In this document: piece by piece, positions 1 to 64,000 of the stretch
How the letters are laid out: every line of letters starts with the position of its first letter
Position numbering within the stretch: position 1 is the first letter of the stretch
NCBI GenBank assembly: GCA_964587655.1
Contig: CAZPMT010000001.1
Span: 17,459-81,458 of the forward strand
Length of the DNA stretch: 64,000 bases
DNA from: an uncultured Nitrospiraceae bacterium
Lineage (GTDB): Bacteria > Hydrogenedentota > Hydrogenedentia > Hydrogenedentales > SLHB01
Reading direction: 5' to 3'
Translations under genes and position numbers: made by a program
Notes under the pieces: generated by a model
Databases searched by the model: none
Told to the model about the DNA's origin: nothing
What the model saw: the letters and a program-made list of their open reading frames with translations, nothing else

Positions 1-78
1 GGGCTTGGAACTCACGGTGAACGAGGTGATACTATCTCCTCTTGGTCGTGACAGGAACGCAAGCCGGGAGGGGCACTC

Positions 79-1026
79 ATGCAGCGGCGAATCTGGATCG
101 TGTTGATAGGAGTTGCGATCATGACGGGATGTGCGACGACGTATCACGCGGGTGCGCCGAGTGGGGCAATCGACGTGATTGCCCACCGCGGCGCGAGCGC
201 CTATGCGCCTGAGAACACGTTGGCGGCGTTCAAGCGGGCCAAGGAACTTCAGGCGGATTGGTTTGAACTCGACTGCACGCTTACGAAGGACGGGCAGATC
301 ATTGTCATTCATGATGACAAGGTTGACCGCGTGACAAACGCGAAGGGCGCCGTGGCCGATATGACCCTGGCGGAGCTGAAAGAACTCGACGCCGGAACGT
401 GGAAGGACGCGAAGTTCGCCGGCGAGAAACTGCCGACGCTGGCGGAAGCCCTGGACTTCGCGAAGGCGGCGCGAATCGGGGTATATGTCGAGATCAAGAA
501 CAGCGCGGACGACAGCGCCCTCATCCGTGACGTCATGAAGATGACCGAGGGCCGCCATACCCCGCTTGACCCGAAGACGCGACGCGAGACGATGTCGATG
601 ATCCGCGCGAGCCGGACGCGCAACCTCGAACTGACGGAGAAGGTGATCGAACTCGTGCGGAAACGCCGCATGGCGAGCCAGGTCGTGATCCAATCGTTCT
701 CGCCGATCGTGTGCGTGATCGCGCTGACCGAGGCGCCAAGGTTTCGCACTGAGATGCTGGGATCAAAGGACAAGGACAATCCGGAGCGGTGGCCTATGTA
801 CCTTAGGTGGATGGAGCTGCTCGCCCCGCCGGGATTCAACACGAACCCGGAATCGTTCGAGGAGCCGCTGTTGAGGCAATGTCACGCCGAGGGCCGCACG
901 ATGGCGATCTGGACCTTGGACGAAGAGGCCGACATCCGGCACTTCGCGGAGCTTGGGGCGGATGCCATAATAACGAACAAGCCGGACATGTGCCTTAGGC
1001 TCCTCAAGGAGATGAGGAAACACTGA
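79..1026 (+). CDS. glycerophosphodiester phosphodiesterase (GDPD) family lipoprotein
   Basis: HRGASAYAPENT and DCTLTKDGQ..VIHD motifs typical of GDPD; N-terminal lipoprotein signal ending in a Cys (LIGVAIMTGC). Confidence 0.8.
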   Translation: MQRRIWIVLIGVAIMTGCATTYHAGAPSGAIDVIAHRGASAYAPENTLAAFKRAKELQADWFELDCTLTKDGQIIVIHDDKVDRVTNAKGAVADMTLAELKELDAGTWKDAKFAGEKLPTLAEALDFAKAARIGVYVEIKNSADDSALIRDVMKMTEGRHTPLDPKTRRETMSMIRASRTRNLELTEKVIELVRKRRMASQVVIQSFSPIVCVIALTEAPRFRTEMLGSKDKDNPERWPMYLRWMELLAPPGFNTNPESFEEPLLRQCHAEGRTMAIWTLDEEADIRHFAELGADAIITNKPDMCLRLLKEMRKH

Positions 1027-1077
1027 GCGGTTGTAAGAAATGCGGCACAATACGCCCATTCACTCAGCGGCCCTGGA

Positions 1078-1224
1078 ATGGCGTCATTCCCGCGAAAGCG
1101 GGAATCCAGTGCGCCCGTATATCGGTCCATAATACGGGCGCCCGTATATCGGTCCATAATACGGGCGGATGTCGCGGGTCGGCGTGTGTACTCTGGATTC
1201 CCGCTTTCGCGGGAATGACGCCAT
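1078..1224. mobile_element. MITE-like palindromic element with 32-bp perfect terminal inverted repeats ATGGCGTCATTCCCGCGAAAGCGGGAATCCAG and an internal 2x tandem hairpin
   Basis: IR-L 1078-1109 and IR-R 1193-1224 are exact reverse complements; each arm is itself a hairpin (ATTCCCGC-GAAA-GCGGGAAT); internal tandem duplicate CGCCCGTATATCGGTCCATAATACGGGCG x2; a shorter second copy at 57325-57391. Confidence 0.5.
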
Positions 1225-1270
1225 TTTGGGATTGTTTCACAAGCTCTGAGGCGTACTGGCGGGTGTTCTG

Positions 1271-2677
1271 ATGCGAAACGTAAAGGCAGGATCGAAGCCG
1301 CAAATACTCATTGCGTACGGCGAGATTCCGTATGCGGACGCCTTGGCCCGTTTCCTCGGGGTGGACCAGTACGAGATCGAGCGATGCCACGACGCTAAGG
1401 GGGTTCTCCGGCACGTCGCGGCGCGCAAGAGTCGTAATCCTTTTGGCATCATAGTATTAGACCTTGATCTGTGCGAGGAGAGATCGCCCGGTTCCGGCAA
1501 TATTGACCTCGTTTCGTTCGTACGGCGTCAGCAGCCGGAAGCGAAGGTGGTCCTGCTTTTCGACATATCGAAGATCGAGCGGGCCATCGAAGGCATTAGA
1601 AACGGCGCCTACTTCTATCTTCCAAGAAACAGCTTGCCTTCGGACGTTGCGCTTGTCGTGGGCAAGGCATTGAGGCACACAAGCACCGAGGCGGCCCTGG
1701 ACGAATACGAGCAGAGCGCGTTTGAAGCCATCGTCGGGGGCACGCCTGCCATGAAACGGGTGATCGAACTGATCACCAAGGTGGCGCCGACGGACAGCAC
1801 GGTCCTGTTGTTGGGCGAGAGCGGCACTGGAAAAGAAGTGCTCGCCCACGCGGTGCACCGGCTGAGCGCCCGGCGGGACAAACCGTTCATAGCGATAAAC
1901 TGCGCGGCCCTGCCCGAGACGTTGCTCGAGAGCGAGATGTTCGGCCACGTGAAGGGCGCCTTCACGGGAGCGGAGACAGAGAAGCGGGGGTTGTTCGAGG
2001 AGGCGGACGAAGGCAGCATTCTCCTGGACGAGATCGGGGACATGTCGCCCCTGACGCAGGCGAAGCTGTTGCGCGTGCTCCAGAACGGCGAGATCCGTCC
2101 CGTGGGCGCGTCGGTTGTCAAGCGGGTCGACGTGCGGGTCATTGCCGCGACGAATCGGGACTTGGTCGAAGCGGTCCAATCCGGCCGGTTCCGGGAGGAC
2201 TTGTATTTCAGGTTGAACGTGATCCAGATCCGCATTCCGCCGTTACGGGAGCGGCTCGATGCGCTGCCGGCCCTTGTGAATCACTTCATGACGCGCTTCA
2301 ACGCCAAGTTCGGAAAGCACGTCCACGGCGTGGACGACCACGCGCAGATCCTTCTGCGGAACTACGCCTATCCGGGCAACGTCCGGGAACTCGAGAGCGT
2401 GATCGCGCACGCCGTGATCATGTGCGACGGCGACGTGTTGACGGCGCGCGATATGCCCGACAGCGTCCGCCTGGGCACGGGCGCGAGGCTCGCCCTGCCC
2501 AACTATGCGTCGGCGGCGATCCCGACGTTGAGCGAACTCGAAGAGCAGGCCATCCGCTCGACACTGGACAAGGTCGAGGGAAACCAGACGGACGCCGCCA
2601 AGAAACTCGGCATATCCCGTTCGACGTTGTGGCGGAAGATGAAGGAATACGGCATTGCGAACGTGTCTCGGGCTTAG
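1271..2677 (+). CDS. sigma-54-dependent transcriptional activator (NtrC-family AAA+ enhancer-binding protein) with degenerate N-terminal receiver-like domain and C-terminal Fis-type HTH
   Basis: Walker A GESGTGKE, GAFTGA motif (ESEMFGHVKGAFTGA), C-terminal HTH AAKKLGISRSTLWRKMKEYGI. Confidence 0.85.
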   Translation: MRNVKAGSKPQILIAYGEIPYADALARFLGVDQYEIERCHDAKGVLRHVAARKSRNPFGIIVLDLDLCEERSPGSGNIDLVSFVRRQQPEAKVVLLFDISKIERAIEGIRNGAYFYLPRNSLPSDVALVVGKALRHTSTEAALDEYEQSAFEAIVGGTPAMKRVIELITKVAPTDSTVLLLGESGTGKEVLAHAVHRLSARRDKPFIAINCAALPETLLESEMFGHVKGAFTGAETEKRGLFEEADEGSILLDEIGDMSPLTQAKLLRVLQNGEIRPVGASVVKRVDVRVIAATNRDLVEAVQSGRFREDLYFRLNVIQIRIPPLRERLDALPALVNHFMTRFNAKFGKHVHGVDDHAQILLRNYAYPGNVRELESVIAHAVIMCDGDVLTARDMPDSVRLGTGARLALPNYASAAIPTLSELEEQAIRSTLDKVEGNQTDAAKKLGISRSTLWRKMKEYGIANVSRA

Positions 2678-2781
2678 GGTTTCGGGTTCAGGATTTCGAT
2701 CCCGGTCTCCTCAATGGGTAGTCATGATCTTCCCTTATTGCACTGCCTGGCGCCGCTCTAAAGAAGCTGACGGAGGATTCG

Positions 2782-3870
2782 ATGGACTCGCGTGAACGAG
2801 TGTTTCGCACGCTGGCGTTTGAGGAGCCGGACCGGGTTCCAATCGACCTGTGGCTATCAAGCGGGATGCGGGAAAAGCTGACGGGCGCAGGATGGCCGTC
2901 CTATGAGGCGCTTCTCGATTCGTACGACGTGGACTTGCGCTACATCGAGGGGCCTCAGTACGCAGGTCCGGCGTTGCGGACCTTCGCCGACGGTACTGAC
3001 GAGGACCTCTGGGGCGTGCGACGGCGGACCGTGGTCGCGGCAGTCGGTGACGGAACGGAGACGTACAAGGAAGTCGCGTGGTCGCCGCTCGCGGACGCGC
3101 GGTCCGTCGAAGAGGTCGACGCGTACGGGCACTGGCCGTCGCCGGACTGGTTCGACTACGGCGGAATCGAGCGTCAATGCGAAGCCATCCGGCGCGGAGG
3201 GCGGGTCGTCGTGTTCATGGGAGACCGCATGAATCGCCTCGCCCAACTAAAGCCTGCCATGTACATCCGAGGCGTCGAGCAGATCCTGTCGGACATGCTC
3301 ATGAATCCGGAGATTGCCGCGGCGATCTTCGCGCGAATTCGGGATTTCTACCTCGCCTACGCGGAACGTATTTTCGAGGCGGCACGCGGAAAACTCGATA
3401 TGCTTCTCATGGGCGATGATTTTGGTTCTCAGCAGGCCCCGCTGGTTTCTCCTGAGATGTGGATTGATTTTCTGGGCGCGGGCTTCGAAAGCTTCATCGC
3501 GATTGCGAAGCACTATGGCCTGCGGGTCATGCACCACACGTGCGGCAGCGTTCGTCCGCTTGTGCCTCTGATGATCGAGCGCGGGCTGGACGTTCTTCAG
3601 TCGCTTCAGCCAGAAGCCGCGGACATGGATGCGGGAATGCTCAAGCGGGAATTTGGAAAGAGGCTCGCGTTTCACGGCGGGATCTCGATCCAGAAGACGC
3701 TTCCGTTCGGAACGCCGCGCGAAGTGCGGGACGAAGTGCGGGATCGCATACGGGCGCTGGCGCCGGGCGGAGGCTACATCTTATGCACCGCCCACAACAT
3801 CCAGGCCGATACGCCGGTGGAAAACGTGCGGGCGCTACTTGACGCATACCTCGAGTTTAGCGAATATTGA
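2782..3870 (+). CDS. uroporphyrinogen decarboxylase (URO-D) family protein (MtaA/CmuA-like)
   Basis: N-terminal RVFRTLAFEEPDRVPIDLW and overall URO-D-like TIM-barrel sequence pattern; 362 aa. Confidence 0.6.
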   Translation: MDSRERVFRTLAFEEPDRVPIDLWLSSGMREKLTGAGWPSYEALLDSYDVDLRYIEGPQYAGPALRTFADGTDEDLWGVRRRTVVAAVGDGTETYKEVAWSPLADARSVEEVDAYGHWPSPDWFDYGGIERQCEAIRRGGRVVVFMGDRMNRLAQLKPAMYIRGVEQILSDMLMNPEIAAAIFARIRDFYLAYAERIFEAARGKLDMLLMGDDFGSQQAPLVSPEMWIDFLGAGFESFIAIAKHYGLRVMHHTCGSVRPLVPLMIERGLDVLQSLQPEAADMDAGMLKREFGKRLAFHGGISIQKTLPFGTPREVRDEVRDRIRALAPGGGYILCTAHNIQADTPVENVRALLDAYLEFSEY

Positions 3871-3871
3871 C

Positions 3872-3895
3872 GACAAGGGGTTGCAACCCCTTGTC
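3872..3895. repeat. 24-bp perfect palindrome GACAAGGGGTTGCAACCCCTTGTC (copy 1 of 4)
   Basis: exact palindrome 2 bp after the stop of the upstream URO-D gene and 24 bp before the start of the next; further copies at 15387-15410, 38494-38517 and 49276-49299 (1 mismatch). Confidence 0.85.
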
Positions 3896-3919
3896 TGTAT
3901 CTTCCTGAAAGGAAACGAT

Positions 3920-5017
3920 GTGCTGAAGCAATTGCCCCTCAAACAGCCCAAGCCGGACGTCAAGGAATTCGTCGACATCATTCTCGGGCGGACGAGATCA
4001 AGCCGGACGCCGCTCGTCGAGTACATCGTGGACGACGCGGTGCGGCGGCCCGTGGTCACGGAGCTCCTCGGGCGCGCGTGGGTGGATCACGGTCCCGATC
4101 GCGAAATTCAGAGCACTTACTGGGAAAACTTCATCGCGTTCTGGCACAGGCTGGGCTACGACTTTGTCCGTTTCGAGCAGGGATTGGGCTTCCAGGTCGG
4201 CTCACTCGCCGTGGGTGATACCGCGCCGGGCGTGGACAAGATGCGTCACTGGGCCGATGAGCACCGGGGCGGCATCATGACCTGGGAGGACTTCGAGCGT
4301 TATCCGTGGCCGCGGATCGAAGAAGTGGACTTTTTTCCGATGGAGTATATGAACGCGCATCTCCCGGAAGGCATGGGATTGATCACGTGCCACGGAGGTG
4401 GAGTTTTCGAGCACGTCTCCCGTTTGATGTCATTGGAAGGCATCTGCATCGCCGTCTACGAGAACCCGGAGCTTGTCCGGGCCGTCGCGGACAAAGTGGG
4501 CGAACTGCTGTTTTCTTATTACCGTCATCTCGTGGGTTTCGAGAACGTGGTCGCACTCTTCCAGGGCGACGACATGGGGTTTCGGACACAGACGTTGCTG
4601 GGTCCCGACGATCTGCGCAAGTACTGCCTGCCCTGGCACAAGCGTTTCGCGCGGCTTGCACACGATCACGGCCTCCCCTACTTTCTGCACTCGTGCGGGA
4701 ACATCGAGGCCATCATGGAGGACCTGATCACGAACGTAAACATCGACGCCAAGCATTCCTTCGAGGATGCGATCATGCCCGTGGAGGCGTTTCAGGAACG
4801 CTACGGCGACCGCATTGGCGTATTAGGCGGCGTCGATATCAACCGTTTGACGCAGGACGCTCCCGGCGAGGTCCGGCGTCACACGCGTTTTCTGGTCGAG
4901 ACTTGCGGCGCCCGTGGCCGGTATGCGATCGGTTCGGGCAATTCAATTCCAAGCTACATCCCCGTGGAAAACTACCTGGCGATGATCGATGAAGCGGTGG
5001 AAATGATGCCAAGTTGA
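3920..5017 (+). CDS. URO-D family protein, paralog 2 (GTG start; the ORF-track N-terminal extension is rejected)
   Basis: the in-frame GTG at 3920 is preceded by AAAGGAAA RBS; the track's 462-aa ORF starts inside the upstream gene; URO-D-like sequence (LPWHKRFARLAHDHGLPYFLHSCGNIE). Confidence 0.6.
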   Translation: MLKQLPLKQPKPDVKEFVDIILGRTRSSRTPLVEYIVDDAVRRPVVTELLGRAWVDHGPDREIQSTYWENFIAFWHRLGYDFVRFEQGLGFQVGSLAVGDTAPGVDKMRHWADEHRGGIMTWEDFERYPWPRIEEVDFFPMEYMNAHLPEGMGLITCHGGGVFEHVSRLMSLEGICIAVYENPELVRAVADKVGELLFSYYRHLVGFENVVALFQGDDMGFRTQTLLGPDDLRKYCLPWHKRFARLAHDHGLPYFLHSCGNIEAIMEDLITNVNIDAKHSFEDAIMPVEAFQERYGDRIGVLGGVDINRLTQDAPGEVRRHTRFLVETCGARGRYAIGSGNSIPSYIPVENYLAMIDEAVEMMPS

Positions 5018-5039
5018 GCGCGAGGAGGGGATTGGGACC

Positions 5040-6380
5040 TTATGTCCCGAGGGTCCATCCCTCGCGGTATGGCGGGTTGATGTACTGATTGGCCTCGGGC
5101 ACGTTGGTTATGGTCATGTTCGGGCTGTCCCAGAGCAGCTTCTTACCGGTGCGGATCGCGATGTTGCCCAGGAGGACGACTTCGGCCAACGGTCCCGCGA
5201 AATCGAAATTGGAGCCTGCGGGTTCGCCGCCTTTGCACGCGTTGATCCACTCTTGGTAATGGCCTGGAGAGCGCGGGAGTTTCTTCGGGGGAGGGCCGTA
5301 TTCCTTCATCCGGGTTTCGGGGATGATGCGGTGGTTCAGCATTTTCCCTTTGTCGCCGACGTAGAGCATGCCATCGCCGCCGCCGAATTGCCGGTCCGGT
5401 TCGAGTTCCTCCGGACGATGCGGCATCAATCCGCCATCGTACCACGTCAGCGTCACGGCGGGCCGGTCCCCTACCGCCGGGAATTCGTAATACACGATCG
5501 AGGCGGTTGGTGCGCTTTCGTTGTTGACTTCGGGCGGACATTGCGCGGCGGTCGACGTTGCTTCGACACTTGTGGGATGTCCCAGTTTGAGCGCCTTGAA
5601 GATCGCGGAAAAGTTGTGGCAGCCGATGTCGCCCAACACGCCCGTGCCGAAATCCCACCAGCCGCGCCAAACGAACGGGTTGTAAGCGTGCTCGACATAT
5701 GGCCGCAGGGGCGCCGGCCCAAGCCAGAGGTCCCAGTCGAGCGTGGCCGGCGCCGGGGAAGATCCTTGTGGGCGCGCCATGCCGCGAGGCGAAATCGAGG
5801 GATTCCGATTGCACCACCCGTGGATCTCGCGCACGTTCCCGATGGCGCCGTCCCAAATAAGCTCGCACAATACGCGTGACTCTTCGGAGGCCTGGCCCTG
5901 GTTGCCCATCTGGGTCGCAACCTTTGCCTTTCGGGCGGCTTCGGCGACCACGCGGGCTTCGTGGATCGAGTGCGTCAGCGGTTTCTCGCAATAGACGTGC
6001 TTACCGAGCTGGATCGCCGCCATTGAGACGACCGCATGCAGGTGGTCCGGGGTACCCACAACCACCGCATCGATGTCCTTCTGTTTTTCGAGCATGACGC
6101 GGAAATCGCGGTATCTCTTGGCCTGGGGATAGCGCTCGTACACTTTCGCCGCGTACGCATCGTCAACGTCGCACAGGGCGACAATGTTCTCACTCTTGAG
6201 ATTGTCGATGTTGTTGCCGCCTTGGCCGCCGACGCCGATCCCGGCGATATTGAGCTTCTCATTGGGCGAAACTTTGCGCCGTTTCTTCTTGGCGGCAACC
6301 GCCGGACCGGCTGCCAAGGCGCCCACGGTTGCGGCAGTTCCCATCAAGAAGTAGCGCCGTGAAATCCCCGCGTCTCTCAT
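5040..6380 (-). CDS. Gfo/Idh/MocA family NAD(P)-dependent oxidoreductase with twin-arginine (Tat) signal peptide
   Basis: MRDAGISRRYFLMGTAATVGALAAGPAVAA Tat signal; Rossmann motif GIGVGGQG; start chosen at the ATG preceded by a GGAGGG RBS. Confidence 0.75.
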   Translation of the reverse strand: MRDAGISRRYFLMGTAATVGALAAGPAVAAKKKRRKVSPNEKLNIAGIGVGGQGGNNIDNLKSENIVALCDVDDAYAAKVYERYPQAKRYRDFRVMLEKQKDIDAVVVGTPDHLHAVVSMAAIQLGKHVYCEKPLTHSIHEARVVAEAARKAKVATQMGNQGQASEESRVLCELIWDGAIGNVREIHGWCNRNPSISPRGMARPQGSSPAPATLDWDLWLGPAPLRPYVEHAYNPFVWRGWWDFGTGVLGDIGCHNFSAIFKALKLGHPTSVEATSTAAQCPPEVNNESAPTASIVYYEFPAVGDRPAVTLTWYDGGLMPHRPEELEPDRQFGGGDGMLYVGDKGKMLNHRIIPETRMKEYGPPPKKLPRSPGHYQEWINACKGGEPAGSNFDFAGPLAEVVLLGNIAIRTGKKLLWDSPNMTITNVPEANQYINPPYREGWTLGT

Positions 6381-6572
6381 GCTGAAATCCCTCCATCGTG
6401 ACTCTTGCGTTGCATTTTCGGGACCATTCCTGTCCGTCATTGTAAGCGTACCGGGCAAGCGCAGGCAACCTACTCACATTCTGTTGGGCCTTGGATCCAA
6501 GATCCGGTCGTTGGTTTGCCCGCGTAGTCGTTTTTTTGGTAGTGTCTTGGCAAACAGAGTAACGGTAGATCC

Positions 6573-7487
6573 ATGCGTATCGATATCGCAGGCCAGACGG
6601 ATATAGGACGCCGGAAGAAGAACAACGAGGATTTCTTCGGCGTTTTCCGTGAAGACACGCCCGATCTGCAACTCTTTGAAGAAGGGGCTTTCCTGTGCGT
6701 GGCGGACGGGCTCGGCGGCCACATGGGGGGAGAGATCGCCAGCAAGCTCGCGGTCTCCATTCTGAGGGACGCCCTGAAGGAAAAGGCCCAGGACCCACAT
6801 GAAGGGGAAGAAGCGGACGACAAGAAATCCGGGATCATCCCCGTGTTGAGCGAAGGGATCCGCCGCGCGAATGAAAGCGTCTATCGCACGAACCTGGACC
6901 TAGTCAAGCGTGAGCGCCCCATGGGTACAACCTTGCTGGGCGTAGTCGTCGAGCGCAAGAAAGTCCATATCGCAAACGTCGGCGACTCCCGCTGCTATCA
7001 CATCCGCGATGCTGAGATCATCGACAAGACCGAGGACCATTCGTGGGTGGACGAACAGGTCAAGCTGGGTCTAATGTCCCGCGCCGAGGCCGAGTCGGAT
7101 TTGCGCCGGAACCTAGTCACCCGCTGCATCGGCACCGAGCCCGAAGTCGCCGTCGACGCTTACGTCTGGCACGTTGTCCCCGGAGACATCCTCCTGCTCT
7201 GCACGGACGGCCTCGTCAACATGGCGAAGGACGCCGACATCGTCGAAGTCTTTCGCAAGCGGGGCACGTCGGCGGAGATCGCCACGCGCCTGGTCAGCCT
7301 GGCCAACGAAAAAGGGGGCCGCGACAACATCACTGTCATCGTAGCGCACATCAGCCCGACCATCGGCCATTTCGTCTCCGGTTTCTTTCGGAAACACTGG
7401 AAAACGATAATCAAAACCATCCTCGTGCTGGCTTTCGGTGCGGCATGCTTCGCCGCGGGCTATTACTTACGAGGAATGGGATTCTGA
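6573..7487 (+). CDS. PP2C-family Ser/Thr protein phosphatase with C-terminal transmembrane anchor
   Basis: GQTDIGRRKKNNED, ADGLGGH, NVGDSRCY and LLCTDGL motifs typical of PP2C; C-terminal hydrophobic helix. Confidence 0.8.
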   Translation: MRIDIAGQTDIGRRKKNNEDFFGVFREDTPDLQLFEEGAFLCVADGLGGHMGGEIASKLAVSILRDALKEKAQDPHEGEEADDKKSGIIPVLSEGIRRANESVYRTNLDLVKRERPMGTTLLGVVVERKKVHIANVGDSRCYHIRDAEIIDKTEDHSWVDEQVKLGLMSRAEAESDLRRNLVTRCIGTEPEVAVDAYVWHVVPGDILLLCTDGLVNMAKDADIVEVFRKRGTSAEIATRLVSLANEKGGRDNITVIVAHISPTIGHFVSGFFRKHWKTIIKTILVLAFGAACFAAGYYLRGMGF

Positions 7488-7498
7488 TGCGACGGCGC

Positions 7499-9633
7499 TC
7501 ATTGCTGCGTTCTTGCCGTCAATCGCAGGACGGCCGCTTTGCCGCCTGACACTTCCATCGCAAGCCTGCCTTGCCGGAAATCGTAGGCGCGGCAACTGAA
7601 CGCGTAGGCGTCGTTCACGAAGCATTCGATAATGGAACCCTGGACGAATACCTCCAGCGTGATCGGCGTCGCGGCGTCCATGACGATCTTTCGCGGATAC
7701 TTGAACGTTGCCCCGGCGATCTCCGCCTCCTGAATCTCCGGACGCAACGTCAGGCGGTAACCCGAGTCCGTGGCATCCTGATCGCGCATGCCCAGCGTGA
7801 AGACCGCCTTGGGATCGAGTTGGATCCGGCAAAGAAGCATGTAGTTTTCCGGCACATCGAACAGGCATCGTGCGCCCTTCCCGGCGGGCTCCGCGATGAG
7901 TCCGTTGTCAGTGTACCGCCATTGTTCGCCTACACATTTGAACTCAGGCCTGTTCGCTAGTTCGAGAACCGTTCGCGAGAACGCCGCCGCCGCCTCGGCC
8001 ACTGGCCGGAAGAGTAGTTGCCCGCCCGGGCCGGCGTAGACCTCGCGCGGCACGCTCTGATCGCCGCCCCACTCGAAACCGCCGCCGTCCTTCTCGCCGC
8101 TGAGGTCGCGTATCCAACCCGTGATGACGTGCCGCTTCCCATCGAACATCCGTTTCGCCGCGTACAGAATCGGCGTATCGATCGAGATCGCGGGCGGGAG
8201 ACGATACGGGCCGCGTATGTTGTCCGCATACCGCATGTCCGTCGTGCCCGCGCTCGGCGAATGGATTAGATAGTAGGTGTTGTCGATCTTGAACAGGTCC
8301 GGACACTCCGGCGTCCCCTCTCCGAGCGGAGGTTCGAGCTCGAGCGGCTCGGTCTGTTCCCACTTCACGAGATCGTTCGAGACGGCGACGCCCTGCACCG
8401 GCTTGCCGGTCTTCGCATCGCGCGCGCACAAGATCATCCAGTACCGCTTATCGCCGTCGTTCCAGAAGACGTACGGGTCGCGGAAGTCCGAGTTCTGATA
8501 ATGGATCTCATCGCCGCGAAAACCATGTTCGGGATGCTTCGTCCACGCGATCAGATCCGGACTCGTCGCGTGCATGATCCACTCGCGCCCCTCGGGATTC
8601 GCGGGGTTCCAGCCGGTGTAGAAGATGTGAAACGCGCCGTCTCTTTCCGTAACAGATCCCGTGAACATGTGCAGACCGTCAGGCCCGTCAGGTTTCCCGT
8701 CCGGCACAAGGGCCGTCGGCAGTTCCTTCCAATGAATGAGATTCGTCGAGGCGATGTGTTCCCAAGGCACCTTCTCGATGGCGCGCAAGTAGAAGATGTG
8801 ATACTGCCCCTGCCAGAAAAACGGTATCGTGTCCGCCAGACGTCCCACCTCGGGACGATAGTGAATCGGCGACGCATAGGGTTCGACGTATCCCGTGCAA
8901 GGCATGACATCCTCCTTTCTCATCAGTACCGCCAATTCATCGTCTCTCAGCGCGCGCGACCAGAGGGCCGCCTCCTCCATTTCGCCGGTGAACGGGCGCA
9001 CGACCTGGCCGCTGTCCGTCTCCGCGCCGATGAGGACCGGCTCCGCATTCTGTGTCAGGTCCCCGCCCTTCCACCACTTCTTCGCCATCACCTTGCCGTC
9101 GCAAATTACCTCGATGGTCCTCCCGTCGTAACGCCCCGCGAAATCGTGCCACGCCGCCGCATTGATGTCCGAAACGGGAAAGCTGACCATGACAAACCCA
9201 TTCCTCGAGTGGACCTCAAACCCGACGTCGGGGCCCGGCGTGCCGCCGAGGTCCACGCTGAAAAGGTTGAACGTCACAACGTCATGACTGCCCCTCTTGC
9301 AGAACAATCCATAACTCCATTGCCCCTTCGGGTCACGCGCCCGCAGGTACACCGTTATCCCGTTGCCGGTGACCGTCAGATCCTTTCCCGCATCGAAATA
9401 TGCGTCCGACATCCGGGCCGCTTTGCCCCCGGGCAAGGCCCCCTCGCCCCCCGCATCCACCCCAACCTCGATCTCACCCGATTCCCTCAACGGAATCGCC
9501 GCCCCCTTCCCGCCGTCGCCAAGCATCCAGCGCGCCGCCGCACGATCAAGGACCTCCTGTCGCGACGCGCCCACGGCCGATGCAGCCGCCAACAGCAGTA
9601 TCGCACATGCCGACACAAAAGTCCTCTTCATCA
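7499..9633 (-). CDS. secreted GH32-family (beta-fructofuranosidase/levanase-like) 5-bladed beta-propeller glycoside hydrolase with N-terminal LamG/concanavalin-like domain
   Basis: signal peptide MKRTFVSACAILLLAAASA; GH32 blocks: nucleophile region GRLADT..YHIFY, FRDPYVFW (RDP), TPECPDLF (EC); LamG-like N-terminal segment. Confidence 0.55.
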
Positions 9634-9990
9634 CTGCCCTCCCATTTGCCACGCAGAACCCGGAATCGTCCATTCGCTTTCGATCACGAGTGCGATAATG
9701 GTAAAGAGTTTGTGCAGTCCCCGCAAATCCGATCGCGCGCGGGCAAGCCGATAGCATCGAACGCGCCGCCAGAGGAACGTCTCCACTTTGCTCATGAAAC
9801 TGTCGCTCGCCAGAGGACACCCCGTCTGCGTGCGAATCGAGCCATGACCAAGACGATAACATATTGCCCGCCCCCAGCCAGATAAAGGGTAACTGTTCTT
9901 GACACGGCCTTAAGGAATGTCGCACCATGATTCTATTGCTTTGACCGCCTGAAGGGAGATGGCGGATAGTCAGGGCTGCGGGGATAGATC

Positions 9991-12900
9991 ATGCCTGCAT
10001 TGTTGGACGAGTATATATTCACAGGCGTAACGGGCAATGCGGCGTGGGCCGCCATCAAGACGGCGTGGGAAGTCGCCACTAAGAAGTCATGGGAACAGAT
10101 CTATCTCGACGCGTTCCCGAAGGCGCTTGCCGCTTCGAAGGAACAACCCAGGAAGTACACTGATGGCGCTGAGCCTTTATTGAATGGCGCCGCCCTGCAG
10201 CGCGCCATCACACGCGCGGCGGCGTCACCGCTTGCCGACCACGCTCTCACCGAGTTGACCGGGGATGCACTCGTGAAACATCTCGGGGCCGTCATGGCCG
10301 AGGAGCGGGTAATCGAGTTCGAGGGGAACAACCTGGCGGAGGAAGGATACGCACAGGTAGTGCGCAACCTCGTCCGCTCTGCCCATGCCGTCTTCTGGGA
10401 CGGTGTCGTGAAGAACGAGACGGCCTTCCGCAATGGCGTGTTCTTGGAGTTCCAGGCGAACCGCGCCCAACTACAAGACATCAAAGACGCCCTCTCTAAG
10501 CTCAGCCTGTTGAAAGCGCTGGACGAGAAACAGGATTACCAGACACGGCTTCTCGAGCGGCAGTCGCTTTCAATGGACGAGATCAAGGGTATTGTCTTGC
10601 GCATTGAAGAGCGCCTCGCCCGGAAATCCTTCGATAGGGAACTGGACGAGGTACTGCCTCCCGCGAAGCGAGAGCCTGCGGGTGCACCGAAGTTCGAAGC
10701 CGACTTCGTTCATGCCTATCCGCTGCAAGCGAACTTCACGGGGCGGAAAACGGAACGCCAGGCGCTTCTCGACGTGAAGTATGACGTTTTCGTCAGCTAT
10801 AGCCATAAGGACAAAGAATGGGTGCACGGACGGCTATTGCCCGGTCTGGAGAGATCGGGACTGAAGGTGTGCCTTGACTTTCGGGACTTTGAGCTGGGCG
10901 TTTCAGCGGCCATCAACATGGAGCGCGCAGTGCAGCAAAGCCGGAAGACCATTCTCGTGCTTACACCGAACTGGGTCGAAAGCGAGTGGACGGAATTTGA
11001 GTCCCTGCTGATCCAGACCAAAGATCCGGCAGGCCGGCGTCAACGCATGTTGCCGGTGATGCTCGAGGAATGCAGCCTGCCTGACCGTTTGAGCATTCTG
11101 ACGTATGCGGACTTCAGAAATGAACAGGATTGGGAGTTCCAACTCGAGCGCGTGTTGCGCACACTCTGTGTTGAAAGGACAACTGCTCCGCCAAGCGATA
11201 AGCTTCCCGTAGTCCAACCCATCATCCAGCCCGATTTTGTCCATCCGTATCCGCTGCAAGCTAACTTCACGGGGCGGAAGAAGGAACGCGGCGCGCTGAC
11301 GACGTGGTTTGTCCAGCGTGAGCAGCCGGTGTATGCCGTGGTCGCCATAGGGGGTATGGGCAAGTCGGCGGTAACGTGGGTGTGGGTGTTGCAGGATCTG
11401 CTGGGGCTGCGCACATTCACGAAGGAGGCGTGCGCGGTCGAGCAGGAGAACCGTCCCGAGGGGGTGTTGTGGTGGAGCTTCTATGACAGCAAGGCACGGT
11501 TTGCGTCGTTCCTAGATCGCGCGCTGGAATACGCGAGCGGCGGGGCCGTGGACCCGCGCGGGATACCGTCGGAACACGACAAGGCGGACAAGCTCATCGA
11601 CCTGCTCGAAAAGCGCGACATCCTCCTGGTGCTCGATGGGTTTGAGCGTGAACTCCGGGCGTATGCGAGTCTGAACGCGCCATACATGGGAGACGGTGAG
11701 GAAAGACACGAGGTCACGGAACAGCGCGTGTGCGTCGACCCGCACGCGGCCTACTTCCTCCAGTGGGCGGCGTCACTGCCGTTGCGGGGCCGGATCCTGA
11801 TGACGACCCGCCTCATGCCGCGCGATCTGGAGGGGAACGACGGCAATCCACTTGACGGCTGTGCGAATAACGAACTGAAAGGCTTCGACCCGGCCGATGT
11901 GGCGGCTTTCTTCCGCGCCGAGGGCATCAAAGGAATGCCATCCGAGATCAAGGCGGCCTGCGCTCCTTACGCATACCATCCACTCGCCGTTCGGCTGTTG
12001 GCCGGGGCGATCATCCGAGACAAACGCAAACCGCGGGACATTGAGACCGCCAAGCGGCACGTGGTCACGGCGGAACTGAAGGGCAAGGACAAGCATCACA
12101 TCCTGCAGGTGGCTTACGATGAATTGGCCGCGAAGCGCCGCAAAATCCTGAGCCAGATCGCCGCGTTCCGCAATCCCATGACCTTCGAAACCTTGGCGGC
12201 CGTGCTGCCCGTGAGCGGCGCACACGAACTGGAAGTCATCCTGGACGAGTTGGTCGAGCGCGGCCTGCTGCTCTGCAACGACGGCCTATACGACCTGCAT
12301 CCCGTCGTGCGGCAATATGCCTACGAACGGCTGACGGACAAGGAAGGCGTCCACACGCGCTTGCGCGACCATTTCAGCGCCGTGCCCATGCCGCAGGACA
12401 CGGAGAAGGTCAAATGCATCGAAAACCTCGACCCCGTGATCGAGCTGTACCACCACACGGTCCGGGCGGGGCAGTTCGACGAGGCCTGTGACGTATTCTA
12501 CGTGCGTCTCCAGGACGTTCTGTACTACCGCTTCGGGGCGTACGATCGCTGCATTGAACTCTTGTGCGCACTGTTCCCGGAGGGAGAGCCTTTGGTCAAA
12601 GACGGCCAGGCCAAGGTACCACGACTGACGAAGGAATCCGACCAAGCCTGGGCGCTGAACGCCCTTGCCTGCTGTTGCAGTGCGTCCGGCCAACCCCGGC
12701 GGGCTTTGCCGCTGTTTGAGCTACAGAACAAGCTCCGGGATGACGCAAAGGACGAGATGAATCTTGCCATTGGCCTGGAAAACTTGGCCTGTATGGCGCA
12801 ACTCCACCTCGGCCAACTGGGTGCTGCCGAAGAGAACCTCCGTCGGAGCATCGCCTTGTCTCGGGAGATTAGGGACGCGCTCGGGGTGGCTGACGCGTGC

Positions 12901-13578
12901 CAGAATTTGGGGCTGTTGCTGGCATGCCTGGGAGGGTTTGGTGAGAGCGAGACAGAATTGGACGCGGCGGTGCGGGGCTTCAAGGAGCAAGAAAAGACGC
13001 AGGGCGAGGGCATCGTTGAGTGCAGCCGCGCCCTGCGGGCCATCATCATGGGAGATGCCCAAGCCGCGTTGGCAGCCGCCCGTCACGCGCTGGAGTTGTG
13101 GCACAAGACGGCAAGAGAGAGATTCCGCTACGAGCGCGACCGCGTGCGGGTCGAGTGGTTGGTAGGCTGGGCGCTGACGGCCCTGGCGGAAGAGCGGCCG
13201 GGGGACGTGGCCAGTCTCCTTGCCGAGGCCGAACAGCATCTCACCGAGGCACTGACCCGTTGCCGGAACATCAACATGGTCGATCACGAGCCGGACATTC
13301 TCCTGGCTTGGGCGCGTTGGCATTTCGCGAAAGGGGACGCGGTTCGCGCGAGCCAGTGGGCTGCGGAGGCCCTATTCATCGCCGACCGGTGCGAGTACCG
13401 GCTGAAGCAGGCCGACATCCACAACTTCCTTGCGCGGCTTGCGCTTGATGCCGGTGACAAGGCCGCAGCACGAAGCGAAGCCGGGATCGCGAAGGAACGC
13501 GCTTGGTGCGACGGCCCACCGCATTGTTACAAACCCGCCCTCGATGAAGCCGAACGCCTGTTGAAAGAGATCGGGTAA
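9991..13578 (+). CDS. TIR-domain / STAND (NB-ARC-like P-loop NTPase) / TPR-repeat protein with ~250-aa unknown N-terminal domain; candidate defense or signalling NTPase
   Basis: TIR: YDVFVSYSHKDKEWVHGRLL...; P-loop AIGGMGKSAVTW, Walker B ILLVLDGFE; C-terminal TPR-like helical repeats; an intragenic direct repeat (10702-10759 / 11233-11290) brackets the TIR. Confidence 0.8.
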   Translation: MPALLDEYIFTGVTGNAAWAAIKTAWEVATKKSWEQIYLDAFPKALAASKEQPRKYTDGAEPLLNGAALQRAITRAAASPLADHALTELTGDALVKHLGAVMAEERVIEFEGNNLAEEGYAQVVRNLVRSAHAVFWDGVVKNETAFRNGVFLEFQANRAQLQDIKDALSKLSLLKALDEKQDYQTRLLERQSLSMDEIKGIVLRIEERLARKSFDRELDEVLPPAKREPAGAPKFEADFVHAYPLQANFTGRKTERQALLDVKYDVFVSYSHKDKEWVHGRLLPGLERSGLKVCLDFRDFELGVSAAINMERAVQQSRKTILVLTPNWVESEWTEFESLLIQTKDPAGRRQRMLPVMLEECSLPDRLSILTYADFRNEQDWEFQLERVLRTLCVERTTAPPSDKLPVVQPIIQPDFVHPYPLQANFTGRKKERGALTTWFVQREQPVYAVVAIGGMGKSAVTWVWVLQDLLGLRTFTKEACAVEQENRPEGVLWWSFYDSKARFASFLDRALEYASGGAVDPRGIPSEHDKADKLIDLLEKRDILLVLDGFERELRAYASLNAPYMGDGEERHEVTEQRVCVDPHAAYFLQWAASLPLRGRILMTTRLMPRDLEGNDGNPLDGCANNELKGFDPADVAAFFRAEGIKGMPSEIKAACAPYAYHPLAVRLLAGAIIRDKRKPRDIETAKRHVVTAELKGKDKHHILQVAYDELAAKRRKILSQIAAFRNPMTFETLAAVLPVSGAHELEVILDELVERGLLLCNDGLYDLHPVVRQYAYERLTDKEGVHTRLRDHFSAVPMPQDTEKVKCIENLDPVIELYHHTVRAGQFDEACDVFYVRLQDVLYYRFGAYDRCIELLCALFPEGEPLVKDGQAKVPRLTKESDQAWALNALACCCSASGQPRRALPLFELQNKLRDDAKDEMNLAIGLENLACMAQLHLGQLGAAEENLRRSIALSREIRDALGVADACQNLGLLLACLGGFGESETELDAAVRGFKEQEKTQGEGIVECSRALRAIIMGDAQAALAAARHALELWHKTARERFRYERDRVRVEWLVGWALTALAEERPGDVASLLAEAEQHLTEALTRCRNINMVDHEPDILLAWARWHFAKGDAVRASQWAAEALFIADRCEYRLKQADIHNFLARLALDAGDKAAARSEAGIAKERAWCDGPPHCYKPALDEAERLLKEIG

Positions 13579-13624
13579 CGCTTCGGCGGCGGACGTTGCC
13601 CTGCCGTAGCGTGCTGAACGCTGG

Positions 13625-13692
13625 TGGCGCGACGTTTCCAACGTCGCGGGGTAGCTGCCAGATCGAACTGCGACGTTGGAAACGTCGCGCCA
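13625..13692. terminator. 23-bp perfect inverted repeat (TGGCGCGACGTTTCCAACGTCGC / loop 22 nt) downstream of the TIR-STAND gene and convergent with the PIN operon; stem-loop, possibly a bidirectional terminator
   Basis: arms 13625-13647 and 13670-13692 are exact reverse complements; no T-run, so a rho-independent terminator is uncertain. Confidence 0.35.
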
Positions 13693-13776
13693 CTGTGAAT
13701 AGTTTGTCAAGTTATTTTGGCGCGCCGCCTAAGCGTCAATGAACGGCGAAAACGGAGCGCGAACGCGGCGTCCTCG

Positions 13777-13968
13777 CTATTTTGCTGCGTCTTCCCGCCG
13801 CTTGGCGGCAGATTGCCACATTCTTGCCGCAGGGCTGTCGGCGGTTGCAAGCCTGTGAAGACGCTTCTGACGCTCTTCCTCCGCCGTCAATCCCTCGTAC
13901 TCATTCAGAAGCTCTGCCTGGATGCGGTTCTTCATCTCAATGCAGTCAAATGCCATTTTGTCGTTCAT
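13777..13968 (-). CDS. small (~63 aa) protein, paralog A of a 3-member family (FDC[VI]EM motif) encoded immediately downstream of nuclease genes; putative antitoxin/partner
   Basis: MNDKMAFDCIEMKNRIQAELLNEYEGL... paralogous to 32186-32383 and 30787-30963; starts 2 nt after the PIN gene stop. Confidence 0.45.
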   Translation of the reverse strand: MNDKMAFDCIEMKNRIQAELLNEYEGLTAEEERQKRLHRLATADSPAARMWQSAAKRREDAAK

Positions 13969-13970
13969 GG

Positions 13971-14432
13971 CTAGACGACCTCCTTTGGAGAACGAATCTC
14001 GACTAACGGATACCCTTGTTGAAGGTTGACCGCGTTGAAACCGCGGATCTTGTCGAGATGAACAATGTGCTTGAAGTTCCAACTTACGATCATGTCCACA
14101 CGTTCCACCGACGCGATAGCGACATGGTGCGCGTCATTGCGCGAGGCCCTTCCTACAATGCTCGCTTCAAGATAACCGTCGCGTAATGCCTCCGACTCAA
14201 ACGAGCTTTCCACCAACTCATAGGCGTGATCGGGCAAGTCTGCCAGTAAGGCCTGAATCTCGCGCGGCGCCTTGTCCAGTTCGTCCAAGACAACATCGGA
14301 AATGACAAACACGACCCTGCCTGCTCGAGCCATTTCAAAGAGCGCCGAGCTTTCCGAAGCGAATTTCCCGTCCAAACACCCTCCTACCACCGAGGTGTCT
14401 ATGTAGATGCGCTGTTTTCTCATGTGCCGCAT
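13971..14432 (-). CDS. PIN-domain ribonuclease (VapC-like toxin)
   Basis: RIYIDTSVV N-terminal PIN motif, SWNFKHIV C-terminal motif, conserved acidic residues; paralog at 32364-32843. Confidence 0.75.
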   Translation of the reverse strand: MRHMRKQRIYIDTSVVGGCLDGKFASESSALFEMARAGRVVFVISDVVLDELDKAPREIQALLADLPDHAYELVESSFESEALRDGYLEASIVGRASRNDAHHVAIASVERVDMIVSWNFKHIVHLDKIRGFNAVNLQQGYPLVEIRSPKEVV

Positions 14433-14537
14433 CTCCCGTCGAGATTGTAGCAGAATCCGGGGAATTCAGAAACTATTTGGGAAAGCGAGTCGCTGTGCGC
14501 GCGGGTCTGGGCCGAATGCGGCGCCTGTGGTCCGTCG

Positions 14538-15347
14538 TTATTTCCAGCGGGCGGCTTGTTCGTCTATTAGGCGGCGGGCGTTGTTGTAGAGGATGTTGCG
14601 CATCTCCTGTGTTTCGATGTGGGCGAACACGACGCAGCCGGCGGCCACCATGGGATCAAACCAAGGGTAGTCGGTGCCGAAGAGGACTTTTTCGGAGCCG
14701 GCGTCGCGGCACATCCACTCGATGAGTCCGTATATGTGGTAGGCCGCCGTCAACTCGAGGTACACGTTGGGAAAATCCGCCGCGAGCCGGATGGCTTTGT
14801 CAAACGCGCCGTAACACGAGTGGCCGAGGATGAGGCGGACGTCGGGATAGCGCTCGGCGACTTTGCGCATGTCGTTCGCGCCGCATCCGCCGTCGGCGCC
14901 CCAGGTGTGCGAAAGCACCATCCACTTCTCGCTGTGCGCGCGCTCCCACACGGGCCGGTAGTTGTCACCATCAACTGGGTAGGCGTGCATGCTGGGGTGG
15001 ACCTTCATGCCGACGACGCCCGGACGGCCCAGGCAGGCGTTCATCTCGCCTTCAATGTCTTGCACGAAATTCGGGTTAATCGTGCAGTAACCGTAAACGC
15101 GCCCGGGATGGCGCTGGACTGCATCGAGCATCTCGCGATTGCCTTCGCGCGTATCGCCGGCCAGTGCGCTGTGCGGCGAGAGGATAATGCTCTCGATGTT
15201 GTCGCGGTCCATGCCCGCGATCATCTTCTCGAGGGGCGCTTCGGGCATGAAGATGCCGTTGAACGGACCGAGATGGCCGTGGGAGTCAATGATGGGACAT
15301 CCTCCGCCGTTCACGAACAGGTCGCTTAGCGCCATCGTTCCTTCCAT
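14538..15347 (-). CDS. amidohydrolase-2 family metal-dependent hydrolase (TIM barrel)
   Basis: IIDSHGHLGP metal-binding start, HSCYG and FGTDYPW motifs typical of PF04909-like amidohydrolases. Confidence 0.7.
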   Translation of the reverse strand: MEGTMALSDLFVNGGGCPIIDSHGHLGPFNGIFMPEAPLEKMIAGMDRDNIESIILSPHSALAGDTREGNREMLDAVQRHPGRVYGYCTINPNFVQDIEGEMNACLGRPGVVGMKVHPSMHAYPVDGDNYRPVWERAHSEKWMVLSHTWGADGGCGANDMRKVAERYPDVRLILGHSCYGAFDKAIRLAADFPNVYLELTAAYHIYGLIEWMCRDAGSEKVLFGTDYPWFDPMVAAGCVVFAHIETQEMRNILYNNARRLIDEQAARWK

Positions 15348-15350
15348 GTA

Positions 15351-15372
15351 GGGACGGGTTTGAAACCCGTCC
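15351..15372. promoter_or_regulatory. perfect hairpin GGGACGGGTTTGAAACCCGTCC abutting the amidohydrolase start codon
   Basis: 10-bp stem with 2-nt loop located 4-25 nt upstream of the start at 15347, between palindrome A copy 2 and the gene. Confidence 0.4.
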
Positions 15373-15386
15373 TACGATCTCCTATG

Positions 15387-15410
15387 GACAAGGGGTTGCA
15401 ACCCCTTGTC
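15387..15410. repeat. 24-bp palindrome GACAAGGGGTTGCAACCCCTTGTC (copy 2)
   Basis: exact copy; ~17 bp after the upstream gene stop (15427) and ~40 bp before the downstream start (15347). Confidence 0.85.
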
Positions 15411-15426
15411 GTCCGTCCACCAAGTT

Positions 15427-16174
15427 TCACCACGCGATCTCGCTGATAAGCCGTTCGAGGTTTCGGTGGGCAATCGCTTCGCGCGCCTCCTCGCCGATCT
15501 CCGCCCGGTACACCATGAGTACATAACCGCCGGCATAGTTGCGCGGCAGGCCGGAACCGAACACGATGTGGTTATACCCCACCTTGTTGACGATGCTCTG
15601 TAGTTGTCCCGCGGTCTCGAGTCGATTCGTCGTGATGAAAAACCGTTCGTACCTTCTCATGAGGGGCCGGAAATATCGGTCCTGTCCCCAACAGCCGGTC
15701 TCTGTGAGGATGAGTGTGAGCCGCGGGAAGTCGCGCATGATCTGATATACGCCCTGCCATCCGCCGGGCACTTCCGGAAACGGCACAATCACCGGGAGGT
15801 AACACGCGGCGAACAACTCCAATAGATTGCCGCAGGCCACGGGATCGAGCGTGAAACAGTGCCGTGTCGGAAACGCTCGCGCCGCTAGCACGCCTGACGC
15901 CCGCGCGTGTTTGACGAATTCCCCCGCAGGAAGCATCTCCTCGCAACACGTGGGCACAAACGTTATCGTCGGGTACAGGCGCGTGTACGCGTCCAGATCC
16001 GGGAGACGCCGGTTGCCCACGTCAAAATCGCGTTCCCACGCATCCCGGTGCCACACGAGGGCCTTCTGAATGCCGGAGTGGTCGAGTTCCGCGACGAGGT
16101 CCTTGACGGTTTCGATCTCGCGCGGCAGCGCGATGGCCCCGCGTCCGTACGACACGTCGCAATCAAAAAAGTCC
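15427..16174 (-). CDS. amidohydrolase-like TIM-barrel protein (probable GTG start overlapping the PBP1A stop)
   Basis: sequence resembles amidohydrolase-2 fold proteins; start inferred at GTG with a GGAGA RBS; the track's longer ORF overlaps the PBP gene. Confidence 0.45.
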
Positions 16175-18367
16175 ACGAAGTTCCGTCTCCGATCCCAACG
16201 GCTGCATTCCGGCCGCGTCCATCCGTTCGACCGGTGGCATGGTCCCCGCGATAAACGCTTCGCGAAACGATCCGCCTTCGACCCCCGTATTCCGGTCCAC
16301 CTGGAAAAAGGTGACGCCATCGGGCACTTCGAAATCCTGCACCGGCAGGCCTTCCTCCGCGGCAATCATGAAATCTGTCCAGACGGGGTTGGCCAGGCGT
16401 CCGCCCGTAAAATCCTTCCCGTGGCCTAGGGGCCGGTTGTCACGATAACCGATCCAGACCACGCATGTGAAATCGGTTGTGAACCCGCAGAACCAGACGT
16501 TCCGGCTCTCATTGCTCGTGCCCGTTTTCCCGCCGCGTGTGCGGCCCGGTTCCGCCTTGTCCCATTGGGCCTGCGTATTGGCGCCCGTGCCGAAACGGCA
16601 TACGCCCTGCATCAAGTAGGTGAGCACGTAAGCCACGTTCGCGTTCATGACCTCTTCGCGCGCGGCAGGTTTAGTCATGCCGGAAACGGTGACGCCGTCG
16701 CGGTTCCGGATTCGCGCGATCATCACTGGGTCATAGCGGACGCCTCCGTTCGCGAAGCACGAGTAGGCGACGCAATGATCGATAACGGTAACGTCCGGCG
16801 AGCCGAGCGCAATCGTGAGTCCCACGGCGTTATCGATGGGCGTTCGGATCCCGGCGCGTTCGAGGAGCGACCGCACCTGCGGCATCCCTAACCGTTCGAC
16901 GAGTTTGATCGAGACGATGTTGATCGATTTCGCGAGCGCATTACGCAGCGTAATCGGGCCTTGGTAGTCGCCGCCGAAGTTCTTGGGCGTCCACACGTTT
17001 CCCCACGGATCCACGCGGACGAACGGCTCGTCGACCTCGATGTCGGAAGGGGTCATGCCGTTTGCGATGGCGGTGGCCCAGACGAACGGTTTGATGCTTG
17101 AACCGGGCTGGCGCCGGGCCTGCGTGGCGGTGTTGTACTTCTCTTGTTCGAAGTCGCGTCCGCCTACCATCGCGCGAATGTATCCCTTGCTGCCGGGACG
17201 GTTGTCGATACAGACGAGCGCCCCGGTCACGGGCGTGAACTCGCTCTCCTTGCCGTCGCGTTTGAGTGCTTCGCGCTTCTTGGCGTCGAAGTCATCGAGC
17301 GCCTTGAAAAGGCTCTGCTCGGCGGCCTGCTGCATGCGCCAATCGAGGGTCGTGCGGACCTCGAGGCCTTCCTGAAAGACTTCGGTCTTATCGGCCTGAC
17401 TCAGCAGATACTGGCGGATCTCCTCGACGAAATACGGCGCCTTGAACTTGTTCGGCTCCCAGATTCCTTTGCCGTCCGCGGCCAACTGCTGCCGCTTCTC
17501 CGGCGTCATGACCGAATCCTCGACGGATTCCTTGATCGCGGCGTCGTATTCCTGCTGGGTGATGAACTGGTTTTCGAGCATCTGCTGGAGAACGATGTTG
17601 CGTCGCTGGCGCGAGTTTTCCAGGTAGTGAAACGGCTCGTTCTTGTTCGGCGACCGCGGCAAGCCGGCCAGCAACGCCGCCTCGCCGAGTGTCAATTGCC
17701 AGCAGTGCTTGCCGAAATACTGTTGTGAAGCCGCCTCGACTCCATAGGCGCTCACACCGAGGAACACCTGGTTCAGGTACAACTCGAGAATCTCGTCCTT
17801 CGTGAAATCCCGCTCGATCTGAAGCGCGATCAGGGCTTCGCGGAGTTTCCGTTTCACGGTCCGCTCCTGTCCCACCTCGAGCGGCTCGACGTTCCGGACC
17901 ACCTGTTGCGTGATGGTGCTTCCCCCGCGCATACGCTGCCCCGACAGTAACGATGAAACGAACGCGTTCAGGATCGCGTCCGGACGCACCCCCTTATGCT
18001 GGTAGAAGGTGTCATCTTCGGTGGCCAGAAACGCCTTCTGCACGTACAACGGGATCTCCGACAGGTTCACCAACTGGCGCTGCTCGATCGAGAACTCGCC
18101 CAGAAGTTCGCCATCCGCTGAGTACACCTTGCTGCCGACTTTCGGCCGGAACGTCTCGAGGGCCTGGATCGCGCTCTTCGTGTCGTTCAAGATCCACACA
18201 AACGCCCCGAGCGCCGCGCCCCAGCCCGCGGCGAGTAGGAGCATGCCCGCAAGGAACAGACCCGCGCAACCGCGCTTTCGAGGAAGCAAGAGGGCGGTTG
18301 TATCCACAGTTTGTCGTGGCTTGACAAACTGTGCGGCGGTTTCGCTTGAGGCGTCCATTGATCGCAT
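16163..18367 (-). CDS. penicillin-binding protein 1A family (bifunctional GT51 transglycosylase / transpeptidase)
   Basis: GT51 motif ATEDDTFYQHKGV, transpeptidase SSIKPF (SxxK), N-terminal TM anchor. Confidence 0.85.
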   Translation of the reverse strand: MRSMDASSETAAQFVKPRQTVDTTALLLPRKRGCAGLFLAGMLLLAAGWGAALGAFVWILNDTKSAIQALETFRPKVGSKVYSADGELLGEFSIEQRQLVNLSEIPLYVQKAFLATEDDTFYQHKGVRPDAILNAFVSSLLSGQRMRGGSTITQQVVRNVEPLEVGQERTVKRKLREALIALQIERDFTKDEILELYLNQVFLGVSAYGVEAASQQYFGKHCWQLTLGEAALLAGLPRSPNKNEPFHYLENSRQRRNIVLQQMLENQFITQQEYDAAIKESVEDSVMTPEKRQQLAADGKGIWEPNKFKAPYFVEEIRQYLLSQADKTEVFQEGLEVRTTLDWRMQQAAEQSLFKALDDFDAKKREALKRDGKESEFTPVTGALVCIDNRPGSKGYIRAMVGGRDFEQEKYNTATQARRQPGSSIKPFVWATAIANGMTPSDIEVDEPFVRVDPWGNVWTPKNFGGDYQGPITLRNALAKSINIVSIKLVERLGMPQVRSLLERAGIRTPIDNAVGLTIALGSPDVTVIDHCVAYSCFANGGVRYDPVMIARIRNRDGVTVSGMTKPAAREEVMNANVAYVLTYLMQGVCRFGTGANTQAQWDKAEPGRTRGGKTGTSNESRNVWFCGFTTDFTCVVWIGYRDNRPLGHGKDFTGGRLANPVWTDFMIAAEEGLPVQDFEVPDGVTFFQVDRNTGVEGGSFREAFIAGTMPPVERMDAAGMQPLGSETELRGLF
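18305..18333. repeat. 29-bp split palindrome CACAGTTTGTC-N7-GACAAACTGTG (copy 1 of 3), inside the 5' end of the PBP1A ORF
   Basis: exact 11-bp arms; copies at 19838-19866 and 20139-20167. Confidence 0.8.
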
Positions 18368-18509
18368 ACGGAGAGCTTACCATTCCATGTTTTTGCGCTG
18401 CAAAGGCGTGACGGCACGCCGCAACAAGGGTGTTAATCCCCATCGGTGGCCGATGGATGCATGACCCTGAATTCGGCAGTTGAAACCGAGAGGAATCGTC
18501 CGAACGCTG

Positions 18510-18603
18510 GACGAGGCGGACTCTATGGACGAAATGGACGTAACCCCGCAGGAGAGCCTTTTCGGTGTCCACGTCGTCCATAAAGTCCATGCCGTCCATC
18601 ATT
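18510..18603. repeat. ~95-bp imperfect hairpin element built from 9-bp-periodic GTGGAC / GTCCAC half-sites (4 per arm)
   Basis: reverse complement aligns closely with 52950-53042; arms contain (R)TGGAC-N3 repeated four times with period 9. Confidence 0.7.
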
Positions 18604-20122
18604 GAGGCTGTCGGAAGCTCACTTCGCCGAGGGTTGCCGAGATCATCATGAATACGGCGCAGAACACGCATCCCAGAACCGCCAGCGCGAGCAGATTGGG
18701 CGCCATGTGCCGCTGCAGCAGGAAGACCGCCGCGCTCGCAACCGCCGAAGCGAAACTAATGCGAATCAGGGACGCCCAAGGAAACGACCAGCGCAGGTGG
18801 CGACGTGATGCCAAGGCCAGGAGCACGGCCAGTACGGCGTTCGCGGCGAGGCGGGCCATGCCGCAACCCACATAGCCGTACGTGCCGATGGCCAGCCTGT
18901 TGATGACGAGATTCACGGCGATGCTGACAACCGTAATCGCCAGCAGCGTCCCGGTACGCTTGGCGAGATGGAGACCGAACGAGGCGTAATAGCTCAAGCC
19001 ATAGACAAGAGCGGCCGCGACGAGCCAAGGGGCCACCAGATACGCGGCCCGATACTCCAATCCTGTGAGCGTGAACATGACGTGATGGCCCAGCACGGCC
19101 AGCATTGCGCATAGCGGGAGGCAGAACAGGAGAAACTGGCGCGTCAGTTGGCGCAACAGATCCTCCGTGGCCTCTCTGCCCTTTGTTTCGTAGAGCGCGG
19201 TCACCGCGGGAAACACGGCCACCATCAAAGTGTGGAGGACCATGCTAATGGGTTGTTCGATAAGCTGGCACGCCGCGGCATAGGCGCCCACCATGGCGTC
19301 GCCCCGGAAGTACTTCAAGAGGTAACGGTCCGTATTCCCCAGGAAGAAATTCAGGATGAGCGTGCCCAGAATGGGCAGCCCATAAAGAAGGCATTCCTTC
19401 AATAAGGCCTTCTGCGCGGACGTGAGAGAAAGGGGAATGGGATGAACGAGATCGCGTCGCATCAATGAAAGGGCGATGACTATCGAGGCGAGCCCTAGTC
19501 CGCACAAGAACCCCACGACGCCGGTCCCGGAAAGCCAAAGTACGAGAAGCCCAAGGGGCAAGCGTAACACGGCGTTCGAGGCGGCGGCCACGGAGTAGGC
19601 CCACGGTTTGCCTTTTGCGCGGGCTGTCGCCAGACCCAACTCCATGAGACTGTTTCCGACGAACACGAGAGCGGCCACACCGAGAAGGCTACGGTAAGAT
19701 CCGAAGAGGGATTCAGGTCCGGCGGCCCACACAATCCCAAGCAGAACAAGGCTGCCGCCAATGCCGGCCCAGCGCAGCAGGGCCACGACGGAGTTGAACG
19801 CAAAAGGGTCGGCCCCGGCTCCTCCTTCCTCCTTGGAACAGTTTGTCGCCGCTTGACAAACTGTGGCGTAACGCGGGTAGAAGCGCAACAGGAGGATGGT
19901 CAGCCAGATCGCGCCGGTCGTAGTCAGGAACATCACGAGGCGCATCGTAAGGTCGTAACGTCCGAAATCCTCCGGCGATAACACAAACCGGGTCAGCACG
20001 GCGGTCGTCACAAACGCCATAACGGCGGGAACGACGCGTCCGGGCAGGTAGGCAAGGGTGTCCTTGCCGATCGAGGCCAGCGTGGGCGTGTTATCTGGAA
20101 TCGCGGGATCTTGGGAAGTCAT
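18599..20122 (-). CDS. polysaccharide biosynthesis protein, Wzx-like oligosaccharide flippase (MOP superfamily)
   Basis: ~12-14 predicted TM helices, typical MOP flippase composition; contains an in-frame copy of the 29-bp palindrome encoding a hydrophilic loop (TVCQAATNCS). Confidence 0.6.
   Translation of the reverse strand: MTSQDPAIPDNTPTLASIGKDTLAYLPGRVVPAVMAFVTTAVLTRFVLSPEDFGRYDLTMRLVMFLTTTGAIWLTILLLRFYPRYATVCQAATNCSKEEGGAGADPFAFNSVVALLRWAGIGGSLVLLGIVWAAGPESLFGSYRSLLGVAALVFVGNSLMELGLATARAKGKPWAYSVAAASNAVLRLPLGLLVLWLSGTGVVGFLCGLGLASIVIALSLMRRDLVHPIPLSLTSAQKALLKECLLYGLPILGTLILNFFLGNTDRYLLKYFRGDAMVGAYAAACQLIEQPISMVLHTLMVAVFPAVTALYETKGREATEDLLRQLTRQFLLFCLPLCAMLAVLGHHVMFTLTGLEYRAAYLVAPWLVAAALVYGLSYYASFGLHLAKRTGTLLAITVVSIAVNLVINRLAIGTYGYVGCGMARLAANAVLAVLLALASRRHLRWSFPWASLIRISFASAVASAAVFLLQRHMAPNLLALAVLGCVFCAVFMMISATLGEVSFRQPQ
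19838..19866. repeat. 29-bp split palindrome ACAGTTTGTC-N7-GACAAACTGTGG (copy 2), in-frame inside the flippase ORF
   Basis: sequence match. Confidence 0.8.
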
Positions 20123-21750
20123 AGGACGGAAACCTGTTCACAGTTTGTCGTGATTTGACAAACTGTGGGAACGCTTTCCCGCGGCGCGTCTTCCTGCTCG
20201 GTGGCGATACCGTACCGGATCGCAAGGCCGAAGAACGTCCAGATGACGATACCGTGTCTCATGTTGATTAAGAACAGGGATTCGGCCATACCGGAAAGCA
20301 ACGTTGCAAGGAAACCGAACATGGCCGCCGTGACAAGCTCATGGTCCAATTCCCTACCTTCAAGCCGCTTGCGCAAACGGTAAAGCATCCACCCCACGCT
20401 ACCGATCAGGAACACCGCCGCCGCCGTGCCGAGCAGACCGAATTCGGCGAGCATCAGCAGGTACATGTTGTGCGGGTGGGGCAGGGTGATATGCCCGCGG
20501 TAGTAGAAGACGAATCCGACGTCGCTGAAGCCCTCGTAGGCCCAACCGTACTCGGTTTCGAGCCGGGGGTACATCGCGCCGGGTCCCGTGCCGAACAGGG
20601 GATGGTCAAGCCACACGAGGGCCGCTGTCCGCATGCTCTCCGTGCGGCCTCCGATACTTTGCACTTCGTAGTATCCGCGCGACCAGAAGCGGCTGAAGTC
20701 GTACGTCATGAACAGATAGGCCATGCCGCAGATCAGCACGGCGAAAAAGCCGCCTATCAGGAACAGTTCGACGCCGCGAGACTTTTTCCTCGAGAGCAAC
20801 AGGTAGGCGAAGACGAGCATCAGGGTTATGCCGGAGACCCCCAAGGCCGTGCGAGAGAGAGAGAACAGGATGCCAATGAATATCGCTCCAGCCGCGGCCA
20901 GGTACAAGCCGCGAAAGAGCGCCCCCTTCTGTCGCACGCCAAGGACCACGCAGATGACCATGAATATCTGGAGCAGCGCGGCGGCCGTGTTCGGATGCCC
21001 AAGCGGGGTCCTTCCGCGCGCGAGATCCAGGGTGCCGAAACCGAAGCCCGTCCAGCCGAGAAGTCCAATGACACGTTCCGGCATCAGGCCGAACACGGCC
21101 AGGATAAGGCCGGTGGCGGCGGCCAGGCCGATCATCGCCTGCATGCACACTCGAGAATGAGACTTGGAAAGGTTGGTCATTGGAATGACGGCCACGAGCG
21201 CCATCGGGAACACGATCGCTCCCAGGGAAAGGACTTCGGCAATCGCCGACCTATCCTTCACGTAAGGGTCCCAAAACTGGTTGAGAAAGAGGGAAAAGGC
21301 GCAAAGACCCGCAAACAACAGAAGTCCCGCAACAAACCTGCGAGCGAAACGCTGCTCGGGCGAAACATCCCCGGCGCGCGCGTACCGGTCCCAGGGAACG
21401 GTCAGCGCGAGCAGGAAGACGCATGGAACCGTAAGCCAATATGCAACGGGGATGCGGAAACGCTCGTTGATGACGATCGAGAAGATATCGTCAATCCGGT
21501 TGAGACCCGCAAAACAGTACAGCGCGGGCAGGAGCAGGATAATTCCCGGCGCGCCCACCATCTTATACGCTGCGGCCACAAGCAGTATACCGAATGCCAC
21601 CAGCGCGGCCGCGCCGTAGTTCATCGCGGCTATCACGCCCGCCGCGACGCAGAGAACCACCGTCACGGGCAGAAGTATGCGTGCCGCCTGTTGCCGCTTC
21701 CCGTGCAGGTACAGTGCCGGGCCTGTGCCCAAGTCTCGGCTCTGCGCCAT
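20119..21750 (-). CDS. O-antigen ligase / polymerase family (Wzy_C-like) integral membrane protein
   Basis: many TM helices, a large periplasmic loop and an FSLSRTALG-type segment typical of the WaaL/O-antigen ligase family; start chosen at MAQSRD (internal to the track ORF). Confidence 0.55.
   Translation of the reverse strand: MAQSRDLGTGPALYLHGKRQQAARILLPVTVVLCVAAGVIAAMNYGAAALVAFGILLVAAAYKMVGAPGIILLLPALYCFAGLNRIDDIFSIVINERFRIPVAYWLTVPCVFLLALTVPWDRYARAGDVSPEQRFARRFVAGLLLFAGLCAFSLFLNQFWDPYVKDRSAIAEVLSLGAIVFPMALVAVIPMTNLSKSHSRVCMQAMIGLAAATGLILAVFGLMPERVIGLLGWTGFGFGTLDLARGRTPLGHPNTAAALLQIFMVICVVLGVRQKGALFRGLYLAAAGAIFIGILFSLSRTALGVSGITLMLVFAYLLLSRKKSRGVELFLIGGFFAVLICGMAYLFMTYDFSRFWSRGYYEVQSIGGRTESMRTAALVWLDHPLFGTGPGAMYPRLETEYGWAYEGFSDVGFVFYYRGHITLPHPHNMYLLMLAEFGLLGTAAAVFLIGSVGWMLYRLRKRLEGRELDHELVTAAMFGFLATLLSGMAESLFLINMRHGIVIWTFFGLAIRYGIATEQEDAPRESVPTVCQITTNCEQVSVL
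20139..20167. repeat. 29-bp split palindrome CACAGTTTGTC-N7-GACAAACTGTG (copy 3), at the ligase/flippase gene junction
   Basis: sequence match; encodes the C-terminal TVCQITTNC of the upstream ORF. Confidence 0.8.
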
Positions 21751-21862
21751 TGTCACGAATCCTTCTTCTTGTCGCGGCGGTCTAAGGCCAAGAGGAACTG
21801 TCCAAGCAACGCCAAGAGGATGGTACGCCGTAGCAAGGCAGCGTCGCAAACACTCTGGCTAC

Positions 21863-22025
21863 GTGGCTCCGTGGCCGCGGCGTCCCCGCCGCGCTTCGGC
21901 ATACGCACGTCGCGTCGAGCCATTCTTGACGTGGCCGCGGCGTCCACGCCACGTTTCGGCATACGCACGTTACGTCGAGCGGTTTTTGACGGGAACGCGG
22001 CGGGGACGCCGCGGCCACGATACCA
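21863..22025. repeat. tandem ~59-bp direct repeat (2 copies) ending in an inverted partial copy; CGTGGCCGCGGCGTCCNCGCCGCG hairpin family
   Basis: TGGCCGCGGCGTCCCCGCCGCGCTTCGGCATACGCACGTCGCGTCGAGC repeated, then CGCGGCGGGGACGCCGCGGCCACG; related hairpin at 50583-50690. Confidence 0.7.
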
Positions 22026-22096
22026 TTGGTTACGGGTCGAGCATTTCCGTTAGAATTGGTGCGGGAGTATTACACGAGGGAGAAAGGATTGAGAAC

Positions 22097-24463
22097 ATGA
22101 GAAACATCACAGTTGTTCTGTCTCTAGCATGTCTGTTGATATCGGGAATCGCAATCGCAGCGGAGGACGATATGAAGAAAGCCATGCCTTCCATTCAGGT
22201 GGGCGAATTCCGGCAGGAGGCCGCTACGTTTTTCGGAACGAAGGACGGCTTGCCCACCGAGAACGTTCTCGCCGTGGCCGTTGCCGCGGACAACGCCGTA
22301 TACGCCGGAACTGAAACGGGACTGGCGCGGCTTTCGGGCAAGATCTGGCAACCCGTTACGGGCATCGAGAACAAACCCGTTACGCTCTTGTCGGCGACGC
22401 CTTCAGGCGTTCTCTTCGCCGTGGCCGGAAACACGTTGTATCGCGTCGCTGCGGACGGCGCGACGCGCGTAGCGGATCTGCCGCAAGGCGCTTCCGCGAC
22501 CGGCCTCGCCGCGACCGAAAAAGGACCTCTCGTCAGCACAGGCAAGGGTGTCTTCACATTGCAGGGAACGGCCCTTGAGCCTGCGACAGGCGCAAACTCG
22601 GTGATCGAGGCCAATCGCCCGAAGACGGCATTAGCCGTCGGTCCGGACGGGGCCGTTATGGTTGCCGGCGAAGCCGGTCTCTACCGATTCGACGGAGTTG
22701 AAGCCGCCAAGGGCTCGCCAATCCGCGTCGCGGACGCGAAACGGAGCTGGGCCCCACAAGATGTTCGAGGGCTGGTGTTCGATGCCAAAGGTCGGCTCTG
22801 GTTTGCCAGTCCGCAAGGCGTCGGCTGCCGTGCGGCGGATAGCGCGTGGTCGTTGTACACGGGCGCGGAAGGTTTGCCATACGACCAGTTCACGTGTATC
22901 GCCGCGGGCGAGGACGGCGTTGTCTGGTTCGGCACCGAGAAGGGCGCCATCCGATTCGATGGAACGCATTGGGAGTTCCGGCAAGGCCTTCGCTGGCTGC
23001 CCGATGACAACGTGCGCGCAATCGCCGTGGATCGCGACGGCAACGCCTGGATCGCCACCGCGAAGGGCGTCGGTTTCATCGAGCGGAGGCCCATGACCCT
23101 CAAGGACAAAGCCAAATTCTACGAGGACGAGATCGATAAGTATCATCGGCGCACGGAGCACGGATACGTCCTCGAGGTCGGACTGAAGAAGCCCGGCGAC
23201 AAAAGCGAATGGACTCAATCCGACAGCGACAACGACGGCCTGTGGACGGGCATGTACGGCGCCGGGGAATGTTTCGCGTATGCAGCGACGAAGAGTCCGG
23301 AGGCGAAGAAGCGGGCGAAGGCGGCGTTCGAGGCGCTGCGCTTCCTCAACGTTGTGACGCAGGGCGGCAACCCGCCGGCATTGCCAGGATTCGTCGCGCG
23401 ATCCATATTGCCGGCAAGCGGCCCAAATCCAAATGAGAAGAACTACACGGCAGAGAATGACCGCAACAGCCAGAAGGGCGATGCTCTATGGAAGGTCGTT
23501 GCGCCGCGCTGGCCGACGAGCGCCGACGGAAAATGGTACTGGAAATGCGACACGAGTTCAGACGAACTCGACGGCCATTACTTCCTCTATGCGCTATACT
23601 ACGATCTGGTAGCGGACACCGATGAAGAGAAACAGCGCGTGCGCGACCTCGTCAAGGCCATCACCGACCACCTGGTCGAACACGACTTCTGTCTTGTGGA
23701 TTGGGATGGAAAACCGACGCGTTGGGCGGTCTACAGTCCGTCTCAGCTCAACCACAATCCGTTCTGGGTGGCGGAGCGCGGCCTGAACTCGGTCAGCATG
23801 CTCTCCTATCTTTCCGTGGGCTATCACGTGACAGGCGACGCGAAGTACCGGGACGCCTTCGACATGTTAGTCCGCGACCACGGCTATGCGATGAACATGA
23901 TGAACCCGAAGGGGCAGTATGGACCCGGATCGAACAACCAGTCTGACGACGAAATGGCGTTCATGAGCTTCTACAACCTTATCAAGTACTGCCACGATCC
24001 GGTTGTGCGCAACATGGCCCGTTTCGCGTTCAGCAACTACTGGATGCTCGAGCAGCCTGAATTGAACCCCTTCTTCAACTTCGTCTATGCCGGAGTGTCC
24101 CTGGGGACCGAGTATAGAGACGCCTACGGGGCCTATGACCTCGCACCGGGCGGAGCCTGGCTGGAACAGTCCCTCGAAACCCTCGAACGTTTCCCGCTGG
24201 ACCGCATCGACTGGCGGCACACGAACAGCCACCGCATCGACCTCCTCCCGCTGCCTTACTATACACGGGAAGACCGCAACACGAAGGGAAAGGGATACCG
24301 GCGAAACGGCCTCGTCGTCCCCGTCGACGAGATGCATTTCAACCACTGGAACCACGACGTATGGGAATTGGATACGGGCGGGAATGGAGCAAGCTTGGCC
24401 ACCGGCACGGTGTTCCTGTTGCCCTACTACATGGGCCTTTATCACGGCTTCATCGCCGAGTAA
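22097..24463 (+). CDS. secreted protein with N-terminal beta-propeller-type repeats (two-component-regulator-propeller-like) and a large C-terminal domain of unknown function
   Basis: signal peptide MRNITVVLSLACLLISGIAIAA; repeated WFGT/WIAT..KG motifs; RBS GAGGGAGAAAGG upstream; C-terminal 450 aa not recognised. Confidence 0.45.
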   Translation: MRNITVVLSLACLLISGIAIAAEDDMKKAMPSIQVGEFRQEAATFFGTKDGLPTENVLAVAVAADNAVYAGTETGLARLSGKIWQPVTGIENKPVTLLSATPSGVLFAVAGNTLYRVAADGATRVADLPQGASATGLAATEKGPLVSTGKGVFTLQGTALEPATGANSVIEANRPKTALAVGPDGAVMVAGEAGLYRFDGVEAAKGSPIRVADAKRSWAPQDVRGLVFDAKGRLWFASPQGVGCRAADSAWSLYTGAEGLPYDQFTCIAAGEDGVVWFGTEKGAIRFDGTHWEFRQGLRWLPDDNVRAIAVDRDGNAWIATAKGVGFIERRPMTLKDKAKFYEDEIDKYHRRTEHGYVLEVGLKKPGDKSEWTQSDSDNDGLWTGMYGAGECFAYAATKSPEAKKRAKAAFEALRFLNVVTQGGNPPALPGFVARSILPASGPNPNEKNYTAENDRNSQKGDALWKVVAPRWPTSADGKWYWKCDTSSDELDGHYFLYALYYDLVADTDEEKQRVRDLVKAITDHLVEHDFCLVDWDGKPTRWAVYSPSQLNHNPFWVAERGLNSVSMLSYLSVGYHVTGDAKYRDAFDMLVRDHGYAMNMMNPKGQYGPGSNNQSDDEMAFMSFYNLIKYCHDPVVRNMARFAFSNYWMLEQPELNPFFNFVYAGVSLGTEYRDAYGAYDLAPGGAWLEQSLETLERFPLDRIDWRHTNSHRIDLLPLPYYTREDRNTKGKGYRRNGLVVPVDEMHFNHWNHDVWELDTGGNGASLATGTVFLLPYYMGLYHGFIAE

Positions 24464-24490
24464 GACGTGAATCGTTGAAAGGAAAATCCG

Positions 24491-25690
24491 ATGAAGATCG
24501 CCGCGGCGGTTATATTGGGCGTTCTTCTGGGCGGCCTTTGCGCGGCCCAGGATACTGCGAAGACGCGCGCTCTCGCGCCGCTGACCGTGGGCAAGGACGG
24601 TATGATCCTGCGCGACGGGAAACCGTATCGCGCCATCGGCATCAACTATTTCAGCGCGTTCAGCCGCACCCTCGATAATCCCAAGGACACTGGCTATCGC
24701 CAGGGATTCGATGAACTGGCAAAGCGGGGGATTCCGTTCATCCGGTTCATGGCGTGCGCGTTTTGGCCGCGGGACTGGAAGCTCTATCGCGAGGACAAAG
24801 AAGCGTACTTCCGTTTGTTGGACGATGTCGTGAAGGCCGCCGACGAGAAGGGCATCGGGCTTGTTCCCAGCCTCTTCTGGTACATGGCGTGTATTCCGGA
24901 CCTCGTGGACGAATCGTGCGGCCAGTGGGGGAATCCCGACAGCAAGACGATAGCGTTCATGCGGACGTACACGGCGGAGGTGGTCCAGCGATACAAGGAC
25001 TCACCGGCGATCTGGGCGTGGGAACTCGGCAACGAGTACAGTCTCGCCGCGGACTTGCCCAACGCCGCCGATCATCGTCCGCCGGTGCACCCGACCCTCG
25101 GCACGCGGACCGCGCGCAGCGCCGCCGATGATATGACGCACGACATGATCGCTGCCGCGTGCCGCGAGTTCGCCAAGGAGGTGCGCATGTACGACAAGCT
25201 CCGTCCGATCACGACGGGCCACAGCCTCCCGCGGGCCTCCGCGCATCATCAGCGCATCGAGAAATCCTGGACCGCCGATACGAAGGAAGAATTCCAGGCG
25301 AATCTCATCGACGTTACCCCGGACCCGATGGACCTGGTTTCGGTTCACGTGTATCCCTTCGACGAAAAGAGCCGCTTCGGCCGGGAGAAGACCTCATACG
25401 AAGAGGTGCTGTCGCTGTGCATGCAGAGCGCCGCCAAGGCCGGGAAGGCGCTCTTCGTCGGCGAGTTCGGCGCCTCGGACAACGAAAAGGACGCCGGTCC
25501 GGAGGACGCCCGCAGGAACAATGCGGAAATGATCGCCGCCATCGAGAAGACGCGTGTCCCCTTGGCCGCATTGTGGGTCTTCGATCTCGCGGATCAGGAC
25601 TCGTTCATCAACGTGACGCCGGCAAACCAGCGCGCATATCTCTTGGACGAACTCGCAAAGGCGAATCAGCGGATTCGTGAAGAGAAATAG
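24491..25690 (+). CDS. secreted glycoside hydrolase, clan GH-A / family 5-like
   Basis: signal peptide; WELGNEY motif (catalytic acid/base NE(P) of the GH5 superfamily); TIM-barrel-like composition. Confidence 0.5.
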   Translation: MKIAAAVILGVLLGGLCAAQDTAKTRALAPLTVGKDGMILRDGKPYRAIGINYFSAFSRTLDNPKDTGYRQGFDELAKRGIPFIRFMACAFWPRDWKLYREDKEAYFRLLDDVVKAADEKGIGLVPSLFWYMACIPDLVDESCGQWGNPDSKTIAFMRTYTAEVVQRYKDSPAIWAWELGNEYSLAADLPNAADHRPPVHPTLGTRTARSAADDMTHDMIAAACREFAKEVRMYDKLRPITTGHSLPRASAHHQRIEKSWTADTKEEFQANLIDVTPDPMDLVSVHVYPFDEKSRFGREKTSYEEVLSLCMQSAAKAGKALFVGEFGASDNEKDAGPEDARRNNAEMIAAIEKTRVPLAALWVFDLADQDSFINVTPANQRAYLLDELAKANQRIREEK

Positions 25691-25714
25691 CGTTTCGCGT
25701 CAAGGGCACATTGG

Positions 25715-26116
25715 ATGAGCAGCGATAATAGCACCGTGAAATCATGCAGGAGCGAGACGGAGGCGCATCTCGCGCGTTCGCTGCTCGAGTCCGCCGGAAT
25801 CAAGGCGGCCGTCCATCGATTCAGCCGCTATCGCGCGATCGCGGGGGCCGGGTTTCTCGTCAAAGTCCCGCCGAGGGATCTGGGGCGCGCCCGATCAATC
25901 CTCAAGAAGACCGACCGCGAAACCGACATGGACGAGTACATCAGCAGCGACGACGAAAGCTATCACCGGTGTCCCGAATGCGATTCCGTCAATGTTGACG
26001 TCGTGCCGCTCGCCAGCGCGAAGCTGTGGCTGTCCGTGTTGTTGATCGGTATTCCCACTCTGTTCATGAAGCGGAATTACACCTGCCGCAAATGTAAACA
26101 CACGTGGATCGAGTAG
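25715..26116 (+). CDS. DUF2007-like putative signal-transducing protein with C-terminal zinc-ribbon and TM segment
   Basis: N-terminal segment resembles the DUF2007 fold pattern; CPECDS...CRKCKHTW cysteine pairs; hydrophobic stretch. Confidence 0.35.
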   Translation: MSSDNSTVKSCRSETEAHLARSLLESAGIKAAVHRFSRYRAIAGAGFLVKVPPRDLGRARSILKKTDRETDMDEYISSDDESYHRCPECDSVNVDVVPLASAKLWLSVLLIGIPTLFMKRNYTCRKCKHTWIE

Positions 26117-26144
26117 AAGCGCGATTGGAAACGAAACCCGGATA

Positions 26145-28823
26145 TTGGAGGCAATAGCAATGCTACTCGTCGTTATGGCCAGCATGATCCTTTCCGTGGG
26201 CGTGGCGGGGCCGCCCGCGTGGACGTTTGATGCGGACGCCCTGGGGTGGACGCCTAACCAACACTTGGCCAATGTGTCCGTTCAAAACGGGTCCCTGTGC
26301 GCGGACGGAGTTGGTTCAGATCCTTTCTTCGCCCTGACCGGCTTAGACATCGCGACGACACCTTGGCAGTACGTCGTCATCAGCCTGAAAGCCAGCAACG
26401 GCGGAGAAGGCCAGCTCTTCTGGTCCGGCGAGACAACCGGACAATACGGGGGGCTTACGGAAGAGAAAAGCACGCGCTTCGCGGTATCGGGCGGAAACAC
26501 GGTGCAGGACGTGGTCCTGTTTCCCTTCTGGCAGACAGAAGGAGTCGTCCGACAATTACGCCTTGACCTATATGACGGCGCCCACTTCGAGATCGACGCT
26601 ATACGCATAATGTCTTGGAGTACCGGGGCCGCGCCGTTGACAAACGTCTTTTCATGGAACTTCGCTGAAGATACGTCTATGTGGCAGGTGCATCCGGCGG
26701 CCGCGGAACTCTTCGCGCCGCCTGTCCAACTGGACGTCGCAAGTAAAGGCTGGATCGCAGTCACGCTCAAGTCGGACATCAGCGGCGCCGCCAGCATCCT
26801 CTGGAGCACGGGCGACACGCGAGGTGTCCATACGTCCGATTTCACCATCGAGGCGAACCCCGAACCCCACACATATCTCGTCGAAATGGAGGGCATTGCC
26901 GACTGGCACACTCCCGTAGTGGCGTTCGGCATCCGGTTGCCGGAGCGCGAGCAGGTGCGGCTGGACGCCATAACGATTTCGGACAAGCCCTTGGGGCCGG
27001 CGGACCTCGCTGTAACGTACCTGGGCGCCCAGGACGCCCTGAACCGCACCGGCATGCCATCGCGAGTGCTGGCCGTCGTCACCAACCGCGGCGGAGCGGC
27101 GAGCGAGACGTGCGAGGCGCAGTTGGTCCTCTCTCCGAACCTCCGGTTTCACGACTGCACGCCCGAACAGCGCGTGCCCGCCCTCGGCCACGGGGAGATG
27201 AAGGAGCTGTCGTGGACGATAGTGACCCAATTGCCGAGTGCCCACAAGCTCTCCCTGAAGGTGGGCGACGGGAAAATGGTCGAGGGGGCCATCCAGGTGT
27301 CGCAATCTCTCCTGTTGGACAAGACCGATTACGTTCCGAAGCCCGTACCCGTCCCGACGAGTATCGATCTGTGCGCGTTCTATTTCCCGGGCTGGGACTC
27401 GGACGCGAAATGGGATTGTTTGCGGCGAGTGGCCCCGATTCGCCGTCCGGCGCTGGGCTACTACGACGAATCCAACCCCGAGTGCGTGGACTGGCAGATA
27501 AAGTGGGCCGTCGAGAACGGGATCTCGTGTTTTCTGGTCGACTGGTACTGGAGTGCCGGGTCTCAGATGCTGACCCATTGGTTCGACGCCTACCGAAAGG
27601 CCCGCTACAGGGACATGTTGAAAGTCGCCATCATGTGGGCGAACCACAATGCCCCGGACACGCATTCAATCGAGGATTGGCGCAATGTGACCAAACATTG
27701 GATCGATAACTACTTCAACCTGCCCGCGTATTACAGGATAGAAGGCAAACCCGCCATCTTTATTTGGGCCCCGGCGGGCATACGTCATTACCTCAAGGGT
27801 TCGGCCGCCGTCAAACAGTGCTTCGATGAATCGCAGACGATGGTGCAACAAGCCGGATACCCTGGCATCGCCTTTGTGGCCATGTGCTACGATTTTTCTC
27901 CCGATACCATCCAGACCTTGCTCCAAGAGGGTTACACCGGCATCACCACGTATCACGAGTGGGGATCGGAAGCGGCGCAAGGCATGGCGCGCAAGCGCAT
28001 GCCGTATGCCAGTGTCGCGAAGACCGCCCCCGAGGCGTGGGCAAAGAAGAACGCCGCCGCAGGCGCTCTAACATATTATCCGGTGGTCGAAACCGGTTGG
28101 GATTCCAGGCCGTGGCACGGCGACAAAGCGTTCGTGATCGAGGGACGGACACCGCAGCTCTTCGAGAGCCTGCTCGCAAAGGCCAAGGCCTATGCCGCGG
28201 AAAATGCCAAGAACATCGTCATATTGGGTCCCGTCAACGAATGGGGAGAGGGCAGTTACATCGAACCCTGTGTCGAATTCGGCTTTGACATGCTCGAGGC
28301 GATCCGCAAGGTGTTCGGAAGCGTAGATCCCAAGCTCTGGCCCGTGAACGCGGGACCAAGGGACGTCGGTCTCGGACCCTATGATTTCCCGCCTCGAGCC
28401 ACGGTAAGCGCCTGGACGTTCGACGGCCCCTCGTGCGGATGGAAGCCAATGATGGGCGTCGGCGACTTCACTTGTTCTAAGGGCTGTCTGCGGTTCCGCA
28501 CCACATCGGACGATCCCGCCATCGTTACGGATTCCTGCGGGGCGCAGGCCTCAGCCTTCGGAAGAGCGGTCGTGGAAATGCAGGTTACAGGACCTCTGCC
28601 TCCTGATGCTCATGCGCAACTCTTCTGGTCGGCTGACAGCCAGGCCACCTCCGAGCCCGCGAGCGCCCGGTTTTCCCTTATCGCGGACGGACAGATGCAC
28701 AGCTACACCCTCGATCTGAAGAACAACCCGCGGTGGCGGGGCCGGATAACACTCCTGCGGTTCGACCCGTGCGATACAAAGGACGCGCTGATCGTCATGG
28801 ACGCGTTTCGACTGGAACCCTAG
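26145..28823 (+). CDS. large secreted protein with central WbsX-family (PF14307-like) glycosyl transferase/hydrolase TIM-barrel region
   Basis: signal peptide; CAFYFPGWD...ISCFLVDWYWS...MWANHN resembles WbsX-family signature blocks; flanking beta-rich domains. Confidence 0.4.
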   Translation: MEAIAMLLVVMASMILSVGVAGPPAWTFDADALGWTPNQHLANVSVQNGSLCADGVGSDPFFALTGLDIATTPWQYVVISLKASNGGEGQLFWSGETTGQYGGLTEEKSTRFAVSGGNTVQDVVLFPFWQTEGVVRQLRLDLYDGAHFEIDAIRIMSWSTGAAPLTNVFSWNFAEDTSMWQVHPAAAELFAPPVQLDVASKGWIAVTLKSDISGAASILWSTGDTRGVHTSDFTIEANPEPHTYLVEMEGIADWHTPVVAFGIRLPEREQVRLDAITISDKPLGPADLAVTYLGAQDALNRTGMPSRVLAVVTNRGGAASETCEAQLVLSPNLRFHDCTPEQRVPALGHGEMKELSWTIVTQLPSAHKLSLKVGDGKMVEGAIQVSQSLLLDKTDYVPKPVPVPTSIDLCAFYFPGWDSDAKWDCLRRVAPIRRPALGYYDESNPECVDWQIKWAVENGISCFLVDWYWSAGSQMLTHWFDAYRKARYRDMLKVAIMWANHNAPDTHSIEDWRNVTKHWIDNYFNLPAYYRIEGKPAIFIWAPAGIRHYLKGSAAVKQCFDESQTMVQQAGYPGIAFVAMCYDFSPDTIQTLLQEGYTGITTYHEWGSEAAQGMARKRMPYASVAKTAPEAWAKKNAAAGALTYYPVVETGWDSRPWHGDKAFVIEGRTPQLFESLLAKAKAYAAENAKNIVILGPVNEWGEGSYIEPCVEFGFDMLEAIRKVFGSVDPKLWPVNAGPRDVGLGPYDFPPRATVSAWTFDGPSCGWKPMMGVGDFTCSKGCLRFRTTSDDPAIVTDSCGAQASAFGRAVVEMQVTGPLPPDAHAQLFWSADSQATSEPASARFSLIADGQMHSYTLDLKNNPRWRGRITLLRFDPCDTKDALIVMDAFRLEP

Positions 28824-38744: not shown

Positions 38745-39089
38745 ATGAAAACTCAACTTTGCCGTGCGGGACGGGGCCGTGACTTCACGTATCCCGTCAT
38801 CCTTGTGCTGCTTGGAGTGATGGGTTGCCTGCTGGTCTCCGTAAATGCCTTGGCGGCAACCGCCCCCTGCGTCAGTTCGTTGGGTCAGCTTCGGCAAATA
38901 AACACCAGCGGCCTTGCCGTGCATGCCATGTCAGCCGCCCTCGCACCAACCAGAGTGCTTGAGGTGCCGCCGGCGCACATCGAGGTATCGGCAGCGGCTT
39001 CATTGCCAACGACCGGCATTATTGGGCTCGCCATTGTCGCGGTAGCTTGCATCATCGCCGGCGCATTTATCATCCTCCGCCGCGAATAA
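38745..39089 (+). CDS. small secreted protein with C-terminal LPXTG-like sorting signal (SLPTTG + TM helix + RRE)
   Basis: N-terminal signal peptide; C-terminus LPTTGIIGLAIVAVACIIAGAFIILRRE; sigma70-like promoter TTGACG-N17-TACATT ~150 bp upstream. Confidence 0.4.
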   Translation: MKTQLCRAGRGRDFTYPVILVLLGVMGCLLVSVNALAATAPCVSSLGQLRQINTSGLAVHAMSAALAPTRVLEVPPAHIEVSAAASLPTTGIIGLAIVAVACIIAGAFIILRRE

Positions 39090-39266
39090 CCGGCCACAAT
39101 GCACCAACGAACAAAGACGGCGGAACGTCGAAGATCCGTGTCGGCGGGGCGGGATTGCGCTACGTTTTCGCGCCCGAGGAAGAATGAAATAGGGCCGTTG
39201 CCATTTTGAAGCGTGCGCACTTATAATAGGCGCTCTTGAAAACGGGTTTCCAGGAGGGAATCTTCC

Positions 39267-41258
39267 ATGGCTAAAGAAAGCCAGCCGTCCGTGCTCAATG
39301 GCGAAGAACTCGTCAAACAGGAAGTAATCACTCGAGAGGAACTGGCCAACGCCCACGCGCATGAAGCCGCTACGGGTACACCGTGGTACCGGCAGCTTCT
39401 CCAAACGAAGAAGATGAGCTTCGGCGCGCTCGAGGATATTCTGTTCCGCGAGTTCCATCCGCGCTCACTTCGTGACGAACATGCCCGCCTCGGCCAGACC
39501 CTCGTCAGTATCAAGGCAATCACTCAGAATCAGCTTACCCAAGCGTTGGCGGAACAAAGCCGCAGCGGACGGCTCTTGGGGAACATTCTCCTGGATCTTC
39601 GTCTCATAACGCGCGAGATGATGACGAAGGCCCTCGCCCGGCAGCACGGGATCGAATGTGCCGAATTAAAGAGCATGCCCAGCACCCCGGAAGCTCTCGA
39701 TTGTGTTCCTCGAAACGTGGCGCGCGACAACCTTATGTTGCCGGTCCGTATCGAGGGAGACAAACTAACCGTACTCATCCCCGACCCGCAGGTTCTGGAC
39801 CGTTTGCAGAAGGTCGGTATTCTGTTGGGTAAGCGGATTCATCCCGTCCTTACAACGGTGGAAGATATGGCGGCAGAGATTGCGCTCCGCTACGGAGGAG
39901 GTGTGAAGAGCCGCCCCGTCGAGGCGCCTCGCACGAAACCCGCAGTTCAGCAGATTACCAACGCAGCACAACCGCGACCGCCCAAGACGCCGGCACAGGC
40001 TGAATCGAAACCCCAACCAAAGGTGACCAAAATGGAAGAAACAAAACAAACAGCTTCAGAGAGTCAAGGGAAAGTCGATCTGAAACGTTTTGAGGAAATT
40101 GCGAGGGAAGCATCCGGCGTCCCGGTGATGAAACTTGTAACAACCATTATCGAAGGGGCGGTGAATTCAGGAGCAACGGACATCCACCTTGACCCGCAAG
40201 ACCCTGAAATGCGCGTAAGATACCGTATTGACGGCATTCTTCACGACATAATGAGTATTCCCGCCGAAGCGCAGAACGCGGTGATATCACGCATAAAGAT
40301 CATGAGCGACATGGATATCACCGAGACCCGGCATCCGCAGGACGGTCACATAAGCATGGAGGTGGCTAACCAAGAGTTCGATATCCGCGTCGCCACCCTC
40401 CCTACGTTTCTCGGCGAACGCGTTGTACTTCGCCTGCTTGACCAATCCACCGTGCTTTCCGGCATTAAAGACTTGGGTCTCGAATCGGATGATGAGAAGC
40501 GGCTTCGCAATATCATTGGCCAGCCATATGGAATGGTCCTTGTCACCGGGCCGACTGGGAGCGGTAAGACGACAACACTGTATGCCGCTCTTAATCAGAA
40601 GAACGTCATCACGGACAGTATTGTCACACTCGAGGATCCCATTGAGTATCAGCTCTCAGGCATAAACCAGGTCCAGATTGAATCGGACATTGACGTGACG
40701 TTCGCGACCACCCTGCGGGCAGCGTTACGACAGGATATTGATGTACTTCTTGTCGGTGAAATTCGCGACGTTGATACGGCGCGGATAGCAATTCGTGCTG
40801 CAATGACCGGGCACTTAGTGTTCAGCACGCTTCATACAAATGATGCACCCGAAGCTATCAGTACACTTAGAAACATGGGTATTCCGTCTTACCTAATCGC
40901 CAGTGCTCTTACCGCCGTTGTTGGCCAACGCCTTGTAAGAATGATTTGTCCTCATTGCAGAACGGAGTTTAAGCCCCCAAAGACGCTCCTTAAATCAGTC
41001 GGCTTACCCGAAACGACAAATGCGCTATTTCGAGGTGCAGGTTGTGAAGTTTGCTACCACACCGGATGTAAGGGTAGGACGGGCATATTTGAGATCTTAG
41101 AGGTGACACCCTCAATTCGGCGTATGATAGCAGTGGACGAATCAATAGAGAAGATAGCGCAAGCAGCCAAAGTTAAGACGCTTTCCGATCGATGCCGATT
41201 GAAGCTCAAGGAAGGTGTAGTAGCGCCTGAAGAGTTCTTCCGAACCATTAGAATGTGA
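39267..41258 (+). CDS. GspE/PilB-family type II secretion / type IV pilus assembly ATPase with N-terminal GspE_N domains and C-terminal tetracysteine motif
   Basis: Walker A LVTGPTGSGKTTTLYAAL; Asp box and His box regions; CPHCR...CEVCYHTGC zinc motif. Confidence 0.8.
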   Translation: MAKESQPSVLNGEELVKQEVITREELANAHAHEAATGTPWYRQLLQTKKMSFGALEDILFREFHPRSLRDEHARLGQTLVSIKAITQNQLTQALAEQSRSGRLLGNILLDLRLITREMMTKALARQHGIECAELKSMPSTPEALDCVPRNVARDNLMLPVRIEGDKLTVLIPDPQVLDRLQKVGILLGKRIHPVLTTVEDMAAEIALRYGGGVKSRPVEAPRTKPAVQQITNAAQPRPPKTPAQAESKPQPKVTKMEETKQTASESQGKVDLKRFEEIAREASGVPVMKLVTTIIEGAVNSGATDIHLDPQDPEMRVRYRIDGILHDIMSIPAEAQNAVISRIKIMSDMDITETRHPQDGHISMEVANQEFDIRVATLPTFLGERVVLRLLDQSTVLSGIKDLGLESDDEKRLRNIIGQPYGMVLVTGPTGSGKTTTLYAALNQKNVITDSIVTLEDPIEYQLSGINQVQIESDIDVTFATTLRAALRQDIDVLLVGEIRDVDTARIAIRAAMTGHLVFSTLHTNDAPEAISTLRNMGIPSYLIASALTAVVGQRLVRMICPHCRTEFKPPKTLLKSVGLPETTNALFRGAGCEVCYHTGCKGRTGIFEILEVTPSIRRMIAVDESIEKIAQAAKVKTLSDRCRLKLKEGVVAPEEFFRTIRM

Positions 41259-41259
41259 G

Positions 41260-41933
41260 TTGCTTTATATCTTATCCAAACAGCGGAGTTTGAGGCCTAG
41301 TGTCGTTCTGTTAGTAACCTGTGGAAAACTGGCCTTTTCTTCACTTTGATGGTGCTATCTTACTTGTCGCTACTAAGACGCAAGTTCCTGAAATTATTCA
41401 TGTTATCAAGTTATCAAACAGAAAGAATGGATTTTAGTATATTAACGGAACTCGTTTTACCACAGTAGTTTAACTGACAGTATCTTCTACTAGATGAAGG
41501 TTATATTCTACAGGAGATTATGGTTCCACGGGATGTGAATACATGTTGCAGTTGATTTAAGGAAATCGCCATTTCTCAACAAAAAGAGCCTTGTTGATAA
41601 CTAGAAGAAACAGTATGAAACATAAAGGTACAGCGCTTTCACGTAAATGCTGCTGTCAATATATAATAAAGGAAGCACATATCCACAGCAAAAAATGAAA
41701 AGTGGCGTTAATAAAGGTACATCAAGAGAGATGTAAAGATTGATCTACACAAAAGAGAGAAAACCTGATCAATCATTCAATAATAATCCACAATCTATCT
41801 TTCGAAATCGAAACAGGTTACAATACTTATCCAAAGATTTTCAGACACTACTACTAAGACTACTTGTTTTACATATCGTCATTGATCATAATATGCATCG
41901 CAATCCACACAGGAGAAACGAGGGAGACTTAGA
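41260..41933. other. 670-bp AT-rich non-coding region with six DnaA-box-like 9-mers (TTATCCACA, at most 1 mismatch) immediately upstream of dnaN; candidate oriC
   Basis: boxes at 41272-41280 (TTATCCAAA), 41320-41328 (rc TTTTCCACA), 41679-41687 (ATATCCACA), 41784-41792 (TAATCCACA), 41827-41835 (TTATCCAAA), 41901-41909 (CAATCCACA); GC ~37% vs ~65% for the window. Confidence 0.4.
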
Positions 41934-43040
41934 ATGAAGATACATATTCCACGTCAGGATCTTCTTGACAAGGTAAATCAGGTGAAGACGGTTGTTTCAT
42001 CTAAGTCGGCGCTCCCGATTCTCTCTCACATTCTCATGGAAACACAGGAGAGCGCCGTTCGTCTTTCGGCAACTGATTTGAAAGTGAGTATTGAGTCCGT
42101 TGCTGATTGCTCAGTTGATGAAGCAGGTTCTCTTACGGTTTCTTCTCAGCGCTTAGCGATGATTCTTGCCGAGCTTCCAAATGCTGACATTACGTTGGAA
42201 CTGGCAAAGAACAATGTTGTTACTCTTACGTGTGGAAGAATTAAGACGAAGTTGTTTAGTATGGCGCCGGAGGAATTTCCGCCACTAAGAACATTTGATA
42301 ATATCGAGCCGTTGGTATTATCGCAATCGATGCTTTGTGGTATGTTCGCAAAGACGTCTTTCGCTATATGCTCCGATCAAGCTCGCTATAACTTGACGGG
42401 GATTCTTTTCGAGATTAAAGATGGAAGATTGATTGTTGTAGCGACGGATGGGCGTCGGATGAGTCTTTGTGTGGAAACAGATGGAGTGCCAAAGGGTGTA
42501 AATGTAAAGGTTATTATTCCAGGGAAAATGGTAGCTGAACTTGAACGCCTATTGGGTAGCGATGGTGATGTCTCCGTTTATATCGATGAGTCGCAAACAG
42601 CATTCGCGTTTAATTCAGCGCGCTTGGTCACAGCCCTTATAGAAGGCAACTTTCCTAACTATGAGATGGTGGTTCCAAAAAAGCATGACAAGGAAGTATT
42701 AATAAGTACCGCTGTCTTAACAGAAGCAGTTCGTCGTACGCGGACAATGACGAACGATAAGTTTAACTCGGTGCGATTTGTTCTTGTAAGTGGTTCAATG
42801 ACGTTGAAGGTAGTCACGCCCGAAGTAGGTGAGTACGAGGAAGAAATCCCTGTCGAATATGATGGAGAAAGAGTTGAGATTGCCTTTAACCCTGATTTTG
42901 TTCTCGATATTCTTCGCCATATAGAGACGGAAATGCTCTGTCTTATTCTAAAGGATACGACAAGCCCTGGTGTCGTGAAACCATATGCCGAAGCGCCTCT
43001 TGATTCCTATGTCAATGTAATTATGCCTATTCGGCTGTAA
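41934..43040 (+). CDS. dnaN: DNA polymerase III beta subunit (sliding clamp)
   Basis: MKIHIPRQDLLDKVNQVKTVVSSKSALPILSHILMETQ... three-domain beta-clamp pattern, 368 aa; strong RBS AGGAGAAACGAGGGAG. Confidence 0.85.
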   Translation: MKIHIPRQDLLDKVNQVKTVVSSKSALPILSHILMETQESAVRLSATDLKVSIESVADCSVDEAGSLTVSSQRLAMILAELPNADITLELAKNNVVTLTCGRIKTKLFSMAPEEFPPLRTFDNIEPLVLSQSMLCGMFAKTSFAICSDQARYNLTGILFEIKDGRLIVVATDGRRMSLCVETDGVPKGVNVKVIIPGKMVAELERLLGSDGDVSVYIDESQTAFAFNSARLVTALIEGNFPNYEMVVPKKHDKEVLISTAVLTEAVRRTRTMTNDKFNSVRFVLVSGSMTLKVVTPEVGEYEEEIPVEYDGERVEIAFNPDFVLDILRHIETEMLCLILKDTTSPGVVKPYAEAPLDSYVNVIMPIRL

Positions 43041-43044
43041 CTTA

Positions 43045-44304
43045 TCATGATGATTGATCTGAACTATTGCTGCTTTTCAACATGTTTGCAATTGTAGCGG
43101 CAAATTTTGCTATTATCTTTTCCCGTTCATAGAAATCCGCTTGCTTAAGTGTATTTAGCTGCCATTCCAAGATAGTGTCTGTCTTCTCAGCTATTTCCAT
43201 TAGTAAGACTGACATCTGCTGCGCTGTCTTCCAATCGATACAGGGGCCGAGATTATTATCGCGTATTTCGCAACCAAGAGGACTGTCTGCATCACATACC
43301 GCCAATATGGGAGTACCGGATGTAATTCCCGCAATTATTTTGGAAGGAATGAACGAACTCTTACTTGCACCCTTTTCCGTGATTACAAACAAATCGGTTT
43401 TATGTAGTGCAGCCGCAAACGCTGACTCATCCAAGAAAGGCCCAAATGTAAAGCGTGAATCTTGTACAGCATCAATCCAAGACTCAACCGAGAATGCTTC
43501 AGATCCATTTCCATAAACTGCAAACTCAAACGGCATGGTGCTCTTCTGTAACATCTTACAAAAACAAAGTAGGTCCTGTTTTTCGCCTATATTCCCTGCA
43601 TATAGAAGACGGATAGGTTGATTAGGTGAACGCCCAATCTTAGACGGCAGTTTACGAATCTCCTCCGCCAACGAAGCATTAAGCCAATTCGGCAGATATA
43701 GAATTTGCTGATTTCGCTGGCGAAACTGCTCTAATCGCGTAACCATAGCCGGTGATATTGTGCTCCAGACATCTGCTCGGTTGAATAGAAATCGTTGCAC
43801 TGAATCTAAGATCCCCGGAACAAACTTTCCTGTTGCAATGCCGCTTGCCGCTGCGGCATCTGCCGAAAGATCCTGCACATTAAGCCAGAGCGGCTTACCA
43901 TAAATGAGCTTGTTTATTGCTGCAAAACCCACGGCGCCGACAAGTGGACAATAGGTCATAACCAGATCGAAAGCTCGTCCGCCTGGAAGAGACCTAATCA
44001 ATGACAGAAAGAACGATGCTTCATAGAAAAGCCGTTGAACAAAGGAACCGGGCTTGCTTGGAATGAAGATTCCATAACGTTCGACATGTACGCCCTTTTC
44101 CTCATATCGTTGAACTCTCAACCCATTCTTCCCGCTCTTATCCTTCCATTCCGGATAGTATGGATAGACACAACGAACTGTAACATCGTAGCCGCGTTCG
44201 ACCAGTCCATAACAAAGGTCGCTGAAGATTGCACCTCCCCCGCCCCGATCGGGGCTGAACACATTGACAATAATGAGCAGGCGCGGCTTGTCTCTTGTGA
44301 CCAT
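43045..44304 (-). CDS. glycosyltransferase family 4 protein (WbuB-like); low-GC (~43%)
   Basis: Glyco_trans_4-like N-terminus (LLIIVNVFSPDRGGGG) and GT1-type C-terminal domain. Confidence 0.75.
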   Translation of the reverse strand: MVTRDKPRLLIIVNVFSPDRGGGGAIFSDLCYGLVERGYDVTVRCVYPYYPEWKDKSGKNGLRVQRYEEKGVHVERYGIFIPSKPGSFVQRLFYEASFFLSLIRSLPGGRAFDLVMTYCPLVGAVGFAAINKLIYGKPLWLNVQDLSADAAAASGIATGKFVPGILDSVQRFLFNRADVWSTISPAMVTRLEQFRQRNQQILYLPNWLNASLAEEIRKLPSKIGRSPNQPIRLLYAGNIGEKQDLLCFCKMLQKSTMPFEFAVYGNGSEAFSVESWIDAVQDSRFTFGPFLDESAFAAALHKTDLFVITEKGASKSSFIPSKIIAGITSGTPILAVCDADSPLGCEIRDNNLGPCIDWKTAQQMSVLLMEIAEKTDTILEWQLNTLKQADFYEREKIIAKFAATIANMLKSSNSSDQSS

Positions 44305-44461
44305 GAATCTTCCTTAACCTGTATGTCGATTCAAGCAAGCTCTATTCTTACAGACGGACGTGGCTCTCGTCCATGTTTGGATCGCCATAACTATTCTGCA
44401 TTTCAATCGACGGTTGATTTTTGCTAGAGTACATTATAATCGGGTTCAGGAGGATATAGTG

Positions 44462-45637
44462 ATGACAGTGACCATTCTTGCAGTCCTGCTAGCCGTTGCA
44501 GGCGCGGATAGTAACGCAGCCGCCCAAAAGGCAACAACCGCGGAGGAAACGTCAATGCTGAAGTTTGAAAAGATACGCATCGGAACCGTGACCTATGAAG
44601 CCGGCGCGGTATTTGACGTAAACAATGACGGTATTCTCGATATCGTCTCGGGTGAGTACTGGTTTGAAGGGCCGGACTTCCAAAAACAGCACAAGATCTG
44701 CGATATCCAACGGGTGGACGATTACTACGACGACTTCAGCGACTATCCTATCGATGTCAACGGCGACGGGTATCTCGACATCGTCACCGGCGGCTGGTGG
44801 GGCGAGACGCTTCGCTGGCGTGAGAACCCGAAAGGACAGATCGTCGAATGGAAGGCCCATGACATCGGTAAGACAGGCAGTATTGAGCGCGCCTGCTTTT
44901 GGGACATCGATGGCGATGGAAACGTGGAGGTCGTGCCTAACTGCCCAGGAAAGCCATTCGTCGCGTTTAAGCTTGACCGCGATGCAGCCGGAAAAGGCGC
45001 GGGAACGTTCAAGAGATTCGTGTTGTCTGATATTCCTCAGGGTCATGGTCTCGGTTTCGGAGACATATCCGGAAGCGGACGCGGGGACATCGTCAGTGCC
45101 GGCGGATGGCTTGAAGCGCCGGCCGACCGATGGAATGGCAAGTGGGAATGGCATCCCGAATTCAATTTTGGCGGCGCCAGTGTGCCTATCCTGGTCCATG
45201 ATGTAAACGGTGATGGGCTCAACGACATCATCGTAGGCCAGGGCCACGACTATGGTCTCGCGTGGTGGGAACAGCGCAAGGACGGCGAGGGCAAGCGCAC
45301 CTGGATTAAGCACGACATCGATCCGAACCGCTCGCAGTATCACGATATGCAGTTGGTCGACATTGACAACGACGGCCAACTGGAACTGATTACCGGCAAG
45401 AGGTACCGTGCGCATCAGGAGAACGATCCCGGTTCGCTCGACCCGATCGGAATCTACTATTTTAAGATCAACGGCGGCAACTTCGTCCGAAACACGATCG
45501 ACTATGGACCCGCCGGAAAAGCCAGCGGCGCCGGCATATACTTCTGGGTACAGGACATCGACGGCAACGGATGGAAAGACGTCCTTGCCCCAGGCAAAGA
45601 CGGATTGTTCTTGTTTAAGAATCTCGGCCCGAAATAG
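44462..45637 (+). CDS. secreted FG-GAP repeat (integrin-alpha-like beta-propeller) protein
   Basis: signal peptide MTVTILAVLLAVAGA; repeated DxNxDGxxDIV FG-GAP motifs; GGAGGA RBS. Confidence 0.6.
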   Translation: MTVTILAVLLAVAGADSNAAAQKATTAEETSMLKFEKIRIGTVTYEAGAVFDVNNDGILDIVSGEYWFEGPDFQKQHKICDIQRVDDYYDDFSDYPIDVNGDGYLDIVTGGWWGETLRWRENPKGQIVEWKAHDIGKTGSIERACFWDIDGDGNVEVVPNCPGKPFVAFKLDRDAAGKGAGTFKRFVLSDIPQGHGLGFGDISGSGRGDIVSAGGWLEAPADRWNGKWEWHPEFNFGGASVPILVHDVNGDGLNDIIVGQGHDYGLAWWEQRKDGEGKRTWIKHDIDPNRSQYHDMQLVDIDNDGQLELITGKRYRAHQENDPGSLDPIGIYYFKINGGNFVRNTIDYGPAGKASGAGIYFWVQDIDGNGWKDVLAPGKDGLFLFKNLGPK

Positions 45638-45653
45638 ATCGACGGATAGGAAT

Positions 45654-46898
45654 TCAGAATACAGAATGGCCCGTCGTCGCGGTCTTGTAGATTTCTTCTA
45701 GACCATTCATGTGGCTCTCAGGGTCGTGGTTGGCGCGGACTCGTTCCCGTGCGGCCATTCCCATCTCGCGCAGGCGATGTTTATCTCGGGCAAGCTCACG
45801 AAGCGCATCCGCGAGGGACTCGGCGTCTCCTGGGCGAAAAAGGCGTCCAACGCTGTCGTCGACCAATTCCGGGAGGCCGCCAATCGAGCTGGCCGCGACG
45901 GGCTTACCTAGCGCCATTGCCTCGACTATTGCGTATGGCTGGTTCTCGTACCACTCCGACGGCACGATCACGAGACGGGCGCCACGGATCAGGTCAAAGA
46001 GTTCCTTGCCCTTCTTGTATCCAACCCGGTGAACGCCCCTGAGGCCGCGCTCCGCGATTGCGCGATCCAGCCCGCTCTCTTCGGGGCCGGTTCCGGCGAT
46101 GACCAGTGGGATATCCACGCCCATCCGCTCGTACGCCGTCAGCAGAGTGTACACGCCTTTGTGCTTGAGAAGCTGGCCGAAAAACAGGAGATAATCGCCG
46201 GGATCGAATTGCGGCTTGTATGCGGATGCGTCCAGAAAGTTGTTGAGGTGATCGATTGGCGGCATAGGAAGACCGAACGATTCAACCTTCTCCTTGAGGA
46301 AGTGCGAAGGAGAGATGAAACGATCGACCCCGTTCGGGTAAAGGCCGAACATCGTATGGACCACCTTGGCGGTGAAGGCCAGGAAGCTCGCGGACGCGCT
46401 GTCGTTGTAACACCGGTTTTTCAGAATGCTGAGAAACCGGCGGGGCCGGCACTCCTCGCACACGCGGCCATGCGTGAACAGCACGTTATTGGCGCACACC
46501 GGCTGGTAATCGTGGAGCGTTTGGACGACGGGCACGCCCGCGCGGCGCGCCGCGAGAATCACTGAAGGCGAAAGCTGATAGAACAGGTTTTGGCAGTGCA
46601 CCACATCCGGACGGAACTCGGAGATCGCCTTTGCCATTACGGCGGCTGCGCCTCGATGGTAAACCCCGTGCACGTATGCCGCGAGTCGCTCGCCCGCGCC
46701 CGCACCCTTCCACGTCTTGTTGGTCAATCCGGCCGGAACCGTATACAGGGGATAGTTCGCCGGCAAGTTGTCGGGCTGGTCCATGGACAGGAAGGCGGCT
46801 TCGTGTCCGTGGCGCGTCAACAGACATGCGAGGTCCAACGCATATCGGTCGGCGCCGCCTGTCAGTTTGTGATACTTGTTGACGACGAGGACTCTCAC
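45654..46898 (-). CDS. glycosyltransferase family 4 protein
   Basis: GT4 architecture; EX7E-like C-terminal motif region; MRVLVVNKYHKLTGGADRY N-terminus. Confidence 0.75.
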   Translation of the reverse strand: MRVLVVNKYHKLTGGADRYALDLACLLTRHGHEAAFLSMDQPDNLPANYPLYTVPAGLTNKTWKGAGAGERLAAYVHGVYHRGAAAVMAKAISEFRPDVVHCQNLFYQLSPSVILAARRAGVPVVQTLHDYQPVCANNVLFTHGRVCEECRPRRFLSILKNRCYNDSASASFLAFTAKVVHTMFGLYPNGVDRFISPSHFLKEKVESFGLPMPPIDHLNNFLDASAYKPQFDPGDYLLFFGQLLKHKGVYTLLTAYERMGVDIPLVIAGTGPEESGLDRAIAERGLRGVHRVGYKKGKELFDLIRGARLVIVPSEWYENQPYAIVEAMALGKPVAASSIGGLPELVDDSVGRLFRPGDAESLADALRELARDKHRLREMGMAARERVRANHDPESHMNGLEEIYKTATTGHSVF

Positions 46899-48094
46899 GG
46901 ACGCGTTTCCCTTCGCCGGCTCGCGATGACCTCCTGATAAACGTTGATCGTCTCAATGGAGATCGAATCCCAATTCAGTTTCTTCTCGATCAGCTCGCGT
47001 GAGCGGCGGCCCTTTGCGCTTCGCAGTTCGTCGTTCGAGACGAGCGCCGTCACGGCTTCCGCCAATGCGGGCGCGCTGCCACGTTCGAACAGGATGCCGT
47101 TCTCGTTTTCGACCGAATACAGGGCGTACTCGCGATCCGGCAACACCAGCGGCAACCCGCAGCTTGCCGCCTCGAGCACGGTGATCGACCAGTCGCCCGG
47201 CCACACGCCAATGTCCGCGGCGCTATAGAACGAAGACAGTTCGCCGTTGTCGACAAATGGGATCCAGGTCACGTGTTTGGCTATGCCGCGTCGCGCGATG
47301 ATCCCTTCGAGTTCCGCGCGGTATTCGGGCGGCGCGTTTCCGACTATCAGCAAATGTGCGCGCGGATCGCGCCTCACGACCTCCGCCATTGCCTCGATCA
47401 ACACATGATTGTCCTTGTTTCGCGTGATCTTCCCCGCGTTCACGATCACGACTGCTTCCGGCGGAATGCCTAAGCGCGCGCGGACGGCGGCGCCCCGCTC
47501 GGAATCGCGTTTGAACCGCTCGGGATCCGCCCCAAGGTGGACAAGCGTCGTCAGCCGCTCCTCGATGCCGAATTCCTCTCGAACGAGCCGCCGAACTTCG
47601 TGCGACATCGGCATGACGCGGCCCACGCTGCCTATCCACAACGGACGCAGCACGCGACGAAAGATCCCGTAGAAGATCCTTTTCTGAAAAGTATATGGCT
47701 GGATGTTGAAGTAATTGTTGTGATCGTCGAGCACCAGCGGATAACGCCGCCGCCGGTTGCCCGCGAGAACTTGCCAGGTCGGGATCGTTATTACATTATG
47801 GGCGTGGATGATATCCGGCGCCTGGGCCTCGATCTCACGCCAGAGACCCCTGAGATAGACCCAGTTATGCGCGCGCCAGTGAGTGGGACTCGGCAAACGG
47901 ACCAGCATAACACCGTTGACCTCCTCGCGCGCGGCCCCCACTTGGCGATCTCTCACGAGCGCCGCCCCGGAAGGCATACGATCCGAAGCGATTATCGAGA
48001 CCTGATGGCCGCGCCGCGCCTGTGCGGGCGCGAGGCAGTTTTCCTGATAGCCCATTTCGCCTTGGTAAAAACTGGTTACGTGCAGGATCTTCAT
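46895..48094 (-). CDS. glycosyltransferase family 4 protein
   Basis: MKILHVTSFYQGEMGYQE N-terminus, GT4 fold; 4-nt overlap with the downstream GT4. Confidence 0.7.
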   Translation of the reverse strand: MKILHVTSFYQGEMGYQENCLAPAQARRGHQVSIIASDRMPSGAALVRDRQVGAAREEVNGVMLVRLPSPTHWRAHNWVYLRGLWREIEAQAPDIIHAHNVITIPTWQVLAGNRRRRYPLVLDDHNNYFNIQPYTFQKRIFYGIFRRVLRPLWIGSVGRVMPMSHEVRRLVREEFGIEERLTTLVHLGADPERFKRDSERGAAVRARLGIPPEAVVIVNAGKITRNKDNHVLIEAMAEVVRRDPRAHLLIVGNAPPEYRAELEGIIARRGIAKHVTWIPFVDNGELSSFYSAADIGVWPGDWSITVLEAASCGLPLVLPDREYALYSVENENGILFERGSAPALAEAVTALVSNDELRSAKGRRSRELIEKKLNWDSISIETINVYQEVIASRRRETRP

Positions 48095-48342
48095 GGTGTT
48101 GACCAAGTATCTGACGCGGAATCGCCTCAACGGCGGCACGGCGGTTCACTCTGGAGCGTGGGCTATCAACGCCAGTTCGGAGAACATCTCCGGCCAAAGT
48201 CGTGCAAACTTGTCGTCGATTGCGCGTCCGAAGAGACGCGGCCCAACGTAGTATCCCAACTTTTCCACACCCGCAAAACCGCAGTACAGGCGTTCTTCGC
48301 TGGTCACCATGAGTCTCGTCTCAATATGGTCCCCATCAGCCC

Positions 48343-49236
48343 CTACAACAGCCCTGAGCGTTCCAGGGCCTTGGCGAAGATTCTCTTTTCGACGGCGGTG
48401 AGTTCGCGTTGCGGCGGACGTACCGCGCCGGCGTCAAAACCGCGCAAACGGAGACCTTCCTTGTAGTACGCCACCATGCGCCCGTATTGGAACAGGTTGC
48501 ACGCATGAGCAAGTTTCACTTGGCCTTGCCACGCTTTTTTCAGATCTCCCTTCCGGACGCTGTTGAAGATCCCCAGGAATAACTCAGGGACTGCGTTAGC
48601 CGTACTCGACACGGATCCGTTTGCGCCCGCGACCAGCGCCTGGAACGTGTACTCGTCCACGCCGTTGATGACGTTGAATCCCTTCGGGACGCTCGCAAGG
48701 ATCCGCGTGAGCGCGGACATATCGCTGCTGCTGTCTTTCATGCCGATGATATTTTCGAAGCGCTGGGCCAGTGAGCAGATTAACGCAGGCGACAGCCAGT
48801 TCCTCGCGCAACCGGGAATGTTATAGAGGAGGATCGGAAAACCCTTTGCCGCGTTCGCCACGGCCCCGTAATGCGCCGCTAACGCCGCATCGTCGTAGGC
48901 ATAGAAACCAGGCGCCACTACGCCGGCGGCGGCCGCGCCCGATTCCATTGCGTGCCGCGTCAGCTCGATTGTGGACGCGGTGTCGAGACAACCCGTTTGC
49001 GCGATTACTTTGAGACGTTTGCCAGCCGCCGCCACGACCGTCTCGATAAGCCTCTTACGTTCATCGAGTGTCATGAGCATGCCCTCGCCGGTGGTGCCGC
49101 CAGGGAACAGGCCGTGCACGCCCTGGCCGGCGAGCCGCGCCGCGAGCGCGCCCGCTTTCTCATAGTCAACCAGTTTTCCGTTCTTCGTGAAAGGGGTCAA
49201 CAGCGCGGGGATTACACCTTCGAGATGAAACTTCAT
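48343..49236 (-). CDS. DapA/NAL-family class I aldolase (4-hydroxy-tetrahydrodipicolinate synthase / N-acetylneuraminate lyase family)
   Basis: MKFHLEGVIPALLTPFTKNG...GVHGLFPGGTTGEG; Schiff-base lysine region; start at ATG 49236 with GGAGGT RBS. Confidence 0.7.
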   Translation of the reverse strand: MKFHLEGVIPALLTPFTKNGKLVDYEKAGALAARLAGQGVHGLFPGGTTGEGMLMTLDERKRLIETVVAAAGKRLKVIAQTGCLDTASTIELTRHAMESGAAAAGVVAPGFYAYDDAALAAHYGAVANAAKGFPILLYNIPGCARNWLSPALICSLAQRFENIIGMKDSSSDMSALTRILASVPKGFNVINGVDEYTFQALVAGANGSVSSTANAVPELFLGIFNSVRKGDLKKAWQGQVKLAHACNLFQYGRMVAYYKEGLRLRGFDAGAVRPPQRELTAVEKRIFAKALERSGLL

Positions 49237-49275
49237 GGTTACCTCCATTCGGCAAATCGTCAAGATTACTCTATA

Positions 49276-49299
49276 GACAAGGGGTTGCAACTCCTTGTC
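49276..49299. repeat. 24-bp palindrome GACAAGGGGTTGCAACTCCTTGTC (copy 4, one mismatch)
   Basis: 20 bp after the stop of the lipoprotein gene (49319) and ~40 bp before the DapA-family start (49236). Confidence 0.8.
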
Positions 49300-49318
49300 T
49301 TGGTTTCGGGTCTGTGCG

Positions 49319-50086
49319 TCAGTCAAGAGTGTGGAGCAGTTGGCCAAGGCGCGTGTAAGTCTCCTTAAAGCCCGTCTTCAGGGCCTTGATGTATTCCTCT
49401 TGATTCGGGATCCATGGCTCGTGCGGGGCCAACGCCGTCGCCCACTCGAAACGGAACGTTGTTCCGAAACCTTCGAGCACCAGCCTTGCCGACGGCGCCT
49501 CGATGTCAATGGCGGCTTTGTCCGACCAGAGGTCTTTCTTCTGGAAGATGATCAGGTTTGTTCGCGCGAACTTCCGTAGCGCCCCCTGCGGCTCATCGCT
49601 TGCCGATGAGCCGATCACGATCTGCGTCGGCGAGATCTTGCGGCCATCCGGCGCGACGAGGCAGGCCGTTATGCCGCGCAGTCCCACCACGTCATACGCG
49701 ATGCTCATATCCGGAAGCATCGAGACGAGACGGCATTCGAACACGAGGTAGTTTTCCTGCACGCGCGCCGCGGCCGCATCGAGCTTGGGATCGATCTTTT
49801 CGCCCTGTTCGAGCGACTTCGCGCGCCGCAACCGCGTTACGTCCGAGCCCAGCCACACCGCATAGGAATCCGGGGAGAAAAGCTCAGGATACGGGCCCTT
49901 TTCGAGTTGAATCCCCGAGATGAACGTCGCCGGGAAAAACTCAGTCACGAACACCGGCTCGACTTTCGACGCGTCCTCTTTCCCTGTCTTGCAGGAAATA
50001 GTGAAAATGCCGGCGGCCAGCGTAACGCACAGAAGGCGTGTCGGCACGCCCCACCACACGATCATCCGCTTCAAACGCAGGGTCAT
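49319..50086 (-). CDS. hypothetical lipoprotein
   Basis: signal peptide with lipobox (..TISC); no recognised domain. Confidence 0.45.
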   Translation of the reverse strand: MTLRLKRMIVWWGVPTRLLCVTLAAGIFTISCKTGKEDASKVEPVFVTEFFPATFISGIQLEKGPYPELFSPDSYAVWLGSDVTRLRRAKSLEQGEKIDPKLDAAAARVQENYLVFECRLVSMLPDMSIAYDVVGLRGITACLVAPDGRKISPTQIVIGSSASDEPQGALRKFARTNLIIFQKKDLWSDKAAIDIEAPSARLVLEGFGTTFRFEWATALAPHEPWIPNQEEYIKALKTGFKETYTRLGQLLHTLD

Positions 50087-50517
50087 CAGGATCCTCCTCT
50101 TGGAGGTTTTTCATCGGGCTTGTCTTTCTTCTCGCCCTCGGGCTTGAGCGGGACCTCTTCCTTCTTTTCGGTCCCGTCGCGGCGGAAGACTTTCTGAACG
50201 TTTGCCGGATCATCCGCCGGACCAGTCAGCAGCATCTTGTAGATCGAGGGATACCCGAGGCTGGGGATATACTCCATTTCCAGCCAATACCCCTGTTTTC
50301 CTTTCACGGTCTCCTCGCCAACTATGGCCAGGCGCATCTTGCCGAGCTGGACCGTTCCGCCGTCTTTCGTCTGGCCCCCCGTGACGACGTACCACGCCCA
50401 TGCTCCCACTTTCGGGTTTACCAGTTTTCCAGAGAATACATCGCTGATAACCCCCTATGCCCGCGCTGTTGCGCAAGAGAATACAAGCAGGAGAACGCAC
50501 GCAGCAACGCGCTTCAT
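50086..50517 (-). CDS. small secreted protein gene interrupted by an in-frame TAG directly after the signal-peptidase site (MKRVAACVLLLVFSCATARA-*-GVISDVF...)
   Basis: ATG at 50515-50517, 20-codon signal peptide, TAG at 50455-50457, then in-frame continuation to the 107-aa ORF (MGAWAWYVV...). Confidence 0.35.
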
Positions 50518-50582
50518 TTGATCCGCCTCCATCCGTACATCCAGACCGATGCGATCATCCTATCACAGCGGCTCGGCGCGAA

Positions 50583-50690
50583 TCACTGGCATCGTGGCCG
50601 CGGCGTCCTCGCCGCGTACTCGTCAGGAGCCGCTTTAAGCGAAGCATGTGCGCCGAAACGCGGCGAGGACGCCGCGGCCACGATGCCAGT
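50583..50690. repeat. 33-bp perfect inverted repeat CACTGGCATCGTGGCCGCGGCGTCCTCGCCGCG with 42-nt loop
   Basis: arms 50583-50615 / 50658-50690; same motif family as 21863-22025. Confidence 0.75.
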
Positions 50691-50938
50691 GAACTTGCGC
50701 AGGGGTTAGCGGATGAAGTAAGGGGGAGAGAAACAGCGGGAGCAGCGTCGGGAATGCTCTATCTTTAGGGGGTTATGACTGCCCCACTCGACGTCCATGT
50801 GAGACGTTATATGAGCTGTTCTCGAAACGCTGCTCCAACTGACAGAGCCATTATACCACATTTTGCCGCTGTCAACGGCGGGACAAAGAAAAAATCTGGC
50901 ACGGCTGCAACCCGTTGGCACAGACTGATGTGGAAGCA

Positions 50939-51493
50939 TCACTCGCCGGCGGCGCCGCGCTGGTGCGGCGGTTCTGTGGAATCGTCGTTGCTTAGATACG
51001 CGAGCAACTTGTCCCAATAGGCCAGCACAATCCACAGCAGGAACGGCAATGTGATGGCGATGAACCCGATCGCCGTCGGCAGGGCCGTCTTTTTGGCCAG
51101 GAACGTGAGAAGGATTGTGGCCACGTGAAATACGAAGATGATGCCGATGCCGATGCCCAGAATACGAAGGCGTCTCAACCACTTGATCTTAGGCGTTGCC
51201 AGCACCAGCGCGATGTACGGCGCGATGTTGGTGATCAGGTGGCCGATGTCTTCCATGAGCATAGTGCCGTAAGCCAGGGATGTGTCCGTGTTAAGGAAGC
51301 CGGCCTTCGTGACAATGACATCCCCGATTGGATACTGGACGATGTACTTGAGGATCAGGAACGCAACGTGGCCCAAGACCCAAGTGTACGCCGGCAGGAC
51401 CATCAGCCACAGAACAAGGCAGATCGGCGCCAAGACGAGGAAACGCAGGCATAACCACAGCGTGTTTCGCGCGGGATGCGATGCATCGCTCAT
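50939..51493 (-). CDS. polytopic membrane protein of unknown function, translationally coupled to the upstream exosortase-like gene
   Basis: 5-6 TM helices; start ATG preceded by GGAGG and overlapping the upstream stop. Confidence 0.45.
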   Translation of the reverse strand: MSDASHPARNTLWLCLRFLVLAPICLVLWLMVLPAYTWVLGHVAFLILKYIVQYPIGDVIVTKAGFLNTDTSLAYGTMLMEDIGHLITNIAPYIALVLATPKIKWLRRLRILGIGIGIIFVFHVATILLTFLAKKTALPTAIGFIAITLPFLLWIVLAYWDKLLAYLSNDDSTEPPHQRGAAGE

Positions 51494-52818
51494 GATGGCC
51501 TCCGCCTCACCAGTAACTCGACCCAGCCCATCCACAACGCCACCACGAATACGATGTAGATTCCCTGCCAGATGTATTCGTGAGAGAACTTGAACCACTT
51601 GCCGCCGCTATCGATCGCCCCCACCACCGCCAGACACGCAAGCCGGAGCGCGTTGACCCAGTAGAGAATCGGAAGACCAATAAAGATCCCGGCAAAACGC
51701 TTCCACCAACGCGCCGGAAACGCCAGGATCGCCGCAAGAAAAATCGCCATCGCCTGGACCGCGCCGCAGTCCGGGACGACAATAAAGTTGAACCCTACGT
51801 CTCGCCGCGCCTTCGGGTTTCCCTGTGCGGCTGCGGCTTCCTGCTTGGCCTGTTCTTCCAACTGGGCTGCTTCCGCGCGCTTCTGTTCGATCTGCATCGC
51901 GCGGGCATCCTCCGGCAGCGAAGTATCCTTCTCCAATTCGGCCAACTGCGACTTCGTGTCGGCAAGACGCCGCCCGAAACCCGGTTTCAGCACAAAAGAA
52001 ACCAGCGGGCCGGTATCCCGCTGTTTCATTTGTGCAAGTTTCATCTCCGCGGCCTGGATCTGTTGCGAAGGTGCCGGCTCAGCATACTCGTACGCAATGA
52101 ATCCGCCGATGAGAAGCAACAGTATTCCGACAAGGGCGATGAGGATACCCGCAGTTCGCCAACCTTTGAGGGCGTATATGGTTGCTCCGCACGCAACACT
52201 GACCAGCCCCATTCCGAGCAAGAGCAGCGCACCGGGTATCGAAAGCAGCGCGAGGCAACCGAATGCAGGTACCCAGAACAATAACATGGGATATTCCCGT
52301 TGCAGATCGTAGAATCCCTGGGACGCCTGCAGGATCGCGTCCGATTTCAGCCGCGCCACCTCCTGCTCTGCATCCTTCATGCTCCGCCGGTACGTCGCCG
52401 CCTGGTACTCCCACGCCTCCCACGGAGTGAGCGGCGGCTCCGCGCTCGAGCCGGCCTTCAACGCGATCGGCGGCGGAAGCTTCGGCGCCTCTTCCCCGCG
52501 GCCTAACGCCTCCAACGCCGCCCGCACGGCAGCTTCCCGGCCCCGATACCGTTCCGCGCTGCCCACTTCGCATGAATGACCGACGCGCTTCAAGAGAACC
52601 GTCGTGCTCCGCGCCACCTGAAGGAGGTACCAATCATTGAATTTCGTCCAACGGGCCAGTTCGTAGCCAAAGAGCAGGACAAACACGCTGATCACGAACA
52701 CCGACACGAACATGATGGTTCTGCGCCGCAACGCCTTCTTGCGCCCTGCGTCGGAATGCCCGGATGACGGAGGATTCTCCGGATTCTCTTGCGTCAGTGT
52801 TTCAACGGAATCGGACAT
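51490..52818 (-). CDS. membrane protein with C-terminal exosortase/archaeosortase-like catalytic region (putative)
   Basis: C-terminal FIVVPDCGAVQAM...ARWWKR...YWVNALRLACL resembles the exosortase Cys / Arg / N-x-x-R signature; long hydrophilic coiled-coil N-terminal region. Confidence 0.35.
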   Translation of the reverse strand: MSDSVETLTQENPENPPSSGHSDAGRKKALRRRTIMFVSVFVISVFVLLFGYELARWTKFNDWYLLQVARSTTVLLKRVGHSCEVGSAERYRGREAAVRAALEALGRGEEAPKLPPPIALKAGSSAEPPLTPWEAWEYQAATYRRSMKDAEQEVARLKSDAILQASQGFYDLQREYPMLLFWVPAFGCLALLSIPGALLLLGMGLVSVACGATIYALKGWRTAGILIALVGILLLLIGGFIAYEYAEPAPSQQIQAAEMKLAQMKQRDTGPLVSFVLKPGFGRRLADTKSQLAELEKDTSLPEDARAMQIEQKRAEAAQLEEQAKQEAAAAQGNPKARRDVGFNFIVVPDCGAVQAMAIFLAAILAFPARWWKRFAGIFIGLPILYWVNALRLACLAVVGAIDSGGKWFKFSHEYIWQGIYIVFVVALWMGWVELLVRRRPS

Positions 52819-52949
52819 GCTTCGGATATGCTCCTGTTTGCAGCCGCAGCTTTGCGCCAGAGGATATCAGGTACTCGGACCGACCTGCAAACAGACCTGC
52901 GCCATGTCGGCAATCGATTCCCTACGGATTCGGACACTGCAAACAATAA

Positions 52950-53042
52950 GTGGACGGCGTGGACTTTGTGGACGATGTGGACGCCGAAAAAGATCACCTG
53001 CAGGGTTGCGTCCACTTTGTCCACAACGTCCACGCCGTCCAC
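52950..53042. repeat. ~93-bp hairpin element of 9-bp-periodic GTGGAC/GTCCAC half-sites (copy 2, inverted orientation relative to 18510-18603)
   Basis: GTGGACGGCGTGGACTTTGTGGACGATGTGGAC..loop..GTCCACTTTGTCCACAACGTCCACGCCGTCCAC. Confidence 0.75.
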
Positions 53043-53084
53043 TACTTGGACAAACCCAACTGGCTCCGATTGCCGAATCTAGGT

Positions 53085-54052
53085 CTAGGTACGCACCGAA
53101 CGCCGCAATGCTTCAAGCGCGGAGAGAAAGTCCGCCGGAGGCGGCGTCGAGAAGATCATCTCCTTGCCGGTCCCCGGGTGGACGAACCCGAGGCGTTCCG
53201 CATGGAGGGCTTGGCCTTCGAGGCCTCCGAGCGCCGCCGCCACGGCAGGATCATGCTTCCAAGCAGAGTAATCGACAACGCCGTATACCGGGTCGCCCAA
53301 CACGGGACGTCCCGCGTATCTCAAGTGTACGCGGATCTGGTGCGTGCGCCCGGTCTCGAGGACAAGGGCGACGAAACTTGCGTGGCCGAATCGTTCGAGC
53401 ACCTCGAATCGCGTTACGGCGTCGCGTCCGCGAATGCCCGTGACCGACATCCGCGCCGGATCGGTCATGCTTCGTCCTATGGGGACATTGATCCGCCCGC
53501 GATCTTCGGGAAACTCCCCTCGCACAAGCGCTAGATAACGGCGATCAAAGGAATGCTCGCGGGCCTGTTCCGAAAGGCCGGCGAACGCCCGCGCGGTCTT
53601 CGCCATCACAAGCAGGCCGGATGTGAATCGGTCGATGCGATGTACGATGCCGGGCCGCGTCATGTCGGTTCCCGTCGATTGGAAATCCGGGCAATGGTGC
53701 AGGACGGCATTGACGAGCGTGCCGGTGAAGTGGCCCGGCGCGGGGTGTACAACCAGTCCGGAAGGCTTGTTGACGACGACAACGTCGGAATCCTGATACA
53801 CGATATCGAGGGGGATATTTTCAGGCTGCGGTATCGCCGGTGGCGGCGGAGGGATCTCGACTGCGACCTTGTCGCCGGGGGTCATAGCCCGGCCGGGGCG
53901 CGTGCACACGCCGCCGTTCACGGTAACAAGCCCGTCCTTGATCAGCTTCTTGATGAACGATCGCGACGCGTCTTCGATCACCTCGGTCAGATAGACGTCG
54001 AGCCGGAACTTGTCGAATTCCTCTCCGGCGATATCCTCAAAGGAGCGTTGCG
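53085..54052 (-). CDS. rluD: 23S rRNA pseudouridine synthase, RluD/RluA family
   Basis: S4 domain plus catalytic HRIDRFTSG (HRLD-type aspartate motif); GTG start overlapping the xylB stop. Confidence 0.8.
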
Positions 54053-55563
54053 ACACGGCGGAACCCCGGCGCCAGGGCGCGATAACCGGCCTGGTATTCT
54101 GCGAACCATGCGTCGTACTCGCGCGACCGCCCCGCGTCCGGCGCGCAGGAGTCCACGACGCTGATCGTGGCGTCGCAGGCTTCCTCGACGGAACCGTACA
54201 TCCCCGTGGCGACTGTCGCCAGCAACGCCGCGCCGTACGCCGGACCTTCATCCACGTTGATGAGGACCAGCGGGGCCTTGTTTACATCCGCTTGGATCTG
54301 CCGCCACACCGCGCTCCGCGCGCCTCCGCCGGACGCCCGCACCTGCTCGATTGGAACGCCCATCCCACGGATGATCTCGAGACTGTCGCGCATGCCGAAC
54401 GCAACGCCCTCGAGCACGGCGCGTGCCATGTGCGCCCGCGTATGGCGCAGCGACAACCCGATGAACGCCCCCTTTGCGAACGGGTCCTTGTGCGGCGTCC
54501 GTTCCCCGGTCAAGTAAGGCAGAAACGTGAGGCCTTCCGCGCCGATCGGAATCCGCGCGGCGGCCGCCGTGATGTACTCGTATGGGTCCGCGCCCGTTTC
54601 GGCGGCCACGGCCTTCTCCCCCTGGCACAGCGCGTCGCGAAACCAGCGCAATGAGCCGCCGGCGCTTAACATCACGCCCATCACGTGCCATTTCCCCGGT
54701 ACCGAGTGGCAGAACGTGTGGACGCGCCCCTGCGGGTCCATGCTCACCTTGTCGCTGAACGCGAACACGACCCCGCTCGTGCCGACGGTCGAAGAGATCA
54801 CGCCGCTGCGCACAATACCGCACCCGACGCCGCCCGCAGCCTGATCGCCGCCGCCGGCCACCACGGGAATCCCTTGCGGGAGCCCCGTCTTCGCGGCGGC
54901 CTCCGCGCTGAGCTTGCCGGTCACTTCCGGACCTTCAAAGGCCCGCGGCATGAAATCGCGCGGCACGTCCAGGATCGACATCAGTTCGGTGTGCCACGCG
55001 CGCTTCTTCACGTCGAACAGAAGCGTACCCGACGCATCGGCGACGTCGGTCGCGAATTCCCCCGTCAATTCAAAGCGGATGTAGTCCTTTGGAAGGAGGA
55101 CCTTCCGGACCTTCTCGTATACGTCCGGCTCGTTGTCCCGCAGCCAGAGGATTTTCGGCGCCGTGAACCCCGTCAGCGCGGGATTGCACACCATTTCAAT
55201 CAGCTTCTCCGCGCCAACCTTCGACGTGATATCGTCGCACTGTTTCGCCGTGCGCTGGTCGCACCAGAGGATGGCCGGGCGAAGGACGCGGTTTGACGCA
55301 TCGAGGAACACCGAGCCGTGCATCTGGCCCGTCAGACCGAGGCCCTTGACGTCGGCGGCCTTCACCCCCGGTGCATGCGCCAGTCGCGCCAGCGCATCGA
55401 GCGCCGCTTGTTTCCAGTCCGCGGGATCCTGCTCGGCCCAGTTCGGCTTCGGGCTGTGCAACGGGTACTCGACCAGCGACTTCGCAACTACCTTTCCCGA
55501 TGCATCGACGGCTACGGCCTTCGTTCCGGTCGTTCCCACGTCAAGGCCTACTACAAGCGCCAT
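54037..55563 (-). CDS. xylB: xylulokinase (FGGY-family carbohydrate kinase)
   Basis: MALVVGLDVGTTGTKAV N-terminus, FGGY N- and C-terminal domains, 508 aa. Confidence 0.8.
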   Translation of the reverse strand: MALVVGLDVGTTGTKAVAVDASGKVVAKSLVEYPLHSPKPNWAEQDPADWKQAALDALARLAHAPGVKAADVKGLGLTGQMHGSVFLDASNRVLRPAILWCDQRTAKQCDDITSKVGAEKLIEMVCNPALTGFTAPKILWLRDNEPDVYEKVRKVLLPKDYIRFELTGEFATDVADASGTLLFDVKKRAWHTELMSILDVPRDFMPRAFEGPEVTGKLSAEAAAKTGLPQGIPVVAGGGDQAAGGVGCGIVRSGVISSTVGTSGVVFAFSDKVSMDPQGRVHTFCHSVPGKWHVMGVMLSAGGSLRWFRDALCQGEKAVAAETGADPYEYITAAAARIPIGAEGLTFLPYLTGERTPHKDPFAKGAFIGLSLRHTRAHMARAVLEGVAFGMRDSLEIIRGMGVPIEQVRASGGGARSAVWRQIQADVNKAPLVLINVDEGPAYGAALLATVATGMYGSVEEACDATISVVDSCAPDAGRSREYDAWFAEYQAGYRALAPGFRRVATLL

Positions 55564-55672
55564 GTCTCATCTCCCTCTCGCGTTCGCAATACGGTACTTC
55601 AGACCCCCTGTCTCATACAAAAAAGCAGGGCTAATAACTTAGCCCTGCTCGTGCTCAAATCGTGATGGAGTA

Positions 55673-55867
55673 CTACGACGACTCGCTTATCGAGGCCACG
55701 TTCCGCGCGATCGCCTTTGCCAGCTTGCGACGCCGCTTCTCGCTCGGCTTCTCGTAATGCTTGATCTCCTTGATGCGTTGCATGATGCCCTCCTTATTGC
55801 ACTTCTTCTTGAAACGCCGAAGTGCTTTCTCGAAGGGCTCATCCGGCTTAACCCGCACTTTCGTCAC
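55673..55867 (-). CDS. rpsU: 30S ribosomal protein S21
   Basis: MTKVRVKPDEPFEKALRRFKKKCNKEGIMQRIKEIKHYEKPSEKRRRK, 64 aa. Confidence 0.9.
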   Translation of the reverse strand: MTKVRVKPDEPFEKALRRFKKKCNKEGIMQRIKEIKHYEKPSEKRRRKLAKAIARNVASISESS

Positions 55868-56004
55868 GCAGTTTCAACCTCCTCTCAAGAAAGATTTCGC
55901 GGACTTACCCGCTCGGGCCCAATCAGACCCGCAAATTGACCAAAACCCCGCACCCTTGAACAAAGAAGTATCTTACCAAACTTCCGCTCTCTTGTCAAAA
56001 GTGT

Positions 56005-56457
56005 GTGATTCACGAGGCCGAGCGCGCCCTCGATATCAAAGAGGTCCCTGTCGGCTGCGTAATCGTTCACGATGGCGAGATCATCGGCAAAGCCCACAAC
56101 CAGCGCGAGGTACTGCAAGATCCAACGGCGCACGCCGAAATACTCGCCATCACACAGGCCGCCACGCATCTCGGGACCTGGCGGCTCGAAAACACGAAGC
56201 TCTTTGTTACCCTCGAACCCTGTCCCATGTGCGCGGGGGCCATCATCCTCGCCCGCATTGCCGAGGTGTACTTCGGCGCGTACGACCCCAAGGCCGGCGC
56301 CTGCGGCACCCTGATGAACCTACTCGAAGACACCCGGTTCAACCACCAGCCCGCCGTGTTCCCCGGGTTGCTAGCCGAAGAATGCGGTGCGCTTCTCACC
56401 AACTTCTTCCGCAGAATCCGCGAAACCGGCAGAACACCCCGCCCTGAATCGAACTAG
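56005..56457 (+). CDS. tadA: tRNA-specific adenosine deaminase
   Basis: zinc-binding HAE and PCPMCAGA motifs, 150 aa, GTG start. Confidence 0.85.
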   Translation: MIHEAERALDIKEVPVGCVIVHDGEIIGKAHNQREVLQDPTAHAEILAITQAATHLGTWRLENTKLFVTLEPCPMCAGAIILARIAEVYFGAYDPKAGACGTLMNLLEDTRFNHQPAVFPGLLAEECGALLTNFFRRIRETGRTPRPESN

Positions 56458-56962
56458 CGTAGTCACTCATGCTGCTCGCCGCTCCCGCGAAAGCCCAGCG
56501 CGCGCCGCGAACGTCCAATCCGTCCGATCCGTCCAATACGTCCACGAGGAACCCTCAGCCTAACGCACGACGCGCGCCCCTTGAACGGATTCCTAAGGCC
56601 TCAACGCCAAGACGCCAAGATCCGCCGCCCTTCTTTGTGACGTCGCGTCTTTGCGTTATGCCGTTCGGTTGCCCCTATGCCGCGCCGCAAGAATATGCTT
56701 AATCTGCGTAAAATATAACGGTCGTAAATTGAATACCCCTCGTTTCGCGGGCGGATTCAAGCGGCAAGCGCATCCCCGCCCAACGACCCCAAACCCCACC
56801 CCTTGTCCCGCCATGTACCGTCCATCAGCCGCCTACCGCCATCCACAACCACAAGCCCCCCACCCACTTACCTACAGCCTCCAGCCTACAGTCTCCAGCC
56901 TGACAGTGGAACGCCGTGGGCTATATTATAGAGGGACTTGATCCGAAACCCGGATAGCCACG

Positions 56963-57005
56963 GTACTTTTCGTCCACCAAGTCCACCAGGTCCACTAAGT
57001 CCACA
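56963..57005. repeat. five tandem 9-bp units GTCCACNNN (GTCCACCAA GTCCACCAG GTCCACTAA GTCCACAAG GTCC); related 4-unit array CGTCCRATM at 56513-56548
   Basis: direct inspection; same half-site and 9-bp period as the hairpin elements at 18510-18603 and 52950-53042. Confidence 0.7.
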
Positions 57006-57324
57006 AGGTCCTTATCGCCTACAACATCGCCCTGCTCCAGGTCATGCTCAACCGCGCAGCCGTCTCCATGCGAAACGCCCCCCTTGTCGACGACACCGTA
57101 GCGTCCACCGACGCATACCACATGAAATCGTCCAAACCCAGCGCGCATCTCGAAGCATTCACCAGAATTTCGCGCGAGTACAGGCATTTCGCGACAATGG
57201 TCAAGGCGTCCGAGCCCGTCGAGCCCGACCCGGCGGACTTCTTCAACTACAAAACCCGTACCGCGATCGATACCGACCTTGACCCAGACAACGATCTATT
57301 TCTTCATCTGTGCCACCCCACATC

Positions 57325-57391
57325 GTCATTCCCGCGAAAGCGGGAATCCAGGACCGCACGCACGCTGGATTCCCGCTTTCGCGGGAATGAC
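57325..57391. mobile_element. short copy of the MITE-like element: GTCATTCCCGCGAAAGCGGGAATCCAG inverted repeats separated by 13 bp
   Basis: arms 57325-57351 / 57365-57391 identical to the TIRs of the element at 1078-1224. Confidence 0.5.
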
Positions 57392-57719
57392 GGCGAGGGC
57401 GGGGATGACGACTGGCGCCGGTTTTTCCTTGTCATTATGTCCCTTCCTGCGGCTGCGAACTACTGCAATTTCTTCCTAAGAAAACAAGGTCTTCTTTGTG
57501 TTCTCTGAGTTCTTTGTGGTTGAAATTACACGAATCTGTCCGTTTGGCTGCGGCTATGCCGCGTTGCGTTCTATACATTCCTTCTGTTTGATTCATCGCT
57601 GCGAAACGGAGATGATTGTCGCGGTCTTGACGCGAAGCAACGCGTTGGACATGAGCGAAGGTGGTCCGTGTCGGTGGTGATTGACTTGATTCCTGATTTC
57701 GCAGCGAAAGGACGGGGGC

Positions 57720-59033
57720 ATGTCCGAAAACAGTAGACGCGATTCCTTAGCGGCGCCTCGTTGGGCCGTTCCGGTCGCGATCATGTTGCAGTGCGTGGGC
57801 CTTGCTGCGTGTATCGGGGCGCTGGCGCTCGATTCACGGGCTCTGGCGTGGGTGGGCGCGGTCTATCTTGCGGGCGCGTGGCTTATAGAATGGGCGGGAT
57901 GCATGACGGCGCGTCGGAACCTGAAGGAGATGCCTCTTTTCGGCCACGGGGAGATCGAGTCCGGTCCCTCGGACAGGCTTCCGCCGGTCACGTTGATTGC
58001 CGCGGCGCGCAACGAAGAGAGATCGATTGAAGCGGCTGTGCGTTCGATGGCCGCGATGGAATATCCGGACTTCGAGATCATTTTCGTGGACGATCACTCG
58101 ACGGACGCCACGCCGCATATCCTCGACCGCCTGGCGGAGGCGTACAACCAAGTGCGCGTCTTTCACAATCCGCCCATGCTGATTGGGTGGGCCGGCAAAC
58201 AGAACGCGGTGTGGCACGCGGTTAAGCAGCTCAACCCGGATCGCGAGTGGCTGCTGTTTACGGACGCCGATATCATGTTCGGCCCGACCGTCCTGCGCGA
58301 CGCGGTCCTGTTTGCGGAAAGGGAGAAGATCGATTTCATGACCTGCATTCCGCAGGTGGAAACGGATTCGCTTCTCGAGGAACTCGCGCTGGTCCGAAGA
58401 TGGGCTCACCACTTGGCGTGTTTTCAGTATGGAAGACTGAATGACGGCAAGACGACAGCCCTGGGCATCGGCGCGTTCCTGCTGGTGCGGCGTGAAGCCT
58501 ATCTGGCGGCGGGAGGGCACGCCGCCATCGCGGCCGATCTCTGCGACGACGCGGCGCTTGCCCGGTTATTGAAGAAATCCGGCGCAACGATTGGTTTCTC
58601 GCGGGCCGGAGATCAGTTGCGGTGCCATCAGTACTACGGCTTCCGCGAGACGATGCGGAATCTCGTGCGCAAACAGCAGATCGCGTGTCACGACCGCTAC
58701 GGGGCCTATGTGTCCACAATGCTGCACGCGCTGATCCAGTCGATCCTCCCACTGCCTCTCGCATTCGCGTGTATTGCGGTCCAGATTGCCGGGGGGGCGT
58801 TCTCCGTAGCCTTGACTATGCTCGCGGCGTCGGCCTTCGGACTCTACGCGCAGGGAGTTCGGTCATTCTCGGTCGCGCGGGCGATCTCGCGGATACATTC
58901 CATATCGCCGTTTCTGCATCCGGTGTGCGGCATCTTCCGAATGTGGCAGACGTCCGTCGCGATGTTCCGCAAGGCGTCCGGCAGGGGTTTGGAGTGGCGT
59001 GGACGCGAGGCCGGTGTTTCGGAGCGCTCATGA
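57720..59033 (+). CDS. glycosyltransferase family 2 membrane protein
   Basis: GT2 A-domain (VTLIAAARNEE...EIIFVDDHSTD), flanking TM helices. Confidence 0.7.
   Translation: MSENSRRDSLAAPRWAVPVAIMLQCVGLAACIGALALDSRALAWVGAVYLAGAWLIEWAGCMTARRNLKEMPLFGHGEIESGPSDRLPPVTLIAAARNEERSIEAAVRSMAAMEYPDFEIIFVDDHSTDATPHILDRLAEAYNQVRVFHNPPMLIGWAGKQNAVWHAVKQLNPDREWLLFTDADIMFGPTVLRDAVLFAEREKIDFMTCIPQVETDSLLEELALVRRWAHHLACFQYGRLNDGKTTALGIGAFLLVRREAYLAAGGHAAIAADLCDDAALARLLKKSGATIGFSRAGDQLRCHQYYGFRETMRNLVRKQQIACHDRYGAYVSTMLHALIQSILPLPLAFACIAVQIAGGAFSVALTMLAASAFGLYAQGVRSFSVARAISRIHSISPFLHPVCGIFRMWQTSVAMFRKASGRGLEWRGREAGVSERS

Positions 59034-64000: not shown

Follow-up and report, generated by a model that had tools for sequence, protein, structure and literature searches.

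In the window, the 64-kb stretch of DNA that was analysed as a whole, a non-coding gap of 674 bp with 35.5% GC (41259-41933) separates a gene for a secretion ATPase from dnaN. The AT-rich, non-coding character of this gap had already been recognised in a first-pass annotation. The genes and large-scale features of the locus are as follows:

39267-41258, + strand: gspE/pilB-type secretion ATPase, 663 aa, MshEN and T2SSE domains (Pfam); the conserved left neighbour of the candidate origin
41259-41933, no strand: candidate oriC, non-coding, with a DnaA-box array, DnaA-trios, a candidate unwinding element and the dnaN RBS
41934-43040, + strand: dnaN, the DNA polymerase III beta sliding clamp, 368 aa, three clamp domains (Pfam)
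43045-44304, - strand: GT4-like glycosyltransferase (GT4a), 419 aa, with the GT4 domain N-terminal only (Pfam); convergent with dnaN
44360-45637, + strand: FG-GAP repeat protein (Pfam), whose first ~100 codons form the graded right edge of the GC trough
40300-44850, no strand: GC trough, GC below about 0.53, both edges graded

The Pfam matches agree with the earlier identification of dnaN and of the gspE-type ATPase, and the absence of dnaA noted at this locus extends to the 64-kb window, in which no dnaA signature was found. Signature searching likewise detected no dnaA within 10 kb of dnaN in any Hydrogenedentota locus, and the same search located dnaA directly upstream of dnaN in loci of Omnitrophota, Elusimicrobia and Chloroflexia. 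The order gspE, a gap of 650-850 bp and dnaN is found in ~40 of 52 Hydrogenedentota loci, and DnaN homologues across the phylum show 58-94% identity. Downstream of dnaN the gene content is variable, with 29 families among 43 loci, and synteny comparison placed a GT4-like gene in this position in the closest relatives only. No gene-orientation bias was found around the candidate origin.

DnaA boxes and a putative unwinding module in the gap

Within the gap the following elements were located, with distances given from the dnaN ATG:

41272-41280, + strand: DnaA-box-like sequence TTATCCAAA, 1 mismatch, -662
41320-41328, - strand: DnaA box TTTTCCACA, 1 mismatch, -614, at the conserved -612/-603 position and inside the conserved block TGTTAGTAACCTGTGGAAAACT
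41523-41541, no strand: conserved element GTTCCACGGGATGTGAATA, an inverted pair of box-like half sites (from k-mers and alignment)
41592-41600, - strand: DnaA box TTATCAACA, 1 mismatch, -342, orthologue of the near-universal -333 box
41679-41687, + strand: DnaA box ATATCCACA, 1 mismatch, -255, orthologue of the conserved + box at ~-246
41784-41792, + strand: DnaA box TAATCCACA, 1 mismatch, -150, orthologue of the conserved + box at -150/-162
41827-41835, + strand: DnaA box TTATCCAAA, 1 mismatch, -107, box of the putative basal unwinding module
41848-41865, - strand: DnaA-trios, starting 86 nt before the dnaN ATG
41866-41900, no strand: AT-rich candidate DNA unwinding element GTTTTACATATCGTCATTGATCATAATATGCATCG
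41901-41909, + strand: weak DnaA box CAATCCACA, 2 mismatches, -33, just before the RBS
41922-41926: dnaN RBS, GGGAG

No Rfam family was found in the gap, and its alignment with five relatives revealed islands of conservation. The earlier count of six 9-mers within one mismatch of TTATCCACA, on both strands, proved exact (starts at 41272, 41320, 41592, 41679, 41784 and 41827); dinucleotide shuffles of the gap gave a mean of 0.21 and a maximum of 3, and 0 of 2000 reached six. The array had also been described as ending at the dnaN RBS. Its last one-mismatch box in fact stops at 41835, ~100 nt short of the ATG, and it is the two-mismatch CAATCCACA alone that abuts the RBS; some relatives harbour a perfect box at -30/-31, comparable in position to this weak one.

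The boxes of the window belong to a pattern that is conserved in the phylum. In an unbiased count of 9-mers, with no motif supplied beforehand, the most frequent 9-mer in the 750 bp upstream of dnaN at 44 Hydrogenedentota loci was TGTGGATAA (66 copies in 33 loci), that is, the canonical DnaA box ranked top across the 44 gaps. Box density in these 750 bp was 1.4-1.9 per 250 bp as against a background of 0.048. The boxes occupy fixed positions relative to the dnaN ATG (-612/-603, -333, -286, -246, -181, -162/-150, -108 and -30), at which five of the six one-mismatch boxes of the window are found (-614, -342, -255, -150 and -107), the box at 41272-41280 being the sole exception. Across the Hydrogenedentota loci box orientation flips at ~-250, the left part carrying mostly TGTGGATAA on the + strand, as in the perfect -333 box of many relatives, and the right part mostly TTATCCACA. 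None of the window boxes is a perfect TTATCCACA, of which most relatives have several. About half of the Hydrogenedentota species have a second DnaA-box cluster downstream of dnaN, which is lacking in the window because the GT4 gene abuts dnaN. The k-mers GTTCCACG/CGTGGAACA of the element at 41523-41541 recur in 18-22 of 44 loci; this element was considered as a parS site and rejected, the parS scan being negative.

From the box at 41827-41835 a 12-nt spacer (41836-41847), which holds a degenerate second box ATTTTCAGA with 4 mismatches, leads to the trios. These read CTA CTA CTA AGA CTA CTT on the + strand and hence 3'-GAT GAT GAT TCT GAT GAA-5' on the - strand, so that the module (41827-41865) comprises three consecutive 3'-GAT-5' trios and two further NAN trios and is a hit under the published search rules for basal unwinding systems (BUS; PMC8287927). 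Most of the 47 related loci share this module, which begins there 82-90 nt ahead of the dnaN ATG, and the GTTTTA... that follows the trios is found in relatives too. The module of two relatives (L045 and L047) reads TTATCCACTTTTCCACAggcc CTA CTA TTA CTT CTA CTT gtttta, which we take to be closely similar to the B. subtilis sequence. The least stable 40-mers of the 64 kb all lie inside the gap. In a scan of 40-45 kb the segment 41855-41894 was the second least stable 40-mer (-43.6 kcal/mol), and no 40-mer of lower stability than -43.7 turned up in a coarser scan of the whole window, which moved in 10-nt steps and had a mean of -59.6.

Base composition around the gap

The GC content of gspE declines gradually, as first described, from 0.57 at 39.3 kb to 0.49 at 41.0-41.2 kb, and its GC3 per 100 codons runs 0.65, 0.66, 0.53, 0.63, 0.57, 0.42 and 0.48 from 5' to 3'. 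The low GC reported for dnaN (44.0%, GC3 0.41) and the GT4-like gene (45.6%, GC3 0.42) was also found, the flanking genes having about 60% GC and GC3 of 0.72-0.75. The return to ~60% at 44360, in contrast, is not the abrupt one first described: GC is still 0.48 up to about 44.7 kb, lies between 0.53 and 0.58 over 44.55-45.0 kb and does not attain 0.6 until past 45.75 kb. With this slow recovery, and with a GC3 of still 0.51 in the first 100 codons of the FG-GAP gene, the trough is therefore graded on both sides. The total-GC deficit of dnaN owes partly to amino-acid composition.

GC in the phylum deviates on average by -0.18 in the gap and by -0.08 to -0.12 across dnaN and the 0.5 kb beyond it; the deviation fades to zero by ~-3.5 kb and ~+4 kb of the dnaN start, and all or nearly all loci are negative within this span. 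The trough is deepest in the clade of the window, where dnaN has a GC3 of 0.41 and the flanks have 0.68-0.72: its depth in GC3 is about -0.10 on phylum average but -0.27 in the window, and L085, a relative, reaches -0.32. In dnaN and GT4a, polarised changes from GC to AT and from AT to GC nearly balance, and the trough core is at compositional equilibrium; the trough edges show an excess of GC-to-AT changes.

A minimum of GC skew at 41.3-41.9 kb, the mark of an origin in the first-pass annotation, was not clearly seen. Cumulative skew in the window forms no clean V: it dips only locally near 40-41 kb and more deeply near 57-58 kb. The downstream genes of the window have negative skew on both strands. 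Averaged over the phylum, skew is negative in all 500-bp bins between -10 kb and -3.5 kb and positive between ~-1 kb and +10.5 kb, although shared ancestry of the loci could partly inflate this average. The difference between upstream and downstream held in 26 of 30 paired loci (Wilcoxon p = 1e-5). With gene orientation controlled for, the effect of side was +0.028 (bootstrap 95% interval 0.015-0.042). For the complete Hydrogenedentota genomes OY782877.1 and OW818658.1 the accessible span was +/-10 kb.

Horizontal acquisition of the low-GC block (the 3' part of gspE, dnaN and the GT4 gene) from a lower-GC donor, as an island or by homologous replacement, would fit a GC of 15-16 points and a GC3 of 0.27-0.31 under the flanks, and also the restriction of the GT4 gene to the closest relatives, glycosyltransferase genes being commonly mobile. 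However, both graded edges lie inside conserved genes rather than at gene boundaries, no tRNA or integrase was found near the trough, and gspE, gap and dnaN are syntenic phylum-wide. The nearest relatives, themselves high-GC genomes, are the same for DnaN as for both halves of gspE, the high-GC N-terminal one and the low-GC C-terminal one, and the known low-GC Hydrogenedentota are the most distant. Moreover, a milder trough exists in nearly all species with any downstream gene, and the trough is common to three diverged clade members, at substitution equilibrium. A chimeric join of two organisms at the composition boundaries comes to mind because a sharp GC difference within one metagenome-derived contig is a classic warning sign, and two same-strain Logan contigs (L001 and L002) stop inside the low-GC zone. 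Yet these contigs, which come from two other runs, do extend over part of the trough, an abrupt boundary is absent and gspE remains a single, uninterrupted ORF of 663 aa whose T2SSE match is full-length and spans the gradient. A contig from a different sample (L082, ENA; 86% DNA identity) is collinear with the window over 39603-45636, three contigs from three samples (L085-L087) keep its gene order from gspE through two GT1 genes, and the order gspE-gap-dnaN recurs in about 40 species-level genomes. The congruent rankings of protein similarity across the boundary and the collinear independent assemblies thus lead us to reject both proposals of the first-pass annotation, transfer as highly improbable and chimerism as having almost no probability left; dnaN was vertically inherited.

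It is unlikely, too, that the low GC is gene-specific, arising independently of position from the codon usage or amino-acid content of dnaN and the adjacent genes. GC1 (0.54) and GC2 (0.37) of dnaN are also somewhat low, outgroup phyla dip by 5-12 points in dnaA and dnaN only and recover right after dnaN, and some Hydrogenedentota have no dnaN GC3 deficit (dnaN GC3 equals or exceeds flank GC3 in L011, L025 and L032). Against this, the deficit in the window is mostly in the third position (GC3 0.41 vs 0.72; GC1 0.54 vs 0.60-0.66), GC3 in gspE, GT4a and the FG-GAP gene shifts gradually with distance from the gap, and the phylum dip spans the first 1-3 kb downstream despite the 29 gene families. 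In the coding DNA that runs from the 3' half of gspE through dnaN and the GT4 gene into the 5' end of the FG-GAP gene, low GC is a property of origin-proximal DNA that has been inherited and varies with distance. It mainly concerns synonymous sites and is in keeping with the origin-proximal composition suggested at the outset and with the presence of the trough in about 40 species whatever the downstream gene. As to its cause, we prefer the reading that a genome-wide GC-raising force (selection or GC-biased gene conversion) may be weak next to the origin, so that the DNA there would lie closer to an equilibrium set by AT-biased mutation. Alternatively, low duplex stability around the origin may have been selected for.

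The candidate origin and known origins

The gap upstream of dnaN is very probably a replication origin conserved across the uncultured phylum Hydrogenedentota. An oriC in this position, without dnaA, had been proposed before and is strongly supported by the phylum-wide box array, the putative basal unwinding module, the location of the window's least stable DNA and the sign change of the average skew. We estimate at roughly 85% the probability that 41259-41933 is the chromosomal oriC of this Candidatus Hydrogenedentota bacterium, with dnaA located elsewhere and the low-GC flanks an inherited origin-proximal property. By analogy with the systems of Bacillus subtilis and E. coli, DnaA would fill the array of fixed-position boxes, and DnaA at box 41827-41835 would nucleate an ATP-DnaA filament. 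This filament is predicted to engage the 3'-GAT-5' trios on the minus strand (41848-41865), upon which the AT-rich element at 41866-41900 may open and allow the helicase to load some 35-85 nt before dnaN begins.

The box cluster might instead serve DnaA-dependent regulation of dnaN or titration of DnaA, as do the boxes of dnaA promoters, E. coli datA or the B. subtilis DnaA-box clusters, with oriC elsewhere, for example beside dnaA. The lack of a nearby dnaA and of a clean skew minimum at 41.3-41.9 kb in the window would agree with such a role, as would the weak box at 41901-41909, which overlaps the RBS/promoter zone of dnaN; the perfect -30 box of relatives fits an added transcriptional role. 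We nevertheless consider this improbable, since a regulatory cluster would not normally bring together 6-10 fixed boxes over 650 bp, a switch in their orientation, a module of box, spacer and trios, and the region's least stable DNA, and the phylum-average skew changes sign exactly at the gap when gene orientation is controlled. Furthermore, cyanobacteria provide established cases of an origin that is linked to dnaN while dnaA lies elsewhere (PMC4674748).

Compared with known origins, the candidate shares with E. coli oriC the polarity from box to unwinding element, as in R1 and the 13-mers (compared against the real sequence), and two box sub-arrays of opposite orientation. The E. coli site, however, lies between gidA and mioC, far from dnaN, and the Hydrogenedentota gap has trio-type elements instead of 13-mer repeats or an evident GATC/SeqA role. 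The second box cluster in about half of the Hydrogenedentota species, across the adjacent replication gene, recalls the bipartite origins flanking dnaA, B. subtilis incAB/incC and Helicobacter pylori oriC1/oriC2 (PMC3479198), but these clusters flank dnaN rather than dnaA, and the window has a single one. In the BUS of B. subtilis oriC, DnaA-box 6/7, DnaA-trios and an AT-rich region lie upstream of dnaN (PMC6669920, PMC8287927). The window has the same succession on one strand of box, short spacer, 3'-GAT-5' trios, AT-rich DNA and dnaN, with a spacer of 12 nt (published peak 10-13) and at least three trios. It differs in that dnaA is not found across the module, the second box is degenerate (4 mismatches), the fourth trio, 3'-TCT-5', is without the central A, and strand separation by DnaA is predicted.

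Cyanobacterial oriC, as in Cyanothece ATCC 51142 and Synechococcus elongatus, is found upstream of dnaN with dnaA elsewhere (PMC4674748). In both groups the origin or candidate origin occupies the intergenic region directly before dnaN, and TTTTCCACA-type boxes also occur in Hydrogenedentota (at 41320, and as the k-mer TGTGGAAAA in 22 loci). Unlike the cyanobacterial origin, the candidate origin of the Hydrogenedentota, a different phylum, is predicted from sequence, has the canonical TTATCCACA rather than TTTTCCACA as its dominant box, and gains a second cluster downstream of dnaN in about half of the species. Its left neighbour is fixed (a gspE-type ATPase), and its boxes are far more numerous and fixed in their positions.

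The gap between gspE and dnaN as a probable chromosomal origin

The non-coding gap upstream of dnaN is well supported as a predicted DnaA-dependent chromosomal origin with a basal unwinding system (BUS), a reading to which we give a probability of roughly 0.85. The first-pass annotation had proposed an oriC at this place, and the proposal is supported by a conserved array of DnaA boxes, an unwinding module, a minimum of duplex stability and a flip of the pooled GC skew. The features under discussion are as follows.

39267–41258, plus strand: gspE, with MshEN and T2SSE ATPase domains (Pfam)
41259–41933: non-coding gap, candidate oriC
41827–41835, plus strand: BUS box TTATCCAAA, one mismatch (BUS limit two)
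41836–41847: spacer of 12 nt, read from the sequence and found by scan
41848–41865: trios CTA CTA CTA AGA CTA CTT, minus strand 3'-GAT GAT GAT TCT GAT GAA-5', the first three being perfect GAT
directly after the trios: GTTTTACATAT..., AT-rich, candidate unwinding element
41934–43040, plus strand: dnaN, a three-domain sliding clamp (Pfam)
43045–44304, minus strand: GT4a, a GT4-like gene with a GT4 N-terminal domain (Pfam)
44360–45637, plus strand: FG-GAP gene

With dnaN starting at 41934, the gap adjoins an oriC indicator gene. DnaN homologues at 58–94% identity all belong to metagenome-assembled genomes of Candidatus Hydrogenedentota, some of them mislabelled "Nitrospiraceae", and identity is only about 35% in the next-best phyla, Elusimicrobia and Omnitrophota. 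About 40 of 52 related loci have a gspE-type gene to the left of dnaN, separated from it by 650–850 bp. Permissive thresholds in an Rfam scan of 38–46 kb returned no RNA family, and promoters and terminators were no more frequent in 41.0–43.3 kb than in shuffles, so no dnaN promoter was assigned.

Six DnaA boxes within one mismatch of consensus had been claimed for the gap, and they lie at exactly those positions. Their number is far above chance: 0.21 are expected, the maximum in shuffled sequence is 3, and none of 2000 dinucleotide shuffles reached 6; with two mismatches allowed there are 11 boxes against 2.7 expected. Across 45 loci the enrichment over background is 30–40 fold, the three 250-bp bins upstream of dnaN holding 1.4–1.9 boxes per 250 bp compared with 0.048 elsewhere. 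An unbiased, de novo k-mer count of the 750 bp that precede dnaN, made over 44 loci and without a prior motif, found TGTGGATAA, the reverse complement of TTATCCACA, to be the most widespread 9-mer (66 copies in 33 loci), with TGTGGAAAA ranking second. Orientation is strongly partitioned in the phylum: between -750 and -250 from the dnaN start 132 boxes are minus-oriented and 10 plus-oriented, and between -250 and 0 there are 61 plus-oriented and 26 minus-oriented boxes. Positions recurring across the phylum, relative to the dnaN ATG, are -612/-603, -333, -286, -246, -181, -162/-150, -108 and -30, on which fall the window boxes at -614, -342, -255, -150 and -107 and a two-mismatch box at -33. 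When aligned with five relatives, the boxes stand as conserved islands in a gap that has otherwise diverged. The window has no perfect TTATCCACA box (41272–41835), and most relatives retain 2–6 perfect copies. C-to-A changes make up three of the six mismatches in the window boxes (TTATCCAAA twice and TTATCAACA); it may be speculated that these changes and the absence of a perfect box fit a strong local AT pressure in the clade.

The module conforms to the published BUS search rules in box, spacer, trios and orientation. These rules allow up to two mismatches in the box and a box–trio spacer of 0–16 bp (mode 13, peak 10–13), and ask for at least three consecutive 3'-NAN-5' trios, with 3'-GAT-5' preferred beside the box; a tandem box pair is optional and occurs in 57% of predicted BUS (PMC8287927). 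The second box of the window, ATTTTCAGA, has four mismatches, which is the allowed limit, and clear tandem boxes are found in the relatives L045, L047, L044 and L027, the module of L047 reading TTATCCACTTTTCCACAggcc CTA CTA TTA CTT CTA CTT gttttacatataaaa. In most of 47 related loci the box–trio element begins 82–90 nt before the dnaN ATG. DnaA boxes act in an orientation-dependent manner relative to the trios and the unwinding element (PMC6669920). The 5'-TTATCCAAA-3' box has trios and AT-rich DNA on its 3' side, and this polarity, a TTATCCACA-oriented box with the unwinding element 3' of it, is that of R1 and the 13-mers in Escherichia coli. The E. coli reference was a 77-mer checked on real sequence, with 100% identity in the best matches listed, at least 99% identity in 4,480 E. 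coli genomes and presence in 5,425 of 5,426. In a nearest-neighbour stability scan the 40-mers of lowest stability in the whole 64 kb all fell within 41.39–41.90 kb, and the 40-mer directly following the trios (41855–41894) was the second least stable in the 40–45 kb scan.

By analogy, DnaA would occupy the boxes of the array, and from the box at -107 a filament of ATP-DnaA would grow along the trios of the minus strand and open 41866–41900 to the loading of helicase. Through the weak box at -33, DnaA may regulate dnaN as well.

Other repeats and elements are present in the gap. Exact 10-nt direct repeats, CTTATCCAAA at 41271–41280 and 41826–41835 and CTACTAAGAC at 41370–41379 and 41851–41860, each have one copy towards the left of the gap and the other in the box–trio module; they are probably due to chance or to a degenerate second module. 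The element GTTCCACG...GTGAATA at 41523–41541 is conserved and is followed some 80 nt on (about 41612–41620) by GTGAAACA/GTGGAACA, and the two bracket the conserved -333 box in many relatives. The former resembles a parS half-site but does not match TGTTNCACGTGNAACA within three mismatches and was rejected as parS; a scan for TGTTNCACGTGNAACA at up to three mismatches gave two matches, a chance-level number, both far from the locus.

Location of dnaA, a downstream box cluster and GC skew

The dnaA gene had been noted as missing here, in agreement with the absence of the DnaA domain IV signature RDH[ST]T[VIL] from the 64-kb window. As a positive control, loci of Omnitrophota, Elusimicrobia and Chloroflexia were searched with the same signature, and dnaA was recovered there directly before dnaN. 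Among the Hydrogenedentota loci (about 0.9 Mb) none has a match in the 10 kb on either side of dnaN, which argues for a dnaA set apart from dnaN as a phylum-wide trait.

In about half of the Hydrogenedentota species a second cluster of DnaA boxes occupies an AT-rich gap just downstream of dnaN, at +1.1 to +1.6 kb, examples being L006, L016, L020, L022, L025, L029, L032, L044 and L049. Such clusters hold 2–5 boxes, 53 of 57 in one orientation, at 10–17 times background, and their arrangement suggests a bipartite origin flanking dnaN. No such cluster is found in the window at 43040–43600, where the GT4 gene abuts dnaN.

A skew minimum at 41.3–41.9 kb had also been envisaged. The window itself has no clean minimum there, its cumulative skew showing a local minimum near 40–41 kb and a deeper one near 57–58 kb, with negative skew in the downstream genes on both strands; the phylum average, on the other hand, does change sign at the site. 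Mean skew is negative in each 500-bp bin from -10 to -3.5 kb and positive from -1 to +10.5 kb. Of 30 loci, 26 have a higher skew downstream than upstream (Wilcoxon p = 1e-5), and with gene orientation controlled the effect of side is +0.028 (bootstrap interval 0.015–0.042). Two points qualify this signal: the loci share ancestry, and no bias of gene orientation was found around the gap.

Other features of the window may be recorded. At 9991–13578 (plus strand) lies the gene for a 1195-aa protein that carries a TIR domain together with TPR repeats and possibly serves in defence or signalling; the window's only tRNA, a tRNA-Gly (anticodon TCC) at 13604–13696 (plus strand), follows directly. A 1320-aa protein at 33891–37853 (minus strand) has an unusual architecture, in which six PASTA domains, a BACON domain and, at the C terminus, an FGE-sulfatase domain occur together.

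The low-GC trough around the predicted origin

The low-GC block reported around dnaN is real in the composition profile. GC content declines from 0.57 to 0.49 within gspE, is 35.5% over the 674-bp gap (0.33–0.37 in the profile) and 0.40–0.49 in dnaN and the convergent GT4a, compared with 0.57–0.65 in the remaining 64-kb window. Third codon positions contribute most of the deficit: their GC (GC3) is 0.41 in dnaN and 0.42 in GT4a against 0.72–0.75 in flanking genes, and GC1 and GC2 are down by only 0.05–0.1. The abrupt return at 44360 described in the first-pass annotation is not upheld, as GC is still 0.48 at 44.4–44.7 kb and GC3 is 0.51 in the first 100 codons of the FG-GAP gene; both edges of the trough (40300–44850) are therefore graded and lie within genes. 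A lesser dip (0.52–0.53) at 38250–38700 is apparently non-coding and separates an ORF at 37868–38233 (minus strand) from a small ORF at 38745–39089, upstream of gspE.

Two explanations put forward earlier would make the block foreign or artefactual. Horizontal acquisition of a dnaN/GT4 segment is left with the GT4 gene, the only member limited to the clade, gspE, gap and dnaN being present across the phylum. The nearest relatives are the same for DnaN and for both halves of gspE, the N-terminal one rich in GC and the C-terminal one poor in it: L085–L087, then L004, then L013 and L005. Known low-GC Hydrogenedentota are among the most distant in the similarity rankings, with no sign of import from them. 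Abrupt boundaries such as a genomic island would have are lacking, since the edges grade within gspE and within the FG-GAP gene; Pfam finds neither integrase nor transposase domains in neighbouring genes, and no tRNA lies near the trough. On these congruent rankings, graded edges and missing tRNA and integrase, acquisition of the dnaN block is rejected. A chimeric assembly join is excluded for practical purposes by independent collinear assemblies: contigs of the same strain, assembled from two further sequencing runs, match 41330–44055 and 41397–43227 at 99.96–100%, a contig from a different sample (L082, 86% DNA identity) is collinear over 39603–45636 and covers the whole trough, and three further samples keep the order gspE, gap, dnaN, GT4, FG-GAP gene, two GT1 genes and DHDPS. 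A low-GC block with a core replication gene need thus mean neither foreign DNA nor misassembly, which is relevant to the curation of metagenome-assembled genomes and to island-finding tools.

The trough recurs throughout the phylum. Averaged over about 40 loci, each normalised to its own far flanks, the GC deviation amounts to -0.18 within the gap, to -0.08 across dnaN and to -0.12 just downstream of that gene, and it has vanished at about -3.5 kb and +4 kb; the central bins are negative in every locus or almost every one. The next gene after dnaN belongs to 29 families among 43 loci, and the dip therefore tracks position and not gene identity. A crude phylum GC3 profile has the same shape (about -0.08 to -0.13), and dnaN GC3 minus flank GC3 has a phylum mean of -0.10 (sd 0.09), with extremes of -0.27 in the window and -0.32 in L085 (85% DnaN identity); the deficit is absent in a few species. 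Omnitrophota and Elusimicrobia have a milder dip limited to dnaA and dnaN. The outgroup loci with classic dnaA–dnaN order (L054–L074) show a GC dip of 5–12 points from -2 kb to +1 kb of the dnaN start, and GC3 of dnaN falls short of the flanks there by as much as 0.21. Enrichment of coding DNA in AT near origins may therefore be widespread.

Within the clade dnaN GC3 is 0.41 in the window, 0.38 in L082 and 0.40 in L085, and the trough is older than the split of the three. Substitutions between the window and L082, polarised with L085 as outgroup, are balanced in dnaN (GC-to-AT 22 and 28, AT-to-GC 34 and 22) and in GT4a (33 and 33, 39 and 26); the core of the trough is therefore at its own compositional equilibrium. 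At the edges GC-to-AT changes prevail, with 31 and 23 against 11 and 7 in the FG-GAP gene and 36 and 30 against 25 and 18 in gspE. Because the core is balanced at an AT-richer equilibrium and the GC-rich edges show the usual GC-to-AT excess, we favour the view that the force raising GC across the genome is weakened locally; the alternative is selection around the origin for low duplex stability or for binding of an AT-binding nucleoid protein.

A more general proposition, which we regard as tentative and rather doubtful, is that the origin imposes a kilobase-scale, distance-dependent synonymous AT shift on adjoining coding DNA, and that the origins of about half the phylum are bipartite around dnaN rather than dnaA. 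The shift in the window is a GC3 drop of about 0.3 across roughly 4.5 kb, at substitution equilibrium and passed on by vertical descent, with milder forms throughout the phylum and in neighbouring phyla. If true, this would be a local evolutionary regime at origins not previously described as such, and its candidate causes would be a suppression of recombination or of GC-biased gene conversion, damage to DNA while it is single-stranded, and selection over several kilobases for low duplex stability or nucleoid-protein binding. No account of kilobase-scale GC troughs at origins was found in the literature, whose incomplete coverage makes this weak evidence of novelty. A graded GC3 trough, if general, would provide a natural experiment on the determinants of bacterial GC content.

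Comparison with cyanobacterial origins

The gap would provide an oriC for Candidatus Hydrogenedentota, a phylum with no cultured member, described here by its consensus box, the map of its boxes, its unwinding module and the probable site of melting. The literature covered, itself incomplete, held no description of a Hydrogenedentota oriC, which is likewise weak evidence of novelty. The box–trio module appears to persist although dnaA has moved from the origin, and the phylum would be a second deep lineage, besides the cyanobacteria, in which the origin was kept at dnaN and dnaA moved away. Cyanobacterial origins are likewise linked to dnaN with dnaA elsewhere (PMC4674748). They differ in their box consensus, TTTTCCACA, compared with the canonical TTATCCACA here; in Hydrogenedentota, by contrast, gspE is the fixed left neighbour, the array comprises nine boxes at highly conserved positions, and about half of the species, the window not among them, carry the second box cluster downstream of dnaN.
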